NCBI GenBank assembly: GCA_034669905.1
Contig: JAXMOL010000016.1
Coordinates: forward strand, 32,001 to 96,000
From: Candidatus Hydrogenedentota bacterium
GTDB taxonomy: Bacteria; Hydrogenedentota; Hydrogenedentia; Hydrogenedentales; JAEUWI01
Direction of reading: 5' to 3'
DNA: 64,000 bases
In this document: piece after piece, positions 1-64,000 of the stretch
How the letters are laid out: every line of letters begins with the position of its first letter
Numbering within the stretch: position 1 is the first letter of the stretch
Made by a program: the position numbers and the translations under genes
Notes under the pieces: model-generated
The model's input: only the letters and a program-made list of their open reading frames with translations
The model's database searches: none
Told to the model about the DNA's origin: nothing

Positions 1-1763
1 ACCACCTTCATGGAATCAGTCCCCATCTGCCAATCATTGGCCACGAGGTCAATAACCGACTCCTGGGCGAAATGCAGCTTTTTCCCCCGCACATGGCCCG
101 TCTCCAGGTTATAGTTCATACGCCCGGATATCGTGGTGGGTCCGTCACCGGGCAGCACCAGGGTGTCATAGCCCAGGCCCATACCCGTGAGTGCCACATC
201 GATGTCCAAGGGACCTTCCGGCGGCACCTCCACGTCCACCTGTCCCGTCAGTGCACCGCTCAGTCCAGGCACCATCTCCTTTCCGAGCAGCCCTTCGGTC
301 CAGGCATTCACCACCACGTCGCTGAGCGTGTTCTTCGTCTTTAGCGCGCTCCCGAGCATGCCCGACACCGTCGTCTTCACGGTGGCCTTGTTCAGCGTCA
401 GTTCCGTGTCCACCGTCAAGGCCTCCCCTTCCGGCGTGGCGGTCAATTGGAGCGCCAGGGGAATTTCCAGGGTATCATCGGCAAAGCGCGCATCGAGGGT
501 CGCGGTCACATCCAACAGGTCAGGCGCCTGCACCACGGACACGGTACCGCCCAGCCCATTGAGGGGGGCAAGAACGTCGAAGGCACCCCGATAGGCCTCG
601 GGCAGTAAGGCCTGGATCACCCCCTTGGGCCAGGGCGGGAGTTCCACCGTTCCCGTGACCCCGTCATCGGCCACCGTGACCTGGCCGTTCAGGGCCAGGC
701 CCTCCTCCAGCGTCAACTGCCCTTCCACCGACGTGCTGTCTCCATAGCTGCCATGGAGCGCCATCTGAAGGGGGCCTTCATAATAGGGGGCGGCATCGGG
801 ACCGATAGACACGCGAGAAACCGTACCATCGAGCTCCGCCGCATCGACCCGCAGGCCCGACTCCAGGGCATGGAGTCCAAGACGTACATCCGAAAGGGAC
901 AAGGTGTCAAAGCGAATCGGTGTAGGGAGGTGCTCCACGAGTATGGCCGACCACAGCGGATCATCCAATACCGCCACAGGCACCGTGACATCCAGGTAAG
1001 GCGCGCCATCCCGGGTGGAGAGGGCCAGCTGGCCTTCGAGTTGGGCAAGGCGGCCAAAGTCCATCTCCGTGGACACGGCCACATCCGCGCCCTTCCAATC
1101 GAGTTCCAGCTTCAAACGCCCCACGTGGGACTGGGGACCACCGGGCATCAATTCGGAGCGCCATGCAATAGCCAGTTCTTCCGCCCCAAAGGAGAGGTGG
1201 CCCGCTTCCAGACCATAGAGTCGGGCGGCTGCCGCCAGGTTGTCCATTCGCACTTCGTAGCCCGGATACTGAATCTCGGCCCAAAGGTCGTTTACCCGGA
1301 CATTCTCCGGTATCCAAGGGGCCACGTCCAGGTCGGGATTCGCCGGGGCGGTCAACAGGTCATAGAGGAATTGATAGTTGTTGCCACTGCCCCCGCCACG
1401 GAGGGACAACTGCACCCCGTCCAATTCCATCGACGGAATATGACGCGGTGCGTCGGGCTCCCAGCGATATTGGGTTGCGATGGAATCTACCCGGACCAGG
1501 GGCGCATAGAGCCGGGCCGCCTGGTCTGTGAGTGCCAGGGAATGAATTACCAGGGGATTCCGGAGGGTTACGCCACCGACGTGTACATCCGCCTTCAGTT
1601 GCGACGCAAACAAACGCTGAAGGGCCTCCCGTTGGGGAATCCCTGTCCCCAGGAGCCCCACCACCAACACCACCAACATAATGGGCACCAGGAGCATCCA
1701 CAGAAGCACCCGGCGACACCCGCGCCCCCGCCGGGATTTTTCCTTCGCTGACATGGTAGACAT
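1..1763 (-). CDS. Large membrane-anchored hypothetical protein (possibly AsmA/TamB-like), 3' end runs off the window
   Basis: Read manually; absent from the ORF track because there is no stop in the window. ATG at 1763 follows GGAG. Sequence MSTMSAKEKSRRGRGCRRVLLWMLLVPIMLVVLVVGLLG (basic residues plus one TM helix), then a long beta-rich open frame to position 1. The AsmA-like call is inference. Confidence 0.75.
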   Translation of the reverse strand, partial: MSTMSAKEKSRRGRGCRRVLLWMLLVPIMLVVLVVGLLGTGIPQREALQRLFASQLKADVHVGGVTLRNPLVIHSLALTDQAARLYAPLVRVDSIATQYRWEPDAPRHIPSMELDGVQLSLRGGGSGNNYQFLYDLLTAPANPDLDVAPWIPENVRVNDLWAEIQYPGYEVRMDNLAAAARLYGLEAGHLSFGAEELAIAWRSELMPGGPQSHVGRLKLELDWKGADVAVSTEMDFGRLAQLEGQLALSTRDGAPYLDVTVPVAVLDDPLWSAILVEHLPTPIRFDTLSLSDVRLGLHALESGLRVDAAELDGTVSRVSIGPDAAPYYEGPLQMALHGSYGDSTSVEGQLTLEEGLALNGQVTVADDGVTGTVELPPWPKGVIQALLPEAYRGAFDVLAPLNGLGGTVSVVQAPDLLDVTATLDARFADDTLEIPLALQLTATPEGEALTVDTELTLNKATVKTTVSGMLGSALKTKNTLSDVVVNAWTEGLLGKEMVPGLSGALTGQVDVEVPPEGPLDIDVALTGMGLGYDTLVLPGDGPTTISGRMNYNLETGHVRGKKLHFAQESVIDLVANDWQMGTDSMKV

Positions 1764-1818
1764 TCACTCCCGTTCTGGCGACTGGAAAACGCGATTCGAT
1801 GGGTGGAAACGTGAAACG

Positions 1819-3258
1819 TTACTCGCTGGCCTCAGCGGCCGCCTCCTGAATCTTCAGCTGACCGATGATAGGCATAATCTTCGCCTGCTCAAAGAGATCG
1901 CCCTCGGCTAGCTTGATGTGGGTCACATCCGCGAGGGGCTGGTCAAAGGTGGGGTCCACATCGATCCACTTGCCGACCCAGACCTTGGCCCACTGGTGAA
2001 AGTAAAAGCCGGGTTCCGAACCCGAGACATAGACCAGGCCGGCCACTTCACGGGCGGGAAGGCCTGCCGCACGGGCCAGGGCGATAAAGAGAATGCTGTG
2101 TTCGGTACAGTCCCCTTCCAGGTGATCGAGCACTTCAATCGCATTGGTCAGTCGCGCCGAAAAGGTGCTGCGCATGTTGTCATGCACCCAGTCAGAGAGG
2201 AGCCGCGAAATCTTCAGGGTATTTGTTTCGTCCCCGATTATTTCCTTTGCCTTGGCAATAATCTTGGGGCTGTCACTCTGCACAAACTGGGTCGCCTTAA
2301 TCCAGGGCGAAACGGCTTCATCGGTAATGGGCACGTGGACCGGGGTGAAATCCTTCATGGCATAGCGACGCCCCTCAAAGAGATAGTAGCCATCGGCCGC
2401 TTCCACGGTCTGTCGCTCGTCATTAAACACGTGACCGCTATCCATGGGGCCACGAATTTCAAGGCGTAGGGTCGCGCGCTTCCGGGGGTTGGCAATGGGC
2501 GTAGTCACCATGGCCGCGTTGCTCACAATCACATCGTTGCTGTAGCTCACATCCTTGGCCAGATTCTCCGGCTCCAGGCGCATGGTGATCAGACCGGCCA
2601 CCTGATCTTCCAGCGTCGTGCCATCTTCCGCCACATAGGCGATCGATTCGACCCCCATCTGGGCAATGATGGTTTTCACCTTGAAGACCTTGGTATTCAC
2701 GCCATCAAATTCGCGCTCTTCCATGCCCTCGATGGTGCTGGTTCCGGTCAGCTCTTTCTTGTAGAGCGGCTCAAACACAGAAAACTGCATCGAGTTGCCC
2801 GCCTTGGGATTATCCAACACCAACTGGGAGAGCTTGATGGCATCCCGCAGGGATTCCTTGGGCTTGGGCAAGACCGTTTTCGTCTCCGCGCCGCCCACCA
2901 CGCTGGTGAGATGGAGTTCGTCTCCCCGCACTTCACCAAAGAAGGTATTCGTGCCGGCGGGGTCAACCACTTCAGAGGCGATGGTGAGCAAGGCGCCCTC
3001 GGGCGAATAGGTGCGCCGCGCCGTAATCCGCATGTCCTGCTTGATGTTGGCCATGGTGATCTGGAAACGGGCGTCTTCCGTGACCAGGATGGTGCCGTCA
3101 TCATTCCGTTCGACGCCGTTCACCGCGTAGCCGGCCTTCTGATTATTCATATAAACGCCGTACCAACTCGTCCCCAACAGGGACTCCACATCAATGGGTT
3201 GGGCAACGACGGCCTGAACGGACACGAGTAGGATAAGCAGTGCGCGGGCACATTTCAT
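1819..3258 (-). CDS. Secreted transglutaminase-like (Cys-His-Asp) domain protein
   Basis: Signal peptide; motifs EGDCTEHS, FHQWAKVW and WIDVDPTF. Confidence 0.9.
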   Translation of the reverse strand: MKCARALLILLVSVQAVVAQPIDVESLLGTSWYGVYMNNQKAGYAVNGVERNDDGTILVTEDARFQITMANIKQDMRITARRTYSPEGALLTIASEVVDPAGTNTFFGEVRGDELHLTSVVGGAETKTVLPKPKESLRDAIKLSQLVLDNPKAGNSMQFSVFEPLYKKELTGTSTIEGMEEREFDGVNTKVFKVKTIIAQMGVESIAYVAEDGTTLEDQVAGLITMRLEPENLAKDVSYSNDVIVSNAAMVTTPIANPRKRATLRLEIRGPMDSGHVFNDERQTVEAADGYYLFEGRRYAMKDFTPVHVPITDEAVSPWIKATQFVQSDSPKIIAKAKEIIGDETNTLKISRLLSDWVHDNMRSTFSARLTNAIEVLDHLEGDCTEHSILFIALARAAGLPAREVAGLVYVSGSEPGFYFHQWAKVWVGKWIDVDPTFDQPLADVTHIKLAEGDLFEQAKIMPIIGQLKIQEAAAEASE

Positions 3259-3307
3259 ACGCTAAAACCTCCGACGTAACGTGCTACGTCTGTAATACGG
3301 CCTGGTC

Positions 3308-5188
3308 TCAACCGCCAACTGCCGGGCGGGTTGACGGGACCACATGCTGCTGGCCACCCCAAAGTGCGAGCACGAGCAGTGCCCACAGGTGATGGCCATA
3401 GTTTTCTTCGCCCTTCTGATGGGCCTGCCAGAGCTGCTCCACCACCCCCTTCTCCATCACGATGCCGTCGAGACGGTCACCACACAAAACTGTATCATAA
3501 AAGAGCTCCTTGAGGTCGTGACGCATCCACTGATGGATGGGCAGGGAGAATCCCCGTTTCCGTTGCATGAGGGCAGACGGTGGCAGCACCCCCTCCATGG
3601 CCTGCTTCAAAACCCGCTTGGATTGGCCCCGTTCATACTTCAACGCAAAGGGTAGGGTCGCCGCAAACTCCACAATACGGTGATCAAGCAACGGCACGCG
3701 GGCCTCCAACCCGTGGGCCATACTCATCCGGTCTACCTTGGCCAGGATGTCATCGGGCAGATAACGGTGGGTGTCCACCCGGAGCATACGCGTGCCCTCG
3801 TCCAGTGCCCCGCCACCGTCCCAGGATGCCGCGAATCCACGGTCCCCTTCCCGGGCCCCACCGAGCAGCGCAGTGCGTGTTTTTGCGTCGAAGCAGGTCA
3901 GCCGTCGCTGGAAGGCGTCCATCGGCGTGCGAAAACTGTCTTCCTGAAAGCGCCGGTAACGGTTCCAGCGGGCATTGCGGGGCAACAGGCCCAGGAGTGC
4001 ACCCACCCCCCGCCGAATAGGCGCAGGAACCTGACGGTATCGACTCGCCCGCAAGGCCATGTGGGTCCAGGTGTAGCCGGCGAAGAGCTCGTCTCCCCCA
4101 TCGCCCGAAAGGGCCACCGTCACCTGCTCCCGGGCCAGACGGGAAACCAACCACATGGGCAGCATGGAGGAATCGGCAAAAGGCTCGCCCATATGGGCCA
4201 CCAGTTCCGGCAACACGCTACTCAGGTCAGGCGATAAGACCGCCTCGTGGTGCTCCGTGCCAAAGCGCTCGGCCACGGCACGGGCATAGGCCAGTTCATT
4301 CGCCTCGGGGGCGTCGAAGCCGATACTGAAGGTCTTCAGCGGTGCGCTCCGTTGCTGACTCAAGGTGGCCACCACGGAACTGGAGTCGAGACCCCCGCTC
4401 AAAAAAGCCCCCAGGGGCACATCGCTGCGTTCCCGCAATCGTACCGAATCGTCGAGCAAGTGCCGCAATTCTTCCGCGGCACCAGCCAGGGTCCACTGGG
4501 CGTCTGGCGCATAGTCCAGCTTCCAATAGGGCTGTTCTTCCCACTCACCCCGCCGAAACACGAGACAATGGCCGGGCAGCAGCTTGGAGATGCCCTGATA
4601 AATCGTTTGGGGGGCCGGGATATACAGATACTGAAGGTAGTCGTGCAGGGCGTCCCGGTTGGTCGCCCTATCCGCCAGGCCCTGTTGGCACAAGGGCCCC
4701 ATTTCTGAGGAAAAGGCGAAGTTTCCCTGGTGCCACGCATAGAACAGGGGCTTGATACCCAGGCGGTCCCGGGCGAGGAGGAGGGTCTCCGTGGACTGGG
4801 TGTAGATGGCGGCTGCAAACATGCCGTTGCACCGGAAAAACACATCGACACCCCAGGCAGCGAAGCCCGCCAGCAAGACTTCCGTATCGCCGGAGGTGCG
4901 AAATCGATGGCCCATGCCCTCCAGGGTTTTCCGCAACTCCCGGTAGTTGTAGATCTCGCCGTTGTAGACGAGCACGTGATCACCATCGGCGCTGCACATG
5001 GGCTGGCGGTTCGCTTCACTGGTGTCGATAACACAGAGACGGCGATGGCCCAAATCTACTTGCGCGCTCTGCCAGGTGCCACCGTCGTCTGGTCCACGGT
5101 GGGCCAGGGCGTCATTCATGGACTGAATGATCGTGTCCCGGTTTTCGGGGGCGGCGTTTCGCCAGACGACCCCGTTGATTCCGCACAT
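3308..5188 (-). CDS. asnB: Asparagine synthase (glutamine-hydrolysing)-like amidotransferase
   Basis: N-terminal MCGI, HRGPD, YNGEIYN, LSGGLDSS, SGDGGDELFAGY, KVDRMSMAHGLEARVP. Confidence 0.95.
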   Translation of the reverse strand: MCGINGVVWRNAAPENRDTIIQSMNDALAHRGPDDGGTWQSAQVDLGHRRLCVIDTSEANRQPMCSADGDHVLVYNGEIYNYRELRKTLEGMGHRFRTSGDTEVLLAGFAAWGVDVFFRCNGMFAAAIYTQSTETLLLARDRLGIKPLFYAWHQGNFAFSSEMGPLCQQGLADRATNRDALHDYLQYLYIPAPQTIYQGISKLLPGHCLVFRRGEWEEQPYWKLDYAPDAQWTLAGAAEELRHLLDDSVRLRERSDVPLGAFLSGGLDSSSVVATLSQQRSAPLKTFSIGFDAPEANELAYARAVAERFGTEHHEAVLSPDLSSVLPELVAHMGEPFADSSMLPMWLVSRLAREQVTVALSGDGGDELFAGYTWTHMALRASRYRQVPAPIRRGVGALLGLLPRNARWNRYRRFQEDSFRTPMDAFQRRLTCFDAKTRTALLGGAREGDRGFAASWDGGGALDEGTRMLRVDTHRYLPDDILAKVDRMSMAHGLEARVPLLDHRIVEFAATLPFALKYERGQSKRVLKQAMEGVLPPSALMQRKRGFSLPIHQWMRHDLKELFYDTVLCGDRLDGIVMEKGVVEQLWQAHQKGEENYGHHLWALLVLALWGGQQHVVPSTRPAVGG

Positions 5189-5190
5189 AA

Positions 5191-6318
5191 TCAGGACCCT
5201 TGGTCGAGTTTATTCTGCAACAGCGTGTGGTAAAGCTGGCGATGTGCTTCGACCATGCGGTCCAGGGGAAGTTGCTCGCGAACCCACGCGCCCGCCGCAT
5301 TCCCCAACCGCTCCCGCCGTTCGGGATCGTCCAACAGGGCGCATACGGCGTCGGAAAAGGCCACGGCGGTCCGCTCTTCCAGCAGGACCCCCGTCATGTC
5401 ATTTTGGATGAGTTCGGGTATCCCACCGACCGGTGCCGCGACACAGGGCGTGCGCGACGCCATGGATTCCATGATGGCGTTGGGAAAGCCCTCCATCTTG
5501 GAGGTCAGGACCGTAACGTCGATGGCATGCAGGAGGTCAACCACTTCGCTGACCGTGCCCACCCGCGTAAAATGCTCTTCCAGGCGGCGGCGGTAGATCA
5601 TGGCGCGCATCTTATCGACAAGCTTACCGGTACCAATCAAGACAAAATGGACATCCTTGCGACGCGCCAGAATGTGCTGGGCCATTTCGAGAAACAACCG
5701 GTGATCTTTTACCGGACTGAAGTTGGCGATCATCCCCACGTTCAAGGTTTTGGGTGGCAACTTGAAGCGGGCCACAATCTGGGCCCGAGAAACACTCGAG
5801 ACGTAGTCGTCCGCCACCACACCATTGTGGATGACGCTGTAGTCGTTGCGGGAACGCCGCTCCTGTTTGGAAGCGTAGTCAGCCACCGCATGGCTGTTCG
5901 CGATGATGTGGTCCACATAACGATTGGCCCTGCGCTGAAAGAAACGGTGGCGCGCTTTCTGCCAGATGGCCAATTCGCGGCGGCTCGAGACGATGACCGG
6001 CACGCCCACGTTGCGGGCCGCCCGATTTGCAAAGAGGTCGAATCCAGACAGGTAGCTGTGCATCATGTGGGGCATGTGCGCCTGAAAAATGCGCTCCAGG
6101 CGGCGCTGTATCCGGAAGTCCCAACCCGTGGGCGAATCCAGCACGCGCACATAGGCCCCGGCCCGCCGTGCGTCTCCGATCAATGCACCTTCACTCCGGG
6201 TGCAGATGAGGGTCATCTCGAAATCATGTTGCAACCCCTTGAGCAGATGGAGCAATTGGATCTCGCTCCCCCCTACCCGCATGGTAGGAATCACCCAGGC
6301 AATTCGTGGCCGGGCCAT
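5191..6318 (-). CDS. Glycosyltransferase family 4
   Basis: Start MARPRIAW overlaps the upstream stop (TGATG); GGSE motif; EGFPNAIMESMAS and VGGIPELI. Confidence 0.92.
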   Translation of the reverse strand: MARPRIAWVIPTMRVGGSEIQLLHLLKGLQHDFEMTLICTRSEGALIGDARRAGAYVRVLDSPTGWDFRIQRRLERIFQAHMPHMMHSYLSGFDLFANRAARNVGVPVIVSSRRELAIWQKARHRFFQRRANRYVDHIIANSHAVADYASKQERRSRNDYSVIHNGVVADDYVSSVSRAQIVARFKLPPKTLNVGMIANFSPVKDHRLFLEMAQHILARRKDVHFVLIGTGKLVDKMRAMIYRRRLEEHFTRVGTVSEVVDLLHAIDVTVLTSKMEGFPNAIMESMASRTPCVAAPVGGIPELIQNDMTGVLLEERTAVAFSDAVCALLDDPERRERLGNAAGAWVREQLPLDRMVEAHRQLYHTLLQNKLDQGS

Positions 6319-7364
6319 CAGTGCGACTCCAACAGCGAAAGCATTCGGGGCGCGGCCGCGTGCAGGGAAAAGCGGTCTTCCACCGTCGCCCGGGCCGCAG
6401 CGCCCAGGCGGGCACGCAGGGCGGGGTCGCGCAGGGCTTCCAGGGCGGCACGCCACTCTTCGGGCGTTTCGGCAAACCAGCCGTTTTCACCATGGGTGAT
6501 CATATCGGTTACCGCACCAAAGGGCGTGGCGATACAGGGGATACCTACAGCCATATAGAGGAGGGCTTTCAGGGCACACTTCCCCCGGGTCCACTCGTCT
6601 TGGGCAAGGGGCATAAGGCCCACGCTGAAGGATTGCAACAAACTGACCTCCGTGTCATAGTTCCACGTCGCGAATTCTGCTTTCGCCCAGTGTACCTCCT
6701 TTCTATCCGCTCCCGCCACCCGAAGCTCCCCCTCTGCGAGGCCCGCCAGCGCGGGGGCGATAAGCTGGAGGCTCCTGCTCGTGCTCGGTGCCCCCATCCA
6801 GCCCACCGTGAAGTCTTTCGGTGGGCTCGCCGCAGGGACGAAGCGCTCTGTGTCTACCACGGTCGGAAAGCAGGTCGCCGACCCGCCCACCTGGGCCACT
6901 TCATCGGCGAGCCAGGCATTCCCCGCCAACACGTGGTCGGCCCGCCCCATGAGTCGCGAAACCTGCGCGCGATCTTCCAGCGTGGACCAGGGGAAACGAA
7001 GGGGATGGGGTGGTGCCCGATGGACGGCATCGTCCATATCGAAGAGGAGCCGCTTGCTCTGGTGTATCAGAAGGCGGTCCATCCCCTGCAGGTAGGCCGA
7101 CATAACTGCCTTTTGAAGAAAGACAACATCGTAGTTTCGGGCGCTCAGGATCTGACGCAGGCGGCGGGGCGTTTCGTGGAAGTGGTACCAGAAGGCCCGG
7201 CCTTCCCGGTCCGGCCCGGTATGACGACGCCAGACCGCCTCGGTCGTAGGCGCCAACACGGTACAATCCAGCCCGTGGGCACGCAGATACGGCAGAAACT
7301 GATGAACCCGATAGCGCGGACTCGCCGCGACCTCTGGATAAAGAGTCAGAAAGAGTACCTTCAT
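6318..7364 (-). CDS. Glycosyltransferase family 4
   Basis: ASPRYRV, DMDDA, VGWMG, GKCALKALLYMAVGIP. Confidence 0.9.
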   Translation of the reverse strand: MKVLFLTLYPEVAASPRYRVHQFLPYLRAHGLDCTVLAPTTEAVWRRHTGPDREGRAFWYHFHETPRRLRQILSARNYDVVFLQKAVMSAYLQGMDRLLIHQSKRLLFDMDDAVHRAPPHPLRFPWSTLEDRAQVSRLMGRADHVLAGNAWLADEVAQVGGSATCFPTVVDTERFVPAASPPKDFTVGWMGAPSTSRSLQLIAPALAGLAEGELRVAGADRKEVHWAKAEFATWNYDTEVSLLQSFSVGLMPLAQDEWTRGKCALKALLYMAVGIPCIATPFGAVTDMITHGENGWFAETPEEWRAALEALRDPALRARLGAAARATVEDRFSLHAAAPRMLSLLESH

Positions 7365-8287
7365 GGCGCGCCGCTCAATCCAAGACGTTCAAAAGCGGCA
7401 TCGGATACGGCCGCTACTGAAATCGACGCCAGGCAACTGGGGTGACCCAAAGGACACGCCCCCGGTGGCCCGACCACTTCCGCATGATTCCAGAATCCGC
7501 TACAGGCATCGGTGCTTCGCAGGGCAGTAAAGTCCGGGTCATCCCGAATCAGGATATCCGGATCCGTCGGCCCGAAGAGGGCGACAACCGGCGTATCAAC
7601 GGCGCGGGCCACATGCATCAGGCCCGAATCGCAACACACCGCCAGGTCGGCGGCATGGAGCACGCGGGCCGCTTCTTCCACCGTGGTCTGACCGGTCAAA
7701 TCCCAGCCGCAGGGCAGGCCTTCGCCCGTCTGCCCCAGCACGACCACACGGCAACCCCGGGCGGTCAACTGGTCTCCCAGCGCCTTCCAATGACTTCGAG
7801 CCCAGCGTTTCGTCGGCCAGGAAGCACCGGGTGCCAAGGCAACAAGCGGCCCCTTTCCCAAGGGGATACGGAGATGGGGCGGCATAGACGTGTCGCTCAA
7901 GTGAATCTGGGGACGGGCCGCCGGCACGGGAACCCCCGCCTTATCGCAATATACCTTCAGACGGTGCTGAAGTCGAGAAGCGCCCCGGAGCAGCAGGTAA
8001 CGATCCACCACGGCAGGCGGCGCTTCACTCACCTGCACATGGGGGTGGTCCCGAAATAGAATCGGATAGTTGCTGAGCAGATACACCCGCGTGCGGGGAT
8101 AGCGTCGGTGGAGGGCTTCGAATACCGGCAGGGCCATCACTTCATCACCAAGCCGCCAGTTGAGCTCCACGAGCATCGTGCGCTCCGTGCCCCGGAGCCC
8201 TTTCCACCACCAACGAAAGGCGCGGGCGACGCGCTGTAGCCGCCGCTGCACGGGGCCGAACTGCTCTTCGTAGCTGGTACTTTTCAA
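7361..8287 (-). CDS. Glycosyltransferase family 9 (heptosyltransferase-like)
   Basis: RLGDEV, PGASWPTKRW, DSGLMHVARAVDTPVVALFGPT. TTG start is uncertain. Confidence 0.88.
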   Translation of the reverse strand: MKSTSYEEQFGPVQRRLQRVARAFRWWWKGLRGTERTMLVELNWRLGDEVMALPVFEALHRRYPRTRVYLLSNYPILFRDHPHVQVSEAPPAVVDRYLLLRGASRLQHRLKVYCDKAGVPVPAARPQIHLSDTSMPPHLRIPLGKGPLVALAPGASWPTKRWARSHWKALGDQLTARGCRVVVLGQTGEGLPCGWDLTGQTTVEEAARVLHAADLAVCCDSGLMHVARAVDTPVVALFGPTDPDILIRDDPDFTALRSTDACSGFWNHAEVVGPPGACPLGHPSCLASISVAAVSDAAFERLGLSGAP

Positions 8288-8300
8288 CGATGGCTCCCGG

Positions 8301-9467
8301 TCAATCGTGATTCAGGCGGCCATAGACCTCGGCAAGGCGGGCGGCATAGGTATCCAGATCGAAGCGGCGGCGGGCCACTTCCAGGCCTTTCTCAACGCAG
8401 GCCTCTTCCAGCAGGGGATCGGCAATCAAACGGGTCAGGGCCTCGTGGAGCGCAAAGAAATCATTGGGCTGACACAGGAGCGCGCTGTCTTCCACGATTT
8501 CCGGGATGGCGCCGCTGTGGGTCGTGACGACCGGCGTACCGCAGGCCATGCTTTCCATGAGGGACATTCCAAACTGCTCCTGCCAGGTCTCGGTCGCAAT
8601 GCTGGGCAACACGAAGGCATCGGCGCTCTGAAAGAGGGTGGGCATTTCGTCATAGGGACGGGAACCCACAAAGTGGCAATGTTCCATGACATTCAACCGG
8701 CGGGCCAAACGCTCGACACGCTCTTTACCGGGCCCGGAACCCACAACGACGAGCTGAATTCTATCCGCTGTCGGCGAGGCCGCAATGAGCTCCCGCAAGG
8801 CCAGCAAGAGGAAATCAAGGCCTTTTCGGGGGAGAAGCCAGCCCACGAAGAGGATGACGAAGGCGTCCTCCTCCACGCCGAGGGCACTCCGGTCGCCGGG
8901 GCCTGGCTTGAAGCAGCTCAAGTCGACACCGGGGTCAATCACCGTTATCTTCTCCGGGTCGGCGCCTTCGATGACCAGCGTGCGGCGAGACCGCTCGGTG
9001 TGCACGATGAAATGGTCGGCCTCGGCGAGGGCCCGCGCTTTCCGTTCTCGAAAGCGCTCGGTACTTTCCATGTTGAAGGGAATGTTATCCCACACCATAA
9101 TGCAGACCGGAATGCCCCAACGCCGCTTGGCCTCCAGCGCTTCTTCGGTCCAATCGGTGAAGAGTTCCCAGGTCTGGATAATGTCGTAGCCTTCCAACGC
9201 ATCGTGAAAAGGCAGGATGTGGGGCGTGCGATTCCGATAGCGGTAGGTCAGCAGGTTGGACCAGCGCCGCCACAGGGGACCGGCCTGGTAGTCAAAATAG
9301 ATGGGCGTGGTATTCAGCCCGCTCGCATCGGCACCCCGCTCGGCAAAATACTGTTGGATCTCAGAATCCGCCCGGAAAGCCGTGACGTCGTAGTCGCTAC
9401 CCAACCGCGTGAAGGCCGCGAGGTGCCAGGGATTGAAGCGGTTGCCTTTGAGTACGGCCAACTTCAT
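8301..9467 (-). CDS. Glycosyltransferase family 4
   Basis: LFVGWLLPRKG and EQFGMSLMESMACGTPVV. Confidence 0.92.
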   Translation of the reverse strand: MKLAVLKGNRFNPWHLAAFTRLGSDYDVTAFRADSEIQQYFAERGADASGLNTTPIYFDYQAGPLWRRWSNLLTYRYRNRTPHILPFHDALEGYDIIQTWELFTDWTEEALEAKRRWGIPVCIMVWDNIPFNMESTERFRERKARALAEADHFIVHTERSRRTLVIEGADPEKITVIDPGVDLSCFKPGPGDRSALGVEEDAFVILFVGWLLPRKGLDFLLLALRELIAASPTADRIQLVVVGSGPGKERVERLARRLNVMEHCHFVGSRPYDEMPTLFQSADAFVLPSIATETWQEQFGMSLMESMACGTPVVTTHSGAIPEIVEDSALLCQPNDFFALHEALTRLIADPLLEEACVEKGLEVARRRFDLDTYAARLAEVYGRLNHD

Positions 9468-9991
9468 GACGCGTCCGATTCGTCGCCCCAGAAATGGGCT
9501 TCCAGGACCTTTCGCGCCGCATCACGGTCAAGGGGTATATCGATGTGACGGGCCACACATTTCGCTTCGTATTCTTCCATGGAACAAATCACCCGCGCCG
9601 GATTGCCCGCCACCACCGAGTTGGGCGGCACTGATTTCGTCACCACACTGCAGGCGCCCACGATACAATTTTCGCCAATGGTGACAAAGGGCAGGATGGT
9701 GGCCCGCACGCCGATCTGGCAATTATCCCCTATCTCGATGGGGCCAAAGCCTGTGAGGGATTCGTATTTTTCCTGGAAAGGCCAATTCAACCCGTGATTC
9801 ACGAAGGTCACATCATTGGAAACACAGACGCGCTCCCCGATCTTGATGAGCCAGGGTTCACTGCCGAAATCGGTCGTGTAGATGCGGCACCCCTCCCCAA
9901 TACGCACGCCCATGGCACGGAGGGTCCCAATCACGGTTGCCTGCGAACCGTAACGAAGTTTCAGTTTCTGGAGAATGCGTTGGAATGTCAT
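9464..9991 (-). CDS. Hexapeptide-repeat (LbH) O-acyltransferase
   Basis: IGDNCQIG, IGENCIVGACSVVTKSVP, VVAGNPARVI. Confidence 0.92.
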   Translation of the reverse strand: MTFQRILQKLKLRYGSQATVIGTLRAMGVRIGEGCRIYTTDFGSEPWLIKIGERVCVSNDVTFVNHGLNWPFQEKYESLTGFGPIEIGDNCQIGVRATILPFVTIGENCIVGACSVVTKSVPPNSVVAGNPARVICSMEEYEAKCVARHIDIPLDRDAARKVLEAHFWGDESDAS

Positions 9992-10088
9992 GGGCTGGAA
10001 GGGTACCGATGCTGTCGAACTCTGCCATCATTCAAGCAAACATCGCGTGGGCGAAGCAATTTTGTATCCCAAAAAAAAGCGTCGCTCG

Positions 10089-10442
10089 CTAACGAATCGG
10101 GCGGACACGTACCCTTCGGTCGGTCACCACGACAAAGTGCCCGGCGGCCCGTCCAGCAATGGTCCGCCATTGTCGTTGAAGAAGATTCAGGCGCTCCGCC
10201 TGGAGGGCTGCGTCAAATCGAAGCAGTATGATGCCTTCTGAGAGCCCACGGCGAGAATAGATAAGTTCACCAAAATCCCTATCATAGGTCAGAAGGATAC
10301 GATTTTCATCGTTGGCCAACGTAAGCAATTCGTCGTCCGGGATTGATGGTGGGAGTTCGGTGGCCCATACCACATCGTGGCCTTCGGCGCGCAGCCAGCG
10401 AACGAGCATGGCTTCGATATTTACGTCCGCCAGGAATCTCAT
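10089..10442 (-). CDS. DUF5615 PIN-like toxin (VapC45/Mut7-like)
   Basis: MRFLADVN and RILLTYDRDFGEL; coupled to the upstream DUF433 gene by an ATGA overlap. Confidence 0.88.
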   Translation of the reverse strand: MRFLADVNIEAMLVRWLRAEGHDVVWATELPPSIPDDELLTLANDENRILLTYDRDFGELIYSRRGLSEGIILLRFDAALQAERLNLLQRQWRTIAGRAAGHFVVVTDRRVRVRPIR

Positions 10443-10681
10443 TGAATCGCTGGACTATCATCCCAAATGGTACGATCAAAGGAAAGATAGGCTGCCGCAT
10501 AGGCTTGGGCCGCCTGGATATCCTCTCGGGTCAATTGGGGATAGGCTACGAGCAGATCCTCAACCGGCGCTCCGCTCCCAAGGCGCTCTAGAATCAACTC
10601 GACTGTGAGGCGGGTACCTTTAAAAACCGCTTTGCCCAACATTACGTCGGGACGCTGTTCTATATGTCGTTGCCAGTCCAT
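10439..10681 (-). CDS. DUF433 antitoxin
   Basis: PDVMLGKAVFKGTRLTVELILERLGSG...AYPQLTREDIQAAQAYAA. Confidence 0.9.
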   Translation of the reverse strand: MDWQRHIEQRPDVMLGKAVFKGTRLTVELILERLGSGAPVEDLLVAYPQLTREDIQAAQAYAAAYLSFDRTIWDDSPAIQ

Positions 10682-10816
10682 GAAACAATACCTCCGACGC
10701 GATAATTCTAACCGATTGGTGCGCGGGGACTATATTCGATGCCGACAGCCATCCGTCGGCTAGCTCCTGTAAAATAGTAACAGGCAACAGAGAAAAAGGA
10801 AAGGGTGTGCAACGGC

Positions 10817-10845
10817 TTTACCAACACCGAATCCTCTGGTACACT
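10817..10845 (+). promoter_or_regulatory. Putative sigma-70 promoter of hicAB
   Basis: TTTACC-17 bp-TACACT with an extended TG. Confidence 0.5.
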
Positions 10846-10872
10846 TGACTGTAGTGAGGGAGGCGTGCAAGG

Positions 10873-11124
10873 GTGAAAAAGAAGAAGCTACTGAGAAAGC
10901 TACTGCTCAGTTCAAAAAACGCCCGCTTTGCGGACATCGTAATCTGCGCCGAGTCCTTCGGCTTCCGACTCGACCGCATCAATGGAAGCCATCATATATT
11001 TGTCCACCCGGACATCCCAGAACTATTGAATCTTCAGAATGTCAATGGCCAGGGAAAACCCTATCAAATTAAGCAGCTTCTTCGATTGGTAGAGACCCAC
11101 AACCTCCAGATGAGGGAAGATTGA
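10873..11124 (+). CDS. hicA: HicA-family toxin
   Basis: GF-x-LDRINGSHHIF and KPYQIKQ; GTG start after GGAGG. Confidence 0.88.
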   Translation: MKKKKLLRKLLLSSKNARFADIVICAESFGFRLDRINGSHHIFVHPDIPELLNLQNVNGQGKPYQIKQLLRLVETHNLQMRED

Positions 11125-11342
11125 TGAGTGATTATCATATCAACATTTTCTATAGCGATGACGATGCGGGGTACATCGCAGACATTCCGGATCTCACCCA
11201 TTGCTCCGCATTCGGAAATTCACCGGTAGAGGCACTGGAAGCCGTTCTGTGCGCCAAGGAGAGTTGGCTTGCCGCCGCACGGGACAACAATAAACCCATC
11301 CCCCCCCCGGAATTCAGGCCAGCGATTTATCAGGTGGCATAA
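11124..11342 (+). CDS. hicB: Short HicB-family antitoxin (no C-terminal DNA-binding domain)
   Basis: YIADIPDLTHCSAFGNSPVEAL...WL...PIPPP; TGATG coupling to hicA. Confidence 0.88.
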   Translation: MSDYHINIFYSDDDAGYIADIPDLTHCSAFGNSPVEALEAVLCAKESWLAAARDNNKPIPPPEFRPAIYQVA

Positions 11343-12109
11343 ATTTCACCCTGCGAATTCCCCTTCTTCATCCGCCAGAAAATATGCAGACTACTCGTCG
11401 GGCATACCCCCGCGACCCCCGGACCAATGCGCGCAAACAAGCGCTGCAACCGAAACTGAATCGCTTCCGGCGTCTTCGGGTGATCCACCCACGGAAACAA
11501 TCCCAGGCCGACCTCCGCACCATGGCCGATGCCCGTTATGTTGGTAAAACCGGCCGTTCCATAAAGGCGACGCACAAACCAGGGCGTCAACGGTTGCTCC
11601 AACTCCTGGGGCTGCCAATGACCAAAGGGTGCCCACGTGTTTTTCTCATACCAGCCGAGCCCTTCGTAGACTTTCTTTACCACCCCCGCCACGTTGCCAT
11701 AGTTGGGCGCACTGAGAAAGTAGACACCACCGGGCTTGAGCACCCGAAAAAACTCTGTGGCGGCCGCGGCAGGTTGGGGAAAGTGCTCCGACGCGTCGAT
11801 GCAAAACACGGTATCCATACTACCATCGGGGAAGGGCAGTCGGGCGGCATCGGCGCGCACCAGGGGAAAGCCTCCTCGGGTGATGACGAAATCGGCACCG
11901 ATGTAGGTGCCGCCCCGGGCCTTCACCACCTCTTCCACGAAACCACGGCCACACCCCACATCGAGGACCCGCTTGCCGGCCACCTCAATGCCGAGCTTGC
12001 CCAGCACCGCCTCCAACAGGGTGGCATTGATGCCATCGACCCCACCGAAAGGCGAACTCACCATCCGGGGATTGTCACGGTAGAATTGTTGAATGGAATC
12101 ATCGGGCAT
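11330..12109 (-). CDS. Class I SAM-dependent methyltransferase
   Basis: RVLDVGCGRG, ADAARLPFPDGS, RVLKPGG. ATG at 12109 after GGAGA. Confidence 0.9.
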   Translation of the reverse strand: MPDDSIQQFYRDNPRMVSSPFGGVDGINATLLEAVLGKLGIEVAGKRVLDVGCGRGFVEEVVKARGGTYIGADFVITRGGFPLVRADAARLPFPDGSMDTVFCIDASEHFPQPAAAATEFFRVLKPGGVYFLSAPNYGNVAGVVKKVYEGLGWYEKNTWAPFGHWQPQELEQPLTPWFVRRLYGTAGFTNITGIGHGAEVGLGLFPWVDHPKTPEAIQFRLQRLFARIGPGVAGVCPTSSLHIFWRMKKGNSQGEIYAT

Positions 12110-12200
12110 AGTAGATTCTCCCGCAAAATAGCGCCGCCGTAGATCCCGTTTTCTTCGCGAAGGTAGCGCGCCAACAACGCGAATACGGTAGGCGATGGCA

Positions 12201-12232
12201 CCCACTGGATTCCCACCTTCGTGGGAATGACG
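12201..12232. repeat. Single (half) copy of the RS3/REP-like palindrome
   Basis: CTGGATTCCCACCTTCGTGGGAATGAC, the same family as 40712, 59043 and 62805. Confidence 0.75.
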
Positions 12233-12283
12233 GCCCCTCCCCCGCGCTCAATGCTGCAGGCTGCCTGGTTTGTCCTTCCATGC

Positions 12284-13165
12284 TCAGTACCACACCATTT
12301 TCCGGGCGAAACGGCTGCCCATGTAAACCGCGACGGGGCGCAGCGCGGGGTAACACCACTCGGCGCTGTTCCGCAGACTGCCCCGTTTCACTTCACGGAG
12401 CCACTGCACATATTTCCGGGGGCTGGCCAGGTCGGCAAGGAGATCGCCCTCGTGATAGGCGCACCCCATCTCGCGGAGGGCCAGGCCTTCATTCCGACAA
12501 CGGCGATAGACGCCCTTAAGGGTGTAGTTGTGGTGGTGTAAAACCGGCGCATCATCGGGGAACGCGATGGGTATGCCCGCGCCGTGGAGCTTCATCTGAA
12601 ATCCGAAGTCTTCCCCCGTGGCCTGGGGCTCAATACCGAGCCCCTCCCATACGGAGCGGCGCACTGCCGTATTGGCGAAAGACAGGCCCTTGCCGTAGCG
12701 CGCCGTAAACTTGCCGATCTCCCGGGTGAAGTAATAGTAGCCGTTTTTCTCCCACTGAAACTGAGGGAATTCCCGTTCCGGATCGGGTATAGACGACCCG
12801 CAAGACACCCCTACATCGGGGTCTTCGAGGGGGGCCACCAGGCGGGCCAGCCAATCGGACCCTGCAGGCACGGCATCCTGCGAGAGGCTGACCATGATGG
12901 CCCCCTGGGATTCCTGAAACATGCGCTCCCGAAGTCGTCCCCAGTCAAAGGTCGCCTGGTCGATATGGACGATGCGGAGGGGATGTTCCGCCAGGACTTC
13001 CAGCGTGCCATCGGTCGAGCCGGAGTCAAAGGCGAGCACCTCAAAGGGTACGTCAATATCCTGGGCGAAGACTTGTTCAAGGGCCCGACGGAGCAAGACG
13101 CCGCCGTTGCGGCAAGGGATGGCGACGGTAATATTCGGGGTAGACTGAGATGCTAAGGGGGACAT
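12284..13165 (-). CDS. Glycosyltransferase family 2 (rhamnosyltransferase-like)
   Basis: VAIPCRNG, DSGSTDGT, LSQDAVP, GEDF, VLHHHNY. Start approximate. Confidence 0.9.
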   Translation of the reverse strand: MSPLASQSTPNITVAIPCRNGGVLLRRALEQVFAQDIDVPFEVLAFDSGSTDGTLEVLAEHPLRIVHIDQATFDWGRLRERMFQESQGAIMVSLSQDAVPAGSDWLARLVAPLEDPDVGVSCGSSIPDPEREFPQFQWEKNGYYYFTREIGKFTARYGKGLSFANTAVRRSVWEGLGIEPQATGEDFGFQMKLHGAGIPIAFPDDAPVLHHHNYTLKGVYRRCRNEGLALREMGCAYHEGDLLADLASPRKYVQWLREVKRGSLRNSAEWCYPALRPVAVYMGSRFARKMVWY

Positions 13166-13292
13166 GACATTCCTATTTGAACTTGACCAAGCAACCGCCA
13201 CGACTATACCGCGCATGGCATACACCATCCAAGCCGAGAGAAAAAGTAGCGATGCGTTGAGTAGACCCTACGCCCTTGTGTAAGCTCTGGCC

Positions 13293-14642
13293 ATGAAAGC
13301 TGCTTCTCCCTCACCACAACGCGCCCTCCTCAGCGTAGCGCTCCTTTGGCTCGTGCCGGGATTCGTCGTGATGGACTCCCTGCTTGCCGGGGTGTTTGCT
13401 TCCTGGCGGCCGTACGGTACCATCGAGCACGGACTCCTGGCCTTTTTCGGGGTGTGGCTCCTCGGGCTCCTCTGCCTCTGTTCAGAAAGGATACGGCACC
13501 GTCTGGGGCGAAGCTGGCGCGAACTGCTGCTGGTCACGACCATTTCCCTCGTGGGCTGGGCTGGCCTTGAATGGGGGGCCCATGTGGTGGAACAACAACG
13601 CAATCCCCGCGCTCCTTTTCATACCCGTGGCACCAACATCCACTATACCCGCCAGATAAGCAGCCCCCATGTCGTCGGAATTGCCGGCGTTTCCCACTTC
13701 ACCACCGGGCCACGGGGCATCCGCGCAACAAAACGGCCAACCGCGCAGCAACACACCCGCATCCTTTGTATCGGCGGCAGTACGACGGAATGCGTCTACC
13801 TGGACGACGAAGAGACCTGGCCAGCGCTGTTGGAAAAACAATTAAACGTTGCTCACCAGGAGGACGATATCTGGGTCGGAAACGTGGGGATCAGTGGCTT
13901 CTATACGCGGGAACATCTCCAGTTTGTGCAGCAATCCCCACTGCTGAACGGCACGACGGTGCTGGTGGTCCAGCCCGGTATCAATGACCTGTGGCGCTTT
14001 CTGGCACAGGAAGAGCTCTACACGAATTTTGGACGTTTTGAAGCGGTGAACGGACCGCCAGAAAATGAAAAGGCGCCCCCAACCTATCGTCCGCTCTGGA
14101 CCCGGTCACGGGTCATTCAGCTTTATCACACCCTGCATGCCGCGCCCCCGCCGCTGGCCATCCAGGAAGGCGTCGGCGGCATGGAGTACCAAATCCGCCG
14201 AGAACGGCGGGCAGCCGCCACGCTGGTTCAAAAACTTCCCGACCTGAGTGCGGGTATTGCGGGCTACCGGCAGCGGATTCTGGCCATCATAGACGCCTGC
14301 GCAAAAGCGGATCTTCCCGTCCTGTTCACCACCCAGCCCGTGCTTTGGCGCGATGATTTGCCGCCGGACCTTGCGGCGCGCTGCTGGTTTGGCTGGTTGA
14401 CCGACGACCGCTATCTGACCCTGGGGGCGCTACGCACGGCCATGGACCAGTACAACGCCGCCCTGCTGGAGGCCTGTCAGGAAAAAAACGTTCCGTGTGT
14501 GGACCTTTCCCCCATGAACGGCGACGAACGGTGCTTCTACGATGATTGCCACTTCACCGAAGCGGGTGCCGTCGAAGTAGCCCGACGGCTCGCACCGACA
14601 TTGGCATCGGTACTTGATGAGATTAAACCGATCACCCACTAG
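13293..14642 (+). CDS. Membrane-anchored SGNH/GDSL hydrolase
   Basis: About three N-terminal TM helices; blocks GGSTT, GISG, GINDL, DDCHFT. Confidence 0.88.
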   Translation: MKAASPSPQRALLSVALLWLVPGFVVMDSLLAGVFASWRPYGTIEHGLLAFFGVWLLGLLCLCSERIRHRLGRSWRELLLVTTISLVGWAGLEWGAHVVEQQRNPRAPFHTRGTNIHYTRQISSPHVVGIAGVSHFTTGPRGIRATKRPTAQQHTRILCIGGSTTECVYLDDEETWPALLEKQLNVAHQEDDIWVGNVGISGFYTREHLQFVQQSPLLNGTTVLVVQPGINDLWRFLAQEELYTNFGRFEAVNGPPENEKAPPTYRPLWTRSRVIQLYHTLHAAPPPLAIQEGVGGMEYQIRRERRAAATLVQKLPDLSAGIAGYRQRILAIIDACAKADLPVLFTTQPVLWRDDLPPDLAARCWFGWLTDDRYLTLGALRTAMDQYNAALLEACQEKNVPCVDLSPMNGDERCFYDDCHFTEAGAVEVARRLAPTLASVLDEIKPITH

Positions 14643-14822
14643 TGAACCTGTCTCTGCCCCGGGTTCAGGTGGATCACCGCCCTCTGAATCTGTGACAATA
14701 CGGGTCCCACCCGGAAGTCACCTTCCTCATTCTTCTGTGCCCTCGGTGTGCATAGGGGTGGTATCTACCAGGCAATCACGGCGGGCAACCGCGTTTACTT
14801 TATCTGCAGGAGCATATCCCGA

Positions 14823-16193
14823 ATGGCAACGAAAGAATTTCCCCTGACGCCCGAAGAAGTACCCCCCGTCAATACCGCACACCGGAAAATCTGCACGGCC
14901 CTGCCCGCGCCGTCTTCCATTCCCACGCTGGAACGCCTGCGCGCCATCGAGCCCCGCAGTATGGGCGGCCAGCCCCCCATCCTCTGGGATCACGGCCATG
15001 GTGAATACATCAACGACGCCGATGGCAACCAGTGGATCGACTTTTCCAGTGGTGTGCTCGTTACTTCCAGTGGACACGGTCGTCCGGAAATCTGTGAGGC
15101 CATCACGGCCATGGCAAAGAAGGGCATGTATTATGCCTACGCCTTTCCCACGGAAATTCGCGCCCAGCTTATCGAAGAAATTCAGAGCTATCTTCCCGAG
15201 CCCCTGAAACGGGTCTTCCTCCTGACCACCGGCTCGGAAGCCACCGAGTGCTGCATCAAGCTCGCACGGACCAAAGGTATGCAGGTAGGCGGCAAGGACA
15301 AATCGGTCCTCGTCTCCTTCAGCCACGCCTTCCACGGCCGCACCATGGGCTCCCAGTTCGCCGGTGGTATCCCCGGCCTGAAGACGTGGATGGGCGACCT
15401 CGACCCCCGCTTCGTCACCGTGCCCTTCCCCGATGGCTACCGTCAGGAAGATGTCAGCTTCCAGGTCTTTGAAGACGCCCTCGCGGCCCAGGGCATCAAA
15501 CCCGAAAACGTGTGCGGTGTGATGAGCGAAACCTTCCAGGGCTGCAACGCCACCCTCATGCCGGCACCCTATGCCCAGGCCCTCCGCACGTGGTGTGACA
15601 AACACCAGGCCGTCCTCATCTTTGACGAAGTTCAGGCGGGCTTTGGCCGGGCCGGTAAGGCCTTCGGCTTCCAGCACCTCGGTGTGGTCCCCGATTTGGC
15701 CGCGTGCGGTAAAGGCATTTCCGGTGGTACAGCCCTCTCCGCCGTCGTCGGCACCGAAGAGCTCATGACCATGTATGGTCCCGGCGAAATGACCAGCACC
15801 CACTCGGCCAATGCCATCTCGGCGGCCGGTGCCCTGGCCAATCTCCAGGTCGTCAAGAAAGATGGCCTTATCGAGAATGCTGCCAATCTCGAAGCAGTCT
15901 TGAAGGAAGGTGCGGAAGCCATCGCCGCCGCATCCAAAGGCCGTATCGGCGCCCATGACGCCGTGGGCCTCGTCTGCTCCCTCCAGTGTCGCCCCACCGA
16001 CTCCGGCACGGACCCCGACCCCGACCTCGCGTGGCACATCGTCTACGAATGCTACAAGCGCGGCCTCCTGCTCTTCGCCCCCGTAGGCGTCGGCGGTGGT
16101 GCCGTCAAGATTTGCCCGCCGCTGGTCATCAAAGAAGACGCCCTCCGCGAGGGCCTGGCCGTGATTGAAGAAGTGGTTAAAGAGCTCGTGTAA
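14823..16193 (+). CDS. Class III PLP-dependent aminotransferase (GabT/ArgD-like)
   Basis: TGSEATE, FHGRTMG, LIFDEVQAGFGRAG, GKGISGG. ATG at 14823 after AGGAG. Confidence 0.93.
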   Translation: MATKEFPLTPEEVPPVNTAHRKICTALPAPSSIPTLERLRAIEPRSMGGQPPILWDHGHGEYINDADGNQWIDFSSGVLVTSSGHGRPEICEAITAMAKKGMYYAYAFPTEIRAQLIEEIQSYLPEPLKRVFLLTTGSEATECCIKLARTKGMQVGGKDKSVLVSFSHAFHGRTMGSQFAGGIPGLKTWMGDLDPRFVTVPFPDGYRQEDVSFQVFEDALAAQGIKPENVCGVMSETFQGCNATLMPAPYAQALRTWCDKHQAVLIFDEVQAGFGRAGKAFGFQHLGVVPDLAACGKGISGGTALSAVVGTEELMTMYGPGEMTSTHSANAISAAGALANLQVVKKDGLIENAANLEAVLKEGAEAIAAASKGRIGAHDAVGLVCSLQCRPTDSGTDPDPDLAWHIVYECYKRGLLLFAPVGVGGGAVKICPPLVIKEDALREGLAVIEEVVKELV

Positions 16194-16210
16194 TTCAAAA
16201 AGTAAGTACG

Positions 16211-16247
16211 GCCCGGATGCGCCCCAAGCGTATCCGGGCTTTTATTT
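16211..16247 (+). terminator. Rho-independent terminator
   Basis: GCCCGGATGCGC-cccaa-GCGTATCCGGGC followed by TTTTATTT. Confidence 0.8.
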
Positions 16248-16473
16248 GGTTCATGACCCATTACCGGGGAATTTCATCTGGGAAAGGTGGCTTGGGAAAA
16301 TTGGTCGTGCCGCGCGATCCCCAAAAGGCGAGTATCAACGAGTCCTGACGGGTTCGTGCGTAGGGCGTCGCACCAAACGTTCAACGGGCCTCCTCAACGA
16401 CCATTATTTCTCCCCAGGCGCACGAACCCTCGTGCCTCGGGATCGCGCGGCACGTTCGAACAGTCTAATGGCC

Positions 16474-17157
16474 CTATTTCAAGATCGCTAGTCGCGGTCC
16501 GCCCCGCCGCAACAGCGACTCCAGCGGGCATCCCGCGCAATTGGGCTTTGTCTTGCAGAAATCTTTCCCCGTCCACACGATGAGTCCGTGGTACTCCTTG
16601 AAATAGGCCACGTCCGCTTCCAGATTGTTCTCGAAAAAGGCGCGGAGTTCCTCGTACTTGATGTCGTGGGGCACCAGGCCGTGGCGACTGAATATGCGGC
16701 GGGTATAGGCATCCACCACGAAGACGGCTTTTTCACAGGCGTATAGCAAGATGTCATCGGCGGTTTCGGGGCCGATGCCCTTGAGGGACAACAACTCCGG
16801 GCGGAGCTCCTCCAGGGGGCGTTTCGCCATCCGCTTCACGCTGCCCCCATAGTGGTCGACCAGGTGTTGGGTGAAGAGGCGGACCCGGATGGCTTTCTGC
16901 CGAAAGTACCCTGACGGGCGCAGGGCGGACTCCAGCGCTTCTGTGTCTGCTGCGAGGAGGCGTTTGGGCGTGAGCAGGTTCTCCCGCTTGAGATTGACGA
17001 TGGCCTTTTCCACATTGGTCCATGCGGTGTTTTGCGTGAGGATAGCTCCCAGGCAGATCTCGAAGGGCGTGTCGCCTGGCCACCAATGGGTGGTCCCGTG
17101 GTGACGGGCCATGTGGTCGAAGTAGTTGATGAGGGAGGTGTTGGTGCGTTTGTTCAT
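16474..17157 (-). CDS. Endonuclease III-related HhH-GPD protein
   Basis: WWPGDTPFE, GAILTQNTAWTNV, LKGIGPETAD, VVDAYTRR; C-terminal Cys cluster. Confidence 0.9.
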   Translation of the reverse strand: MNKRTNTSLINYFDHMARHHGTTHWWPGDTPFEICLGAILTQNTAWTNVEKAIVNLKRENLLTPKRLLAADTEALESALRPSGYFRQKAIRVRLFTQHLVDHYGGSVKRMAKRPLEELRPELLSLKGIGPETADDILLYACEKAVFVVDAYTRRIFSRHGLVPHDIKYEELRAFFENNLEADVAYFKEYHGLIVWTGKDFCKTKPNCAGCPLESLLRRGGPRLAILK

Positions 17158-17227
17158 AACAACCGGGTTTGGCTCCCTTTCGACTCTCGGGTTACTGCTG
17201 CTGGCATCCCGCTGCCTTCTGTTCCCG

Positions 17228-17290
17228 GAGCGTGCGACGTGACAGGTCGCAGACGCGCCGGAGGCGTGCTGGAAGTCTGTCCCACATTAG
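17228..17290. repeat. REP-like element, inverted partner of 19604-19666
   Basis: About 63 bp, nearly identical to the reverse complement of 19604-19666. Confidence 0.85.
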
Positions 17291-17360
17291 TGCGCGATGG
17301 ATAGCTGCGCCTGCTGTGTTCGGTACGAAACGCGCTCCTGGTCTGTCGATAGTTGTATTC

Positions 17361-17888
17361 TCAACTTTGCTTTCGGTAGTGATTCTTCACCAGACCGCTT
17401 TTGAAGACTACCGTGTTCACATGGTCGAAGCGAATTGGCCCGTCCAGGTCGCCAAAGAGGGGGATGCCCTTCCCGAGTAGAATGGGCAGTTGGGTTACAA
17501 TCAGCTCGTCGATGAGGTCGTCGCGCAGGGCCTGCTGAATGACCTTTCCTCCGTCTATATAGAGGTTTTCATACCCGCGCTCGGCAAGATTCTTCACCAC
17601 CTCGGGGAGGGGGCCGCGACACAGTTGCACCTTGTCCGCATGAGATGGGGGCACCTCGGTCATGGTGTTGCTGATCACGAATACAGGCTTGGTATAGAAC
17701 CATTCATTCATGCCCGCCACCACGTCGAAAGAATTGCGCCCCATGAGCAGGGCGTCGATGCCGGCCATGAAGTCAGCAAACCCGTGGTCACCGTCATCGG
17801 GATGGCTTCGCTCCTCCAGCCAATCAATCTCGCCGTTTGGTCCGGCGATGTAGCCGTCCAGGCTTGCGCCTACGTAGACATAGTTCAT
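17361..17888 (-). CDS. Dihydrofolate reductase-like (RibD C-terminal domain) protein
   Basis: SLDGYIA, LLMGRNSF, IDGG, PILLGKGIPLF. Confidence 0.92.
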   Translation of the reverse strand: MNYVYVGASLDGYIAGPNGEIDWLEERSHPDDGDHGFADFMAGIDALLMGRNSFDVVAGMNEWFYTKPVFVISNTMTEVPPSHADKVQLCRGPLPEVVKNLAERGYENLYIDGGKVIQQALRDDLIDELIVTQLPILLGKGIPLFGDLDGPIRFDHVNTVVFKSGLVKNHYRKQS

Positions 17889-18236
17889 CGAAATTCCTTG
17901 CGCGACACCCACGCCCGCTGACGTCGGTGCGTTCTGTGTTTGCTATCCGCACTCCGATTCCTGTCGCGGTTATAGCATGACGCCCCTGTGCAGTGCTATC
18001 CGGAACTGGCGGTCAATGTGAATTGACCCAAGGGGACGTGTTGAACTGCTACCATGTACAATAGATAGCGCATCCTGACTCAGCAACCGTACAAACAGGT
18101 GGGCCAACCACGAATGGACACAAATCTACACGAATCGGAGAGCGGTCCCCGGACATATCCCTGCGGCCAGACAGAATGGAATACCAAGTCAACAGGCGAG
18201 AGACTTTCAGTCCGTACTTCGCGGGCGCTCTATGCG

Positions 18237-18752
18237 ATGCTGCTAACGACGGCACTTTGTCTGCTCGGTGCCTGCAATGGGAGAAACGCGGCCACGGCAA
18301 CACTAGACAATACAGCGCGCCAGGAACGCATCGATTCCCTCTACCAGCGCTACCGCAAATCTTTCCCTGACGTCAATGAAGTCAGCCCCCAGGGCGTCTT
18401 GGATCTCCAGAACGCGGAACCCACCATCCTCGTGGATGTACGCACCCCCGCCGAGCAAGCCGTCTCCATGTTACCCGGGGCCATCACGCAGGACGCCTTC
18501 GAAGCGGCGCGGGAACTCTATGCGGACAAGGCCATTGTGACCTACTGCACCATCGGCGCACGGAGTGGAGAATTCGCCGAGGAATTGCGGCAGGAAGGGC
18601 TTGAGGTCTTTAATCTCAAGGGCAGTATCTTGTCCTGGACCCAGGCGGGCCTGCCCCTGGTGGACGCAGAAGGAAATGAGACCAAGCGGGTGCACACCTA
18701 TGGCCGAAAATGGGACCTGGTCGGCGAAGGATACGAAGCAGTTTACAATTGA
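18237..18752 (+). CDS. Rhodanese-like domain lipoprotein
   Basis: Lipobox LGAC; DVRTPAE and YCTIGARS. Start uncertain; the frame is open from 18099 through a repeat. Confidence 0.85.
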   Translation: MLLTTALCLLGACNGRNAATATLDNTARQERIDSLYQRYRKSFPDVNEVSPQGVLDLQNAEPTILVDVRTPAEQAVSMLPGAITQDAFEAARELYADKAIVTYCTIGARSGEFAEELRQEGLEVFNLKGSILSWTQAGLPLVDAEGNETKRVHTYGRKWDLVGEGYEAVYN

Positions 18753-18798
18753 GAGTTGACAGTTGAAAGTTGAAAGTTGGTTTAGGCCATCCTAAATC

Positions 18799-18952
18799 GT
18801 CCACTGTCCACTGTCCACTGTCCACTGTCCACTGTCCACTGTCCACTGTCCACTGTCCACTGTCCACTGTCCACTGTCCACTGTCCACTGTCCACTGTCC
18901 ACTGTCCACTGTCAACTGTCCACTGTCCACTGTCCACTGTCCACTGTCAACG
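18799..18952. repeat. Heptamer tandem repeat (GTCCACT)x22
   Basis: 20 perfect units plus GTCAACT and a terminal GTCAACG. Faces a short AGTTGA[G/C/A] array at about 18747-18780. Confidence 0.98.
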
Positions 18953-19498
18953 GCTCACTTTGCGATCGTACTGCAGAATCGCCATGATGCTGAAGGCATC
19001 GTTGATTTCTCCCCGGTCCACCATAGCGACCGCTTCGGCCCAGGGCACGGTTTTCACCTGAAGCTCCTCCGTGCCCTCCGGTGACGCGCCGACGTGATGG
19101 AGTCCACGGGCCACATAGAGAAATCCCCGTTCCGACGAGTGGCAGTTGGTCAGGTGCAGTTCATGGCCCAAGGGCTCCCAATGATCGGCCCGCAACCCGG
19201 CTTCTTCCTGGAGTTCCCGCTTACAGGCTTCCATGGGGTCTTCCCCCACTTCCGCCCCGCCTTCGATAATTTCCCAGGAATAGCAGCCCAACGCATAGCG
19301 ATATTGCCCCACGAGATAGATTTCATCGGCCTCGGTCAGGGCAATCACCCCCGTGGCCACCCGGCAATCCACGACACCATAAATTCCCGGCTTGCCGTCG
19401 GGACGTATTACCTGATCCTCCCGAACGGTAATCCAGGGGTTTTCATACTTCACTTCGCTGGAGAGGGTTTTCCAGGGATTGCGTTCGGGGTCGTGCAT
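18947..19498 (-). CDS. Nudix hydrolase (ADP-ribose pyrophosphatase-like)
   Basis: Nudix box GGAEVGEDPMEACKRELQEEAGL; LVGQYRY. Confidence 0.93.
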   Translation of the reverse strand: MHDPERNPWKTLSSEVKYENPWITVREDQVIRPDGKPGIYGVVDCRVATGVIALTEADEIYLVGQYRYALGCYSWEIIEGGAEVGEDPMEACKRELQEEAGLRADHWEPLGHELHLTNCHSSERGFLYVARGLHHVGASPEGTEELQVKTVPWAEAVAMVDRGEINDAFSIMAILQYDRKVSR

Positions 19499-19603
19499 GG
19501 GAGGGTTAAACCTTCACTTGGTGACTTCGGATAATTTCACACGAATACGGTCCGTCGCTTCGCTTCGGTCCACTCAGGTGCATCGTGACGGTAGGCACGG
19601 CGG

Positions 19604-19666
19604 CTAAAGTGGGATAGGCTTCCAGCCCGCCTCCGGCGCGTCTGCGACCTGTCACGTCGCTCGCTC
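19604..19666. repeat. REP-like element, inverted partner of 17228-17290
   Basis: GTGGGATAGGCTTCCAGCCCGCCTCCGGCGCGTCTGCGACCTGTCAC. Confidence 0.85.
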
Positions 19667-19831
19667 AAAGCCACCAATAGTGCAGGACGCCACGAGGGGC
19701 CCCTTGGAATTGGGTAGCGAGCACCCCACCACCTCGCGCTATCCGGCATAGCGTGGTCGCCTCATGTCAGCCTGGAAGGCGAACCCACTTTGGCGCACCT
19801 TCAATCACTTGGATGTGCTTCTCTCGGGAAA

Positions 19832-19906
19832 CCCGGTGGACGGTGTGGACTTGGTGGACTATGTGGACATGTTTATCTGTCCACCTTGTCCACGACATCC
19901 ACCGGG
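19832..19906. repeat. Imperfect palindrome built of 9-nt GTGGAC units, downstream of acs
   Basis: Four GTGGAC-nnn units followed by three inverted (G/A)TCCAC units. Confidence 0.8.
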
Positions 19907-19934
19907 CCTGACGTTCCTTCAAGAGAAATTAACG

Positions 19935-21890
19935 TTACTCGTCGGTCTCACGCAACTTGGCCAGCACGTTGAAGTCTTCCAAGGTGGTAGTGTCCTGCGT
20001 GGTCTCGTTACCAGCTGCGATATCACGCAGTAGACGTCGCATGATTTTACCGGAGCGCGTCTTTGGCAGCGAATCGGTGAAGCGAATCTGGTCCGGCTTG
20101 GCGATGGCGCCAATTTCCTTGGCCACGTGTTCACGGAGAGCCGCTTTCGCGTCATCACTGGGGTCCGCACCGGCGCGAAGCGATACGAAGGCGCAGATTC
20201 CCTGCCCCTTCACATCGTGGGGGAATCCCACGACGGCGGCCTCGGCCACGAACTCGCTGGATACGAGGGCCGACTCAATTTCCATCGTGCCCAGACGGTG
20301 TCCCGACACGTTGATCACGTCGTCCAGACGACCAATGATCATGTAGTAGCCATCCTTCGCGCAGAAAGCACCGTCGCCCGTGAGGTACCAGCCCTGCTTG
20401 GCGAATTTCTCGAAGTAGACTTCCTTAAAACGCTCATCGTCACCGTAGAGGGTGCGCAGCATGGAGGGCCAGGGCTCTTTGACCACCAGCAACCCACTGT
20501 GGCCCTGCTCCACTTCTTCGCCATCTTCCGTCACGATGGCCGGCTGAATGCCGAAGAAGGGCACCCCGGCGGAACCCGGCTTGGCGGGCATGGCGCCCGG
20601 CAGGGTGGTGATCATGATCCCCCCCGTCTCGGTCTGCCACCAGGTATCCACGATGGGACACTTCTCCCGGCCCACATGCTTGTGATACCAGACCCACGCT
20701 TCCGGGTTAATGGGTTCACCCACCGTACCGAGCAGACGCAGGCTGCTGAGATCATACTTGGCGGGGTGTTCGTCGCCCCACTTGGCAAAGGCGCGGATGG
20801 CCGTCGGGGCCGTGTAGAAAATGTTAACCTTATACTTGTCGACGATCTGCCAGAAGCGATCCGGGCCCGGGTGGTTGGGCGCCCCTTCGTACATGACCGA
20901 GGTCGCGCCATTGGCGAGAATACCGTAGACAATATAACTGTGCCCCGTCACCCAGCCAATATCGGCCGTGCACCAGTAGGTGTCTTCTTCTTTCAGGTCG
21001 AAGACGTGCTTCGAGGTGAGGTAGGTGCCCACCATGTAGCCACCGGTCGTGTGCAGGATGCCCTTCGGCTTTCCCGTGGAGCCCGAGGTGTACAGGATAT
21101 ACAGCGGATCTTCCGCGTCCAACTCTTCGGCGGGACAGTCATCGGAGACATCGGCCAGCAACTCGTGCCACCAGTGATCGCGACCTTCCACCATATTCAC
21201 GTCGTTTTCGGTCCGCTTGACCACCAACACGTTTTTGACCGTGGGACAACTCTGGAGCGCTTCGTCGACGGCTTCTTTCAGCGCGACGACGCTACCACGA
21301 CGCCAGCCGCCATCGGCCGTAATGATGCAGCTCACATCAGAATCGTGCACCCGGTCACTGATGGCCGTCGCGGAAAATCCACCAAAAATGATGGAGTGGA
21401 CGGCACCGATGCGTGCACACGCCAACATGGCGATGGCCAGCTCGGGGATCATGGGCATATAAATAGCCACACGGTCGCCTTTTTTGACCCCCATCTTCTT
21501 CAGGCCATTGGCTGCCTGGCACACGCGGCGGTGCAGCTCCTGATAGGTGAGGATTACCTGGTCGCCCGGCTCCCCTTCCCAGATAATGGCGGCCTTGTTC
21601 TTACGGGCCGTGGTGAGATGGCGATCGAGGCAATTGTAGGAAATGTTGGTCTTGCCCCCTTCATACCATTTCACAAAGGGCATATTGTCTTTGTTGCAGA
21701 CCCGGTCCCATTTCTTGAACCAGTGCAGCTCACTGGCCACATCGCCCCAGAACGTCTCCGGGTCTTCGATGGACTGCTTATACAGGGCGTCATAGGCTTC
21801 CCGAGATGGGACCGAAGCCGCCGAAGCAAAGGCTTCGGACGGTTCAAAGAGACGACTCTCCTCTAAGACGTGATCAATCTGTTGACTCAT
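19935..21890 (-). CDS. acs: Acetyl-CoA synthetase (AMP-forming)
   Basis: [32 protein letters not shown]. Confidence 0.97.
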
Positions 21891-22091
21891 GGTGCTCCTC
21901 CGTTGGGTACATCAAGATACCGCTGTCATTGCGCGGTGCGCGGCGATTCCTGCCTGGGCGCGCTTTCCCTGGGTCCCTGCCTTTGAGACGAAAAGCACAC
22001 CCCAGCCGCTGGCTGACGTAGCAGAATATGATTAGAAAGGGGTTATTGTACACAATTCTCGCCCGAATTCAACGGAACGACGGACTTCCCT

Positions 22092-24725
22092 CTACCCGTC
22101 GTAGTCGTTTCGGGTGACTCCCAGGGCCTCGATGATATCCTCATAGCCCGCAGCTTCCGCCATCCGGAGGGCGGTCAGGCCCTGAGAAATGGCGTCAATA
22201 TCGGCTCCGTGGTGGACCAGTAACTCCACCAACCTGACATCCGCACGGCCCACGGCCTGATGGATTGGCATCCGGCCTTCCCGTGTCGGGGCGTTTACAT
22301 CGGCACCGGATTCTACCAACAACTGGGTGATGGCATGGTTACCCGCACTAATCGCCATGTGAAGGGGGGTCAACTCACTGGGCCCCCAACGAAGACGAAT
22401 ACTCCCCGGCCAATAGTGCAGCACCTGTTTCAGGCGCTTGATGTCGTTTTCCTGCACCGCCTGGAAGATATCCAGGGCGCGGCCGCGGTCTTCGCCCTCT
22501 GCCAGATCCGCTTTCGTCTCCCCCGGAAACCCCGTGCGTGACAGATCCGACAACTGGCTTTCCACTTCCTGTAATAACATGACGACCCGGGCGTGCCCCC
22601 GGTCCAGGGCAAAATCGCAGGCCGTATTGCCTTCCCGCGAAACCAGGCGCACATCGGCCCCGTGATTGAGCAAGAGCCGCACCAGCTCCAGGTCCCCGTT
22701 GCGGGCGGCATACATCAGGGGACTCATTCCCCGGGCATTGCAGAAATTGACCTGGGCATGGTATTCCATGAGGAGGCGCACCATGCCCGAGTTGGACTCA
22801 CGGGCGGCCTGGAGCAGAGGCGTCCAACGCTCGTGGCGGGTTCGTGCATCGACGCAACCGGGGTTCTCTTTTAAAATCGTCAGGGCACGGGGCGGATCAT
22901 CCTCTTTTACGGCCTGAAACAGGGCGTACCCCGCTTCCTGTTGCACCAGGAAAGAATCCAGAAACTGCACAATAGCCTCTTCCCGTTGCGCCTCGGCATA
23001 GCTGCGGAGGTCCGTACCTTCCAGATCAACCTGATCGATGCGCGCCCCCCCTTCCAGCAGCACCTTCACCATGGCCAGGTTTCCGGTATCCACCGCATAG
23101 GCGATGGCAGACTTTCCGTCGATACTGCGGGTATGCACATCGGCCCCATGATCCAGGAGGGTCTGGGCAATCTCCCGTTCTTCGGCCCGCACCGCAATCA
23201 GGAGGGGGGTCCAACGACTCCGTTTCGAGTGGACGTTCACGCTCTGAGGCACCTGCACCACGATCTCTTTGATGCGGGCCAGGTCGCCCCGCGCCACCAC
23301 CTCCAGGATGTCCATACAGGCGGCCAGTCGCTTCTCACGCTTTTTCAGATAGGTGGCCAGTTCGGCGTGTCCCTGTCGCTCCGCCATTTCCGCGGGCTTC
23401 TCTTTGTTCGCAAAGGGTGCACTCACATTGGCACCCGCATTGAGCAAGCGCCGGGCGATAGGCTGATTGCCCCGCAAAACCGCAATGCGCAGGGCACACA
23501 TCCCGTCCCGGGCCACGTGGTGCACGTCCGCGCCTTGATCAATCAGCCGGCGTACCAGAACCTCGTCTTCCTGTTTCACGGCCATCATAAGGGCATGGGC
23601 ACCGTCTTTGGGCGCCAGGTTCACATCGACATTGTGGTTGAGCAAGAGGTTGACCACATCGTTGTGGCCCTCTCGCAGTGCCACCATCAGGGCGCTCCAC
23701 CCCCGATTATCCTGTTGGTTCACATTGGTCCCGGCATGGAGCAGCCCCGCCACGATTTCCAGGTGCCCTTCCCGAGAGGCGATCAGCAGGGGCGTCTCAT
23801 TGTGAACCGTCAACGGATCGACCGGAACCCCCTTGGAGAGCAAGTAGGCGGCCACACCGGCGTGGCCATTCTGCGACGCACAGTAGAGTGCCGTTTCCCC
23901 TTGGCGGGTCGGTTTCCCCAGGTCGGCACCAAACTCATGAAGGGCCTGGACCGTCTTCAGATCCCCCTGCCCGGCCGCATAATAAACCGGGGGGTAGCCC
24001 GCTTCATCCAGGGCATCTGGATCGGCACCACGCCGCAGCTTCTGGCCGATGGTCGTATTGAAGCCCTCCTGAACCGCCTCGTGAAGTCCGGTCGCCTTCC
24101 GACGGGTGGACAGGTAGACCGCCACACCCGCCAAAACAAGAAGCAGCACGCCACCCGCGAGCCCGCCAATTACCAGGGGATTCACCGGGCCGTTGCTACG
24201 TTGCTGCGCCGCGCGAACCTGGCCCGCCAGCAGCTTGCTGGCAGTCACCGTCGCTTCGAATGGCCCGTATTCGGACGAAATCTTTTCTTGTTGTTCCTTG
24301 AGTTGACGCCGGGTCGTGGTAAAAAAGGAACTGTCCCAGGCGCTACCCAGCGCCAGGGCCAAGACGCGCTTTTCCTCCACCAGAAGCAACACCAACGCCT
24401 TCTCGCGGCCCTGGTCATCCAGGGGACGCTGGGATTGAAGGGCTTCCAGCACGAGGGCAGCAAATGCCTCGGGTTGCATGGATTCACCGCCATATTCCAC
24501 CAGCGCGGGCAAGGCCACCACATACAGGGGCACCCCTGTTTCTTTTTCACACGAACCCACCGTCGCCTGAATTTCTGCGAGCGACTCGGCCGACAGCACC
24601 CCCTGGGGATCCACCACACCTGCAGTGGGCGCAATCCAGGAAGAATCGAATTCCGCGCAATGGGCCTGCGCGGCGCACAGCGCCACAGCAACCATTGCAA
24701 TGGGTAGAAAAATCCACTTGGTCAC
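22092..24725 (-). CDS. Signal peptide + TPM-like domain + TM helix + multiple ankyrin repeats
   Basis: VVDPQGVLS...LYVVALP...LVLLLV (TPM-like); hydrophobic helix at about aa 184-205; many TPLxxA...GADVN repeats. Confidence 0.9.
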   Translation of the reverse strand: MTKWIFLPIAMVAVALCAAQAHCAEFDSSWIAPTAGVVDPQGVLSAESLAEIQATVGSCEKETGVPLYVVALPALVEYGGESMQPEAFAALVLEALQSQRPLDDQGREKALVLLLVEEKRVLALALGSAWDSSFFTTTRRQLKEQQEKISSEYGPFEATVTASKLLAGQVRAAQQRSNGPVNPLVIGGLAGGVLLLVLAGVAVYLSTRRKATGLHEAVQEGFNTTIGQKLRRGADPDALDEAGYPPVYYAAGQGDLKTVQALHEFGADLGKPTRQGETALYCASQNGHAGVAAYLLSKGVPVDPLTVHNETPLLIASREGHLEIVAGLLHAGTNVNQQDNRGWSALMVALREGHNDVVNLLLNHNVDVNLAPKDGAHALMMAVKQEDEVLVRRLIDQGADVHHVARDGMCALRIAVLRGNQPIARRLLNAGANVSAPFANKEKPAEMAERQGHAELATYLKKREKRLAACMDILEVVARGDLARIKEIVVQVPQSVNVHSKRSRWTPLLIAVRAEEREIAQTLLDHGADVHTRSIDGKSAIAYAVDTGNLAMVKVLLEGGARIDQVDLEGTDLRSYAEAQREEAIVQFLDSFLVQQEAGYALFQAVKEDDPPRALTILKENPGCVDARTRHERWTPLLQAARESNSGMVRLLMEYHAQVNFCNARGMSPLMYAARNGDLELVRLLLNHGADVRLVSREGNTACDFALDRGHARVVMLLQEVESQLSDLSRTGFPGETKADLAEGEDRGRALDIFQAVQENDIKRLKQVLHYWPGSIRLRWGPSELTPLHMAISAGNHAITQLLVESGADVNAPTREGRMPIHQAVGRADVRLVELLVHHGADIDAISQGLTALRMAEAAGYEDIIEALGVTRNDYDG

Positions 24726-25291
24726 ACTTCACGCTCCCGGTTGGATGATATCGGCACACCGCCCCGGCGGTTAGCCACGTCATCGCCCTGCTCCGCCAGC
24801 ATCAACTCCAGATAAGAATATTCCTCATGGGCATCGTCGTCTATTTGGAAGGCCTCGATCAAGAAGCGCAGCTTCGCAAAGCCATCGTCCTCGTCATGTT
24901 CCCCGTCCAGCACGGCCTCAAACTCGATATAAGCGCCCAGACCTTCCACGGCGTCCAGGTGAATTCGTACATTCTTCCACAGATAGAGGTTGCGTACCTT
25001 GTCGACCACCGTGAGAACACCCAGGGCCGGACGCAACATCGCCTTAATCGACGGGTTGACCGTTTCCAGCTGATAGTCACAGCCCTTGGGCCCCGCGATA
25101 TCAGGCCGATGATAAAACACCAACTCGGTGACCCCCGGAGTGGCTTCCCGGAGCTTCAGTCGGCCCTCAGGCACCCGAAAGTACGTATCTACCTGATGAA
25201 TTGCGCCCTGGTGGGACGCCTTTAATGTCTGGCAGACGGATTCGGCCGCCGCGCGATCTGCCAGGCGCGCTTTTAGTTCGATATTTCGCAT
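24722..25291 (-). CDS. cyaB: CYTH-domain protein (class IV adenylate cyclase CyaB-like)
   Basis: NIELKAR, QVDTYF, RLKLRE, HLDAVEGLGAYIEFE, SYLEL. Confidence 0.88.
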   Translation of the reverse strand: MRNIELKARLADRAAAESVCQTLKASHQGAIHQVDTYFRVPEGRLKLREATPGVTELVFYHRPDIAGPKGCDYQLETVNPSIKAMLRPALGVLTVVDKVRNLYLWKNVRIHLDAVEGLGAYIEFEAVLDGEHDEDDGFAKLRFLIEAFQIDDDAHEEYSYLELMLAEQGDDVANRRGGVPISSNREREV

Positions 25292-25295
25292 CACC

Positions 25296-27359
25296 CTACC
25301 TGTCACGTACCAGCCATCGCTGGAGTACTTCTTCCAGTTCATCCCGACGGACGGGCTTGGCGAGATGACCATCCATGCCCGCCGCCTTACAGCGCTTCCG
25401 ATCTGAAATCATCGCACTCGCCGTAAGCGCCACGATGGGCGTTTTCCCAACCTTCCCTGGAAGCTGACGGATTCTTCGCGTCGCATCCAGGCCATCCAGC
25501 CGGGGCATTTCACAATCCATCAGGACCAGATCATAGTTTCCAGCCTGCACGGCTTCCACCGCCTCCAGGCCATCGCTGACACACTCGCTCGAAACGCCCA
25601 ATTGGGCCAACATTTTTGCGGCCACCCGTTGGTTGATCAGGTTGTCATCGGCGACGAGTACCACTCCCCGGTAGACCGCATGCCGTGCGACCGGCGAGGA
25701 AACTACCGGGGCCGTGTTTCCGTTGGCACCACCCCCGCGTTCCGTTTCAAAGACGCCCCCCAATTTGCGTATCAGGCTGCGAAAGCGAATCGGCTGAATC
25801 AATTCGGCAGCGTAGCCCAGGGCGCGAATCCGCGCTTCTCCCTGGCGGCGGGTCATCATGCCCAGCACGATAGTCGGAACCCGACCACGGACCGCTGGCA
25901 ATTCCCCGTCGGTTGCGTCCGGCTCCGATGCCCGGGTGGGCGCATAGATGATGGCATCCCAATCGCCTGCCTCCCCTTCCGCCAGCGTCCCGAAATCTCC
26001 ATGTATCCCCACCGCCTCGAGATAGCACCGCAAAAAGGAACGGCGAATTTCGTTCTCGTCGCATACCAGTACCCGTTTGCCCCTGAACGTCTGTTCCCAC
26101 GGGTTCGGGTCGGCCGGCTCGCTTCTAATAAATCGGGCCGTAAACCGGAAGGTGGAGCCCGCCCCTTCCTCGGAATCGACCGCAATATCGCCGCCCATCA
26201 GCGATACCAGGCGGCGGCAAATCGCCAACCCCAGACCAGTGCCTCCAAACTTTCGCGTCGTGGAGAGGTCGGCTTGTTCGAAGGCCTGGAACAGGTTTTC
26301 CTGTACCTCCGGCGGAATCCCGATACCGGTGTCCCGGACGGAGAAACGCAGCACGACCTCATTGCCTTCTTCCGAAACCGCCTCGGCGCACACGGACACC
26401 ATACCCTCGTCCGTAAACTTCACCGCGTTGTTGGTGAGGTTTACCAGTATCTGACGGAGGCGGCCCGGATCACCGATAAGTGCCGGCGGTGTGCCGGGAA
26501 GCACCTGGCTCACCATGGTCAGGCCCTTTTCCTGCCCCTTGATGCTGACCATTTCGATGGCCTCCTCGACAATGTCGAAGAGATCAAACGGTATGGACTC
26601 CAGGTTCATCTTCCCCGCTTCGATCTTGGAATAGTCGAGGATGTCGCTGATAATGCCCAGCAACACCTCACCCGAATAGATGGCCGTTTGCACCATCTCC
26701 CGCTGCTCCTCATCCAGCTTCGTATCGAGGAGCAGACCATTCATGCCCAATACGCCGTTGAGGGGGGTTCGAATCTCGTGGCTCATGCTGGCGAGGAATT
26801 GCGCCTTGGCGAGCGCTCCCAACTCCGCCTGGGCCACCAGCTGGTTGGCACGGGCCACCGACTCTTCCAGCTCTTTGTTCAGTCTGCGGGACTCCTCGTA
26901 GGCAAGTGCCAGAGAGGCTTCTGCCTGACGGCGCACCTCAACCTGCTCTTCCACAAGTTGCTGGGAGCGCTTCAGATCGCAGAATATCGAAACCTTGGAC
27001 CGTAGAATCAGTGGGTCTGGTGGTTTGTTCAGGAAGTCCACGGCACCCGCATCATAGCCGCGATGGAGATAGCTGCGCTCGCCCGCCCCCATGGAGGTGA
27101 GGAATACGATGGGAATACCGGCCGTGTCGGGCGACTCACGCAACGCTTCCGCGACTTCAAAGCCGTCCATGCCCGGCATACTCACATCCAGCAGTATGAG
27201 GGCATAGTCCCGCTGCACCGCCCGTTCCAGGGCGATCTCGCCGCTCAGGGCACCGACGACCTCAACATCCATATCCCGCAGGAGACGAGTCATGGCCTCC
27301 TGATCTTCTGGATTGTCATCCACAAGTAGAATATGTTGTCTATCGGCTGGCGAACTCAA
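25296..27359 (-). CDS. Cytoplasmic hybrid histidine kinase (REC-HisKA-HATPase-degenerate REC-REC)
   Basis: [54 protein letters not shown] start. Confidence 0.93.
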
Positions 27360-27623
27360 TCGTCACCTGACTCCTGCAGTCGGTATTCCAGATTGTTACG
27401 TACACTGTCCGATCGGGAATCCATGGCCATTCCAGGCGAAACGGGCGTCGCGTTGGGACCTGCAGACGACGAACGCATTTTATCCGCTGGAAAAACGCGC
27501 GGTCCTTCGGGGCTCCATCCTGCTACGTACGACCACACAAACAACGACGGCACGATCGTCCCTGTTGTGTCACTAACTCCGCGCTGCCCACGCTCCAACT
27601 ATAGTTTCGCACGATCCCTGCGT

Positions 27624-27669
27624 AAAAAGAAAGAAGCCGCCCGAGTGGTTTTCACATCTCGGACGGCTT
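27624..27669 (-). terminator. Rho-independent terminator of groESL
   Basis: Minus strand AAGCCGTCCGAG...CTCGGGCGGCTT followed by CTTTCTTTTT. Confidence 0.8.
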
Positions 27670-27704
27670 GGAGGGTCTCTAAGGAATAGGGGCCGATGGG
27701 CCGA

Positions 27705-29342
<1,638 letters not shown>

Positions 29343-29372
29343 CTATGGTTGTAGGTTCCGGATAATGGAGAA

Positions 29373-29660
29373 TTACTCGATTACCGCCAGAACTTCTTCT
29401 TCGCGCATGATCAGGTGTTCTACACCGTCGATCTTCACTTCCGTACCGGAGTACTTGCCCATAAGGATGCGGTCACCCTTTTTGAGCTCGAGGGGCGTGC
29501 GCTTACCGTCTTCACCCACTTTGCCGGGGCCCACAGCAACCACTTTTGCTTCCTGGGGCTTCTCTTTGGCCGTGTCGGGGATGATGATTCCACCACGTAC
29601 CGTTTCACTAGCTTCTTCACGAATGACCAGAATCCGGTCAGCCAGCGGACGTACTTTCAT
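29373..29660 (-). CDS. groES: Co-chaperonin GroES
   Basis: [26 protein letters not shown]. Confidence 0.98.
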
Positions 29661-29756
29661 GGTCGATCTCCTTGTGTCGTTTCTGTTGCTTCATTACCGA
29701 TTTAAATCGGCCCACCCACGCGGGGGGCGCGATTGACCTGAATGGTTGGGAAGTTG

Positions 29757-29783
29757 TTAGCACTCACCCATGGAGAGTGATAA
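29757..29783. promoter_or_regulatory. CIRCE element (HrcA operator)
   Basis: TTAGCACTC-N9-GAGTGATAA, one mismatch to consensus, upstream of groES. Confidence 0.95.
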
Positions 29784-29809
29784 TAACAACCTTCCCCGCC
29801 TGTTGTCAA
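29780..29809 (-). promoter_or_regulatory. Sigma-70 promoter of groESL
   Basis: TTGACA-18 bp-TATTAT on the minus strand, overlapping the CIRCE arm. Confidence 0.75.
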
Positions 29810-30065
29810 TCCGTTATTCAGTTGCGGGTTGCGCAGCGACTGGACAAGGGAAAACCCCACCGCAAAAGGGGTTACAACGGTTAGGCCCGGGCGAATGGGC
29901 GAAGCCACCCCGCCACCACACGGAAATATCCCCAAAGACCTTATTTACTTCGGACCGGTACCCATGGCATGATGAGACCTCAATTGAGCTTCCCACTTCC
30001 CCAAGGGGCGTTTCTGGGACCGTCATCGCGCTTCATGCACCCCACGCACTACCAAAGGTTTTGAA

Positions 30066-30755
30066 TTGGCTACTCTATTCTCGGGCTGGGACATTTCCAT
30101 CGGTGACCTCATCGGTGGCATCGCCGCCGCAATATTCTATGGCCGCTTCTATCTGCAATGGTTCTATTCCGAGCGGGCCAAACGCAGCGTCGTGCCCATC
30201 GGATTCTGGTATATGAGCAGCGTCGGGTCCCTCCTCCTCTTCGGTTACGGGGTCTACAAACAGTCGGCCGTGGGCACCTTGTCCCACTGTTTCAACATCC
30301 TGATCTATGCCCGCAATCTCATCCACATCTGGCGGGCGAAGGGCATTTTGAGCCGACGTCGCTCGCTCATCGCCCATGGCGTCGCCCTGGGTGTCATACT
30401 CGTGGCCCTCAGCCTGCTCGTTTTGACCTGGCTCAACGTGTTTCAAAGCACCCAGGCCAATGACGGGGCCCAGGCCACCCGCACCTGGTTCTGGATTGCG
30501 GTGGGGGTCCTTGGCCAGGGACTCTTTGCCTGCCGCTTTGTCATCCAATGGCTGGCCACCGAGAAGCGCAAAGAAAGCGTCATTCCCGTTTCCTTCTGGT
30601 ATTTCAGCGTCGCCGCGGCCGTGTTCATGTTCGCCTCCTTCGTCCAACTGCGGGAATGGGTCTTCGCCGTCGGCGTAATCACCACCCTGCCTATCTACCT
30701 GCGGAATCTATGGATCATCTACCGCGGCGAACAACAATGCACCGAGACCGCCTGA
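30066..30755 (+). CDS. Membrane protein with two LAB_N (lipid-A-disaccharide synthase N-terminal) domains
   Basis: RFYLQWFYSERAKRSVVPIGFWY and RFVIQWLATEKRKESVIPVSFWY, each followed by YxRNL. Start uncertain. Confidence 0.88.
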   Translation: MATLFSGWDISIGDLIGGIAAAIFYGRFYLQWFYSERAKRSVVPIGFWYMSSVGSLLLFGYGVYKQSAVGTLSHCFNILIYARNLIHIWRAKGILSRRRSLIAHGVALGVILVALSLLVLTWLNVFQSTQANDGAQATRTWFWIAVGVLGQGLFACRFVIQWLATEKRKESVIPVSFWYFSVAAAVFMFASFVQLREWVFAVGVITTLPIYLRNLWIIYRGEQQCTETA

Positions 30756-30839
30756 CGCCGGACTTGCATGCCGAAGTGGCGTAAGCTAACGTAGGGGGCG
30801 GAGTCCCATCTACCCCGTGAACCGCTGTCTGGAGAGGTC

Positions 30840-31739
30840 ATGTTTCGCCCATTACCTTGTTGCTTCGCATTGTTGGCCGTCCTCATACTCGCCGCACCCG
30901 CTTCCGCTGCCCAGGAAGATGCCACCCTCTGGAAGGCCGCAGAAGCCCTCCTGCAGGCGGACACCCAGCGCCCCCCGGTCACACCGCAAGACCCGCCCGT
31001 AGCCGTCGGCCACCCCTATCTCTTTGAGTCCTTTTCCCAGTGGGACCCGGAAGCACTGCGGCGGGCTGTACAACTGTTTTTAGGGCAACAGCCTCCCCCG
31101 GCCGACACAGATGGGCAGGAAGCCCATTCCCGGGAGCTGGCGGCGGGGCTGCAAAAGCTCCTGGAATACTATCCCCTCACCGCCCGCACCCACGGGGACT
31201 TTGAGGCCGTGCGCAATTGGGTTTTCGACCCTGGACAGCCCCCAGCCCTGCGCATACTGCTCCTTCAACACGCCGCCCCGGGCCTCGCCCCTCCTTCTGC
31301 CTTTGGGGCCTATTTCCAAGGACATCTGAGCTACGACGACGGAACGTTTGAAAAGCGCTTGCTGGAGTTAATTCAGCTTCCCCAAGAGTCGAAACCCGTG
31401 CAACGGGTGGCCATGGATACCCAACTTGCCCGGGCGCGGGAAGGCTACCGTCGCTTGCTGGCACGGGATCCCCAGGTCGTCCGCGACCAGGGAACGGGTC
31501 CGGTGCCCACCGTGGCCCAGTTGATTGACGACCCCAAAGCCATTCCCATGACCGGGCGGACCACGCTCCTCCTGGAGCGCCACAACGCGGCTGTGGGCAA
31601 ATGGGCCGCCTCGCTGAAAGGCACCGCCGACAACCCCCAGCGCGAGGCGTCGGTCCGGGCCAAGGCCCAGGCCACCCTGGAGACTGTGCTGCGAGAATTC
31701 CCCATCCCCAATCGGGAAGCCTTGAGTACGCCCCCCTGA
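30840..31739 (+). CDS. Hypothetical secreted protein
   Basis: RBS GAGG; signal peptide ending ASA-A; no recognised family. Confidence 0.7.
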   Translation: MFRPLPCCFALLAVLILAAPASAAQEDATLWKAAEALLQADTQRPPVTPQDPPVAVGHPYLFESFSQWDPEALRRAVQLFLGQQPPPADTDGQEAHSRELAAGLQKLLEYYPLTARTHGDFEAVRNWVFDPGQPPALRILLLQHAAPGLAPPSAFGAYFQGHLSYDDGTFEKRLLELIQLPQESKPVQRVAMDTQLARAREGYRRLLARDPQVVRDQGTGPVPTVAQLIDDPKAIPMTGRTTLLLERHNAAVGKWAASLKGTADNPQREASVRAKAQATLETVLREFPIPNREALSTPP

Positions 31740-31747
31740 CAGCTCCG

Positions 31748-32689
31748 TTACGTCGTGGGCTGGGCCGCCATCAGGGCCAGCACGTCGGCCTGCGTCGGCA
31801 GGGACGGCTGGGCGCCTGCCTTGGTCGTCGCCAGGGCTCCCACGGCGTTGGCATAGCGCAGGGCTTCGCCCGGATTGGCACTATCCCATACCACGCCCAG
31901 TGCGGCGGTGAATGCATCGCCTGCGGCGGTTGTATCCACGACGGGCACCTCGAAGGCACCGACATAGTGGTCCGTCTCCGGCCCCACATAGCGCGAGCCC
32001 TCTGCACCCAGCTTCATCACCACATGGGCGGCCCCATAGCCCAATAGGGTGTGGGCCGCTTCCAGGACTTCGGCCTCACTCCCAACCGGCTTGGCAGTCA
32101 GGTGCTCGGCTTCACTGCGATTGGGGCTAATCACCGAGGCCTTGCCCAACACGGCGGGCGTAATGGCCTGATCCGAACCAATATCCAGGATAGAGAGGGC
32201 ACCACATTCACGGGCCAGATCAAGGGCGGCCTCCACCGTTTCCACCGGCACTTCCAATTGGAGCAGGACCACATCGGCCGCTTCAAAGGCGGCACGGCGG
32301 GCATAGATGTCGTCGGGACCCAATTCAAAATTGGCACCCGGCACCACGACGATCGAGTTTTCCCCCGCGTCGCTGACCTCGATGACCGCCGTACCCGTGG
32401 GCTGGTGGCTGTCCACCTTCAAATAATCCAGATTTACCCCGGCACTCCCAAGACTTTCCCGCTGCTGTTCAGCAAAGCCATCCGCGCCGACGCAGCCCAG
32501 AAAACTCACGGTCGCGCCGAGGCGGGCCGCTGCCATGGCCTGGTTGGCCCCTTTACCACCACACACCGTCTGAAACGACGATCCAATCAGCGTCTCCCCG
32601 GGCTCGGGAATGCGGGAGACCCGGGCCACCAGATCGATGTTGGCACTCCCCACCACCAGGATTTTTCGATTCGTCAATTTTTGCTCCAT
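31748..32689 (-). CDS. rbsK: Ribokinase
   Basis: VGSANIDL, GGKGANQAMAAARLG, DTTAAGDAF. Confidence 0.93.
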   Translation of the reverse strand: MEQKLTNRKILVVGSANIDLVARVSRIPEPGETLIGSSFQTVCGGKGANQAMAAARLGATVSFLGCVGADGFAEQQRESLGSAGVNLDYLKVDSHQPTGTAVIEVSDAGENSIVVVPGANFELGPDDIYARRAAFEAADVVLLQLEVPVETVEAALDLARECGALSILDIGSDQAITPAVLGKASVISPNRSEAEHLTAKPVGSEAEVLEAAHTLLGYGAAHVVMKLGAEGSRYVGPETDHYVGAFEVPVVDTTAAGDAFTAALGVVWDSANPGEALRYANAVGALATTKAGAQPSLPTQADVLALMAAQPTT

Positions 32690-32734
32690 TCCAGCATACT
32701 GGTCTTCATTGGTCAGGCGCCCCGCCCGATTCCA

Positions 32735-33376
32735 CTACCGCCCTTTTCTCCCCGGAATATCGGGCAAATGAATGTAGAGTTTATCCCACGTGTCCCACCG
32801 CCGCAAGGCCTTTACGATGGCCGGCAGAGGAAAGGCATAGATATGGGGAAAAAAGTATTCTTCGTTGTCGTGGATCCCAAAGGCCAGGCGCTCTTCCGGC
32901 GGCGTAAACTGGGCATCCACCCCCGGCTTGTTACCCCGTGGGTCCATACGATACCAACCCACATCCGGCAGATAAACGGCATTGAGCCCATGGGTACAAT
33001 AGGGAGGCCCCGCCTCCCCCATGCTCAATCGCTGATAAACCAGACCGGCCGGAATACCGTTGGCCCGCAATAGGGCCGCCAGCAAATGGGCCTTGGCATA
33101 GCAATAGCCGGTCCCCGCGTCCAACACTTCCGACGCGCTGCAGGTCACTGGATTCAACTGGTAATCGCCACTGTGCCGGATCTGGTCCCGCACCCATTCA
33201 AAGCAGGACCGGGCCGTGTCCGCGACCACACCATCGGGTGCCCGCAGGGAATGGGCCAGGGCCTGCACGGCGGGATGCTGGGCGTCGATGACGTCGCAGG
33301 ATTCCAGGTAGGGCGCCAGCGGATCCGTCGACACCCTGGCCGATGGACGTCTACCCCGTTTCATCGGTTTCGCCAT
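32735..33376 (-). CDS. Transglutaminase-like family protein (cytoplasmic)
   Basis: GYCYAKAHLLAALLRANGIPAG, HGLNAV, WYRMDPRGNK. ATG 4 nt after the radical SAM stop. Confidence 0.88.
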   Translation of the reverse strand: MAKPMKRGRRPSARVSTDPLAPYLESCDVIDAQHPAVQALAHSLRAPDGVVADTARSCFEWVRDQIRHSGDYQLNPVTCSASEVLDAGTGYCYAKAHLLAALLRANGIPAGLVYQRLSMGEAGPPYCTHGLNAVYLPDVGWYRMDPRGNKPGVDAQFTPPEERLAFGIHDNEEYFFPHIYAFPLPAIVKALRRWDTWDKLYIHLPDIPGRKGR

Positions 33377-33380
33377 GGCG

Positions 33381-34562
33381 TCACCCGGCCGGTGTGGTGC
33401 CAAGCGCAGCAGCACCCACGGTAGCGCCCGCCTGCACCTTCCCCCCCCGATGCTCCAGGAAACAACACCCGGGGCAGGGCGCGAAAAGTTTCTGCTGGCA
33501 GGTCTGGCGGAATTCCCGCATGGTGGCGTTGTTCCAGATACTGCGGAGCGAATCTTCGCGCACGTTCCCCACCTTCTGCAGCCAACAGGGATAGGCATCG
33601 CCCAGCCGCCCGATGATGAGGGTGTTCCAGGCATTGCGGCACTGATAGGCGTGAAGGTCCAACCCCGTGCCGTCGTAGTAATCCAGCAAGTCCGCGCGCG
33701 GCATCCGGGGCAACCGCACCTCGACCCCCGCCATCTTCGCCTCCACGAGGGTACGGTCCAGGGCCTCCGCCAGGGCGCGGCGCTCAATATAGGGCCAGGC
33801 CATTTGCTCAGGCTCAAAGGAGGACGGGTCCACCTCGCCAAAGCCCGGCAGATCGTGCATCCGCGTTTCGGTAACCAGATTGAGCACATCCACGCCCACC
33901 TCGGCCACCATCTTGGGCATGAGGTGAAGGACGTCCAGGTTGTCTTGCTGAATCACGGTGGTCACATGGATGTGGGGGCATTGTTTCCCGCTGGCATCGC
34001 GGTATTTTCGGAGGAGCCGGATGCCCGACATGCTCTTATCCCACGCACCCCGCAGCTTGCGAATTGCATCGTGTCGTTCGCCGGGCCCTTCAATAGAGGT
34101 ACCGGCAAAGTTGAAACCCATGCCGCCGGTGCGCCGGGGTGCCAAATTGACGATGGCCTCCGCCCGTTCTTCGGGGAGCATGGTCGTGTTGGAAATAAAG
34201 TGGGTGCGCGAACGGCGGCTCGCGAAGGTCAGGAGCTCCATGAAGTCTTTGCGGACAAAGGCTTCGCCCCCCGTGAAGGTCACGAGGCTGAAGCGCTGTA
34301 CCTGGGCCAGCACATCGAGCCACTCCTGGGTGGAAAGCTCGCCCTGCCGCTGTTCTTTCACCGGCACGTTTTCCAGCCAGTCGATGTATTGGCACATCTT
34401 ACAGCGCAGATTACAGCGCCGGGTTACCTCGATGAAGTAGTGCCACGCAGGCAGGGAATACCCCGACTTCACATAGCGGTAGGGCACTTCGCTATAAGCC
34501 CGCTGAGCAAAGTCATAGAGTCGCGATAACTGAAACCGGCTCTGTTTATCTTGGGTGCTCAT
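33381..34562 (-). CDS. Radical SAM protein with SPASM/twitch domain
   Basis: CNLRCKMC, TGGE, C-terminal CRNAW...GDAYPC...GNV...CPGCC. Confidence 0.93.
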   Translation of the reverse strand: MSTQDKQSRFQLSRLYDFAQRAYSEVPYRYVKSGYSLPAWHYFIEVTRRCNLRCKMCQYIDWLENVPVKEQRQGELSTQEWLDVLAQVQRFSLVTFTGGEAFVRKDFMELLTFASRRSRTHFISNTTMLPEERAEAIVNLAPRRTGGMGFNFAGTSIEGPGERHDAIRKLRGAWDKSMSGIRLLRKYRDASGKQCPHIHVTTVIQQDNLDVLHLMPKMVAEVGVDVLNLVTETRMHDLPGFGEVDPSSFEPEQMAWPYIERRALAEALDRTLVEAKMAGVEVRLPRMPRADLLDYYDGTGLDLHAYQCRNAWNTLIIGRLGDAYPCWLQKVGNVREDSLRSIWNNATMREFRQTCQQKLFAPCPGCCFLEHRGGKVQAGATVGAAALGTTPAG

Positions 34563-34800
34563 GGGACCTCGCCTCTGTGATGAATGGACTTGAGTCTATT
34601 CTATCACTTGAGCGACCACCTCGCCGAATTGCTTTGTGGGACGGGTGGGACCGGTGAGACCTGCCCGTTAATAGCCTCTACCCTGGCTGGGACAACACCG
34701 GACAGGGCACCTGCTCCAAGCCTCCGAGATTTCGAGAGTTCGTATCACCTTTCCTTCTTAAGATTACGCCCGCAAATCAGGGCTGAAGAAATTCCGACTT

Positions 34801-34945
34801 TTGACCACGGATTAATCGGATAATACGGATAGAAGAACATAGACTAAGAGCCGGTTAGCTCAACGAAACCATCGTACGTATGCATTGTACAGAGCCGAGT
34901 AGCGGTAGGTATTCATTTCAATACATCCGTTTTATCCGTGGTCAA
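34801..34945. repeat. Inverted repeat pair with 9-nt CGGAT periodicity
   Basis: TTGACCACGGAT...ATCCGTGGTCAA enclosing about 90 bp. Confidence 0.7.
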
Positions 34946-35230
34946 TCATGTTGATTGCTACCCAGTACGCTCTCACCACAGCGGTACAGAAAACCGAAGA
35001 GAACATTTCGTCTCTGCGCTCCTTGCGTTCTTATGCGTCCACTAAAATTCGTGTGAATTCGTGGTTCAACTTTTTTCGGGTTGCGACCAACGGCTGCGCC
35101 AGGCTTTCCGTGCTGGAAACCCGCCCCCGACAAGTCGCCCTCCTGATGCCGCCACCTCAACCGACTGTCACCGTCCTGGCCAAGAAAATAGAATCGCCAG
35201 GACTATTGACTCTTTCGAGGTGATACTGTA

Positions 35231-35246
35231 ATTTTACTAGTAAAAT
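35231..35246. promoter_or_regulatory. Perfect 16-bp palindrome, candidate operator
   Basis: ATTTTACTAGTAAAAT, overlapping a putative -10 downstream of TTGACT (35206-35211). Confidence 0.55.
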
Positions 35247-35286
35247 ATTTACCCCAAACCCCCTACCCATGAGAGATGCAACGACT

Positions 35287-35664
35287 ATGGCCGAAATAAT
35301 GCACAAGACAGGATACAAGTGGCTCTACGATGCCACACGCGCGAAAGTTTCCAGCAAGCTGCAAAAAGAGGGTGCCGATGTGGAGAACATTCAGAAGTTC
35401 TTCAAAAAGTTAGACAAGAAAGTAAAAACGTCCGGCGGCACCATGATGCCCCTGGCCCAGGCCGCCTTCATCGCCACGGCGAAGGAAATTTATAAGAAGA
35501 AAAAGCCCGCCCCAAAAGAAGGCACGACCTACAGTGCGAAAGAGCAAGAGCAACTGAACGAACTGCAGAAAAAGATCGGGGCCAAAATCAGTGGGACCGT
35601 GCGCTATAAGAAGGGCGAAATCATTTTGCTCATGAATGGCGAGCAGGTGGCCAGCGTGAAGTAA
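35287..35664 (+). CDS. Small lysine-rich hypothetical protein
   Basis: 125 aa with 24 Lys; own putative promoter and downstream hairpin. Alternative start at 35269. Confidence 0.75.
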   Translation: MAEIMHKTGYKWLYDATRAKVSSKLQKEGADVENIQKFFKKLDKKVKTSGGTMMPLAQAAFIATAKEIYKKKKPAPKEGTTYSAKEQEQLNELQKKIGAKISGTVRYKKGEIILLMNGEQVASVK

Positions 35665-35687
35665 CTCGCCTCTCCTGAAAACAGCGA

Positions 35688-35737
35688 CCAACCCCGAATG
35701 CACCCGCCTTTGGGGTTGTTGCTTTTTCGGGGGTTGG
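35688..35737 (+). terminator. Probable terminator hairpin
   Basis: CAACCCCGAA...TTTGGGGTTG followed by TTGCTTTTT. Confidence 0.55.
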
Positions 35738-36010
35738 TGACGCCATAGCCACCCGTCCCACCTTCCGTGAATTTCCGTGTATTCCGTGATAGAAGGTCCA
35801 CCGCGACATTTCGCTCTTCCAGATCGTTGTGCTATGCTCTCTAGTCGAATGCCCTTTTGTCATTCAAGGAGAAGCGTGGGGATAGCAGGCCAACGCCCCT
35901 GGTCGCCTGACCTGTCCCCGAGAGCCACGCGGTGTGCAAGGCTGCCCACCACGCAACATGTGCGCGTTTCCTTCGCCCCGGCGAAGACCACGCGCCCCGG
36001 GAAGATCGTC

Positions 36011-37603
36011 ATGAAAAAAACGGACACCATTTACCTTGTTTCCAACGGAGACTTTCGCGACTCGGCCTGCGAAACCTGCTGGCCCATGCAGGACGACACC
36101 CTGAAACAGGTGCGGAAAGCCTTTAAGAAACTCGGCTATAAGACCGAGACCGTCACCAAGTATGACGCCAAGCGGAAGCACGGCTTTGTCACCAAGCAGT
36201 GTGAAGGCGCGGAAATTTTCTCGAAGATCGACCCCAAGGCCCCCGTGGTTATCGTGCTCAGCTGCTGGGCCTATGCCCACCACGTGTGCGGCCCCCTGCA
36301 GGCCCACGAAGGCCCCAAGCTCCTCCTCGGCAACTTCGACGGCACCTGGCCCGGCCTCGTCGCCCTGCTCAATCACGCCGGCACCCTGGAGCGCCTCCAT
36401 GTGAAGCACTCCCGCCTCTGGACCGACAGCTTCCTCAAAGACGACTACTTCATGGAAAAGCTCGGCGACTGGTGCGCCAAGGGTGACATCAAACACAGCA
36501 CCAAACACCTCACGGACGCAGAGAAGGCGAAGATCTCCCCGGCGGCCACGAAGTTTGGTAAGGAACTGGCCGAAGACATCAAGACCAACCGCCGCATCAT
36601 GGGCCAGCTCGACCCCGGCTGTATGGGCATGCTCAATGCCGTCATGGACCCCGCCCACCTGGGCAAAATCGGTATGCCCATCGAATACCTCAACCAATCC
36701 GACCTCATGGCCGAAATGGAACTGGTGAGCGATGAGGAAGCCCAGAAGCACCTCAACTGGCTGGTGAAAAAAGGCACCTGGTTTGACTGGGGCACCGACC
36801 AATACACCGACCTCGTCCACGGCCAGGTATTGGAGCAGATGAAGATCTACTCCGCCGCCTGCCGCCTCGTGGAACGCTTTGGCCTTTCCGCCATCGGCAT
36901 CCCCTATCAGCTTGGTCTTGTGCGTTGCACCGCCGCCACCGACCTGGTGGAAGGCATGCTCAACAACATCGACCGCCCCGCCGTCAAAGACCCGACCACC
37001 AAAAACATCGTCAAAAAGGGCAAGGCCATCCCCCACTTCAACGAAGGGGACATGGGCTCCGGCATACCCCAGCTTCTTATGCACGATATCTACGAGCGCA
37101 AGGGAATGCCCACCGAAACCACCCTCCACGATGTGCGTTGGGGCCGCGAATGGGAAGACAAATACGTCTGGGTCTTCCTCATCTCCGGTGGCGCACCGCC
37201 CGCCCACTACGGTGGCTGGAAAAAGACCAACGTCTACCGTCAGCCCGCCATGTACTTCCCCAAAGGCGGCGGCACCTGCTCCGGCGTCTCCAAGCCCGGC
37301 GTCATCACCTGGGCACGCTGCTATGAGCAGTTCGGCGAACTTGGCATGGACGTGGGCACCGGTGAAGTCCTCGACCTGCCCGAAGCGGAAGTCCAGGATC
37401 GCCTCGACCGTACAACCCCCGTGTGGCCCATCGCCAACGTACACATTCCCGGCTACGACCGCAACGAGATGATGGCCACCCACATGTCCAACCACATCAC
37501 CATGGGCTACGGCGACATCCTCGAAGAACTCATTGCCACCTGCCGCCACCTCGGCATCAAGACCCGCGTCGCCGGTGACGCCGGCAAGGCGCTGAAGAAG
37601 TAA
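36011..37603 (+). CDS. L-fucose/L-arabinose isomerase-family protein
   Basis: WPGLVALLN, HFNEGD, LHDVRWG, YFPKGGGT, SNHITMGYG (FucI-like E/D/H metal ligands). Confidence 0.82.
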   Translation: MKKTDTIYLVSNGDFRDSACETCWPMQDDTLKQVRKAFKKLGYKTETVTKYDAKRKHGFVTKQCEGAEIFSKIDPKAPVVIVLSCWAYAHHVCGPLQAHEGPKLLLGNFDGTWPGLVALLNHAGTLERLHVKHSRLWTDSFLKDDYFMEKLGDWCAKGDIKHSTKHLTDAEKAKISPAATKFGKELAEDIKTNRRIMGQLDPGCMGMLNAVMDPAHLGKIGMPIEYLNQSDLMAEMELVSDEEAQKHLNWLVKKGTWFDWGTDQYTDLVHGQVLEQMKIYSAACRLVERFGLSAIGIPYQLGLVRCTAATDLVEGMLNNIDRPAVKDPTTKNIVKKGKAIPHFNEGDMGSGIPQLLMHDIYERKGMPTETTLHDVRWGREWEDKYVWVFLISGGAPPAHYGGWKKTNVYRQPAMYFPKGGGTCSGVSKPGVITWARCYEQFGELGMDVGTGEVLDLPEAEVQDRLDRTTPVWPIANVHIPGYDRNEMMATHMSNHITMGYGDILEELIATCRHLGIKTRVAGDAGKALKK

Positions 37604-37628
37604 TACCAAATCACAAACAAGACCCACC

Positions 37629-38220
37629 ACGGCCCGGATGGCAAGACGCTATCCGGGCCGTTTTCGTGGATACTGTTTTATGGGACCGGTGAGACAGGTA
37701 GGACCAGTGGGTAACGAACACCAATCTCGCCAAATGGAGTTTTGGCTCCGCGCCCACAACCCATCATTCCTATTGATAGCACCTTTTGAACCACAAAGAA
37801 CGCAGAGAGCTCAAAAGTATTTCTTCTCTGAGATCTCTGAGTTCTCTGCGTTCTTTGTGGTCAATCTCTCCCCCTCTTATTCGTGTTAATTCGTGTCCAT
37901 TCGTGGTTTAAAAAATAATCCCAAGCGCATGAGTAATTTTCCTTCCACGGCGGACTGGATGGCAAGACGCTATCCGGGCCGTTTCTGTGTGGGACCCGTG
38001 GGACATGTGGGACCCGTGGGACAGCAGATGACGGACGCCAATCTCGCCAGACAGGTACTTGGCTCCGCGCCCACAACCCAATCATGTTTTTGAGTGAATT
38101 TTTTAACCACAAAGAACGCAGAGAACACAGAAAACAAACTTCTTTGTGCTCTCTGCGTTTTTTGTGGTTAATTCCCCCCTCTTATTCGTGTTAATTGGTG
38201 TCCATTCGTGGTTTAAAAAT
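37629..38220. repeat. Tandem duplication of a ~280-bp mosaic unit (terminator hairpin plus REP-like modules)
   Basis: Copies at about 37629-37916 and 37947-38220 share GGATGGCAAGACGCTATCCGGGCCGTTT, CCAATCTCGCCA, TTGGCTCCGCGCCCACAACCCA, AACCACAAAGAACGCAGAGA and CTCTTATTCGTGTTAATT. Confidence 0.9.
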
Positions 38221-38357
38221 CACTCCTCCCCCGTCTATATCCACAGGCCAATCGCTCGGTGGTGCGAGCCCGTCCCCTTTGCCATTCGTGGTTCAAAACG
38301 TCAATCGCGTCGTGCTACGCTAATCCTTCAGGACTATTGCCACCCCAGGAGCCGCCC

Positions 38358-39680
38358 ATGAACCGTCGCCAGTTTCTCGTAACGACCAGCCTCGCCGCCA
38401 GCACCGTTGCCTGGGGCGCGCCCCTCGCCCCTGAATACCAACCCGCCGACCGCTTCGTCCTTTCCAACGCGGGCAGCGGGCGGGCCACGGCCTATTCGGA
38501 AACCAACAAGGTCGTGACGGTGAACGGCAAGACCCACGCCTCCTGGCTCGACGCCACGGCGGAGGGCTTCCGGGTCCGCATCCGCACGCTGGACCACAGC
38601 ACGGGCACCTGGTCCGAGGCCTTCGCCATCGGCGAGGGACAGGACAATCACGGCGGGCCCTCCCTCACGGTGGACAGCAAGGGCTATCTCCACGTGGCCT
38701 ACTATGCCCACAACGGCCCCATGCGCTACCGCCGCTCCCTTCGACCCAACGACGCGTCCGAATGGACCCGCTATCTCGAGGTGGGCGAAGCCCTCTCCTA
38801 CCCCACCCTGGTCTGCCGCGCCGATGACACCCTCCTCCTCACGGGACGCAGCTACCACAAGATCGAGCCATGGACCTGCCAGCTCTTCACCAAGGGCAAA
38901 TCCGGCACCTGGGATGAAGGCCGCGCGCTGCTCCAGGCGAAGGAAACCGGCTACGCCCAATTTATGGATGCCATGGCGTGGAGCCCCGACCACCAAACCC
39001 TCCACATGAGCTTCTGGTTCTATGGCGGAGACCCCGGCATTGGCAAGACCATCGGCTATCTGCAAAGTCCCGACGGCGGCACGACCTGGACGGGCCGTGA
39101 TGGCACGCCCGTATCCCTTCCCGCCAACGAAGACACGGTCGACATCGTCCATCGTATGGCACCCGACGCCACCGCCGGACTCCGGGGTTCGCGGTTGGCC
39201 GTTGCACCCGACGGTACGCCCCACGTGCTCTGGTCCGATTACGCACCACGCCCCCAGGCGGCCTGGCTTTCTCACCCCACACCCGACGGAACCTGGAAGG
39301 CCGTGAAGCTCAACACCTTCCTTCCCGCTGCCTTTCAAGATTGGGGACTCCTCACCCCGGGCGGTGTGACCTTCAATGACCAGGGCGATTGCTTCGTGGC
39401 GCTCACCTTGTTCAAACCCAAAGAACCCGCCGACCAGGCCACGGCCGCCCGTCCGGCGCAAGACATGGCCCTCTTCCGCTCCCAGGGCGGCGCCGCGAAG
39501 TTCAGTTGCGAAATCCTGCCCTTCAACGAAGCCACACAGAATCGCTGGCTCCCCAACCTCGAAGTGCAAACAGGCTTCAACACCGTGGCCGAGGGACCGG
39601 GGCTGATTTTCACCGAAGGGGAGCGGGGCGACGGACTGGACGACGTCTTGAACAACAAAGTCCACTGGTTGCGCATGTAG
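38358..39680 (+). CDS. Tat-exported BNR-repeat (BNR_4-like) beta-propeller protein
   Basis: MNRRQFL twin-arginine signal; DNHGGPSLTVDSKGYLHV; SPDGGTTW Asp-box. Confidence 0.88.
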   Translation: MNRRQFLVTTSLAASTVAWGAPLAPEYQPADRFVLSNAGSGRATAYSETNKVVTVNGKTHASWLDATAEGFRVRIRTLDHSTGTWSEAFAIGEGQDNHGGPSLTVDSKGYLHVAYYAHNGPMRYRRSLRPNDASEWTRYLEVGEALSYPTLVCRADDTLLLTGRSYHKIEPWTCQLFTKGKSGTWDEGRALLQAKETGYAQFMDAMAWSPDHQTLHMSFWFYGGDPGIGKTIGYLQSPDGGTTWTGRDGTPVSLPANEDTVDIVHRMAPDATAGLRGSRLAVAPDGTPHVLWSDYAPRPQAAWLSHPTPDGTWKAVKLNTFLPAAFQDWGLLTPGGVTFNDQGDCFVALTLFKPKEPADQATAARPAQDMALFRSQGGAAKFSCEILPFNEATQNRWLPNLEVQTGFNTVAEGPGLIFTEGERGDGLDDVLNNKVHWLRM

Positions 39681-39727
39681 GAACAGAACCGGCTGCCGCC
39701 AAAGGCACTCCCTTCACATACCCACTA

Positions 39728-39759
39728 TTGAAACTGGGTTCTCATTATCATATAATGAG
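39728..39759 (+). promoter_or_regulatory. Sigma-70 promoter with overlapping palindromic (Fur-family-like) operator
   Basis: TTGAAA-17 bp-TATAAT; perfect inverted repeat CTCATTAT-CAT-ATAATGAG at 39741-39759. Confidence 0.75.
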
Positions 39760-39777
39760 TCAAGTCCCGGTGAAACC

Positions 39778-39874
39778 CGAAGAAGTCTGGCCAGAACCCG
39801 CTTATCGCATGTCATGAGCGAAGACACCGGTGCGCAGCGGCCCCTACCGAGGTCGTGTCTAAGCAGACTTCTCG
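39778..39874 (+). ncRNA. Candidate structured 5' leader RNA (three-way junction)
   Basis: P1 AGAAGTCTG/CAGACTTCT; P2 CGCTTAT/ATGAGCG; P3 AGACAC/GTGTCT with inner CGGT/ACCG. Matches no riboswitch consensus I recognise. Confidence 0.4.
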
Positions 39875-39892
39875 TGAAAATGGTGGAAAGTC

Positions 39893-40471
39893 ATGTCAAC
39901 CTTTAAGAATTGTCTGGATACTGTTGGCGCCTGTGCGTCCTTGCTCTGCATGGTCCACTGTCTTGCCACGCCCCTGCTCCTGGCACTGCTGGCAGGCAGT
40001 GCACAATTTGGCGGCTCAACAGCGGCCATCGTAAACGCCGCCCCCGTGGCGGAACCTGGCACCGTGCCAACCTGCGACCATCACGGCCGTGCGCCCGAAG
40101 TGCGGTCGGGCGAAACCAGTTCGTGTGCCACGGCATGCGAGACCGAGGTGGAGGAAGCGTCCCACACGACCTGCTGCAGTGGCACGACCGACACCATCGT
40201 CCACGCGTCTTTCCTCGGTATGGCCTTGCCCCTGGGCCTGTGGGCGTGGGTGATCGGCTATAAACGACACGGACATCTGGGCAGTGTCGTCGTCGGTGGA
40301 GTTGGCCTCGTCCTGCTCACCGCCGCCCTGCTGTCAACGCAGCTGCATAGCCCCTGGCCGGTGGAACAACCGCTTACGGTGTCGGGAAGTCTTTGCATCC
40401 TGGTCGCCCATTGGTGGAATCATCGACGCCGTATCTGCTGTCACGGGCCGCACCCGAAACTTGCCGAATAG
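39893..40471 (+). CDS. MerC-domain membrane protein with Cys/His-rich insertion
   Basis: LDTVGACASLLCMVHCLATP, GYKRHG, LVAHWWN. Confidence 0.85.
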   Translation: MSTFKNCLDTVGACASLLCMVHCLATPLLLALLAGSAQFGGSTAAIVNAAPVAEPGTVPTCDHHGRAPEVRSGETSSCATACETEVEEASHTTCCSGTTDTIVHASFLGMALPLGLWAWVIGYKRHGHLGSVVVGGVGLVLLTAALLSTQLHSPWPVEQPLTVSGSLCILVAHWWNHRRRICCHGPHPKLAE

Positions 40472-40485
40472 GGCGTTGGCACACG

Positions 40486-40648
40486 CCGATCCCTGCCCGC
40501 CAGCGAAGACATCGTTCAAGGCATGGGCCCCACCCCAAGCTCGAAGTACAAGCGGGCTTCAACACCGTCGCGGATTTACACCGAAGGCGCGCGGGGTGAC
40601 GGACTGGACGACGTCTTTAACAACAAGGTCCACGGGCGCCGGATGTAA
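40486..40648 (+). pseudogene. Degenerate duplicate of the 3' end of the BNR gene (39511-39680)
   Basis: Encodes LEVQAGFNTVA / TEGARGDGLDDVFNNKVHGRRM* versus LEVQTGFNTVA...TEGERGDGLDDVLNNKVHWLRM*, with an internal deletion. Confidence 0.85.
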
Positions 40649-40711
40649 GGCTGGTCATCCGCCTACGATACAAGCAGAACGATCCGTAGACTTTCCCGAG
40701 GGCGAGTGAAA

Positions 40712-40794
40712 GTCATTCCCGCGAAGGCGGGAATCCAGTGGGTATTCACATGCACCTGGCCGCGTTACTGGATCCCCGCCTTCGCGGGGATGAC
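40712..40794. repeat. RS3/REP-like doublet
   Basis: GTCATTCCCGCGAAGGCGGGAATCCAG...CTGGATCCCCGCCTTCGCGGGGATGAC. Confidence 0.9.
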
Positions 40795-40937
40795 GGCTGT
40801 GGAAAATTCGTCGGCACACTAAGCGGAAAAGAGCACGGTGAAGAGAGCCCTTTGTGCGCTCTGCGTTCTTTGAGGTCGAGTCAATAAGTCTTCATTCGCG
40901 TTAATTCGTGTCTATTCGTGGTCCACACCCGTTGTAC

Positions 40938-42173
40938 TCACTCCAACGTCACACTCGCGAAGGACACAATTCCCCCGTTGGGGTCGTGGGCGTAGTCATA
41001 GTGGTGCTGGGTACCCTGGCTCACCGTGCCGTCGAGGGTCTTTAGCGTGGCGTAAATGCAATTCAGTCCGCAGACCTTCCGCTCGTTGAAGTCCTTCATC
41101 ACCGAGGCATAGAACCCGTCAGCGTCGATTTTCCCCGCCACAATGTGGGACAGATCTTCCGTGTCCCGTCCGGCCACATCGGCCACCACTCCGTCGTCGA
41201 TGTCGAAGGGGTCCCCGAAGGTCTTCCCCACATGGGCCAGATCGGCCCCCGCAATCACCGCCGCACGGCCCCCATACTCGGCCACAATGGTCCGGCACTC
41301 TTCCAGAAACTTCGTCACCGGCTCCAACTTCGCCGGCTCTGGTCTTCCCGGCTCCATGGAAAAACAGGAGCACAGGATAGGCACAATCTTCACATCGGGC
41401 CCATAGTGGTAGGCCAGCATGACCGCCTGAAATTCAATGGAGTGCTCCGTGCGGTGTCGGCCCTCCCATTCGTAGGGCTCCCACGAACAGGCGCCTTCCA
41501 GACGGGTCAGGATATCCTGGTCCGTCTCCACCTTTCCCAGCGGCGTATCAAAATGCTTGCGCGTCAGGATAAAGGGCACCGGTGCGCCCGCGTGGGCCAC
41601 GCCGAAGACAAAGACGACCTCGGGTTTGGGTCGGGCGAAGAGCTGGCCATAGCCATGGGCATAGCCCGCCATCCCTCGGTGGAAATCGATGTGGGGCACG
41701 ATCAGTCCGGGCAAAGGCGCGTCGCCCGATACCCCATCCGGTGCCGCGCCAGGCCCCTTTTCACACGTAAAGAACGAATCGATAAAGGCCCGTAGCTGCG
41801 CCGGGTCCTCCGGGTAGGAGCGGCCCGCCAGATAGGCCGGTCGGGTCTTGGTGCTGGCAAACTGCCGGTCCACCCGCTCCTGTATCGCCTCGAACTGACG
41901 ATTCAGCAGAAACCCATTGTCATCCAGGTAATCAACGATTTCCTGAATTTGCGCTTCGGAGACTTCGCTACCAAACTGCTCCCGAAAAGAGGCCTGGATA
42001 GCCGCCATGTCCGACGTCCCATCCAGGGAGGCGGCGATAAAAAACGCCGGTGTCGTGAACATCAGCTGGGTATCCACATAACCGCTGGGGTCGTGGATCG
42101 CGATAAAGGTCTCACCCTCGTGTTCCACGGGGGCCGCATCGATATTTCGTAAGGGGGCAAAGGCGTCGCTCAT
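40938..42173 (-). CDS. MEMO1-family protein (AmmeMemoRadiSam system protein B) with N-terminal extension
   Basis: RPAYLAGRSYP, IVPHIDF, TPLG, EHSIEFQ, ADLAHVG, VCG. Confidence 0.9.
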   Translation of the reverse strand: MSDAFAPLRNIDAAPVEHEGETFIAIHDPSGYVDTQLMFTTPAFFIAASLDGTSDMAAIQASFREQFGSEVSEAQIQEIVDYLDDNGFLLNRQFEAIQERVDRQFASTKTRPAYLAGRSYPEDPAQLRAFIDSFFTCEKGPGAAPDGVSGDAPLPGLIVPHIDFHRGMAGYAHGYGQLFARPKPEVVFVFGVAHAGAPVPFILTRKHFDTPLGKVETDQDILTRLEGACSWEPYEWEGRHRTEHSIEFQAVMLAYHYGPDVKIVPILCSCFSMEPGRPEPAKLEPVTKFLEECRTIVAEYGGRAAVIAGADLAHVGKTFGDPFDIDDGVVADVAGRDTEDLSHIVAGKIDADGFYASVMKDFNERKVCGLNCIYATLKTLDGTVSQGTQHHYDYAHDPNGGIVSFASVTLE

Positions 42174-42378
42174 AGTGCCCCACTATATCGGGCTTTACGT
42201 GGGGACGCAAGGATAAAATAACTCCCCTTTCAGACGCCCCATTTCCGATGAATACATCCCCTTCCAAATCGTCTTATTCCGTGACGGGTTGGGCCATGAC
42301 ATCGGTCCCCGTTCGTGGTAGAATTAACGGCAGCGCCCCCGTTAACCGGGGTTTCGGCGCTAGAAAGACAGGTTTCCC

Positions 42379-42750
42379 ATGAAAAAATTCGCACTTTGCA
42401 CCCTATTGCTGACCGGACTCGTCCTCGCGGGCTGTAACACGACGCCCACGCAAGATGGAGCCATTCTGGGAGGCGCTCTGGGTGCCGGACTCGGTGCTGT
42501 CGTCGGCCACCAATCGGGCCACCAGGGGGAAGGCGCCCTCATCGGTGCCGGTGTCGGTGCCATTACCGGTGCCATTGTGGGCGATCAGGTGGATGAATCG
42601 CGCAACCGGACCTATCCGCAGAACCGCAACACCCACCCCCAGCCCACGGCCCAGCCGACACGCACGCAAAACGGCCATTACGACGTTCGGATTGTTCGGA
42701 CGCCTTCGGGGGAAACCTACGAAGAGAGAGTGTGGGTGCCCTATAACTAA
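42379..42750 (+). CDS. Glycine-zipper lipoprotein
   Basis: Lipobox LAGC; GAILGGALGAGLGAVVG...GALIGAGVGAITGAIVG. Confidence 0.9.
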   Translation: MKKFALCTLLLTGLVLAGCNTTPTQDGAILGGALGAGLGAVVGHQSGHQGEGALIGAGVGAITGAIVGDQVDESRNRTYPQNRNTHPQPTAQPTRTQNGHYDVRIVRTPSGETYEERVWVPYN

Positions 42751-43078
42751 GTCACCACGCAATTTCCTGTCTCAACGCCAATGGCGCACGATAGGCCTGA
42801 TCACCTTGGCCGCGTGCGCCTTTATGGCGTGGTATGGCACCCGGGACGGCTTCAACGACCAGGAAGCCCGGGCGCTGTTTATTTACTGGGGGTTCTTCGT
42901 CCTGTTCTTTTTGACGACCCTCTATATGGCCCTCCTCGACATCCGCTATATCTTCCTCGAGTTTAAACTCGGTGAGCGGGAAGTCTTCGACGACACCATC
43001 GGCAACGAAGCGTTTCGCCAGGCCATCCGCGACGCGCAGCAGGCCAATCAGGCACCCGGCGACAGGGAAGACCGCTGA
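42744..43078 (+). CDS. Small two-TM membrane protein, start uncertain
   Basis: WRTIGLITLAACAFMAWYG and FIYWGFFVLFFLTTLYMALLDIRY. First nearby in-frame ATG is at 42824. Confidence 0.65.
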
Positions 43079-43171
43079 ACTTCCTTCTCGGCTTGCGCAA
43101 CACCCCGTGTTTATGGTTTGATCAACACGATTCTTGTTAATCTACTTTTTCACCACGCGGAGAACTCGCGC

Positions 43172-44086
43172 ATGAAGTACATCGCCTCAATACTTTCTGT
43201 TGGACTACTCCTCACCGGATGTGGCTCAAGCCCAACCGTACAGACGAGCAAGGCCGTCGACGAGCAGGGCCTGGCCATTGCCGCGCTGGAAAAGAAAGAA
43301 AAGCTGAACTTCGGCGATGTCGAAGCCACGGTCAACATCGAAGTTACGGTAAAAGAAGAAGACGTGCCCCTGGGGAGCAGCGCCGATGAATTGCGCGCCC
43401 AGTACCACAAAAAGCTTACGTCGGCCAGTGCCGATATCAAGGGCCTGGCCCCCACCTCCCTCATGACCAATATCTTCCTCAAGACCAAGACGGACTTTAC
43501 CCACACCCCGGTCATCCTGCGCGGTAAAATGCTGCGCGAAATCGAAATTGGAAAACGGGAAGAAATCTATACCTTCACCACCGTGATCGATAGCCCTACC
43601 ATTGCGGGCGGCAAGGCTCCCATGCAACCGAGTAACTACGACTGGGAATTCAAAGTCGATGCCTTCCAGGGACTGTCCGCGTTGCCCGAGACCATGTTAC
43701 TCCACGTCGAAGCCGAAGCCATTCTGCTCGAGCCGGATACGGATCTCGCCTCCTTGGATATCGAGACCTTCCCCGGCAACATAGACAATTCGGGCTACTT
43801 GCTCAGCAACCCCTTGCGTATCAATTACGTGCCGTTAGTCGGCAATGCCCCCGCTGCCGAAGCACCCGCTACCGAAGCACCCGCTACCGAAACACCCGCT
43901 ACCGAAACACCCGCTACCGAAACCCCCGCTGCCGAAGCACCCGCAACCGAAGCACCCGCAACCGAAGCACCCGCAACCGAAGCACCCGCTACCGAAACAC
44001 CCGCTACCGAAACACCCGCAACGGAAGCACCCGCAACGGAAGCACCCGCAACGGAAGCACCCGCAACGGAAACGCCGGCGGCATGA
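43172..44086 (+). CDS. Lipoprotein with C-terminal (A/T)PA(T/A)E repeat tail
   Basis: Lipobox LTGC; RBS GGAG. Confidence 0.85.
   Translation: MKYIASILSVGLLLTGCGSSPTVQTSKAVDEQGLAIAALEKKEKLNFGDVEATVNIEVTVKEEDVPLGSSADELRAQYHKKLTSASADIKGLAPTSLMTNIFLKTKTDFTHTPVILRGKMLREIEIGKREEIYTFTTVIDSPTIAGGKAPMQPSNYDWEFKVDAFQGLSALPETMLLHVEAEAILLEPDTDLASLDIETFPGNIDNSGYLLSNPLRINYVPLVGNAPAAEAPATEAPATETPATETPATETPAAEAPATEAPATEAPATEAPATETPATETPATEAPATEAPATEAPATETPAA
43847..44083 (+). repeat. 15-bp coding tandem repeat (15 full units plus 1 partial)
   Basis: Variants of GCACCCGCTACCGAA encoding APATE/TPATE. Confidence 0.97.
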
Positions 44087-44886
44087 ATATCGTCTGCTTT
44101 GGGGCCCATCCCGATGATGGGGAAGTTTATGCGGGCGGCACGCTGATTAAGTGGAGTCAGGCGGGACACCGGGTCTTATTGGTTTCCATGACCAACGGGG
44201 ATATCGGCCACCACGAAATGAGTGGTGGGGAACTGGCCCGCAAACGGGCCGAAGAGGCCCGTCGCTCCGCAGCGATTGGCGGCTTCAGCGAGCGCATCCT
44301 GGACAACCACGACGGCGAGTTACTCCCCACGATGGCCCTCCGGAAAGAAGTGGTCCGCATCATCCGGGAGTGGAAAGCCGACATCGTGCTGACCCACCGT
44401 CCCTATGACTACCATCCCGACCACCGCTATGCCGCCATGGCCGTGCAAGACGCGGCCTACATGGTCATGGTGCCCAACTTCTGCGCCGACACCCCGGCCC
44501 TGTCACGAAATCCCATCTTTCTCTACATGATGGATAGCTTCACCCGGCCCTATCCCTTTCAGACCGACATCGCAGTCGATGTGGGTGCCGTGATGGAAAC
44601 CAAGTGGGCAATGCTGGATGCCATGGATTCCCAATTCTACGAGTGGCTTCCGTGGATACTGAAAAGTGAAACGCCCGTCCCCGAGGCACCCGAGGCCCGC
44701 AAGGGCTGGCTGAAGGATACATGGGACGGCTACTTCCGCTCTCACACGGCCGAAGCCCGTGAGGCCCTGATGCGCCACTATGGTGCCGAAAAAACGCCCC
44801 ACATTGATTATGTAGAGCGCTTCGAGCTTTGCGAATACGGCAGCTGCCCGCCCCTCGACGAAGTCCGCGCCCTCTTCCCCACCTGA
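44083..44886 (+). CDS. PIG-L/LmbE-family deacetylase
   Basis: GAHPDDGE, MTNGDIG, YHPDHR. Confidence 0.92.
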   Translation: MNIVCFGAHPDDGEVYAGGTLIKWSQAGHRVLLVSMTNGDIGHHEMSGGELARKRAEEARRSAAIGGFSERILDNHDGELLPTMALRKEVVRIIREWKADIVLTHRPYDYHPDHRYAAMAVQDAAYMVMVPNFCADTPALSRNPIFLYMMDSFTRPYPFQTDIAVDVGAVMETKWAMLDAMDSQFYEWLPWILKSETPVPEAPEARKGWLKDTWDGYFRSHTAEAREALMRHYGAEKTPHIDYVERFELCEYGSCPPLDEVRALFPT

Positions 44887-45009
44887 GTTAACTCGGGCGC
44901 CCCCCGATTCGTAGCTTGAATCGACGAGAAGAGGGGCTATTTCGCCAGCGACGTTCATCGGGCGTACCGGACGATTCTCGGCTGGAGGCCCGACGTCCCA
45001 GGTGACTTG

Positions 45010-45040
45010 ACCCCCCCCCAGCCCCTCCAAGGAGGGGAGC
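45010..45040. repeat. Short REP-like hairpin
   Basis: ACCCCCCCCCAGCCCCTCCAAGGAGGGGAG between convergent genes. Confidence 0.55.
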
Positions 45041-45104
45041 AATCTCTGAGATCGGCCGGAGCGCTCGCGGTAGGCTCAATGACCTGCTGCGACGAAGCAG
45101 ACCC

Positions 45105-48100
45105 CTAGTTTTCGTCGCCCAGCAGACGTCGATACACCTGCCAGGCCTGTTGGTCCTCGTCCCGCACGACCCAGCACAGATCCAGTCCCCCGGAGTCAGG
45201 TCGCCGCTGAAGGGTATGGACGGTCTCCCCGGGAAGCCCGAGAGATTCCGCGCCATTGGGTCCATCCAACCACAGGCTTCCGTCCAGCACGGTGGTCGCG
45301 TAGTCACCACCACGTTCCACCACGAGCGCGCGGGGCACGCCGATATTTTCGCCCGCCAACGCCGGTATCACCTGGGCATCATGCCCATTCAGCTGAACCC
45401 GATAGTTGGCTCCGCGGGGCAGGACCAGGCGCAGCTGCTGCGGGCCCTCCGATGCCAGCACAACCGTTCCGGGCGCTGCGGGGTAGTCGAATGCTGACAT
45501 GCGGACGGATTCTCCCCCGCTGTCACCGGTGAGCAGCAGAAGTGTCGATGTACCGTCGTCTCCAACCTGTCGACAGGCCTGGACGATCGTGTCGTCTTCC
45601 AAGGCAATAAGGCCCTCACCGTAGAGGGCGCCATCCCCATAGACGATGCGGTCCCACTGGTGGACACCGGCGGCATCGAAGCCCGCCAGATAGACAGCGG
45701 TTCCGTCCACGCCCTCGAGCGTCCCCCCAATCACCAGCGCGCCACGCTTTGTCACCGCCAACCCGGTCAGCGTCAGGGGCTGCTCCGTCTCCAGTGCAAT
45801 TGCCCAGCGCTGCATACCATCGGCATCCAGGCGCGCCAGCACCACATCCGCAGGCCCTGTCCCGTTTTTCGCCAGGTTGCCGGCCACCCAGACGTCGTCG
45901 GAATCATTGGTCGCCACGAGGTACAAGGTCGTCGCCCAGAGTTCCGGCCCGGACAAACGCCGCTTGGCCCCTGAAGCATTGAAAAGGTTTTCCTTCAGCA
46001 AGGTATCGGCAGCGATAAAGGTACGTACCGTAAGCGAAACATCCTGCGGTATCGTGTCAAAGGCAACCCCGGGATAGATGACGGTCGGGTTGGCCTCTTC
46101 GGCGCCTTCTTCGGCAAAGATGGCCGACGCCCCGAAGTCCCAGGTCTGATTGAGGATGGGGGAATCGCCGGGTGTCGACATGTTGATGAAGGAAACCGTC
46201 ACCGGATCTTCCGCATCGCCCCCCCGGGTAACCGACTGACTGAAGAGGGCCGTTGGACCCCGCTGGGCCGTAATGAAGTCTTTCTCCGTCACCGAGAAGT
46301 TGCCGCCCGCCGTGGTGATGGTCAGGCTTACGGTGTAGGTGCCCGGGTCGACAAAGACATGGACCGGATTCTGCTCCGTGCTGGTCATGCCATCACCGAA
46401 GTTCCAGTTCCACCCCGTAATCTCAAAGTTACCCGGCTCCGTGATATCGAGCAGGGAAGCCTCAAAGGGCGCCGGTCCCATGGGTTGCACATTGTCAATC
46501 GCCACCATGGGGGTAACCAGAATGAAATCGGTCTTCGCGGTAGTCGTGTCGCCCTGACTCGTGGTAACGGTCAGCGCCACCGAATATTGCCCCGGCGTGT
46601 AGTCATGGGTCGGATGCTGTTCGTCGCTCACGATACCGTCGCCAAAGTCCCACATCCACCCGGTTATTTCGAGGGCCCCCGCATCCGTCAGGTCCGTGAA
46701 GTTTACGGTCAACGTCCCGGCACCCTGCTGCACATCGGCGCTGAAGTCGACTTCGGGCCCCACCTTGATGAAGTCCGTTTCCGTCACGGTCGTATCACCC
46801 AGGGCCGTCGTCACCCGCAGTGACACCGTATAGGTGCCAATATTCTGGTAGGTGTGGCTCGGATTCTGTGCGGTGCTGTTCATTCCATCACCGAAATCCC
46901 AAAACCAGGAAAGTATATTGAGATTACCCGCATCCGTCTGGTCCGTGAAATTCACGTCCAGCGTGCCCTGGCCCGTCGTCGCACTGGCACCGATGGCTAC
47001 CACGGGGTCCACACGCACCAGCCCGCCCTTGACGGCCCGCGTCCCCCCGTTTTCGGTCGTCGTCTCGAGCGAGACGGTATAGACCCCCGGCGTGGCGTAG
47101 GTATAGACAGGGCTCTGTTCTTCGCTGGTGCCCCCGTCGCCAAAGTCCCAGGCCCAGGCCGAAATCTCGAAACTACCTGCGGCCGTCTCGTCGGTGAAGG
47201 TCACTTCCAAAGGCGGCGCACCGGTGACCGGATCCGCACTGAATGCCGTGGTGGGCGAAACGGTGATGTAGCCCGCCTCGGTCGCCACGCTGTCGCCGAG
47301 ATCCGTCGTGACGGTCAGGCGCACATCATAAACCCCCGGCTCCGTGTAGGTATGCTCCGGATTCTGCTCCGTGCTCATACCCCCGTCACCAAATTCCCAC
47401 GCCCAGGCCGTAATCTCGAAATCCCCCGTTGAAGACTGGTCCACAAACTGGACCCTGAGGGTACCTTCACCGCGGGTCTGATTGCCGGAAAAGGCAACGC
47501 CGGGCAGCACCGTAATATAATCGGTCTGCTCCAGGGTATCGGAGCCCACAGGCGTCGTCACCTTGAGAGACACGGTGTAGACCCCCGGCACATTATAGAC
47601 CCGGGTTGGATTCTGCCGGGTACTGAGTAAGCCCCCATCACCAAAATCCCAGAGTCGATTGGATATCGCCATCGAACCGGCCGAAGACTGATCCGTAAAG
47701 ACCACCGACAGGGGGGCCGCTCCCATAAGGGGCGCGCCCGAGAAAGCCGCCGTCGGTCCTTCTTCCACCACGATCAGGTTTTCCCGCAAGACCGTGTCGG
47801 AACCCACTTCGGTCTCAATGGTCAGAGAAACCGAATAGACACCGGGGGTGGCATAGACATAGGTCGGGTTTTGCTCCGTGGACATGCCGCCGTCCCCGAA
47901 ATCCCAGGCCCAGCCCGTGATGGCCGCGGTGCCCGCATCCGACGTGTCGGTAAAGGTTACGCTGAGGGGCGCCGTTCCGGGGGCGTAGTTGCTCTCGAAA
48001 TCGGCCACCGGATTGCCCGCCACGTTGATGTACTGGACCAACTCCAGGCTATCCGTGCCCACCGAAGTGGTCACCGTAAGTGACACCGTGTAGAGCCCCG

Positions 48101-48614
48101 GCGCGTCATAGACATGAACGGGATTCTGCTCGGCACTCGTGGGGCTTCGGTCCCCGAAATTCCATTGCCAGTCGATTATCTCGGAAGAACCTGGCTCCGA
48201 CAGGTCACGAAAGTTCACCGTCAACGGCGCGTTGCCCAGCACTGGTGTGGCCTCAAAGGCCGCGGTCGGTGGCTCGACCACCTCTATATAGTCGCGCCGG
48301 AGTGCCGTGTGGGTGCCCACGCTGGTCGTGACCGTCAACGAAACGGTATACGTGCCCGGCATGGTGTAAACATGACTCGGATTCCGTGAGGTGGAGCTAC
48401 TGCCGTCCCCAAAGTCCCACTGCCACTCGGCAATGTTCGCCGTACCGGCCTCAGACGCGTCCACAAAGAGCACGGTCAACGGGGCCTCCCCCGTGGTGGG
48501 TGACCCCTCAAAGGCACTCTCCGGCGACGCCAGAAAGGGATTTAACAACGGACAACCACATAGGCTGACCGCAAGCAGGCAGAGGGCCGAAAATCGAATA
48601 CTGGTGCGCGTCAT
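45105..48614 (-). CDS. PKD-repeat surface lipoprotein (about 10 PKD domains plus C-terminal propeller-like region)
   Basis: Lipobox LCGC; nine WxFGD(G) repeats plus one degenerate copy (WDFGA). Confidence 0.93.
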   Translation of the reverse strand: MTRTSIRFSALCLLAVSLCGCPLLNPFLASPESAFEGSPTTGEAPLTVLFVDASEAGTANIAEWQWDFGDGSSSTSRNPSHVYTMPGTYTVSLTVTTSVGTHTALRRDYIEVVEPPTAAFEATPVLGNAPLTVNFRDLSEPGSSEIIDWQWNFGDRSPTSAEQNPVHVYDAPGLYTVSLTVTTSVGTDSLELVQYINVAGNPVADFESNYAPGTAPLSVTFTDTSDAGTAAITGWAWDFGDGGMSTEQNPTYVYATPGVYSVSLTIETEVGSDTVLRENLIVVEEGPTAAFSGAPLMGAAPLSVVFTDQSSAGSMAISNRLWDFGDGGLLSTRQNPTRVYNVPGVYTVSLKVTTPVGSDTLEQTDYITVLPGVAFSGNQTRGEGTLRVQFVDQSSTGDFEITAWAWEFGDGGMSTEQNPEHTYTEPGVYDVRLTVTTDLGDSVATEAGYITVSPTTAFSADPVTGAPPLEVTFTDETAAGSFEISAWAWDFGDGGTSEEQSPVYTYATPGVYTVSLETTTENGGTRAVKGGLVRVDPVVAIGASATTGQGTLDVNFTDQTDAGNLNILSWFWDFGDGMNSTAQNPSHTYQNIGTYTVSLRVTTALGDTTVTETDFIKVGPEVDFSADVQQGAGTLTVNFTDLTDAGALEITGWMWDFGDGIVSDEQHPTHDYTPGQYSVALTVTTSQGDTTTAKTDFILVTPMVAIDNVQPMGPAPFEASLLDITEPGNFEITGWNWNFGDGMTSTEQNPVHVFVDPGTYTVSLTITTAGGNFSVTEKDFITAQRGPTALFSQSVTRGGDAEDPVTVSFINMSTPGDSPILNQTWDFGASAIFAEEGAEEANPTVIYPGVAFDTIPQDVSLTVRTFIAADTLLKENLFNASGAKRRLSGPELWATTLYLVATNDSDDVWVAGNLAKNGTGPADVVLARLDADGMQRWAIALETEQPLTLTGLAVTKRGALVIGGTLEGVDGTAVYLAGFDAAGVHQWDRIVYGDGALYGEGLIALEDDTIVQACRQVGDDGTSTLLLLTGDSGGESVRMSAFDYPAAPGTVVLASEGPQQLRLVLPRGANYRVQLNGHDAQVIPALAGENIGVPRALVVERGGDYATTVLDGSLWLDGPNGAESLGLPGETVHTLQRRPDSGGLDLCWVVRDEDQQAWQVYRRLLGDEN

Positions 48615-48859
48615 GGGACTCCAATTCAGTTCTTCATTGAATCTGCACGGTAGAGCATACTATAGAAAACCTGCCCAAAAGAATAAAGTTCTCCCCTCGG
48701 AGCCCCATCCGTCGGGGCGGCCATGCGAAAGGGGAATGACGGCAATTAGGACGAAAACGGATTAGGTGGTACACTGTGGGGAAGGGCGACGTGAAGCGCC
48801 TCCCTTCCCTTAGAATCTCAAAAACACCCCTCTGGGGGAAAAGGTACAAGGGAATTCTT

Positions 48860-49054
48860 ATGTCCTACAATGCACATACCGCCGATCAGTCCAATCTCGC
48901 GGACTGGTCCTTTTTTCTTCCCTGGGAAGAAGATGAAATTCTGGCCACGTATATTATTCCCCATGTCGAAACGGTGGCCCGTGCCCATCAGTGGCTCTGG
49001 CATGAGGGCCGTTGCTACTTCGGTCAGATCCCGCAGGGCGGCGACCCTAGCTGA
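48860..49054 (+). CDS. Possible small hypothetical protein (64 aa)
   Basis: ATG after AAGGGA; fills the intergenic gap; no known motif. Confidence 0.35.
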   Translation: MSYNAHTADQSNLADWSFFLPWEEDEILATYIIPHVETVARAHQWLWHEGRCYFGQIPQGGDPS

Positions 49055-49883
49055 AATGGGGCTGGTTAGGCGGTGAAGGGGGAACTCCCGCGCGCAGATT
49101 CCGCTCATAGGCCACGGAGCAATAGATCTTGTCACCCAACGCCTGGCTGAGCGGATCGGCATCTTCACTGCAAAATCCGAGATGGGAATGGCGACGCCAT
49201 CCTTCCGCATGTTCAAAGACGGTGCTCCACCGACCCACTTCCGCCGACATGGCGTCCATGGTGTCCAGATAGGAATCCAGCCCCTGGGTCTTGTCGAGCC
49301 ATTCTTTCTGACTGCGGTGACAGGCGAGGGCATCCCGCTTTTCCTGTAACACCGAGCCCACATCGACAAACTGCCCTGGTTGCACATAACGGCGCATCCC
49401 ATCGCGAAGCCCGTAGGGCAAGGCATGGTAGATGGTCACATCCTGGGTGGTGGGATTCCGTGGCGGCGTCGTGAGGAAATTGGGCATCCCTCGGACGAAG
49501 GCCCCCGAGACCGCGAGGCGGCTGGAATTCGTATGGTCTTCCATATAGTCTTCCGGCGAAGGTGCCAGGATAATCGTTGGCCGGGCCACCCGGATGATTC
49601 CGGCCGTTTTTCGCAGCAACTCGGTGCTGTACATGATTTCCAGGTCATCCCCAATGGGATCATGCAGCCGGGCACCAAGCACCCGGGCCGCATTCCGGGC
49701 TTCTTCCAGCCGGCGGGCCGCAGTGGCCTGGCGATCTTCTTCCATCGAGCCACAGCAGCCCGAGGCGAGATTGACCATATGCAACTTGTATCCGGCCTGG
49801 CCCAGTAGATAGAGGGTGCCCGCCATCATAAACTCGATATCATCCGGGTGGGCCGCAATGGCCAGGGCGACGGGTTGAGACAT
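49047..49883 (-). CDS. PIG-L/LmbE-family deacetylase
   Basis: AAHPDDIEF, DYMEDH, CHRSQ. Confidence 0.92.
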   Translation of the reverse strand: MSQPVALAIAAHPDDIEFMMAGTLYLLGQAGYKLHMVNLASGCCGSMEEDRQATAARRLEEARNAARVLGARLHDPIGDDLEIMYSTELLRKTAGIIRVARPTIILAPSPEDYMEDHTNSSRLAVSGAFVRGMPNFLTTPPRNPTTQDVTIYHALPYGLRDGMRRYVQPGQFVDVGSVLQEKRDALACHRSQKEWLDKTQGLDSYLDTMDAMSAEVGRWSTVFEHAEGWRRHSHLGFCSEDADPLSQALGDKIYCSVAYERNLRAGVPPSPPNQPHFS

Positions 49884-49980
49884 GTGAAAACTCCTGCATG
49901 CTGTGACGGGTTCTGCGCGAGGTCCCGTTCTTTGGTAGGTATACTGAGGGCTATTACCTTATAGGCCAGAACCCGGCTAA

Positions 49981-52900
49981 TCAAGCCTCTTCGGAATCTG
50001 ACGTCGGTGACGGGTCCGAAAAGTATTTCACCAACGTGATACGTTGACGCCCTTCGCGGTCCGTATCATAGCCGATGTGATCGAAACTCCGATTCATGAT
50101 GTAGAGCCCGTAGCCGCCTTCGCGAAAGCTGCCGGCATAGGGCAATTGGACGGCCCGGGGCAAGAAGGGTACACCGGTGTGACAGATCCCGATGTGCAGG
50201 CGATTTCGGACGCACAAGAGTTCCAGGGTAATCGGATCGCCCTGCCCATCGGCATGACGCATCGCATTGGACAAGGCCTCCACAAAGGCGAGAAGAATTC
50301 CGCTGACATCACCGTCACGATGGAGCAAGTGGGCATTGACCTTCAGGTAATCGGTCAGTAGCGTGCGGGCTTCTGACAGGGCGGATACCTCATGACCGAT
50401 TTCGGCGCGAAACGACGTGCCCTGACACGCCGGATTCATGGCGATTTTCACCGCCACCCCGGTCTGATCGTCTTCCGGCGTCTTCGCCCCCGAGAAACGC
50501 CCTACCGTCCAGATGACCCGCTCGGTCAAGGCCTCGGCATCCAGATTGGCGTAGGTCTTTATACACTGAATCAATCGCTCCACACCAAACATGGAGCCAT
50601 CGCTGTTCCGGGTTTCGGTAATGCCATCCGAATAAAAAAAGAACAAGTCCCCGGGGGCCATATCCGCCTCGAGCTCCACATAGTCTTCCTCCGCCACAAA
50701 GCCCATGGGCACATTCTCCCCCGCCAATAACGTCACCTCATCTTCCACCAGTCGATAACGAATGGTCTTGGTGTGCCCACAATCGACATAGCTGACACGC
50801 GAACGCTCCAGGTCAAAACGGGCATAACATAGCGTGAGGAAGCGCTCCAGTTCGATGAGTTGGCGCACGATCCCCTCGTGCACCGCCGTCACCAGATCCT
50901 TGGGAGAGGGGTTCCTCCCATCGGAACGGGCCGACAATTGGGTCGTGTGCGCCTGGAGGAAATGGCTCTTGGCGCCAGCGCCCACCAGCGCCGCCAGAAT
51001 CCCCTTTCCCATGACGTCGCCCACCAGCACGTCAAAACAGCGGGGTCCCAGCCGTACAAAGTCCGCGAAGTCCCCGTCCATGTGTAGCGTCGCCTCACTG
51101 GAAACGGCAATATCGACGCCCTCAATCGTCGTCGGCGGACGGCCGCGCAGCAGGGTCTCTTCGATACGGGTTTCGATTTCTCGTTCGTAGTTGTGCGCTT
51201 CTTCCAACGCCTGGTCGGAAGCCTTACGGGCCGAAATATCTTCGACAATCGACCAGATGTATTCATCCCCGTCTGAACCTACGACCAGGCTGCCATTCAA
51301 TAGCACCGGTATCCGTCGTCCGCTCTTGTGGATGTATTCCTTTTCGTAGGGACCATAGCGCCCCGTCTCCCGCATGGAACGCAGTTGCTCCGCTTCCTGC
51401 TCGGCAAATTCTTCCGGCGTCACATCCCAATAGGTCAGGACTTGGGCTTCGTCTTCGGTGTAACCGATGATATTCAAATACGCATCGTTTGCCTGCAAAT
51501 AGGTGCCATCCATCTGGCACAACACGAAGCCCAAGGGGGCCTCTTCGAACATGAGACGAAACATGTCCTGAGAAAAGCGCAGGGCTTCTTCGGTCTTTTT
51601 CAGCCGCGTTATGTCCAGGTGCGTACCCGTGGCACGGGCGGCCCGGCCTGGTTCACTCCAGTCAACAACCTTGCCCCGGTTCAAGATCCAGAACCAATCC
51701 CCTGACTTGGATCGCATCCGATATTCCATCTCAAAGATGGGCAAGTCGCCCTTGAGAAAAGAACGCAACACGGGCTGGGCCTCGTTGAAATCGTCTGGAT
51801 GGATGAGCCGTTGCCAGGCAATGGGAGTGCCCTCGATCTCTTCCAGGGAATAGCCCAACATCATCGCCCACCGCGCATTGAAGACCACCTTCTTGTCCGT
51901 CAGGTCCCAATCCCACAGCCCCAGGCCACCGCCATCCAGCGCAAGCTCCAGGCGTTCTTCTGACGCCCGAAGCTGGGCCTCGATTCGAGCCCGCTCAATG
52001 GCCGCCCCCAAGGCCAGCGCCGCCGTGCGCAGGGCATCCACCTCGGATTGGGGCCAGCGACGGGGGCCATCGCACACGTCAATCCCCAGAAATCCCCACC
52101 ATTCCGTTTGCACAAACACCGGCAACACAATGGTACTCGTGGTACCCCGGGCCACAAGGTGACGCCGCTCCACTTTGGGAAAGGAGCGCACGTTGCCCAC
52201 GATCACGTCGCCGCGATGAAGCAGCTCCTCCCAGCGCTGAAGTCCGGCATCCCGATACGAAACTTCGGTCCAGGAAATCTTGTGAGTCCGGACCCTATCG
52301 GGCGCCTCCCAGAAATAATCCTCCACGGCATAGCGATTTCCCGCGTCATCGTGCGCATTTCGACACAGATACACCCGGCTGGTCTTCGTTGCATTGCCCA
52401 GGGCCGCCAGAATTTCAGATACCGCCCCAAACCCTTCGCTCAGGGCAAGCAAATGGCGCGCCGCATAGGCCAGGGACCCCAGAATGGCGTCCCGCCGCCA
52501 GAGTTCCTCCTCGGTCTGAATACGACTCTGCAGCTCCTGCCGCGCGGCCGACAAGTCCAGTTCCGTGCGGGCGCTCTGCATCAGGATGGCCATCAAAGGA
52601 CGTGTCGCGATCTCATAGGCCTGACGCCGTCCCTCCCAGAAGACATACAAGGTAAGCAAGGGAGCCACCAGGAGGGACAGGAATAGTCGACTGAGCAGAC
52701 TACCCTGCAGAATCCCGGCATATTCTGGCTGTCCCCCAAAAGCCCCGCTTGCATAGATGACCGTATCCAGGGACAAGGCTACCCAAAGGCAAACGAAAAT
52801 TCGAACGATCAGAAGCGTTGATCGGGCGTAACGGTTGCAGAGTTCCCACAACATGGCGAGACAAAGAAAGTCTATCAGCAATGCCGCAGTGGAGACGAGG

Positions 52901-53298
52901 TAGGCATGGGGTGGACCTACGATGATGCGCTCGGCCAAAGGCGGGTCGATGATGGACAACTGATAACGAAACAGATAGGCGAGCCCTGGCCCCAGCACCG
53001 AGACGGCCAGCACGGTGTAAATACCCAATTGGGTAGCCTTTACCCCGTCAAAGGTATAGAGCAGGAAAATACCCAACAAGATGGACGTGAGGAATACGAC
53101 GGAGCCCAGATGAAAGGTCAGGCCCGCAACACGGTAGAAAATTCCCGCGTCGGCCGTCCAGCGAAGGGCAGAAGTCAGCACCCCCAGAATGACGTAATAG
53201 GGTACGAGCGTATACCGCCGTCGCGCCGCGTGCACGGCAAAGACGATGAAGTAGACGATAATGGCTTCCAGTACCAGGAGCAGGAGCCCTGTCGACAT
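49981..53298 (-). CDS. Membrane sensor-GAF-PAS-PAS-SpoIIE (PP2C) phosphatase-RsbW-like kinase fusion
   Basis: About seven TM helices; GAF (WWGFLGID...W...EVDAL); PAS/PAC (GLWDWD, IHPDD, GTHLDIT; EDISARK); DGDF, GDVMGKG, YSDGITE, DDQT; EALSNAMRH, REGGYGLYIM. Confidence 0.92.
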   Translation of the reverse strand: MSTGLLLLVLEAIIVYFIVFAVHAARRRYTLVPYYVILGVLTSALRWTADAGIFYRVAGLTFHLGSVVFLTSILLGIFLLYTFDGVKATQLGIYTVLAVSVLGPGLAYLFRYQLSIIDPPLAERIIVGPPHAYLVSTAALLIDFLCLAMLWELCNRYARSTLLIVRIFVCLWVALSLDTVIYASGAFGGQPEYAGILQGSLLSRLFLSLLVAPLLTLYVFWEGRRQAYEIATRPLMAILMQSARTELDLSAARQELQSRIQTEEELWRRDAILGSLAYAARHLLALSEGFGAVSEILAALGNATKTSRVYLCRNAHDDAGNRYAVEDYFWEAPDRVRTHKISWTEVSYRDAGLQRWEELLHRGDVIVGNVRSFPKVERRHLVARGTTSTIVLPVFVQTEWWGFLGIDVCDGPRRWPQSEVDALRTAALALGAAIERARIEAQLRASEERLELALDGGGLGLWDWDLTDKKVVFNARWAMMLGYSLEEIEGTPIAWQRLIHPDDFNEAQPVLRSFLKGDLPIFEMEYRMRSKSGDWFWILNRGKVVDWSEPGRAARATGTHLDITRLKKTEEALRFSQDMFRLMFEEAPLGFVLCQMDGTYLQANDAYLNIIGYTEDEAQVLTYWDVTPEEFAEQEAEQLRSMRETGRYGPYEKEYIHKSGRRIPVLLNGSLVVGSDGDEYIWSIVEDISARKASDQALEEAHNYEREIETRIEETLLRGRPPTTIEGVDIAVSSEATLHMDGDFADFVRLGPRCFDVLVGDVMGKGILAALVGAGAKSHFLQAHTTQLSARSDGRNPSPKDLVTAVHEGIVRQLIELERFLTLCYARFDLERSRVSYVDCGHTKTIRYRLVEDEVTLLAGENVPMGFVAEEDYVELEADMAPGDLFFFYSDGITETRNSDGSMFGVERLIQCIKTYANLDAEALTERVIWTVGRFSGAKTPEDDQTGVAVKIAMNPACQGTSFRAEIGHEVSALSEARTLLTDYLKVNAHLLHRDGDVSGILLAFVEALSNAMRHADGQGDPITLELLCVRNRLHIGICHTGVPFLPRAVQLPYAGSFREGGYGLYIMNRSFDHIGYDTDREGRQRITLVKYFSDPSPTSDSEEA

Positions 53299-53479
53299 GC
53301 CGTCCTTCCTCTCAGGTACCTGGACGCAGGCACCGCCCCACGTCACCTACAGGCGTTACGCATGGGTCTAGCATACGACGCACGACGGCCCACACGCAAC
53401 GCCCGGCAACGAAATCGCGGGCCAACGTCGATGAGACGTTGGCCCGCGAAATTAACGTACTGGTGACGGTTCGTCGTGC

Positions 53480-54286
53480 CTAGACGACGCCAGAACGCTT
53501 CCGGAGTGCCAGGAACGCCGTGCCCATACCCAGGAGTACCATCGTGGCCGGCTCAGGGATGGGCGCCTGCGGGTTCGGGTCCGGAGGCGTACCCATCGGT
53601 TTCCCGATAAAGGCGTCCGATTGACCACCTGCGCCGATGCTGCGAATGTGCAGCCCCACACGGAAATCCGCGCCAAAGTCATTCCCGGGCGGCGGGGTCA
53701 CGGCAGCAAGGAAATCGGCCGGACTGACTAGCAGGTCATAAGCCAGAATCAAATTCTCACCCGCATTCAGCCCCGTGCTGTTGTTGCCGGTAAGCCCGGC
53801 GCTCAGCGCAGGATTGGCCGTAAATACCGGATCGAGCGCGTTCCCGGAAGGAAGATTCCCGGGACTTACGCCGCCAATGGCAAAGTCCACATCGCCTGGA
53901 TTCGCTTCCAGCACGCCAAAGACGGTGCCGTTCTCAATAACGCGGGTCGCGGCGTCCACATAGGAGCCCCGCTCTTTCACGCCACCTTCATCAAAGTAGA
54001 TCTCGGCAATCGAAGAAGACGAACTGGAGCGGTTGACAAATTCGAAATACACCGTGCTCTCATCCGCACTCAACGAAATCGCCAGCACAATATCCAGCGT
54101 GTCCAAATCCGCCTGCGTCGAGTTGGGCAGACCGCCCGCATCATTCACGCAGAACCCCATGAAAATTGCACTACTCGTATCCGTTAGAAAATCATCCAAC
54201 GTAATATGCGAGGCACTGGCTGTACCGCACACGGCAAGCGCCGCGAATACCAGTCCCTTCAACGCGTTTCCCAACCCTGATTTCAT
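53480..54286 (-). CDS. PEP-CTERM sorting domain protein
   Basis: Signal peptide; C-terminal IPEPATMVLLGMGTAFLALRKRS. Confidence 0.93.
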   Translation of the reverse strand: MKSGLGNALKGLVFAALAVCGTASASHITLDDFLTDTSSAIFMGFCVNDAGGLPNSTQADLDTLDIVLAISLSADESTVYFEFVNRSSSSSSIAEIYFDEGGVKERGSYVDAATRVIENGTVFGVLEANPGDVDFAIGGVSPGNLPSGNALDPVFTANPALSAGLTGNNSTGLNAGENLILAYDLLVSPADFLAAVTPPPGNDFGADFRVGLHIRSIGAGGQSDAFIGKPMGTPPDPNPQAPIPEPATMVLLGMGTAFLALRKRSGVV

Positions 54287-54391
54287 CACACACGGTTCCT
54301 TTCTGTTACCGGACGCCACCATTTTGCGCCCTCAATGCCCTGCCCCCCCTGCCGAATCCCATACGGACGGGGATAACTGAGAACTTTAATA

Positions 54392-54407
54392 AGCATTAAT
54401 CATGCCA
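54392..54407 (-). promoter_or_regulatory. Sigma-54 (-24/-12) promoter of the PEP-CTERM gene
   Basis: TGGCATGATTAATGCT (GG-N10-GC). Confidence 0.7.
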
Positions 54408-54719
54408 CCGGATTACTACCCCCAACCCCCAGTCGTACTTCCGTTAACGTGACCCGAAGCGCCCATTCTCCGCTGAATTTCCCCCAGCCCCCTCGAAAAC
54501 GAAACGGTATACATCCATGTGTTATCGGGCATACCGTGTAAATTTCCCCACCACCCACCGTAATATCCCCCACCACAGCCCAAACCATCCGCATCACGCC
54601 ACGCCCCACGTGAACTTCCCGCACCACGAGCACGGCCCCAATCCGCGCAAAATATGGTCAGAAATGACAATTTTTTTCGCACAATATCTACCGCCGGGTA
54701 GGCCAATCCACCGAAGGGC

Positions 54720-54755
54720 AAAAAAAAGAGACCGAAACAGGACGTTTCGGTCTCT
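54720..54755 (-). terminator. Rho-independent terminator after the tRNA
   Basis: AGAGACCGAAAC-gtcct-GTTTCGGTCTCT followed by a T run. Confidence 0.88.
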
Positions 54756-54762
54756 AGAAGTT

Positions 54763-54838
54763 TGGTGGAGGTAAGCGGGATCGAACCGCTGACCTCATGA
54801 CTGCCAGTCATGCGCTCTACCAACTGAGCTATACCCCC
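54763..54838 (-). tRNA. tRNA-Ala (anticodon GGC)
   Basis: GGGGGTATAGCTCAGTTGGTAGAGCG-CATGA-CTGGCAG-TCATG...GGTTCGATCCC...ACCA; G3:U70 pair; encoded CCA. Confidence 0.98.
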
Positions 54839-54877
54839 CAAAAACAGGCACACACAGCCTTGGCTGAATGTGAGCAC

Positions 54878-54907
54878 ATTATAAAAAAACTTTCGGGGGC
54901 ATGTCAA
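54878..54907 (-). promoter_or_regulatory. Sigma-70 promoter of tRNA-Ala
   Basis: TTGACA-18 bp-TATAAT. Confidence 0.85.
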
Positions 54908-54980
54908 GCGTTGGACGGAATTTTTCGACTAAATCTCTGACCAAAACCCGTTGATTGTCCCGGATTGGGGCACCTTCACG

Positions 54981-56177
54981 TCATCGTGCCGGATTTTCGT
55001 ACCACACCACCCCGAGCAATTCCCGTTCTTCACAGGTGAGTACGTCCAGGTCACCGTCCCCATCAAAATCGTGCAGGACCACCAGGTCATATTTGGTGCC
55101 GGTCAGACCACCGATCGTTTGGGCGTTCCAGTGGCCCTGCGCATCGGTCTGCAACCAGAAGACCCCCTGTTTCCCTTCCGCGTTCTCGCAGGAAATGACG
55201 AGGTCGTCCACGCCATCGAGATCCAGATCCCCCGTGGCAATCCCCTTCCCCGTGCCCACGTCGGCGGGCATGGCTATCTCGGTCACTTCCCAGGTCGCAG
55301 GATCCTGCCGGGCAAAACGAAGTATGCCGCCATCCCGGGTCGTGCACCACCCACGGCGGGGCGCTCCGGAATCCTCCACCTCCATATGGAGAAACATAAC
55401 CTCCCGTCCGGCACCCCCGATTTCGTGGTCACGCCACCGTGCGCTAAGTGCTTGCGCGTCGTGGCCGGGATGTTCGAGCCATCCCATCTTGCGCTGCGCC
55501 CCCCGGCGGTCGGTGTAGACGATGTCCTGCAGGCCGTCGCCGTTCATATCGTGCAGTTCGAGGGACATAATCCACGCGGCATCGCGGATGGGATGCCACT
55601 GCCACGCCGCCAGGTCGCGGGGTGTTGCAGGGGCTTCAAACCAGCCAATGGCGGCCCCGTCTCCCTTGGCGCCCGCGACAAGGTCGAGGCGGCCATCGCC
55701 GTTCACATCGAAGGGCACGCTGAACATCCACTTCGCACGGTTCGCCGCGGCCGGCAGCGCTTCGGTCGTCCACGCCGCGCCGTCCTGCATCCTGGCCTTT
55801 TCCACCGGCGCCCAGTGAAACCAGATCTGTTGGGTCTTCCCTTCGCTGCAACTCACCACATCGACCGCGCCGTCCCCATCCATATCGCCCATGACGGCAT
55901 CCTCCGGCGAGCCCACGGAACCCACCACAATCTGTGGCCAGGGGGCCTTGGCCTTTTCGGTGCCGGGATTGAGGTAGACCCGGATGGAGCCCCCTTCTTC
56001 CCAGCCCGTGGCGATGTCGGGCAAGCCGTCGCCATTCATGTCGGCAAGGCGGACGCCATCGGCCCCTTCGGAGCCGTTGTCGATGGTATGCATGGGCCAC
56101 GGTGTGCCGGTGGGCTCGGTGGGGAGAGGAATTTCGGTGGCCCCGAGGGAAACGAGGATAACTAGGGTCAACAACAT
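54981..56177 (-). CDS. FG-GAP/VCBS repeat secreted protein
   Basis: Repeated D(M/V/F/L)(N/D)xDGxxD motifs; C-terminal WYENP. Confidence 0.9.
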   Translation of the reverse strand: MLLTLVILVSLGATEIPLPTEPTGTPWPMHTIDNGSEGADGVRLADMNGDGLPDIATGWEEGGSIRVYLNPGTEKAKAPWPQIVVGSVGSPEDAVMGDMDGDGAVDVVSCSEGKTQQIWFHWAPVEKARMQDGAAWTTEALPAAANRAKWMFSVPFDVNGDGRLDLVAGAKGDGAAIGWFEAPATPRDLAAWQWHPIRDAAWIMSLELHDMNGDGLQDIVYTDRRGAQRKMGWLEHPGHDAQALSARWRDHEIGGAGREVMFLHMEVEDSGAPRRGWCTTRDGGILRFARQDPATWEVTEIAMPADVGTGKGIATGDLDLDGVDDLVISCENAEGKQGVFWLQTDAQGHWNAQTIGGLTGTKYDLVVLHDFDGDGDLDVLTCEERELLGVVWYENPAR

Positions 56178-56487
56178 GATTCAGGCTCCATTGGCCAACG
56201 GCCCCGCGCCGCGGCAGCGGCCAGTATAGCGAAGGAGGCAGCATCAGGCCAGCGCGGGTGTCCCTGCGGCAACTTTCAGAAAAATATTTTTCGCCACGAA
56301 GGCACGAAGAGCACGAAGCATTCATGGACGTAGCAACCGTTCATTGGTTGCAATGAATTCCCTTTCGTTTCTGCGGTACGGGGTCGCTATGTTCAGCCCA
56401 GTTTGACCCGCTTTCTGCCCCCAGAAACTTCAAGGCGATTCGCGGTATAGTATTGAATAGGAGATAACAAGCGAAAGGGGCTGTCTT

Positions 56488-57222
56488 ATGATGAAATATC
56501 TTCGCAATTGGATTCGGTGCTGCGTACTGGCGCTCTGCCTTTTCACGATTCCACTGCATGCCGCCGATGATGGGGATCTAAGCGTGGCCGAGGGCGAGCG
56601 GTGTAATGACCGACTCATTGTGCCGGACGAACGTGTCGGGCCTATCAACTGGCAGACGACTTTTGAAGACCTGGTCGCCTGTTTTGGACGTGATCAGGTT
56701 GTCGTTGATCAGATAAATACCGGCGAGGGCGATACGGAGCTGGGTGTCGTGGTCTTCCCGAAGGATCCGGAGAAGCGCCTGGATATCGTGTGGCGGTTCC
56801 CGGAGGAACAACGATGGCCGTCAGAAATCTCCATTTATGGAACAAAATCCGAGTGGAAGACGAAGGAAGGAGTCACGCTCGGAACCACCTTGCGGGAGTT
56901 GGAGGTGCTCAATACAATGCCCTTCCACCTTGTCGGCTTTGGCCACGATTGGGCAGGCGTTGTGGTGGATCGCGGTAAAGGCTCCTTAGTCTTGCTTGGC
57001 CCTCCAGAGGGCGCGCATGATTCTGCCCGAAGGCGGCCCATTACGATTTCCCTTCACCCTGACTACAGTCGGAACGGAGAGACTATACGAAGGCTGCGCC
57101 GTCAGGTGGGCAGTGACCGATCCTTTTCCTCGGGCCATCCGGCCATGCAGGCGCTCGCACCGACGGTCCAATGGATACGGGTTTCGATATTTAAGGCACC
57201 GGAGATAGATGCGGAAGAGTAG
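56488..57222 (+). CDS. Hypothetical secreted protein
   Basis: Signal peptide ending LHA; WKTKEGVTLGTTLRELEVLN...FHLVGFGHDWAG. Confidence 0.75.
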   Translation: MMKYLRNWIRCCVLALCLFTIPLHAADDGDLSVAEGERCNDRLIVPDERVGPINWQTTFEDLVACFGRDQVVVDQINTGEGDTELGVVVFPKDPEKRLDIVWRFPEEQRWPSEISIYGTKSEWKTKEGVTLGTTLRELEVLNTMPFHLVGFGHDWAGVVVDRGKGSLVLLGPPEGAHDSARRRPITISLHPDYSRNGETIRRLRRQVGSDRSFSSGHPAMQALAPTVQWIRVSIFKAPEIDAEE

Positions 57223-57385
57223 ATTCTTAGACGAATAAGGGGGCGGTGATCAGTCTAGGGAAGCAGATGCAACCCCCATCCTGCTCTGGGAGAATTAGCG
57301 ACCCCATGCAGGTCGTTCCGGTTTGACATTTCCCCCCTCATGTGAGAACCTTGATTGAGCGAATAATTCGCAGGAGTCTTGCCAA

Positions 57386-57706
57386 ATGCCGACCGATACC
57401 GTACACCTCACCGAGCGCGATGTGGCCACGATACAGCGCTATGTCGAACAGGGGCGTTTCCAATCCGCGAGCGACGTCGTCTCGGCAGGACTCCAATTGC
57501 TTGAAGCGTGCGACCGGGATGAGGCCTCCAAACTGGAGCAGTTGCGGGTAGCTGCCCAAAAAGGAATTGACGATTTGGAGGCGGGACGCTATACGGAGGT
57601 GGATAGCCGCGAGGAATTGGACGAATATTTGGCTTCCATCCGGGAACGGGGGATGGCGCGGCTGAAAGAATCGGGGATTGATGCAAAGGCGCTTGAGGCT
57701 CAGTAG
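57386..57706 (+). CDS. parD: ParD-family (RHH) antitoxin
   Basis: GRFQSASDVVSAGLQLLE...LRVAAQKGIDDLEAGRY. Confidence 0.88.
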   Translation: MPTDTVHLTERDVATIQRYVEQGRFQSASDVVSAGLQLLEACDRDEASKLEQLRVAAQKGIDDLEAGRYTEVDSREELDEYLASIRERGMARLKESGIDAKALEAQ

Positions 57707-58052
57707 AGAGGCGGACGAGGATCAGATTGAAATCTGGTGCTACACGGCGACGACCTTTGGTTTGAATCAGGCCGAACGCTACGAACAATTGATCGGGCAG
57801 GCCTTCCGCGACATTGCTGACGATCCGCTTCGCAACGGTGCCGTGCTTAGAGCAGAGATTGCGCCGGGCCTCTACAGCTATCCCATCTCCCTGAGTGCCA
57901 AACGCAGCGGGACAAGTATCCACCAGGCCCCTCATTTTGTGCTCTATCTGGTCTTGTCCGATGAGGAAATTGGCGTGAGCCGGGTACTCCACCAATCCAT
58001 GGAAATCGCGCGGAACATCCCGGATACTCACAAGCGCGGAGTTATCGAGTAG
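57681..58052 (+). CDS. parE: ParE/RelE-family toxin
   Basis: RLSREADEDQIEIWCYTATTFGLNQAERY...HFVLY...RVLHQSME. Confidence 0.88.
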   Translation: MQRRLRLSREADEDQIEIWCYTATTFGLNQAERYEQLIGQAFRDIADDPLRNGAVLRAEIAPGLYSYPISLSAKRSGTSIHQAPHFVLYLVLSDEEIGVSRVLHQSMEIARNIPDTHKRGVIE

Positions 58053-58227
58053 ACACTGAGCGTGGGATGAGCGCAACGGATCGATGGGGCACGGGTAAAA
58101 CCTACCGGGCCTACCCGTGGCACCCAAGGTTCGCCTTTTCTTGCGACGGCTTCAATATGTGCCGAGGTTCTGGAGTGGTGACTTCGATTGCCCAACACCG
58201 GGCTCTACTGCTGAAATTTCGCTCTCC

Positions 58228-58947
58228 TTATCCCTCAGGATAAAACACGTCTTCCAGCGAATTGTTCACGCCGGGCGCACCCATGAAGGGCAGGTTGCGG
58301 CCGGTCATGATGGCGTCCATGGCCTTGACCTCTTCCCGGCTGATTTCCTTAATATCCCCGTGCACAATGGCGCTGTGGATGTGGAGGGAAGTCATCTCCA
58401 GGAGTTCCGTGTTCATCATGGTCCATTTGATGTCCAGGGGGCTCAAGATCACGAGGCCGTGGTTCTCCATGAGGAAGGCATTGTATTTCTGGAGGAAGGG
58501 CAGGAAGTTATCGGCCAGTTCCTGGGTCAGGGGCTGTGCGAAGGGCACGACGGGCACGGGGCCCACTTCCGTGATCGTCTCGGGGAAAAGGGGGCGCATG
58601 AGGTGGTTTTCGCCCTTGGTGATGGTGAAGGCGTTGGTGTAGGGCGGGTGGCAATGGACCACCGATTGGACGTCGGGCCGCTCGTTGAAGAAGTTGAGGT
58701 ACATGGGGGTCTCACCCGTGGGGCGATTCTTGCCTTCGAGCTTTTCGCCCTTCAGGTTGATGAAGACCACGTCATCCAGTTGGATGTCGCCCTTGTTCAT
58801 CTGGGTGGGTGTGATGAGGAGCACGTTGTCTTCCATCTTCCACGCGGCATTGCCACCGAAGCCGGTGACGTATTTGTTGGCGGCCAACTGGTGGCAGACG
58901 CCGACGAAGGTCTTGATTTGGGAGGCGTATTTTTCGAAAAGGCTCAT
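58228..58947 (-). CDS. Class II aldolase/adducin family protein
   Basis: GGNAA, ITPT, VVHCHPPY, LMENHGL. Confidence 0.92.
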   Translation of the reverse strand: MSLFEKYASQIKTFVGVCHQLAANKYVTGFGGNAAWKMEDNVLLITPTQMNKGDIQLDDVVFINLKGEKLEGKNRPTGETPMYLNFFNERPDVQSVVHCHPPYTNAFTITKGENHLMRPLFPETITEVGPVPVVPFAQPLTQELADNFLPFLQKYNAFLMENHGLVILSPLDIKWTMMNTELLEMTSLHIHSAIVHGDIKEISREEVKAMDAIMTGRNLPFMGAPGVNNSLEDVFYPEG

Positions 58948-59042
58948 GATTTTTTCCTGGTTATTAAAGGACCTAAAGGACTATTAGGACGTAAGGGACG
59001 TATTTTTCGGGTAGCAGAGATTAAAGTAGCGCCGTGGCACAT

Positions 59043-59126
59043 GTCATCCCCGCGAAGGCGGGGATCCAGTAACGCGGACGAAGTACTCCCCGATACCCAC
59101 TGGATTCCCGCCTGCGCGGGAATGAC
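59043..59126. repeat. RS3/REP-like doublet
   Basis: Reverse-oriented copy of the 40712 element with a related spacer. Confidence 0.9.
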
Positions 59127-59209
59127 GGTATCAGCGAAGAAGCCGTACGCGACCGGTACACGGAGTTGACGATTGCTTGTCTTCGACACGGACTCAACGC
59201 CCCCCCCTC

Positions 59210-60256
59210 TTAATGCTCCAACACAACTTTCAAGGATTTCACGGCCGGGTCGGCCTGGGTCTTGAAAGCTTCGTTAAACTGCTCCAAGGCGAAGCGGTGG
59301 GTAATCAGGGGATCGGGATTAATCTTCCCCGTTTCAATCAGGCGGATGGCCTCTTCATAATCACGGCGCACGGAACTGTTGGCGCCGTGGAGATGAAGTT
59401 CCCGATAGTGAATCGCGTTGAGGTCGATGGATTCGCAGGGGTCCTGTTTGGACATGCCCGCGAAGATCGAAAGGTGCCCGCCCATGGCCAGAAGCTCCAT
59501 GCCCAGGGGCACGAGTTCCTTGGCGGAGGCCGGCACGACCACGCCATCCACGCCCAGGCCGTCGGTGTTTTCTTTCATCCATTTGATGGGGTCCGTCGTG
59601 CTGGTGTTCACGAGGTTTTCGAAGGGCAGGCCAAGTTCCTTGATGAGGTCGAGTCGCCCCTGAGAGCGATTCATGATGGTGACCGTCTCCGCACCCCAGG
59701 CCTTGGCGACGAGCCCATTGAGCACGCCGATGATGCCGCCGCTCAACACGACCACATGCTTCATCTCTTCAAAGGGAAAGAATCGCAGGCCGTTGACGCA
59801 GCAACTGATGGGCTCGAGCAGGGTCGCCACTTCGGCGCTCATGGAGTCGGGAATGGGAATGAGACAGCCCTGGTCCACACCCTCTTTGGGCATGACCATG
59901 TAGTCGGCAAAGCCACCATTCCAGGCATAGCCAATGGCCTTGAAGCCCTTGAGGCAGCGTATCTGGTGGTGGGCCTTGCAGGGAGCGCATTCGCCGCAAC
60001 CGATAACGGTCTGGACGGCGTAGCGCTGTCCTACTTCGATGCCCGACAGGCCGTCGCCCAGGGCTTCCACGGTGCCCGCGAGTTCATGGCCGATGATGTT
60101 CACGGAAACGGGCTTCTCTCCCCGGAGTACCCGCTGGTCTGTGCCGCAAAGGGCACTGGCGTCTACTTTGAGGAGCACCTCGCCCGCCTGGGGCGAAGGC
60201 TTTTCTACGTCTTGTACTTCAATCACGCCCGGGGCGGTGATGACAGCTGCTTTCAT
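59210..60256 (-). CDS. Zn-dependent (MDR) sugar/polyol dehydrogenase
   Basis: LCGTD, GHE, CGECAPC...C, LITHRF. ATG at 60256. Confidence 0.92.
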   Translation of the reverse strand: MKAAVITAPGVIEVQDVEKPSPQAGEVLLKVDASALCGTDQRVLRGEKPVSVNIIGHELAGTVEALGDGLSGIEVGQRYAVQTVIGCGECAPCKAHHQIRCLKGFKAIGYAWNGGFADYMVMPKEGVDQGCLIPIPDSMSAEVATLLEPISCCVNGLRFFPFEEMKHVVVLSGGIIGVLNGLVAKAWGAETVTIMNRSQGRLDLIKELGLPFENLVNTSTTDPIKWMKENTDGLGVDGVVVPASAKELVPLGMELLAMGGHLSIFAGMSKQDPCESIDLNAIHYRELHLHGANSSVRRDYEEAIRLIETGKINPDPLITHRFALEQFNEAFKTQADPAVKSLKVVLEH

Positions 60257-60432
60257 GGTATTTCTTTCAGGGTTATAGGTCAAAAAACGTGCCGCGCGAT
60301 GCCGAGGTACGAGGCTTCGTGCGAAAGTCCCATAAAATGTCGTGGTGCCCACACTTGATCCGAGAATGCTCGTAAAATGGTGCACGAACCTTCGTTCCTC
60401 AGGATCGCGCGGCACGACCAAGTCATTTTAGA

Positions 60433-61470
60433 TCAGTCGAAATCAATCATGGCCTTCATGACGCCATCCTGATAACCCGCCACGAGATCAAAGGCGTCCT
60501 TTGTCTTTTCAAAGGGGAAATGGTGGGTCACCATGGTCTCGGCGGGCAGGGTGCCGTCTTCAATCTGGTCCAACGTCAGGCCGGTACATTCATTCTGGCG
60601 GCGCACGTTCTGGAGACAGATTTCCTTGCGGCGCATGAGGTCAATCTGGAAGGAAATCCGGTCCACTTCCGGGATACCAATCATGACCAGCTTGCCGCCC
60701 GGCTTCACCATCAACACCGCCTGGTCTACCGCCTCCTGCTGACCACAACATTCAAAGACATAGTCCAGCAACAGGGGCTCGGCCTCTTCGATGGCCTTCA
60801 CCGCATCGAGCTTATCCACGTTTCCGATCCAATCCGCCCCCGCCTTCTTCGCGAGTTCGAGACGGGCGTCAATCTTGTCGGTCATATAGACCTTGTCGAC
60901 CCCTGCGGCGAGGGCCGGCATGAGCACGCTCAATCCGATGGGACCACTCCCGAGGATGCCGATGCGCTTGCCCTTGAGTTCCCCTGCCAGCTTGCAGGCA
61001 TAGACGCCAATCGCGAGGGGCTCACTCAAGACACCGGCTTCCAAGGTGGTCTCGTCTTTCAACGGGAAGCAACTCGTCTCCGGCATGACGATGAATTCGG
61101 AGAGACTCCCTTCCGCCTGACCGGGACACCCCAGAAAACGGAGCTTGCGGCAGGTGTGGGTGCGGTCCGCCTTGCACTGGTCGCATTCCCAGCAGGGCAT
61201 GGCCGGCTCGATGGCGACGCGGTCCCCCACCTTCACGCGGGTCACGCCCGGCCCCACTTCCGTGATAACGCCGGCACATTCATGGCCCACGGCGAAGGGA
61301 TACTCCACCACCTGGCTGCCGATGCGGCCCGTCGTGTAGTAGTGCACGTCCGAACCACAGACGCCCACGCTGCCCATCTTAATCTTCACATCGGTGGGGG
61401 CTTCGATACAGGGATCGGGCACTTCGCGCATTTCCATCGCACGGATACCCGTCAGAACCATTGCTCGCAT
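60433..61470 (-). CDS. Zn-dependent sorbitol/iditol dehydrogenase-like protein
   Basis: VCGSDVHYY, GHECAG, CWECDQC...C, GSGPIG. Confidence 0.93.
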   Translation of the reverse strand: MRAMVLTGIRAMEMREVPDPCIEAPTDVKIKMGSVGVCGSDVHYYTTGRIGSQVVEYPFAVGHECAGVITEVGPGVTRVKVGDRVAIEPAMPCWECDQCKADRTHTCRKLRFLGCPGQAEGSLSEFIVMPETSCFPLKDETTLEAGVLSEPLAIGVYACKLAGELKGKRIGILGSGPIGLSVLMPALAAGVDKVYMTDKIDARLELAKKAGADWIGNVDKLDAVKAIEEAEPLLLDYVFECCGQQEAVDQAVLMVKPGGKLVMIGIPEVDRISFQIDLMRRKEICLQNVRRQNECTGLTLDQIEDGTLPAETMVTHHFPFEKTKDAFDLVAGYQDGVMKAMIDFD

Positions 61471-61532
61471 GGGAACACTCCTTTTGGGCGGGCCCGGAGA
61501 CTACCGCCTTGCTTATTTGCTCAGATTCGCTT

Positions 61533-61565
61533 ATTATAGGTCATTACCAATCACTTTTCAATCAT
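61533..61565 (-). promoter_or_regulatory. Sigma-70 promoter with overlapping direct repeat (candidate DeoR operator)
   Basis: Minus strand TTGAAA-17 bp-TATAAT; CAATCA(C/T) repeated at 61548 and 61559. Confidence 0.65.
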
Positions 61566-61638
61566 ATTCAGGCGCCGACTTCGTCCCGATGGGATTCTAA
61601 CGCCTTTGTTATTAGTTTGTTAGGAAACACGCTTCAAA

Positions 61639-62424
61639 ATGATTCCTTTGGAACGGCACGAGCGCATTCTGGAGCATCTCAACGCCCATCGCTTCCTCAA
61701 TGTAGAGCAGGCCATTGCCCTGTTGGGTGCCAGTGCGGCCACGATTCGACGGGATTTTAACGAGCTCGCCGAGCAGGGCCTGGCCCTCCGCACCCGGGGC
61801 GGATTGCGCCGTCTTGAGCAGGTGGAAGACGGGGCGCTGCCCTACGCCTTCCGGGCAGGGCGGCACGCCGAAGAGAAAGCAGTCATCGCGCGGAAAGCCA
61901 TGGCCCTCCTCCAACCCGGTGCCGTGGTCTTCGTGGATGGCGGCACCACGACCCACCATCTCGCCCACTACATCCCTGATTTCCCCCTGACCCTAATCAC
62001 CAACAGCCTGCGCCTCGCCGCCACCCTGGGTGAGCGGCACGCCCAATCCAGCGATCTGCGGGTGGTCTTATCGGGCGGCACCCTCCACCCGGAAGCGGGA
62101 TTGCTGGTGGGCCCCCAGTGTACCCAGACCCTCGCCGAATACCGGGCCGACTGGGCCTTTATTTCGCCCGGTGGTATTGACGCCGAAGGCATCTACAACA
62201 CCAATGAAGATGCAGCGGCCAGTGAGCGGGTCATGATGTCCCAGGCGGCCCAGGTGGCCGTGTTGGCCGATCCCGGCAAGCTCAACCGGGCCTCCATGTG
62301 TCGGGTGTCGGGCCTGGATGCCTTCCACGTATTGCTCACGGCCCAGCCCCTCCCCGCCGGGCCACTCCGGGATGGCCTGAACGAAGCGGACGTCGCGATT
62401 GCTGCGCCGACGCCTGTGGGCTGA
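61639..62424 (+). CDS. DeoR/GlpR-family transcriptional regulator
   Basis: ERHERIL...ASAATIRRDFNEL; VFVDGGTTT; ITNS. Confidence 0.94.
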   Translation: MIPLERHERILEHLNAHRFLNVEQAIALLGASAATIRRDFNELAEQGLALRTRGGLRRLEQVEDGALPYAFRAGRHAEEKAVIARKAMALLQPGAVVFVDGGTTTHHLAHYIPDFPLTLITNSLRLAATLGERHAQSSDLRVVLSGGTLHPEAGLLVGPQCTQTLAEYRADWAFISPGGIDAEGIYNTNEDAAASERVMMSQAAQVAVLADPGKLNRASMCRVSGLDAFHVLLTAQPLPAGPLRDGLNEADVAIAAPTPVG

Positions 62425-62565
62425 GGTAGTCGCCCCGACCCAAAACCATTGCTTCTGTGCCATGTCGAAGACGCGCCGCAGGATGGCCATACCGAGTTCC
62501 ACGAGGTTTCTGTCCCGTTCTTCTATTTCCGTTCTGCGGAAGTACTCGGAGAGTTGGCGCAGGCT

Positions 62566-62656
62566 ATGGGGCGGGCCTTCAGCCCTTGAGTGCTGGTACG
62601 GTCCCGGTTCATGGGCCGTTGACCCATGCTGGTATGTTGACGGGCCTTCGGCCCTC
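62566..62656. repeat. REP-like element (AGGGCTGAAGGCCC family), minus orientation
   Basis: Minus strand AGGGCCGAAGGCCCG..ATACCAGCATGGGTCAACGGCCCATG..AGGGCTGAAGGCCCGC. Confidence 0.75.
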
Positions 62657-62804
62657 CTGAATGCCAGTGGGAGTCCTAAACATCAAGGGCAAACCACCGG
62701 CTCTGTCGGGGAGAATTCATCAGGCCCCGTCGTCCCCCCGTATTATGTTTTTTCGTGCCGCGTAACAATCTTGCAAAAACACAGCTCCACCACACGAAGC
62801 TCAC

Positions 62805-62887
62805 GTCATTCCCGAAAAGGCGGGAATCCAGTGCGTTTGGCGGTTGTCCTGGATGAATTTCTGGATCCCCGCCTTCGCGGGGATGAC
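62805..62887. repeat. RS3/REP-like doublet
   Basis: GTCATTCCCGAAAAGGCGGGAATCCAG...CTGGATCCCCGCCTTCGCGGGGATGAC. Confidence 0.9.
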
Positions 62888-63002
62888 GGAAATATTACAG
62901 GTTCGAGGTGGACGGTCTAAGCGGCGCAAACGATAGAGCCTCTTTCTGGGGCCTTGCTCATGCCCCCCAAGTCGCCTGATGGGCGCTGATTGCCATCGCA
63001 TG

Positions 63003-63090
63003 AGCGCCAACGGCGCGGTACCATACCAGCCCAGGCCGAAGGCCTGGGTAAACGGATTTTTTTCTTCCCAGGGCTGAAAGCCCGCAACAT
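63003..63090. repeat. REP-like element (AGGGCTGAAAGCCC family), plus orientation
   Basis: GCGCCAACGGCGCG..ATACCAGCCCAGGCCGAAGGCCTGGG..AGGGCTGAAAGCCCGC. Confidence 0.75.
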
Positions 63091-63341
63091 GTTTTCGTGG
63101 TAGTCCTTAGAGTCGGGTGTTCTTGCCGTCTCCTCCAACGAAATACAGCGTTACGGCGTATACATGGCACGGCAGTGTGTTGTTTGATGTTTCCAAGAAT
63201 TTTCTCACCGTGTAGATGCGCCACGCTTCGACGAGCGGTGGAGTTGGGCAGCAGGCACGATGGCTACTTGCGCCCCGACGCCACCTCGCTCTACAATGCC
63301 CTTTCCATCAGGCAATCCCCAATACAAGGAAGCAATACGCC

Positions 63342-64000
63342 ATGTCTACTACTCCCCTTTCTTCCCGTCGCGGCTTTTTCAAGACCGCCGGTCTCGGGCT
63401 CGGTGCCGCCGTCGGCACTGCCACCACCTCCGCCTTTGCTGCTGCGCCCCTGCCCCGCAACGGCCAATCCCACATGAAATTGAGCGTGGCCGCCTACTCG
63501 TTCAACAAGATGCTCGCTAAGCGCGGCACGCCGGAAGAGATCGCGAAGGCCGGGATGAGCCTCAACGACGTGGTCGATTTTGCGGCGAAGCAGAATCTGG
63601 ACGGCGTCGAGCTGACCAGCTACTACTTCCCCAAAGAGGTGACCAACGAGTACCTCATGGGCCTCAAGCAGCAGTGCTTCCGTCTTGGACTCGACGTTTC
63701 CGGCACGGCCATCGGCAATGACTTCTGCCACGGCCCCGGTGCGGAACGGGACGAGCAGCTCGCCCTGACCCGTGAATGGATTGACTACGCCGCCCTCGTG
63801 GGTGCGCCGGTCATTCGCATTTTTGCGGGCAAGGTCAAGTCGGGCAGCGACGAATCGCAGGCCCTGAAGAACTGCATCGACGGCATCAATGAATCCCTCG
63901 ACTATGCCGCAACGAAAGGCGTTTTCCTGGCCCTCGAAAATCACGGCGGTATCACGGCCACGCCGAAGCAGATGATGCGTATCATCGAAGGGGTCAACGA
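63342..64000 (+). CDS. Tat-exported sugar phosphate isomerase/epimerase (xylose isomerase-like TIM barrel), 3'-truncated by the window
   Basis: Read manually: MSTTPLSSRRGFFKTAG..., KLSVAAYSF, DGVELTSYYF, IRIFAG, LALENHGG. Confidence 0.9.
   Translation, partial: MSTTPLSSRRGFFKTAGLGLGAAVGTATTSAFAAAPLPRNGQSHMKLSVAAYSFNKMLAKRGTPEEIAKAGMSLNDVVDFAAKQNLDGVELTSYYFPKEVTNEYLMGLKQQCFRLGLDVSGTAIGNDFCHGPGAERDEQLALTREWIDYAALVGAPVIRIFAGKVKSGSDESQALKNCIDGINESLDYAATKGVFLALENHGGITATPKQMMRIIEGVN

Follow-up and report, generated by a model that had tools for sequence, protein, structure and literature searches.

A Zur-type operator probably controls a MerC-family gene in a Hydrogenedentota bacterium, and the fold in its leader is likely incidental

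Results

The window (the whole stretch of DNA analysed, 64,000 nt) carries a gene for a MerC-family membrane protein behind a sigma-70-type promoter and a long leader (Table 1). The earlier note had described a ~130-nt leader between a consensus promoter and the ATG, and the promoter, the GGTGGA, and the ATG were found as it had given them. Two sigma-70-type sites were found (0.6 expected in shuffles), and transcription would start near 39763. The description of the gene as MerC-like was also borne out, with a PF03203 match above the gathering cut-off (73.4 vs. 27.6 bits; Table 1). The window protein had the domain match of the MerC family, but its PF03203 domain was split in the alignment by a Cys/His-rich insertion, and no mer-operon genes were found among the eight neighbouring proteins scanned. 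Its nearest Atlas neighbours were MerC clusters (0.84–0.86; taken as a lead only). A PF03203 gene was present in 16 of the 135 genomes of the phylum.

Table 1. Features of the merC locus, in window coordinates
Feature	Position	Strand	Basis
Palindromic operator, putative Zur-type (Fur-family) site	39725..39748	.	znuA-trained matrix
Sigma-70-type promoter, TTGAAA-17-TATAAT	39728..39756	+	11/12 consensus bases
Putative 5' leader, 130 nt	39763..39892	+	box 148 nt from ATG, 21–64 nt in eight other loci
GTGAAA, left 6-bp direct repeat, possible target-site duplication	39770..39775	+	same in both relatives
Reported fold, outer helix enclosing hairpins P2 and P3	39778..39874	+	neutral divergence, no covariation
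GTGAAA, right 6-bp direct repeat	39874..39879	+	sequence
Putative RBS GGTGGA, 5 nt before ATG, outside fold	39882..39887	+	
MerC-family (PF03203) membrane protein gene, 192 aa	39893..40471	+	Pfam E 2.6e-20

Downstream of merC, window positions 40533–40647 held a 76%-identical, frameshifted copy of 39551–39679, the 3'-terminal part of the BNR-repeat gene that lies upstream, so that the promoter and merC form a cassette flanked by direct repeats. The copy was present in the sister genome G006 and was not found in the metagenome locus L013. The merC of G006 (locus L012) had a 22-nt frameshifting deletion at codon ~97, possibly a pseudogene or an assembly error. First and second codon positions were variable at 18 of 368 sites in merC, compared with 10 of 818 in the neighbouring BNR gene. 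With this frameshift and this variation, the promoter-merC cassette looks dispensable. A REP-like inverted-repeat element with dozens of genomic copies lay at window positions 40712–40800, and accounted for weak FtrB matches in Rfam.

The earlier note had proposed a repressor-controlled promoter, and a palindrome over the -35 box, common to znuA and merC-family promoters, agreed with this at the level of sequence. Its core, TGA-N10-TCA (39729–39744), overlapped the -35 hexamer, and elsewhere in the phylum the same palindrome was found at promoters of PF03203 genes. A matrix was trained on znuA promoters alone, all from other genomes; of 29, 12 fitted the strict pattern and supplied its box sites, one of them a secondary site. 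With it, the window operator scored 25.3 and ranked third of 7,441,526 positions. The two sites above it were C11:52667 and, next, a site on C9 between a Fur-family gene and znuABC. The same matrix scored 22–31 at 7 of 11 other merC-family loci and 13 at one, and three were boxless; this count does not include the four mercury-operon-type merC loci (L027-29, L031). Conversely, a merC-box matrix built from other genomes found a site of at least 7.6 in 21 of 30 znuA upstream regions (the best 30 of 65 matches), and placed the window operator fourth in its own genome. The box lay 148 nt from the ATG in the window, compared with 21–64 nt in eight other boxed merC-family loci; with such short leaders, the family is regulated elsewhere without any RNA of this kind. 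Scanning with a 19-bp Fur consensus told little, giving 615 matches at 13 or more matching positions.

The site at C11:52667, highest by matrix score, preceded an unannotated 405-aa ORF that shows no clear tie to metals; the fifth, C3:178953, preceded a SAM-dependent methyltransferase gene. Both genes are possibly unusual regulon members. Bacteroidota MerC-family genes (L089, L090, L093, and L094) had a different upstream palindrome, TGCAAC-N3-GTTGCA, which we take to be a putative Zur box of that phylum. At L094, a P-loop GTPase-like gene followed the MerC-family gene.

A Fur-family gene was divergent from the boxed znuABC operon of the window genome (C9), whose ZnuA matched Pfam with E 5e-53. 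The genome had three Fur-family genes, none of which passed any NCBIfam cut-off; for the protein adjacent to znuABC, the lowest-scoring model was that for Zur (E 3e-4). We infer by gene position only that this protein is Zur. A boxless homologue of the window protein with the same Cys/His insertion (L033) lay in an operon after CobW_C (COG0523-type) and zinc-ribbon genes.

The full-length leader was found by blastn only in the window genome and G006 among the 135 phylum genomes. A covariance model of the structure in the earlier note returned the same two genomes and one chance-level match, in G039 (21 bits, E 0.28), which was rejected as it kept little primary sequence. Blastn and nhmmer found no other copies of the leader in the window genome. 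The metagenome scan yielded one further leader locus, L013 (2 loci from 71 candidate stretches), and the two relatives, G006 (L012) and L013, were ~93% identical to the window leader. The search of sequencing runs covered 4 of the 20 listed; one contig, of run X7, spanned the leader and had the same alleles as the relatives. A scan of GTDB gave 11 loci, with the leader in none except the known sister, and a protein search gave 3 matches among 1386 candidates. Upstream of other merC-family and znuA genes, the leader model found nothing convincing (26 + 10 loci, 25 merC-family). Across these searches, the leader turned up only in two genomes from a single genus and at one metagenome locus.

Two resemblances of the leader to other sequences were rejected. 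Its 5' end resembled the leader of the genome's own znuA (AAGTCCC..GGTGA); the resemblance was set aside because the znuA leader of the sister genome was without it and the RNA model found nothing in nine znuA loci. The sequence GCGGCCCC, considered as common to other merC leaders of the genus, had no model match. The 64-nt merC leaders of sister species (L015-L017) had a short GC-rich hairpin with G-U variation, absent in L018; this hairpin is unrelated to the window fold.

The three-way junction of the earlier note stood in part. All 26 base pairs that it named were complementary. In the ensemble of the putative leader (39763–39895), pairing probability was 0.92–1.0 in 8 of the 9 pairs of P1, 0.92–0.97 in P2, and 0.95–0.96 in inner P3, but 0.06–0.07 in outer P3 as drawn (39822-27/39855-60). 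The minimum free energy structure was also a three-way junction, but with GTGTCT paired with AGAAC (39793-97). The nine perfect base pairs claimed for P1 held in the window sequence but were peculiar to its strain, with C at 39867 in both related loci and in two sequencing-run contigs. The outer helix consisted of imperfect inverted arms of ~18 nt (39778–39795 and 39857–39874).

Folding z-scores of trimmed versions of the element were -1.82, -1.65, and -2.0. Over the whole leader, z was -0.71 in the window sequence, and positive in the relatives (+0.30 and +0.39). By z-score, 11 of 250 random GC-matched genomic 97-mers folded equally well or better, and a perfect stem of at least 9 bp was found in 23 of 1500 random genomic 133-mers. 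The excess of stability over chance was only mild.

The earlier note had seen no likeness to the consensus of the NiCo, yybP-ykoY, cobalamin, fluoride, TPP, or Moco families, and Rfam scans of the window leader and of L012 and L013 likewise gave no match over the leader to these or any other families at E ≤ 10. The weak matches returned were unrelated and all outside the leader.

Conservation was compared across three full leader sequences, ~93% identical, and one run contig; with three near-identical sequences, the test for covariation was weak and of limited depth. Against either relative, the fold had 9 substitutions in 97 nt, no different from the rate at four-fold sites in the two genes that flank it, the neutral reference (32/334 and 34/338; Fisher p = 1.0). 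Over the whole leader, substitutions were numerically fewer than at four-fold sites (9/130; p = 0.47), and among the three sequences nothing varied within 35 nt of its 5' end or 25 nt of its 3' end. The box and promoter (39725–39756) had no substitutions in 32 positions in both relatives (p = 0.09 alone). Among the 11 variable sites in the P1 span, stems (6/52) did not differ from unpaired positions (5/40; p = 1.0). Pairs 39786-39867, 39799-39820, and 39823-39859 were broken in the relatives, and 39827-39855 also in G006. Two further stem changes turned A-U into G-U, and there were no compensatory changes. Two-sided changes were found in none of the 26 pairs, and RNAalifold found covariation in none of 36. 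The long outer helix persisted in the relatives with one pair lost and two gained, and the inner junctions differed between their folds. Homologous leaders, as far as three near-identical sequences allow, thus diverged at the neutral rate and without the covariation that the earlier note had proposed to look for.

No plus-strand intrinsic terminator was found. In the three sequences, the cost of opening the RBS changed from 2.6 to 3.5, from 4.5 to 3.7, and from 4.7 to 3.3 kcal/mol (+0.9, -0.8, and -1.4 kcal/mol) when the 3' strand of P1 was forbidden to pair. These small shifts differed in direction, with no consistent coupling to P1. Neither a terminator/antiterminator nor RBS sequestration was thus found as an expression platform.

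Searched by tblastn as a possible relic of a protein-coding gene, the leader gave no convincing match. Elsewhere in the window genome, three boxed promoters (G000 C60:9962, L120:263-526; C43:5260-5640 minus, L122; C60:32248, L121:749-1168) were followed by small His-rich ORFs ending in RGPP. Two of the three had CXXC ~42–43 residues before RGPP, and one passed the DUF2946 cut-off. These three ORFs are apparently CruR-like arrest ORFs under a Zur-type box, with two-layer control.

Discussion

The locus is probably explained by a Zur-type operator that represses a MerC-family gene, with the fold in the leader being unconstrained, incidental, and no sensor of a ligand. The Fur-family protein linked to znuABC, as Zur, would bind the palindrome over the -35 box and, when loaded with zinc, would block RNA polymerase at the merC promoter. 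Zinc starvation would free the promoter, and the MerC-domain protein then made may help in zinc uptake or trafficking. The leader hairpin would be passed through and switch nothing.

The locus is like Zur-repressed promoters (znuABC, yciC/COG0523), as the available parts of PMC6103462 and PMC2770081 present them, in its palindromic AT-rich box overlapping -35. It is also like them in that znuA genes throughout the phylum have the same box before them, a Fur-family gene lies beside znuABC, and a merC-family gene follows a COG0523-type gene in a relative. Zur boxes often overlap -35 (PMC6103462, in part) and COG0523 genes are often found after Zur sites (PMC2770081, in part). It differs in its core, an even-spaced TGA-N10-TCA of 16 bp, compared with the 9-1-9, 7-1-7, and 23-bp Zur forms given in the accessible portion of PMC6103462. 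The same portion requires binding or reporter proof for membership in a Zur regulon, and window merC would belong to one by a sequence criterion, its box being common to zinc-uptake promoters and overlapping the promoter.

Reading of the operator by another Fur-family protein, with iron, manganese, or peroxide and not zinc as the signal, is improbable. The genome offers two further candidates among its three Fur-family genes, the operator is presumably Fur-like in composition, which we count in favour of such a protein, and Mn-type models also pick up the cluster-9 ABC binding protein at scores under the cut-off. Against this, the best-scoring NCBIfam models of that binding protein are AztC and ZnuA, the box sits between the znuABC operon and its divergent regulator, and sites of the other regulators scored low (10.6 for the PerR-like gene's own; 1.5 at the locus of the third). 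A small upstream ORF (39815–39907; 30 codons that extend over the start of merC), or a remnant of a CruR-like arrest peptide, is the least credible candidate for the acting element. Its frame is open in all three leader sequences, and the His-rich ORFs ending in RGPP do start other box-bearing promoters of the window genome, a likeness to CruR/DUF2946, which PMC9426467 describes, in the part available, as a post-transcriptional layer of metal control before metal genes. In that part of the source, such ORFs carry CXXC, with RAPP/RGPP at the C terminus; in six-frame translation, the forward frames of the window leader encode neither, nor a signal peptide. By inspection, moreover, changes in the upstream ORF are mostly non-synonymous, no RBS-like sequence was seen before it, and no frame had a protein match.

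A metal- or cofactor-sensing riboswitch, the main proposal of the earlier note, or a protein-binding leader, would be a young or lineage-restricted cis-regulatory RNA forming a second layer on top of the repressor, and this is very unlikely. The leader has no Rfam match, P1, P2, and inner P3 dominate the ensemble, the outer helix is held in the relatives through different pairs with two changes from A-U to G-U, and the fold lies upstream of a metal-related gene and immediately before the RBS. The proposal is not supported by the comparison: the fold changes at the neutral rate, its stems are unprotected, none of the 26 pairs covaries, its inner junction varies between strains, and the element is missing from the other merC-family leaders examined and was not found outside the two genomes of one genus and the metagenome locus. 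Neither a terminator nor an anti-RBS switch was found, and in the only other genome with the leader merC is frameshifted by the 22-nt deletion. A fold present only in near-identical relatives, changing at the neutral rate and losing pairs, is likely not a riboswitch. It is like the czcD (NiCo) riboswitch in that a junction of several helices lies in the leader of a membrane gene related to metals (PMC9389577, in part; see also 10.1101/2025.08.02.668262). However, the metal sites of czcD lie at a four-way junction that is conserved across genera, according to the available part of PMC9389577, and the window fold is three-way and unconserved, with no Rfam match and no expression platform. It is similarly hard to credit that a new, narrowly distributed RNA sensor lies behind the Zur box, in strains too close or a cassette too decayed for covariation to appear. 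The long leader may have its own origin, compatible with Zur control: tentatively, and with less than even likelihood by some way, the ~98-nt fold could be a miniature inverted-repeat element, now decaying, that inserted into a leader once short, its outer helix a relic of the terminal inverted repeats. The inverted arms of ~18 nt are imperfect, and the matching positions kept differ by strain; the 6-bp direct repeat GTGAAA brackets the fold; and with the fold removed the distance from box to ATG would be ~50 nt, inside the 21–64 nt of the eight other loci. However, the element is single-copy in the genome, the arms do not abut the direct repeats, the arm pattern gave scattered, unrelated matches in 18 of 135 genomes with a control similar in kind and no copy family, and viral contigs gave 0 matches. 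A search for an empty site found none, since among 15 genomes of the family the adjacent BNR gene is present in the same 2 only.

With repression by a Zur-type operator as the preferred reading, the boxed promoter common to znuA suggests zinc acquisition rather than mercury resistance. In the literature searched, no report was found on MerC with a riboswitch or on PF03203 with zinc, and none linking MerC-domain genes to Zur, a link that supplements and RegPrecise-type databases may hold. None was found describing a Zur box in Hydrogenedentota.

Conclusion

The riboswitch candidate is to be dropped from priority lists. If an RNA sensor did lie behind the Zur box, it would mean two-input control of a MerC-domain metal-uptake protein. 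The gain that remains is a likely Zur-type box for the uncultured phylum Hydrogenedentota, together with comparative evidence that places MerC-domain genes outside mer operons in zinc-starvation regulons and not in mercury resistance.
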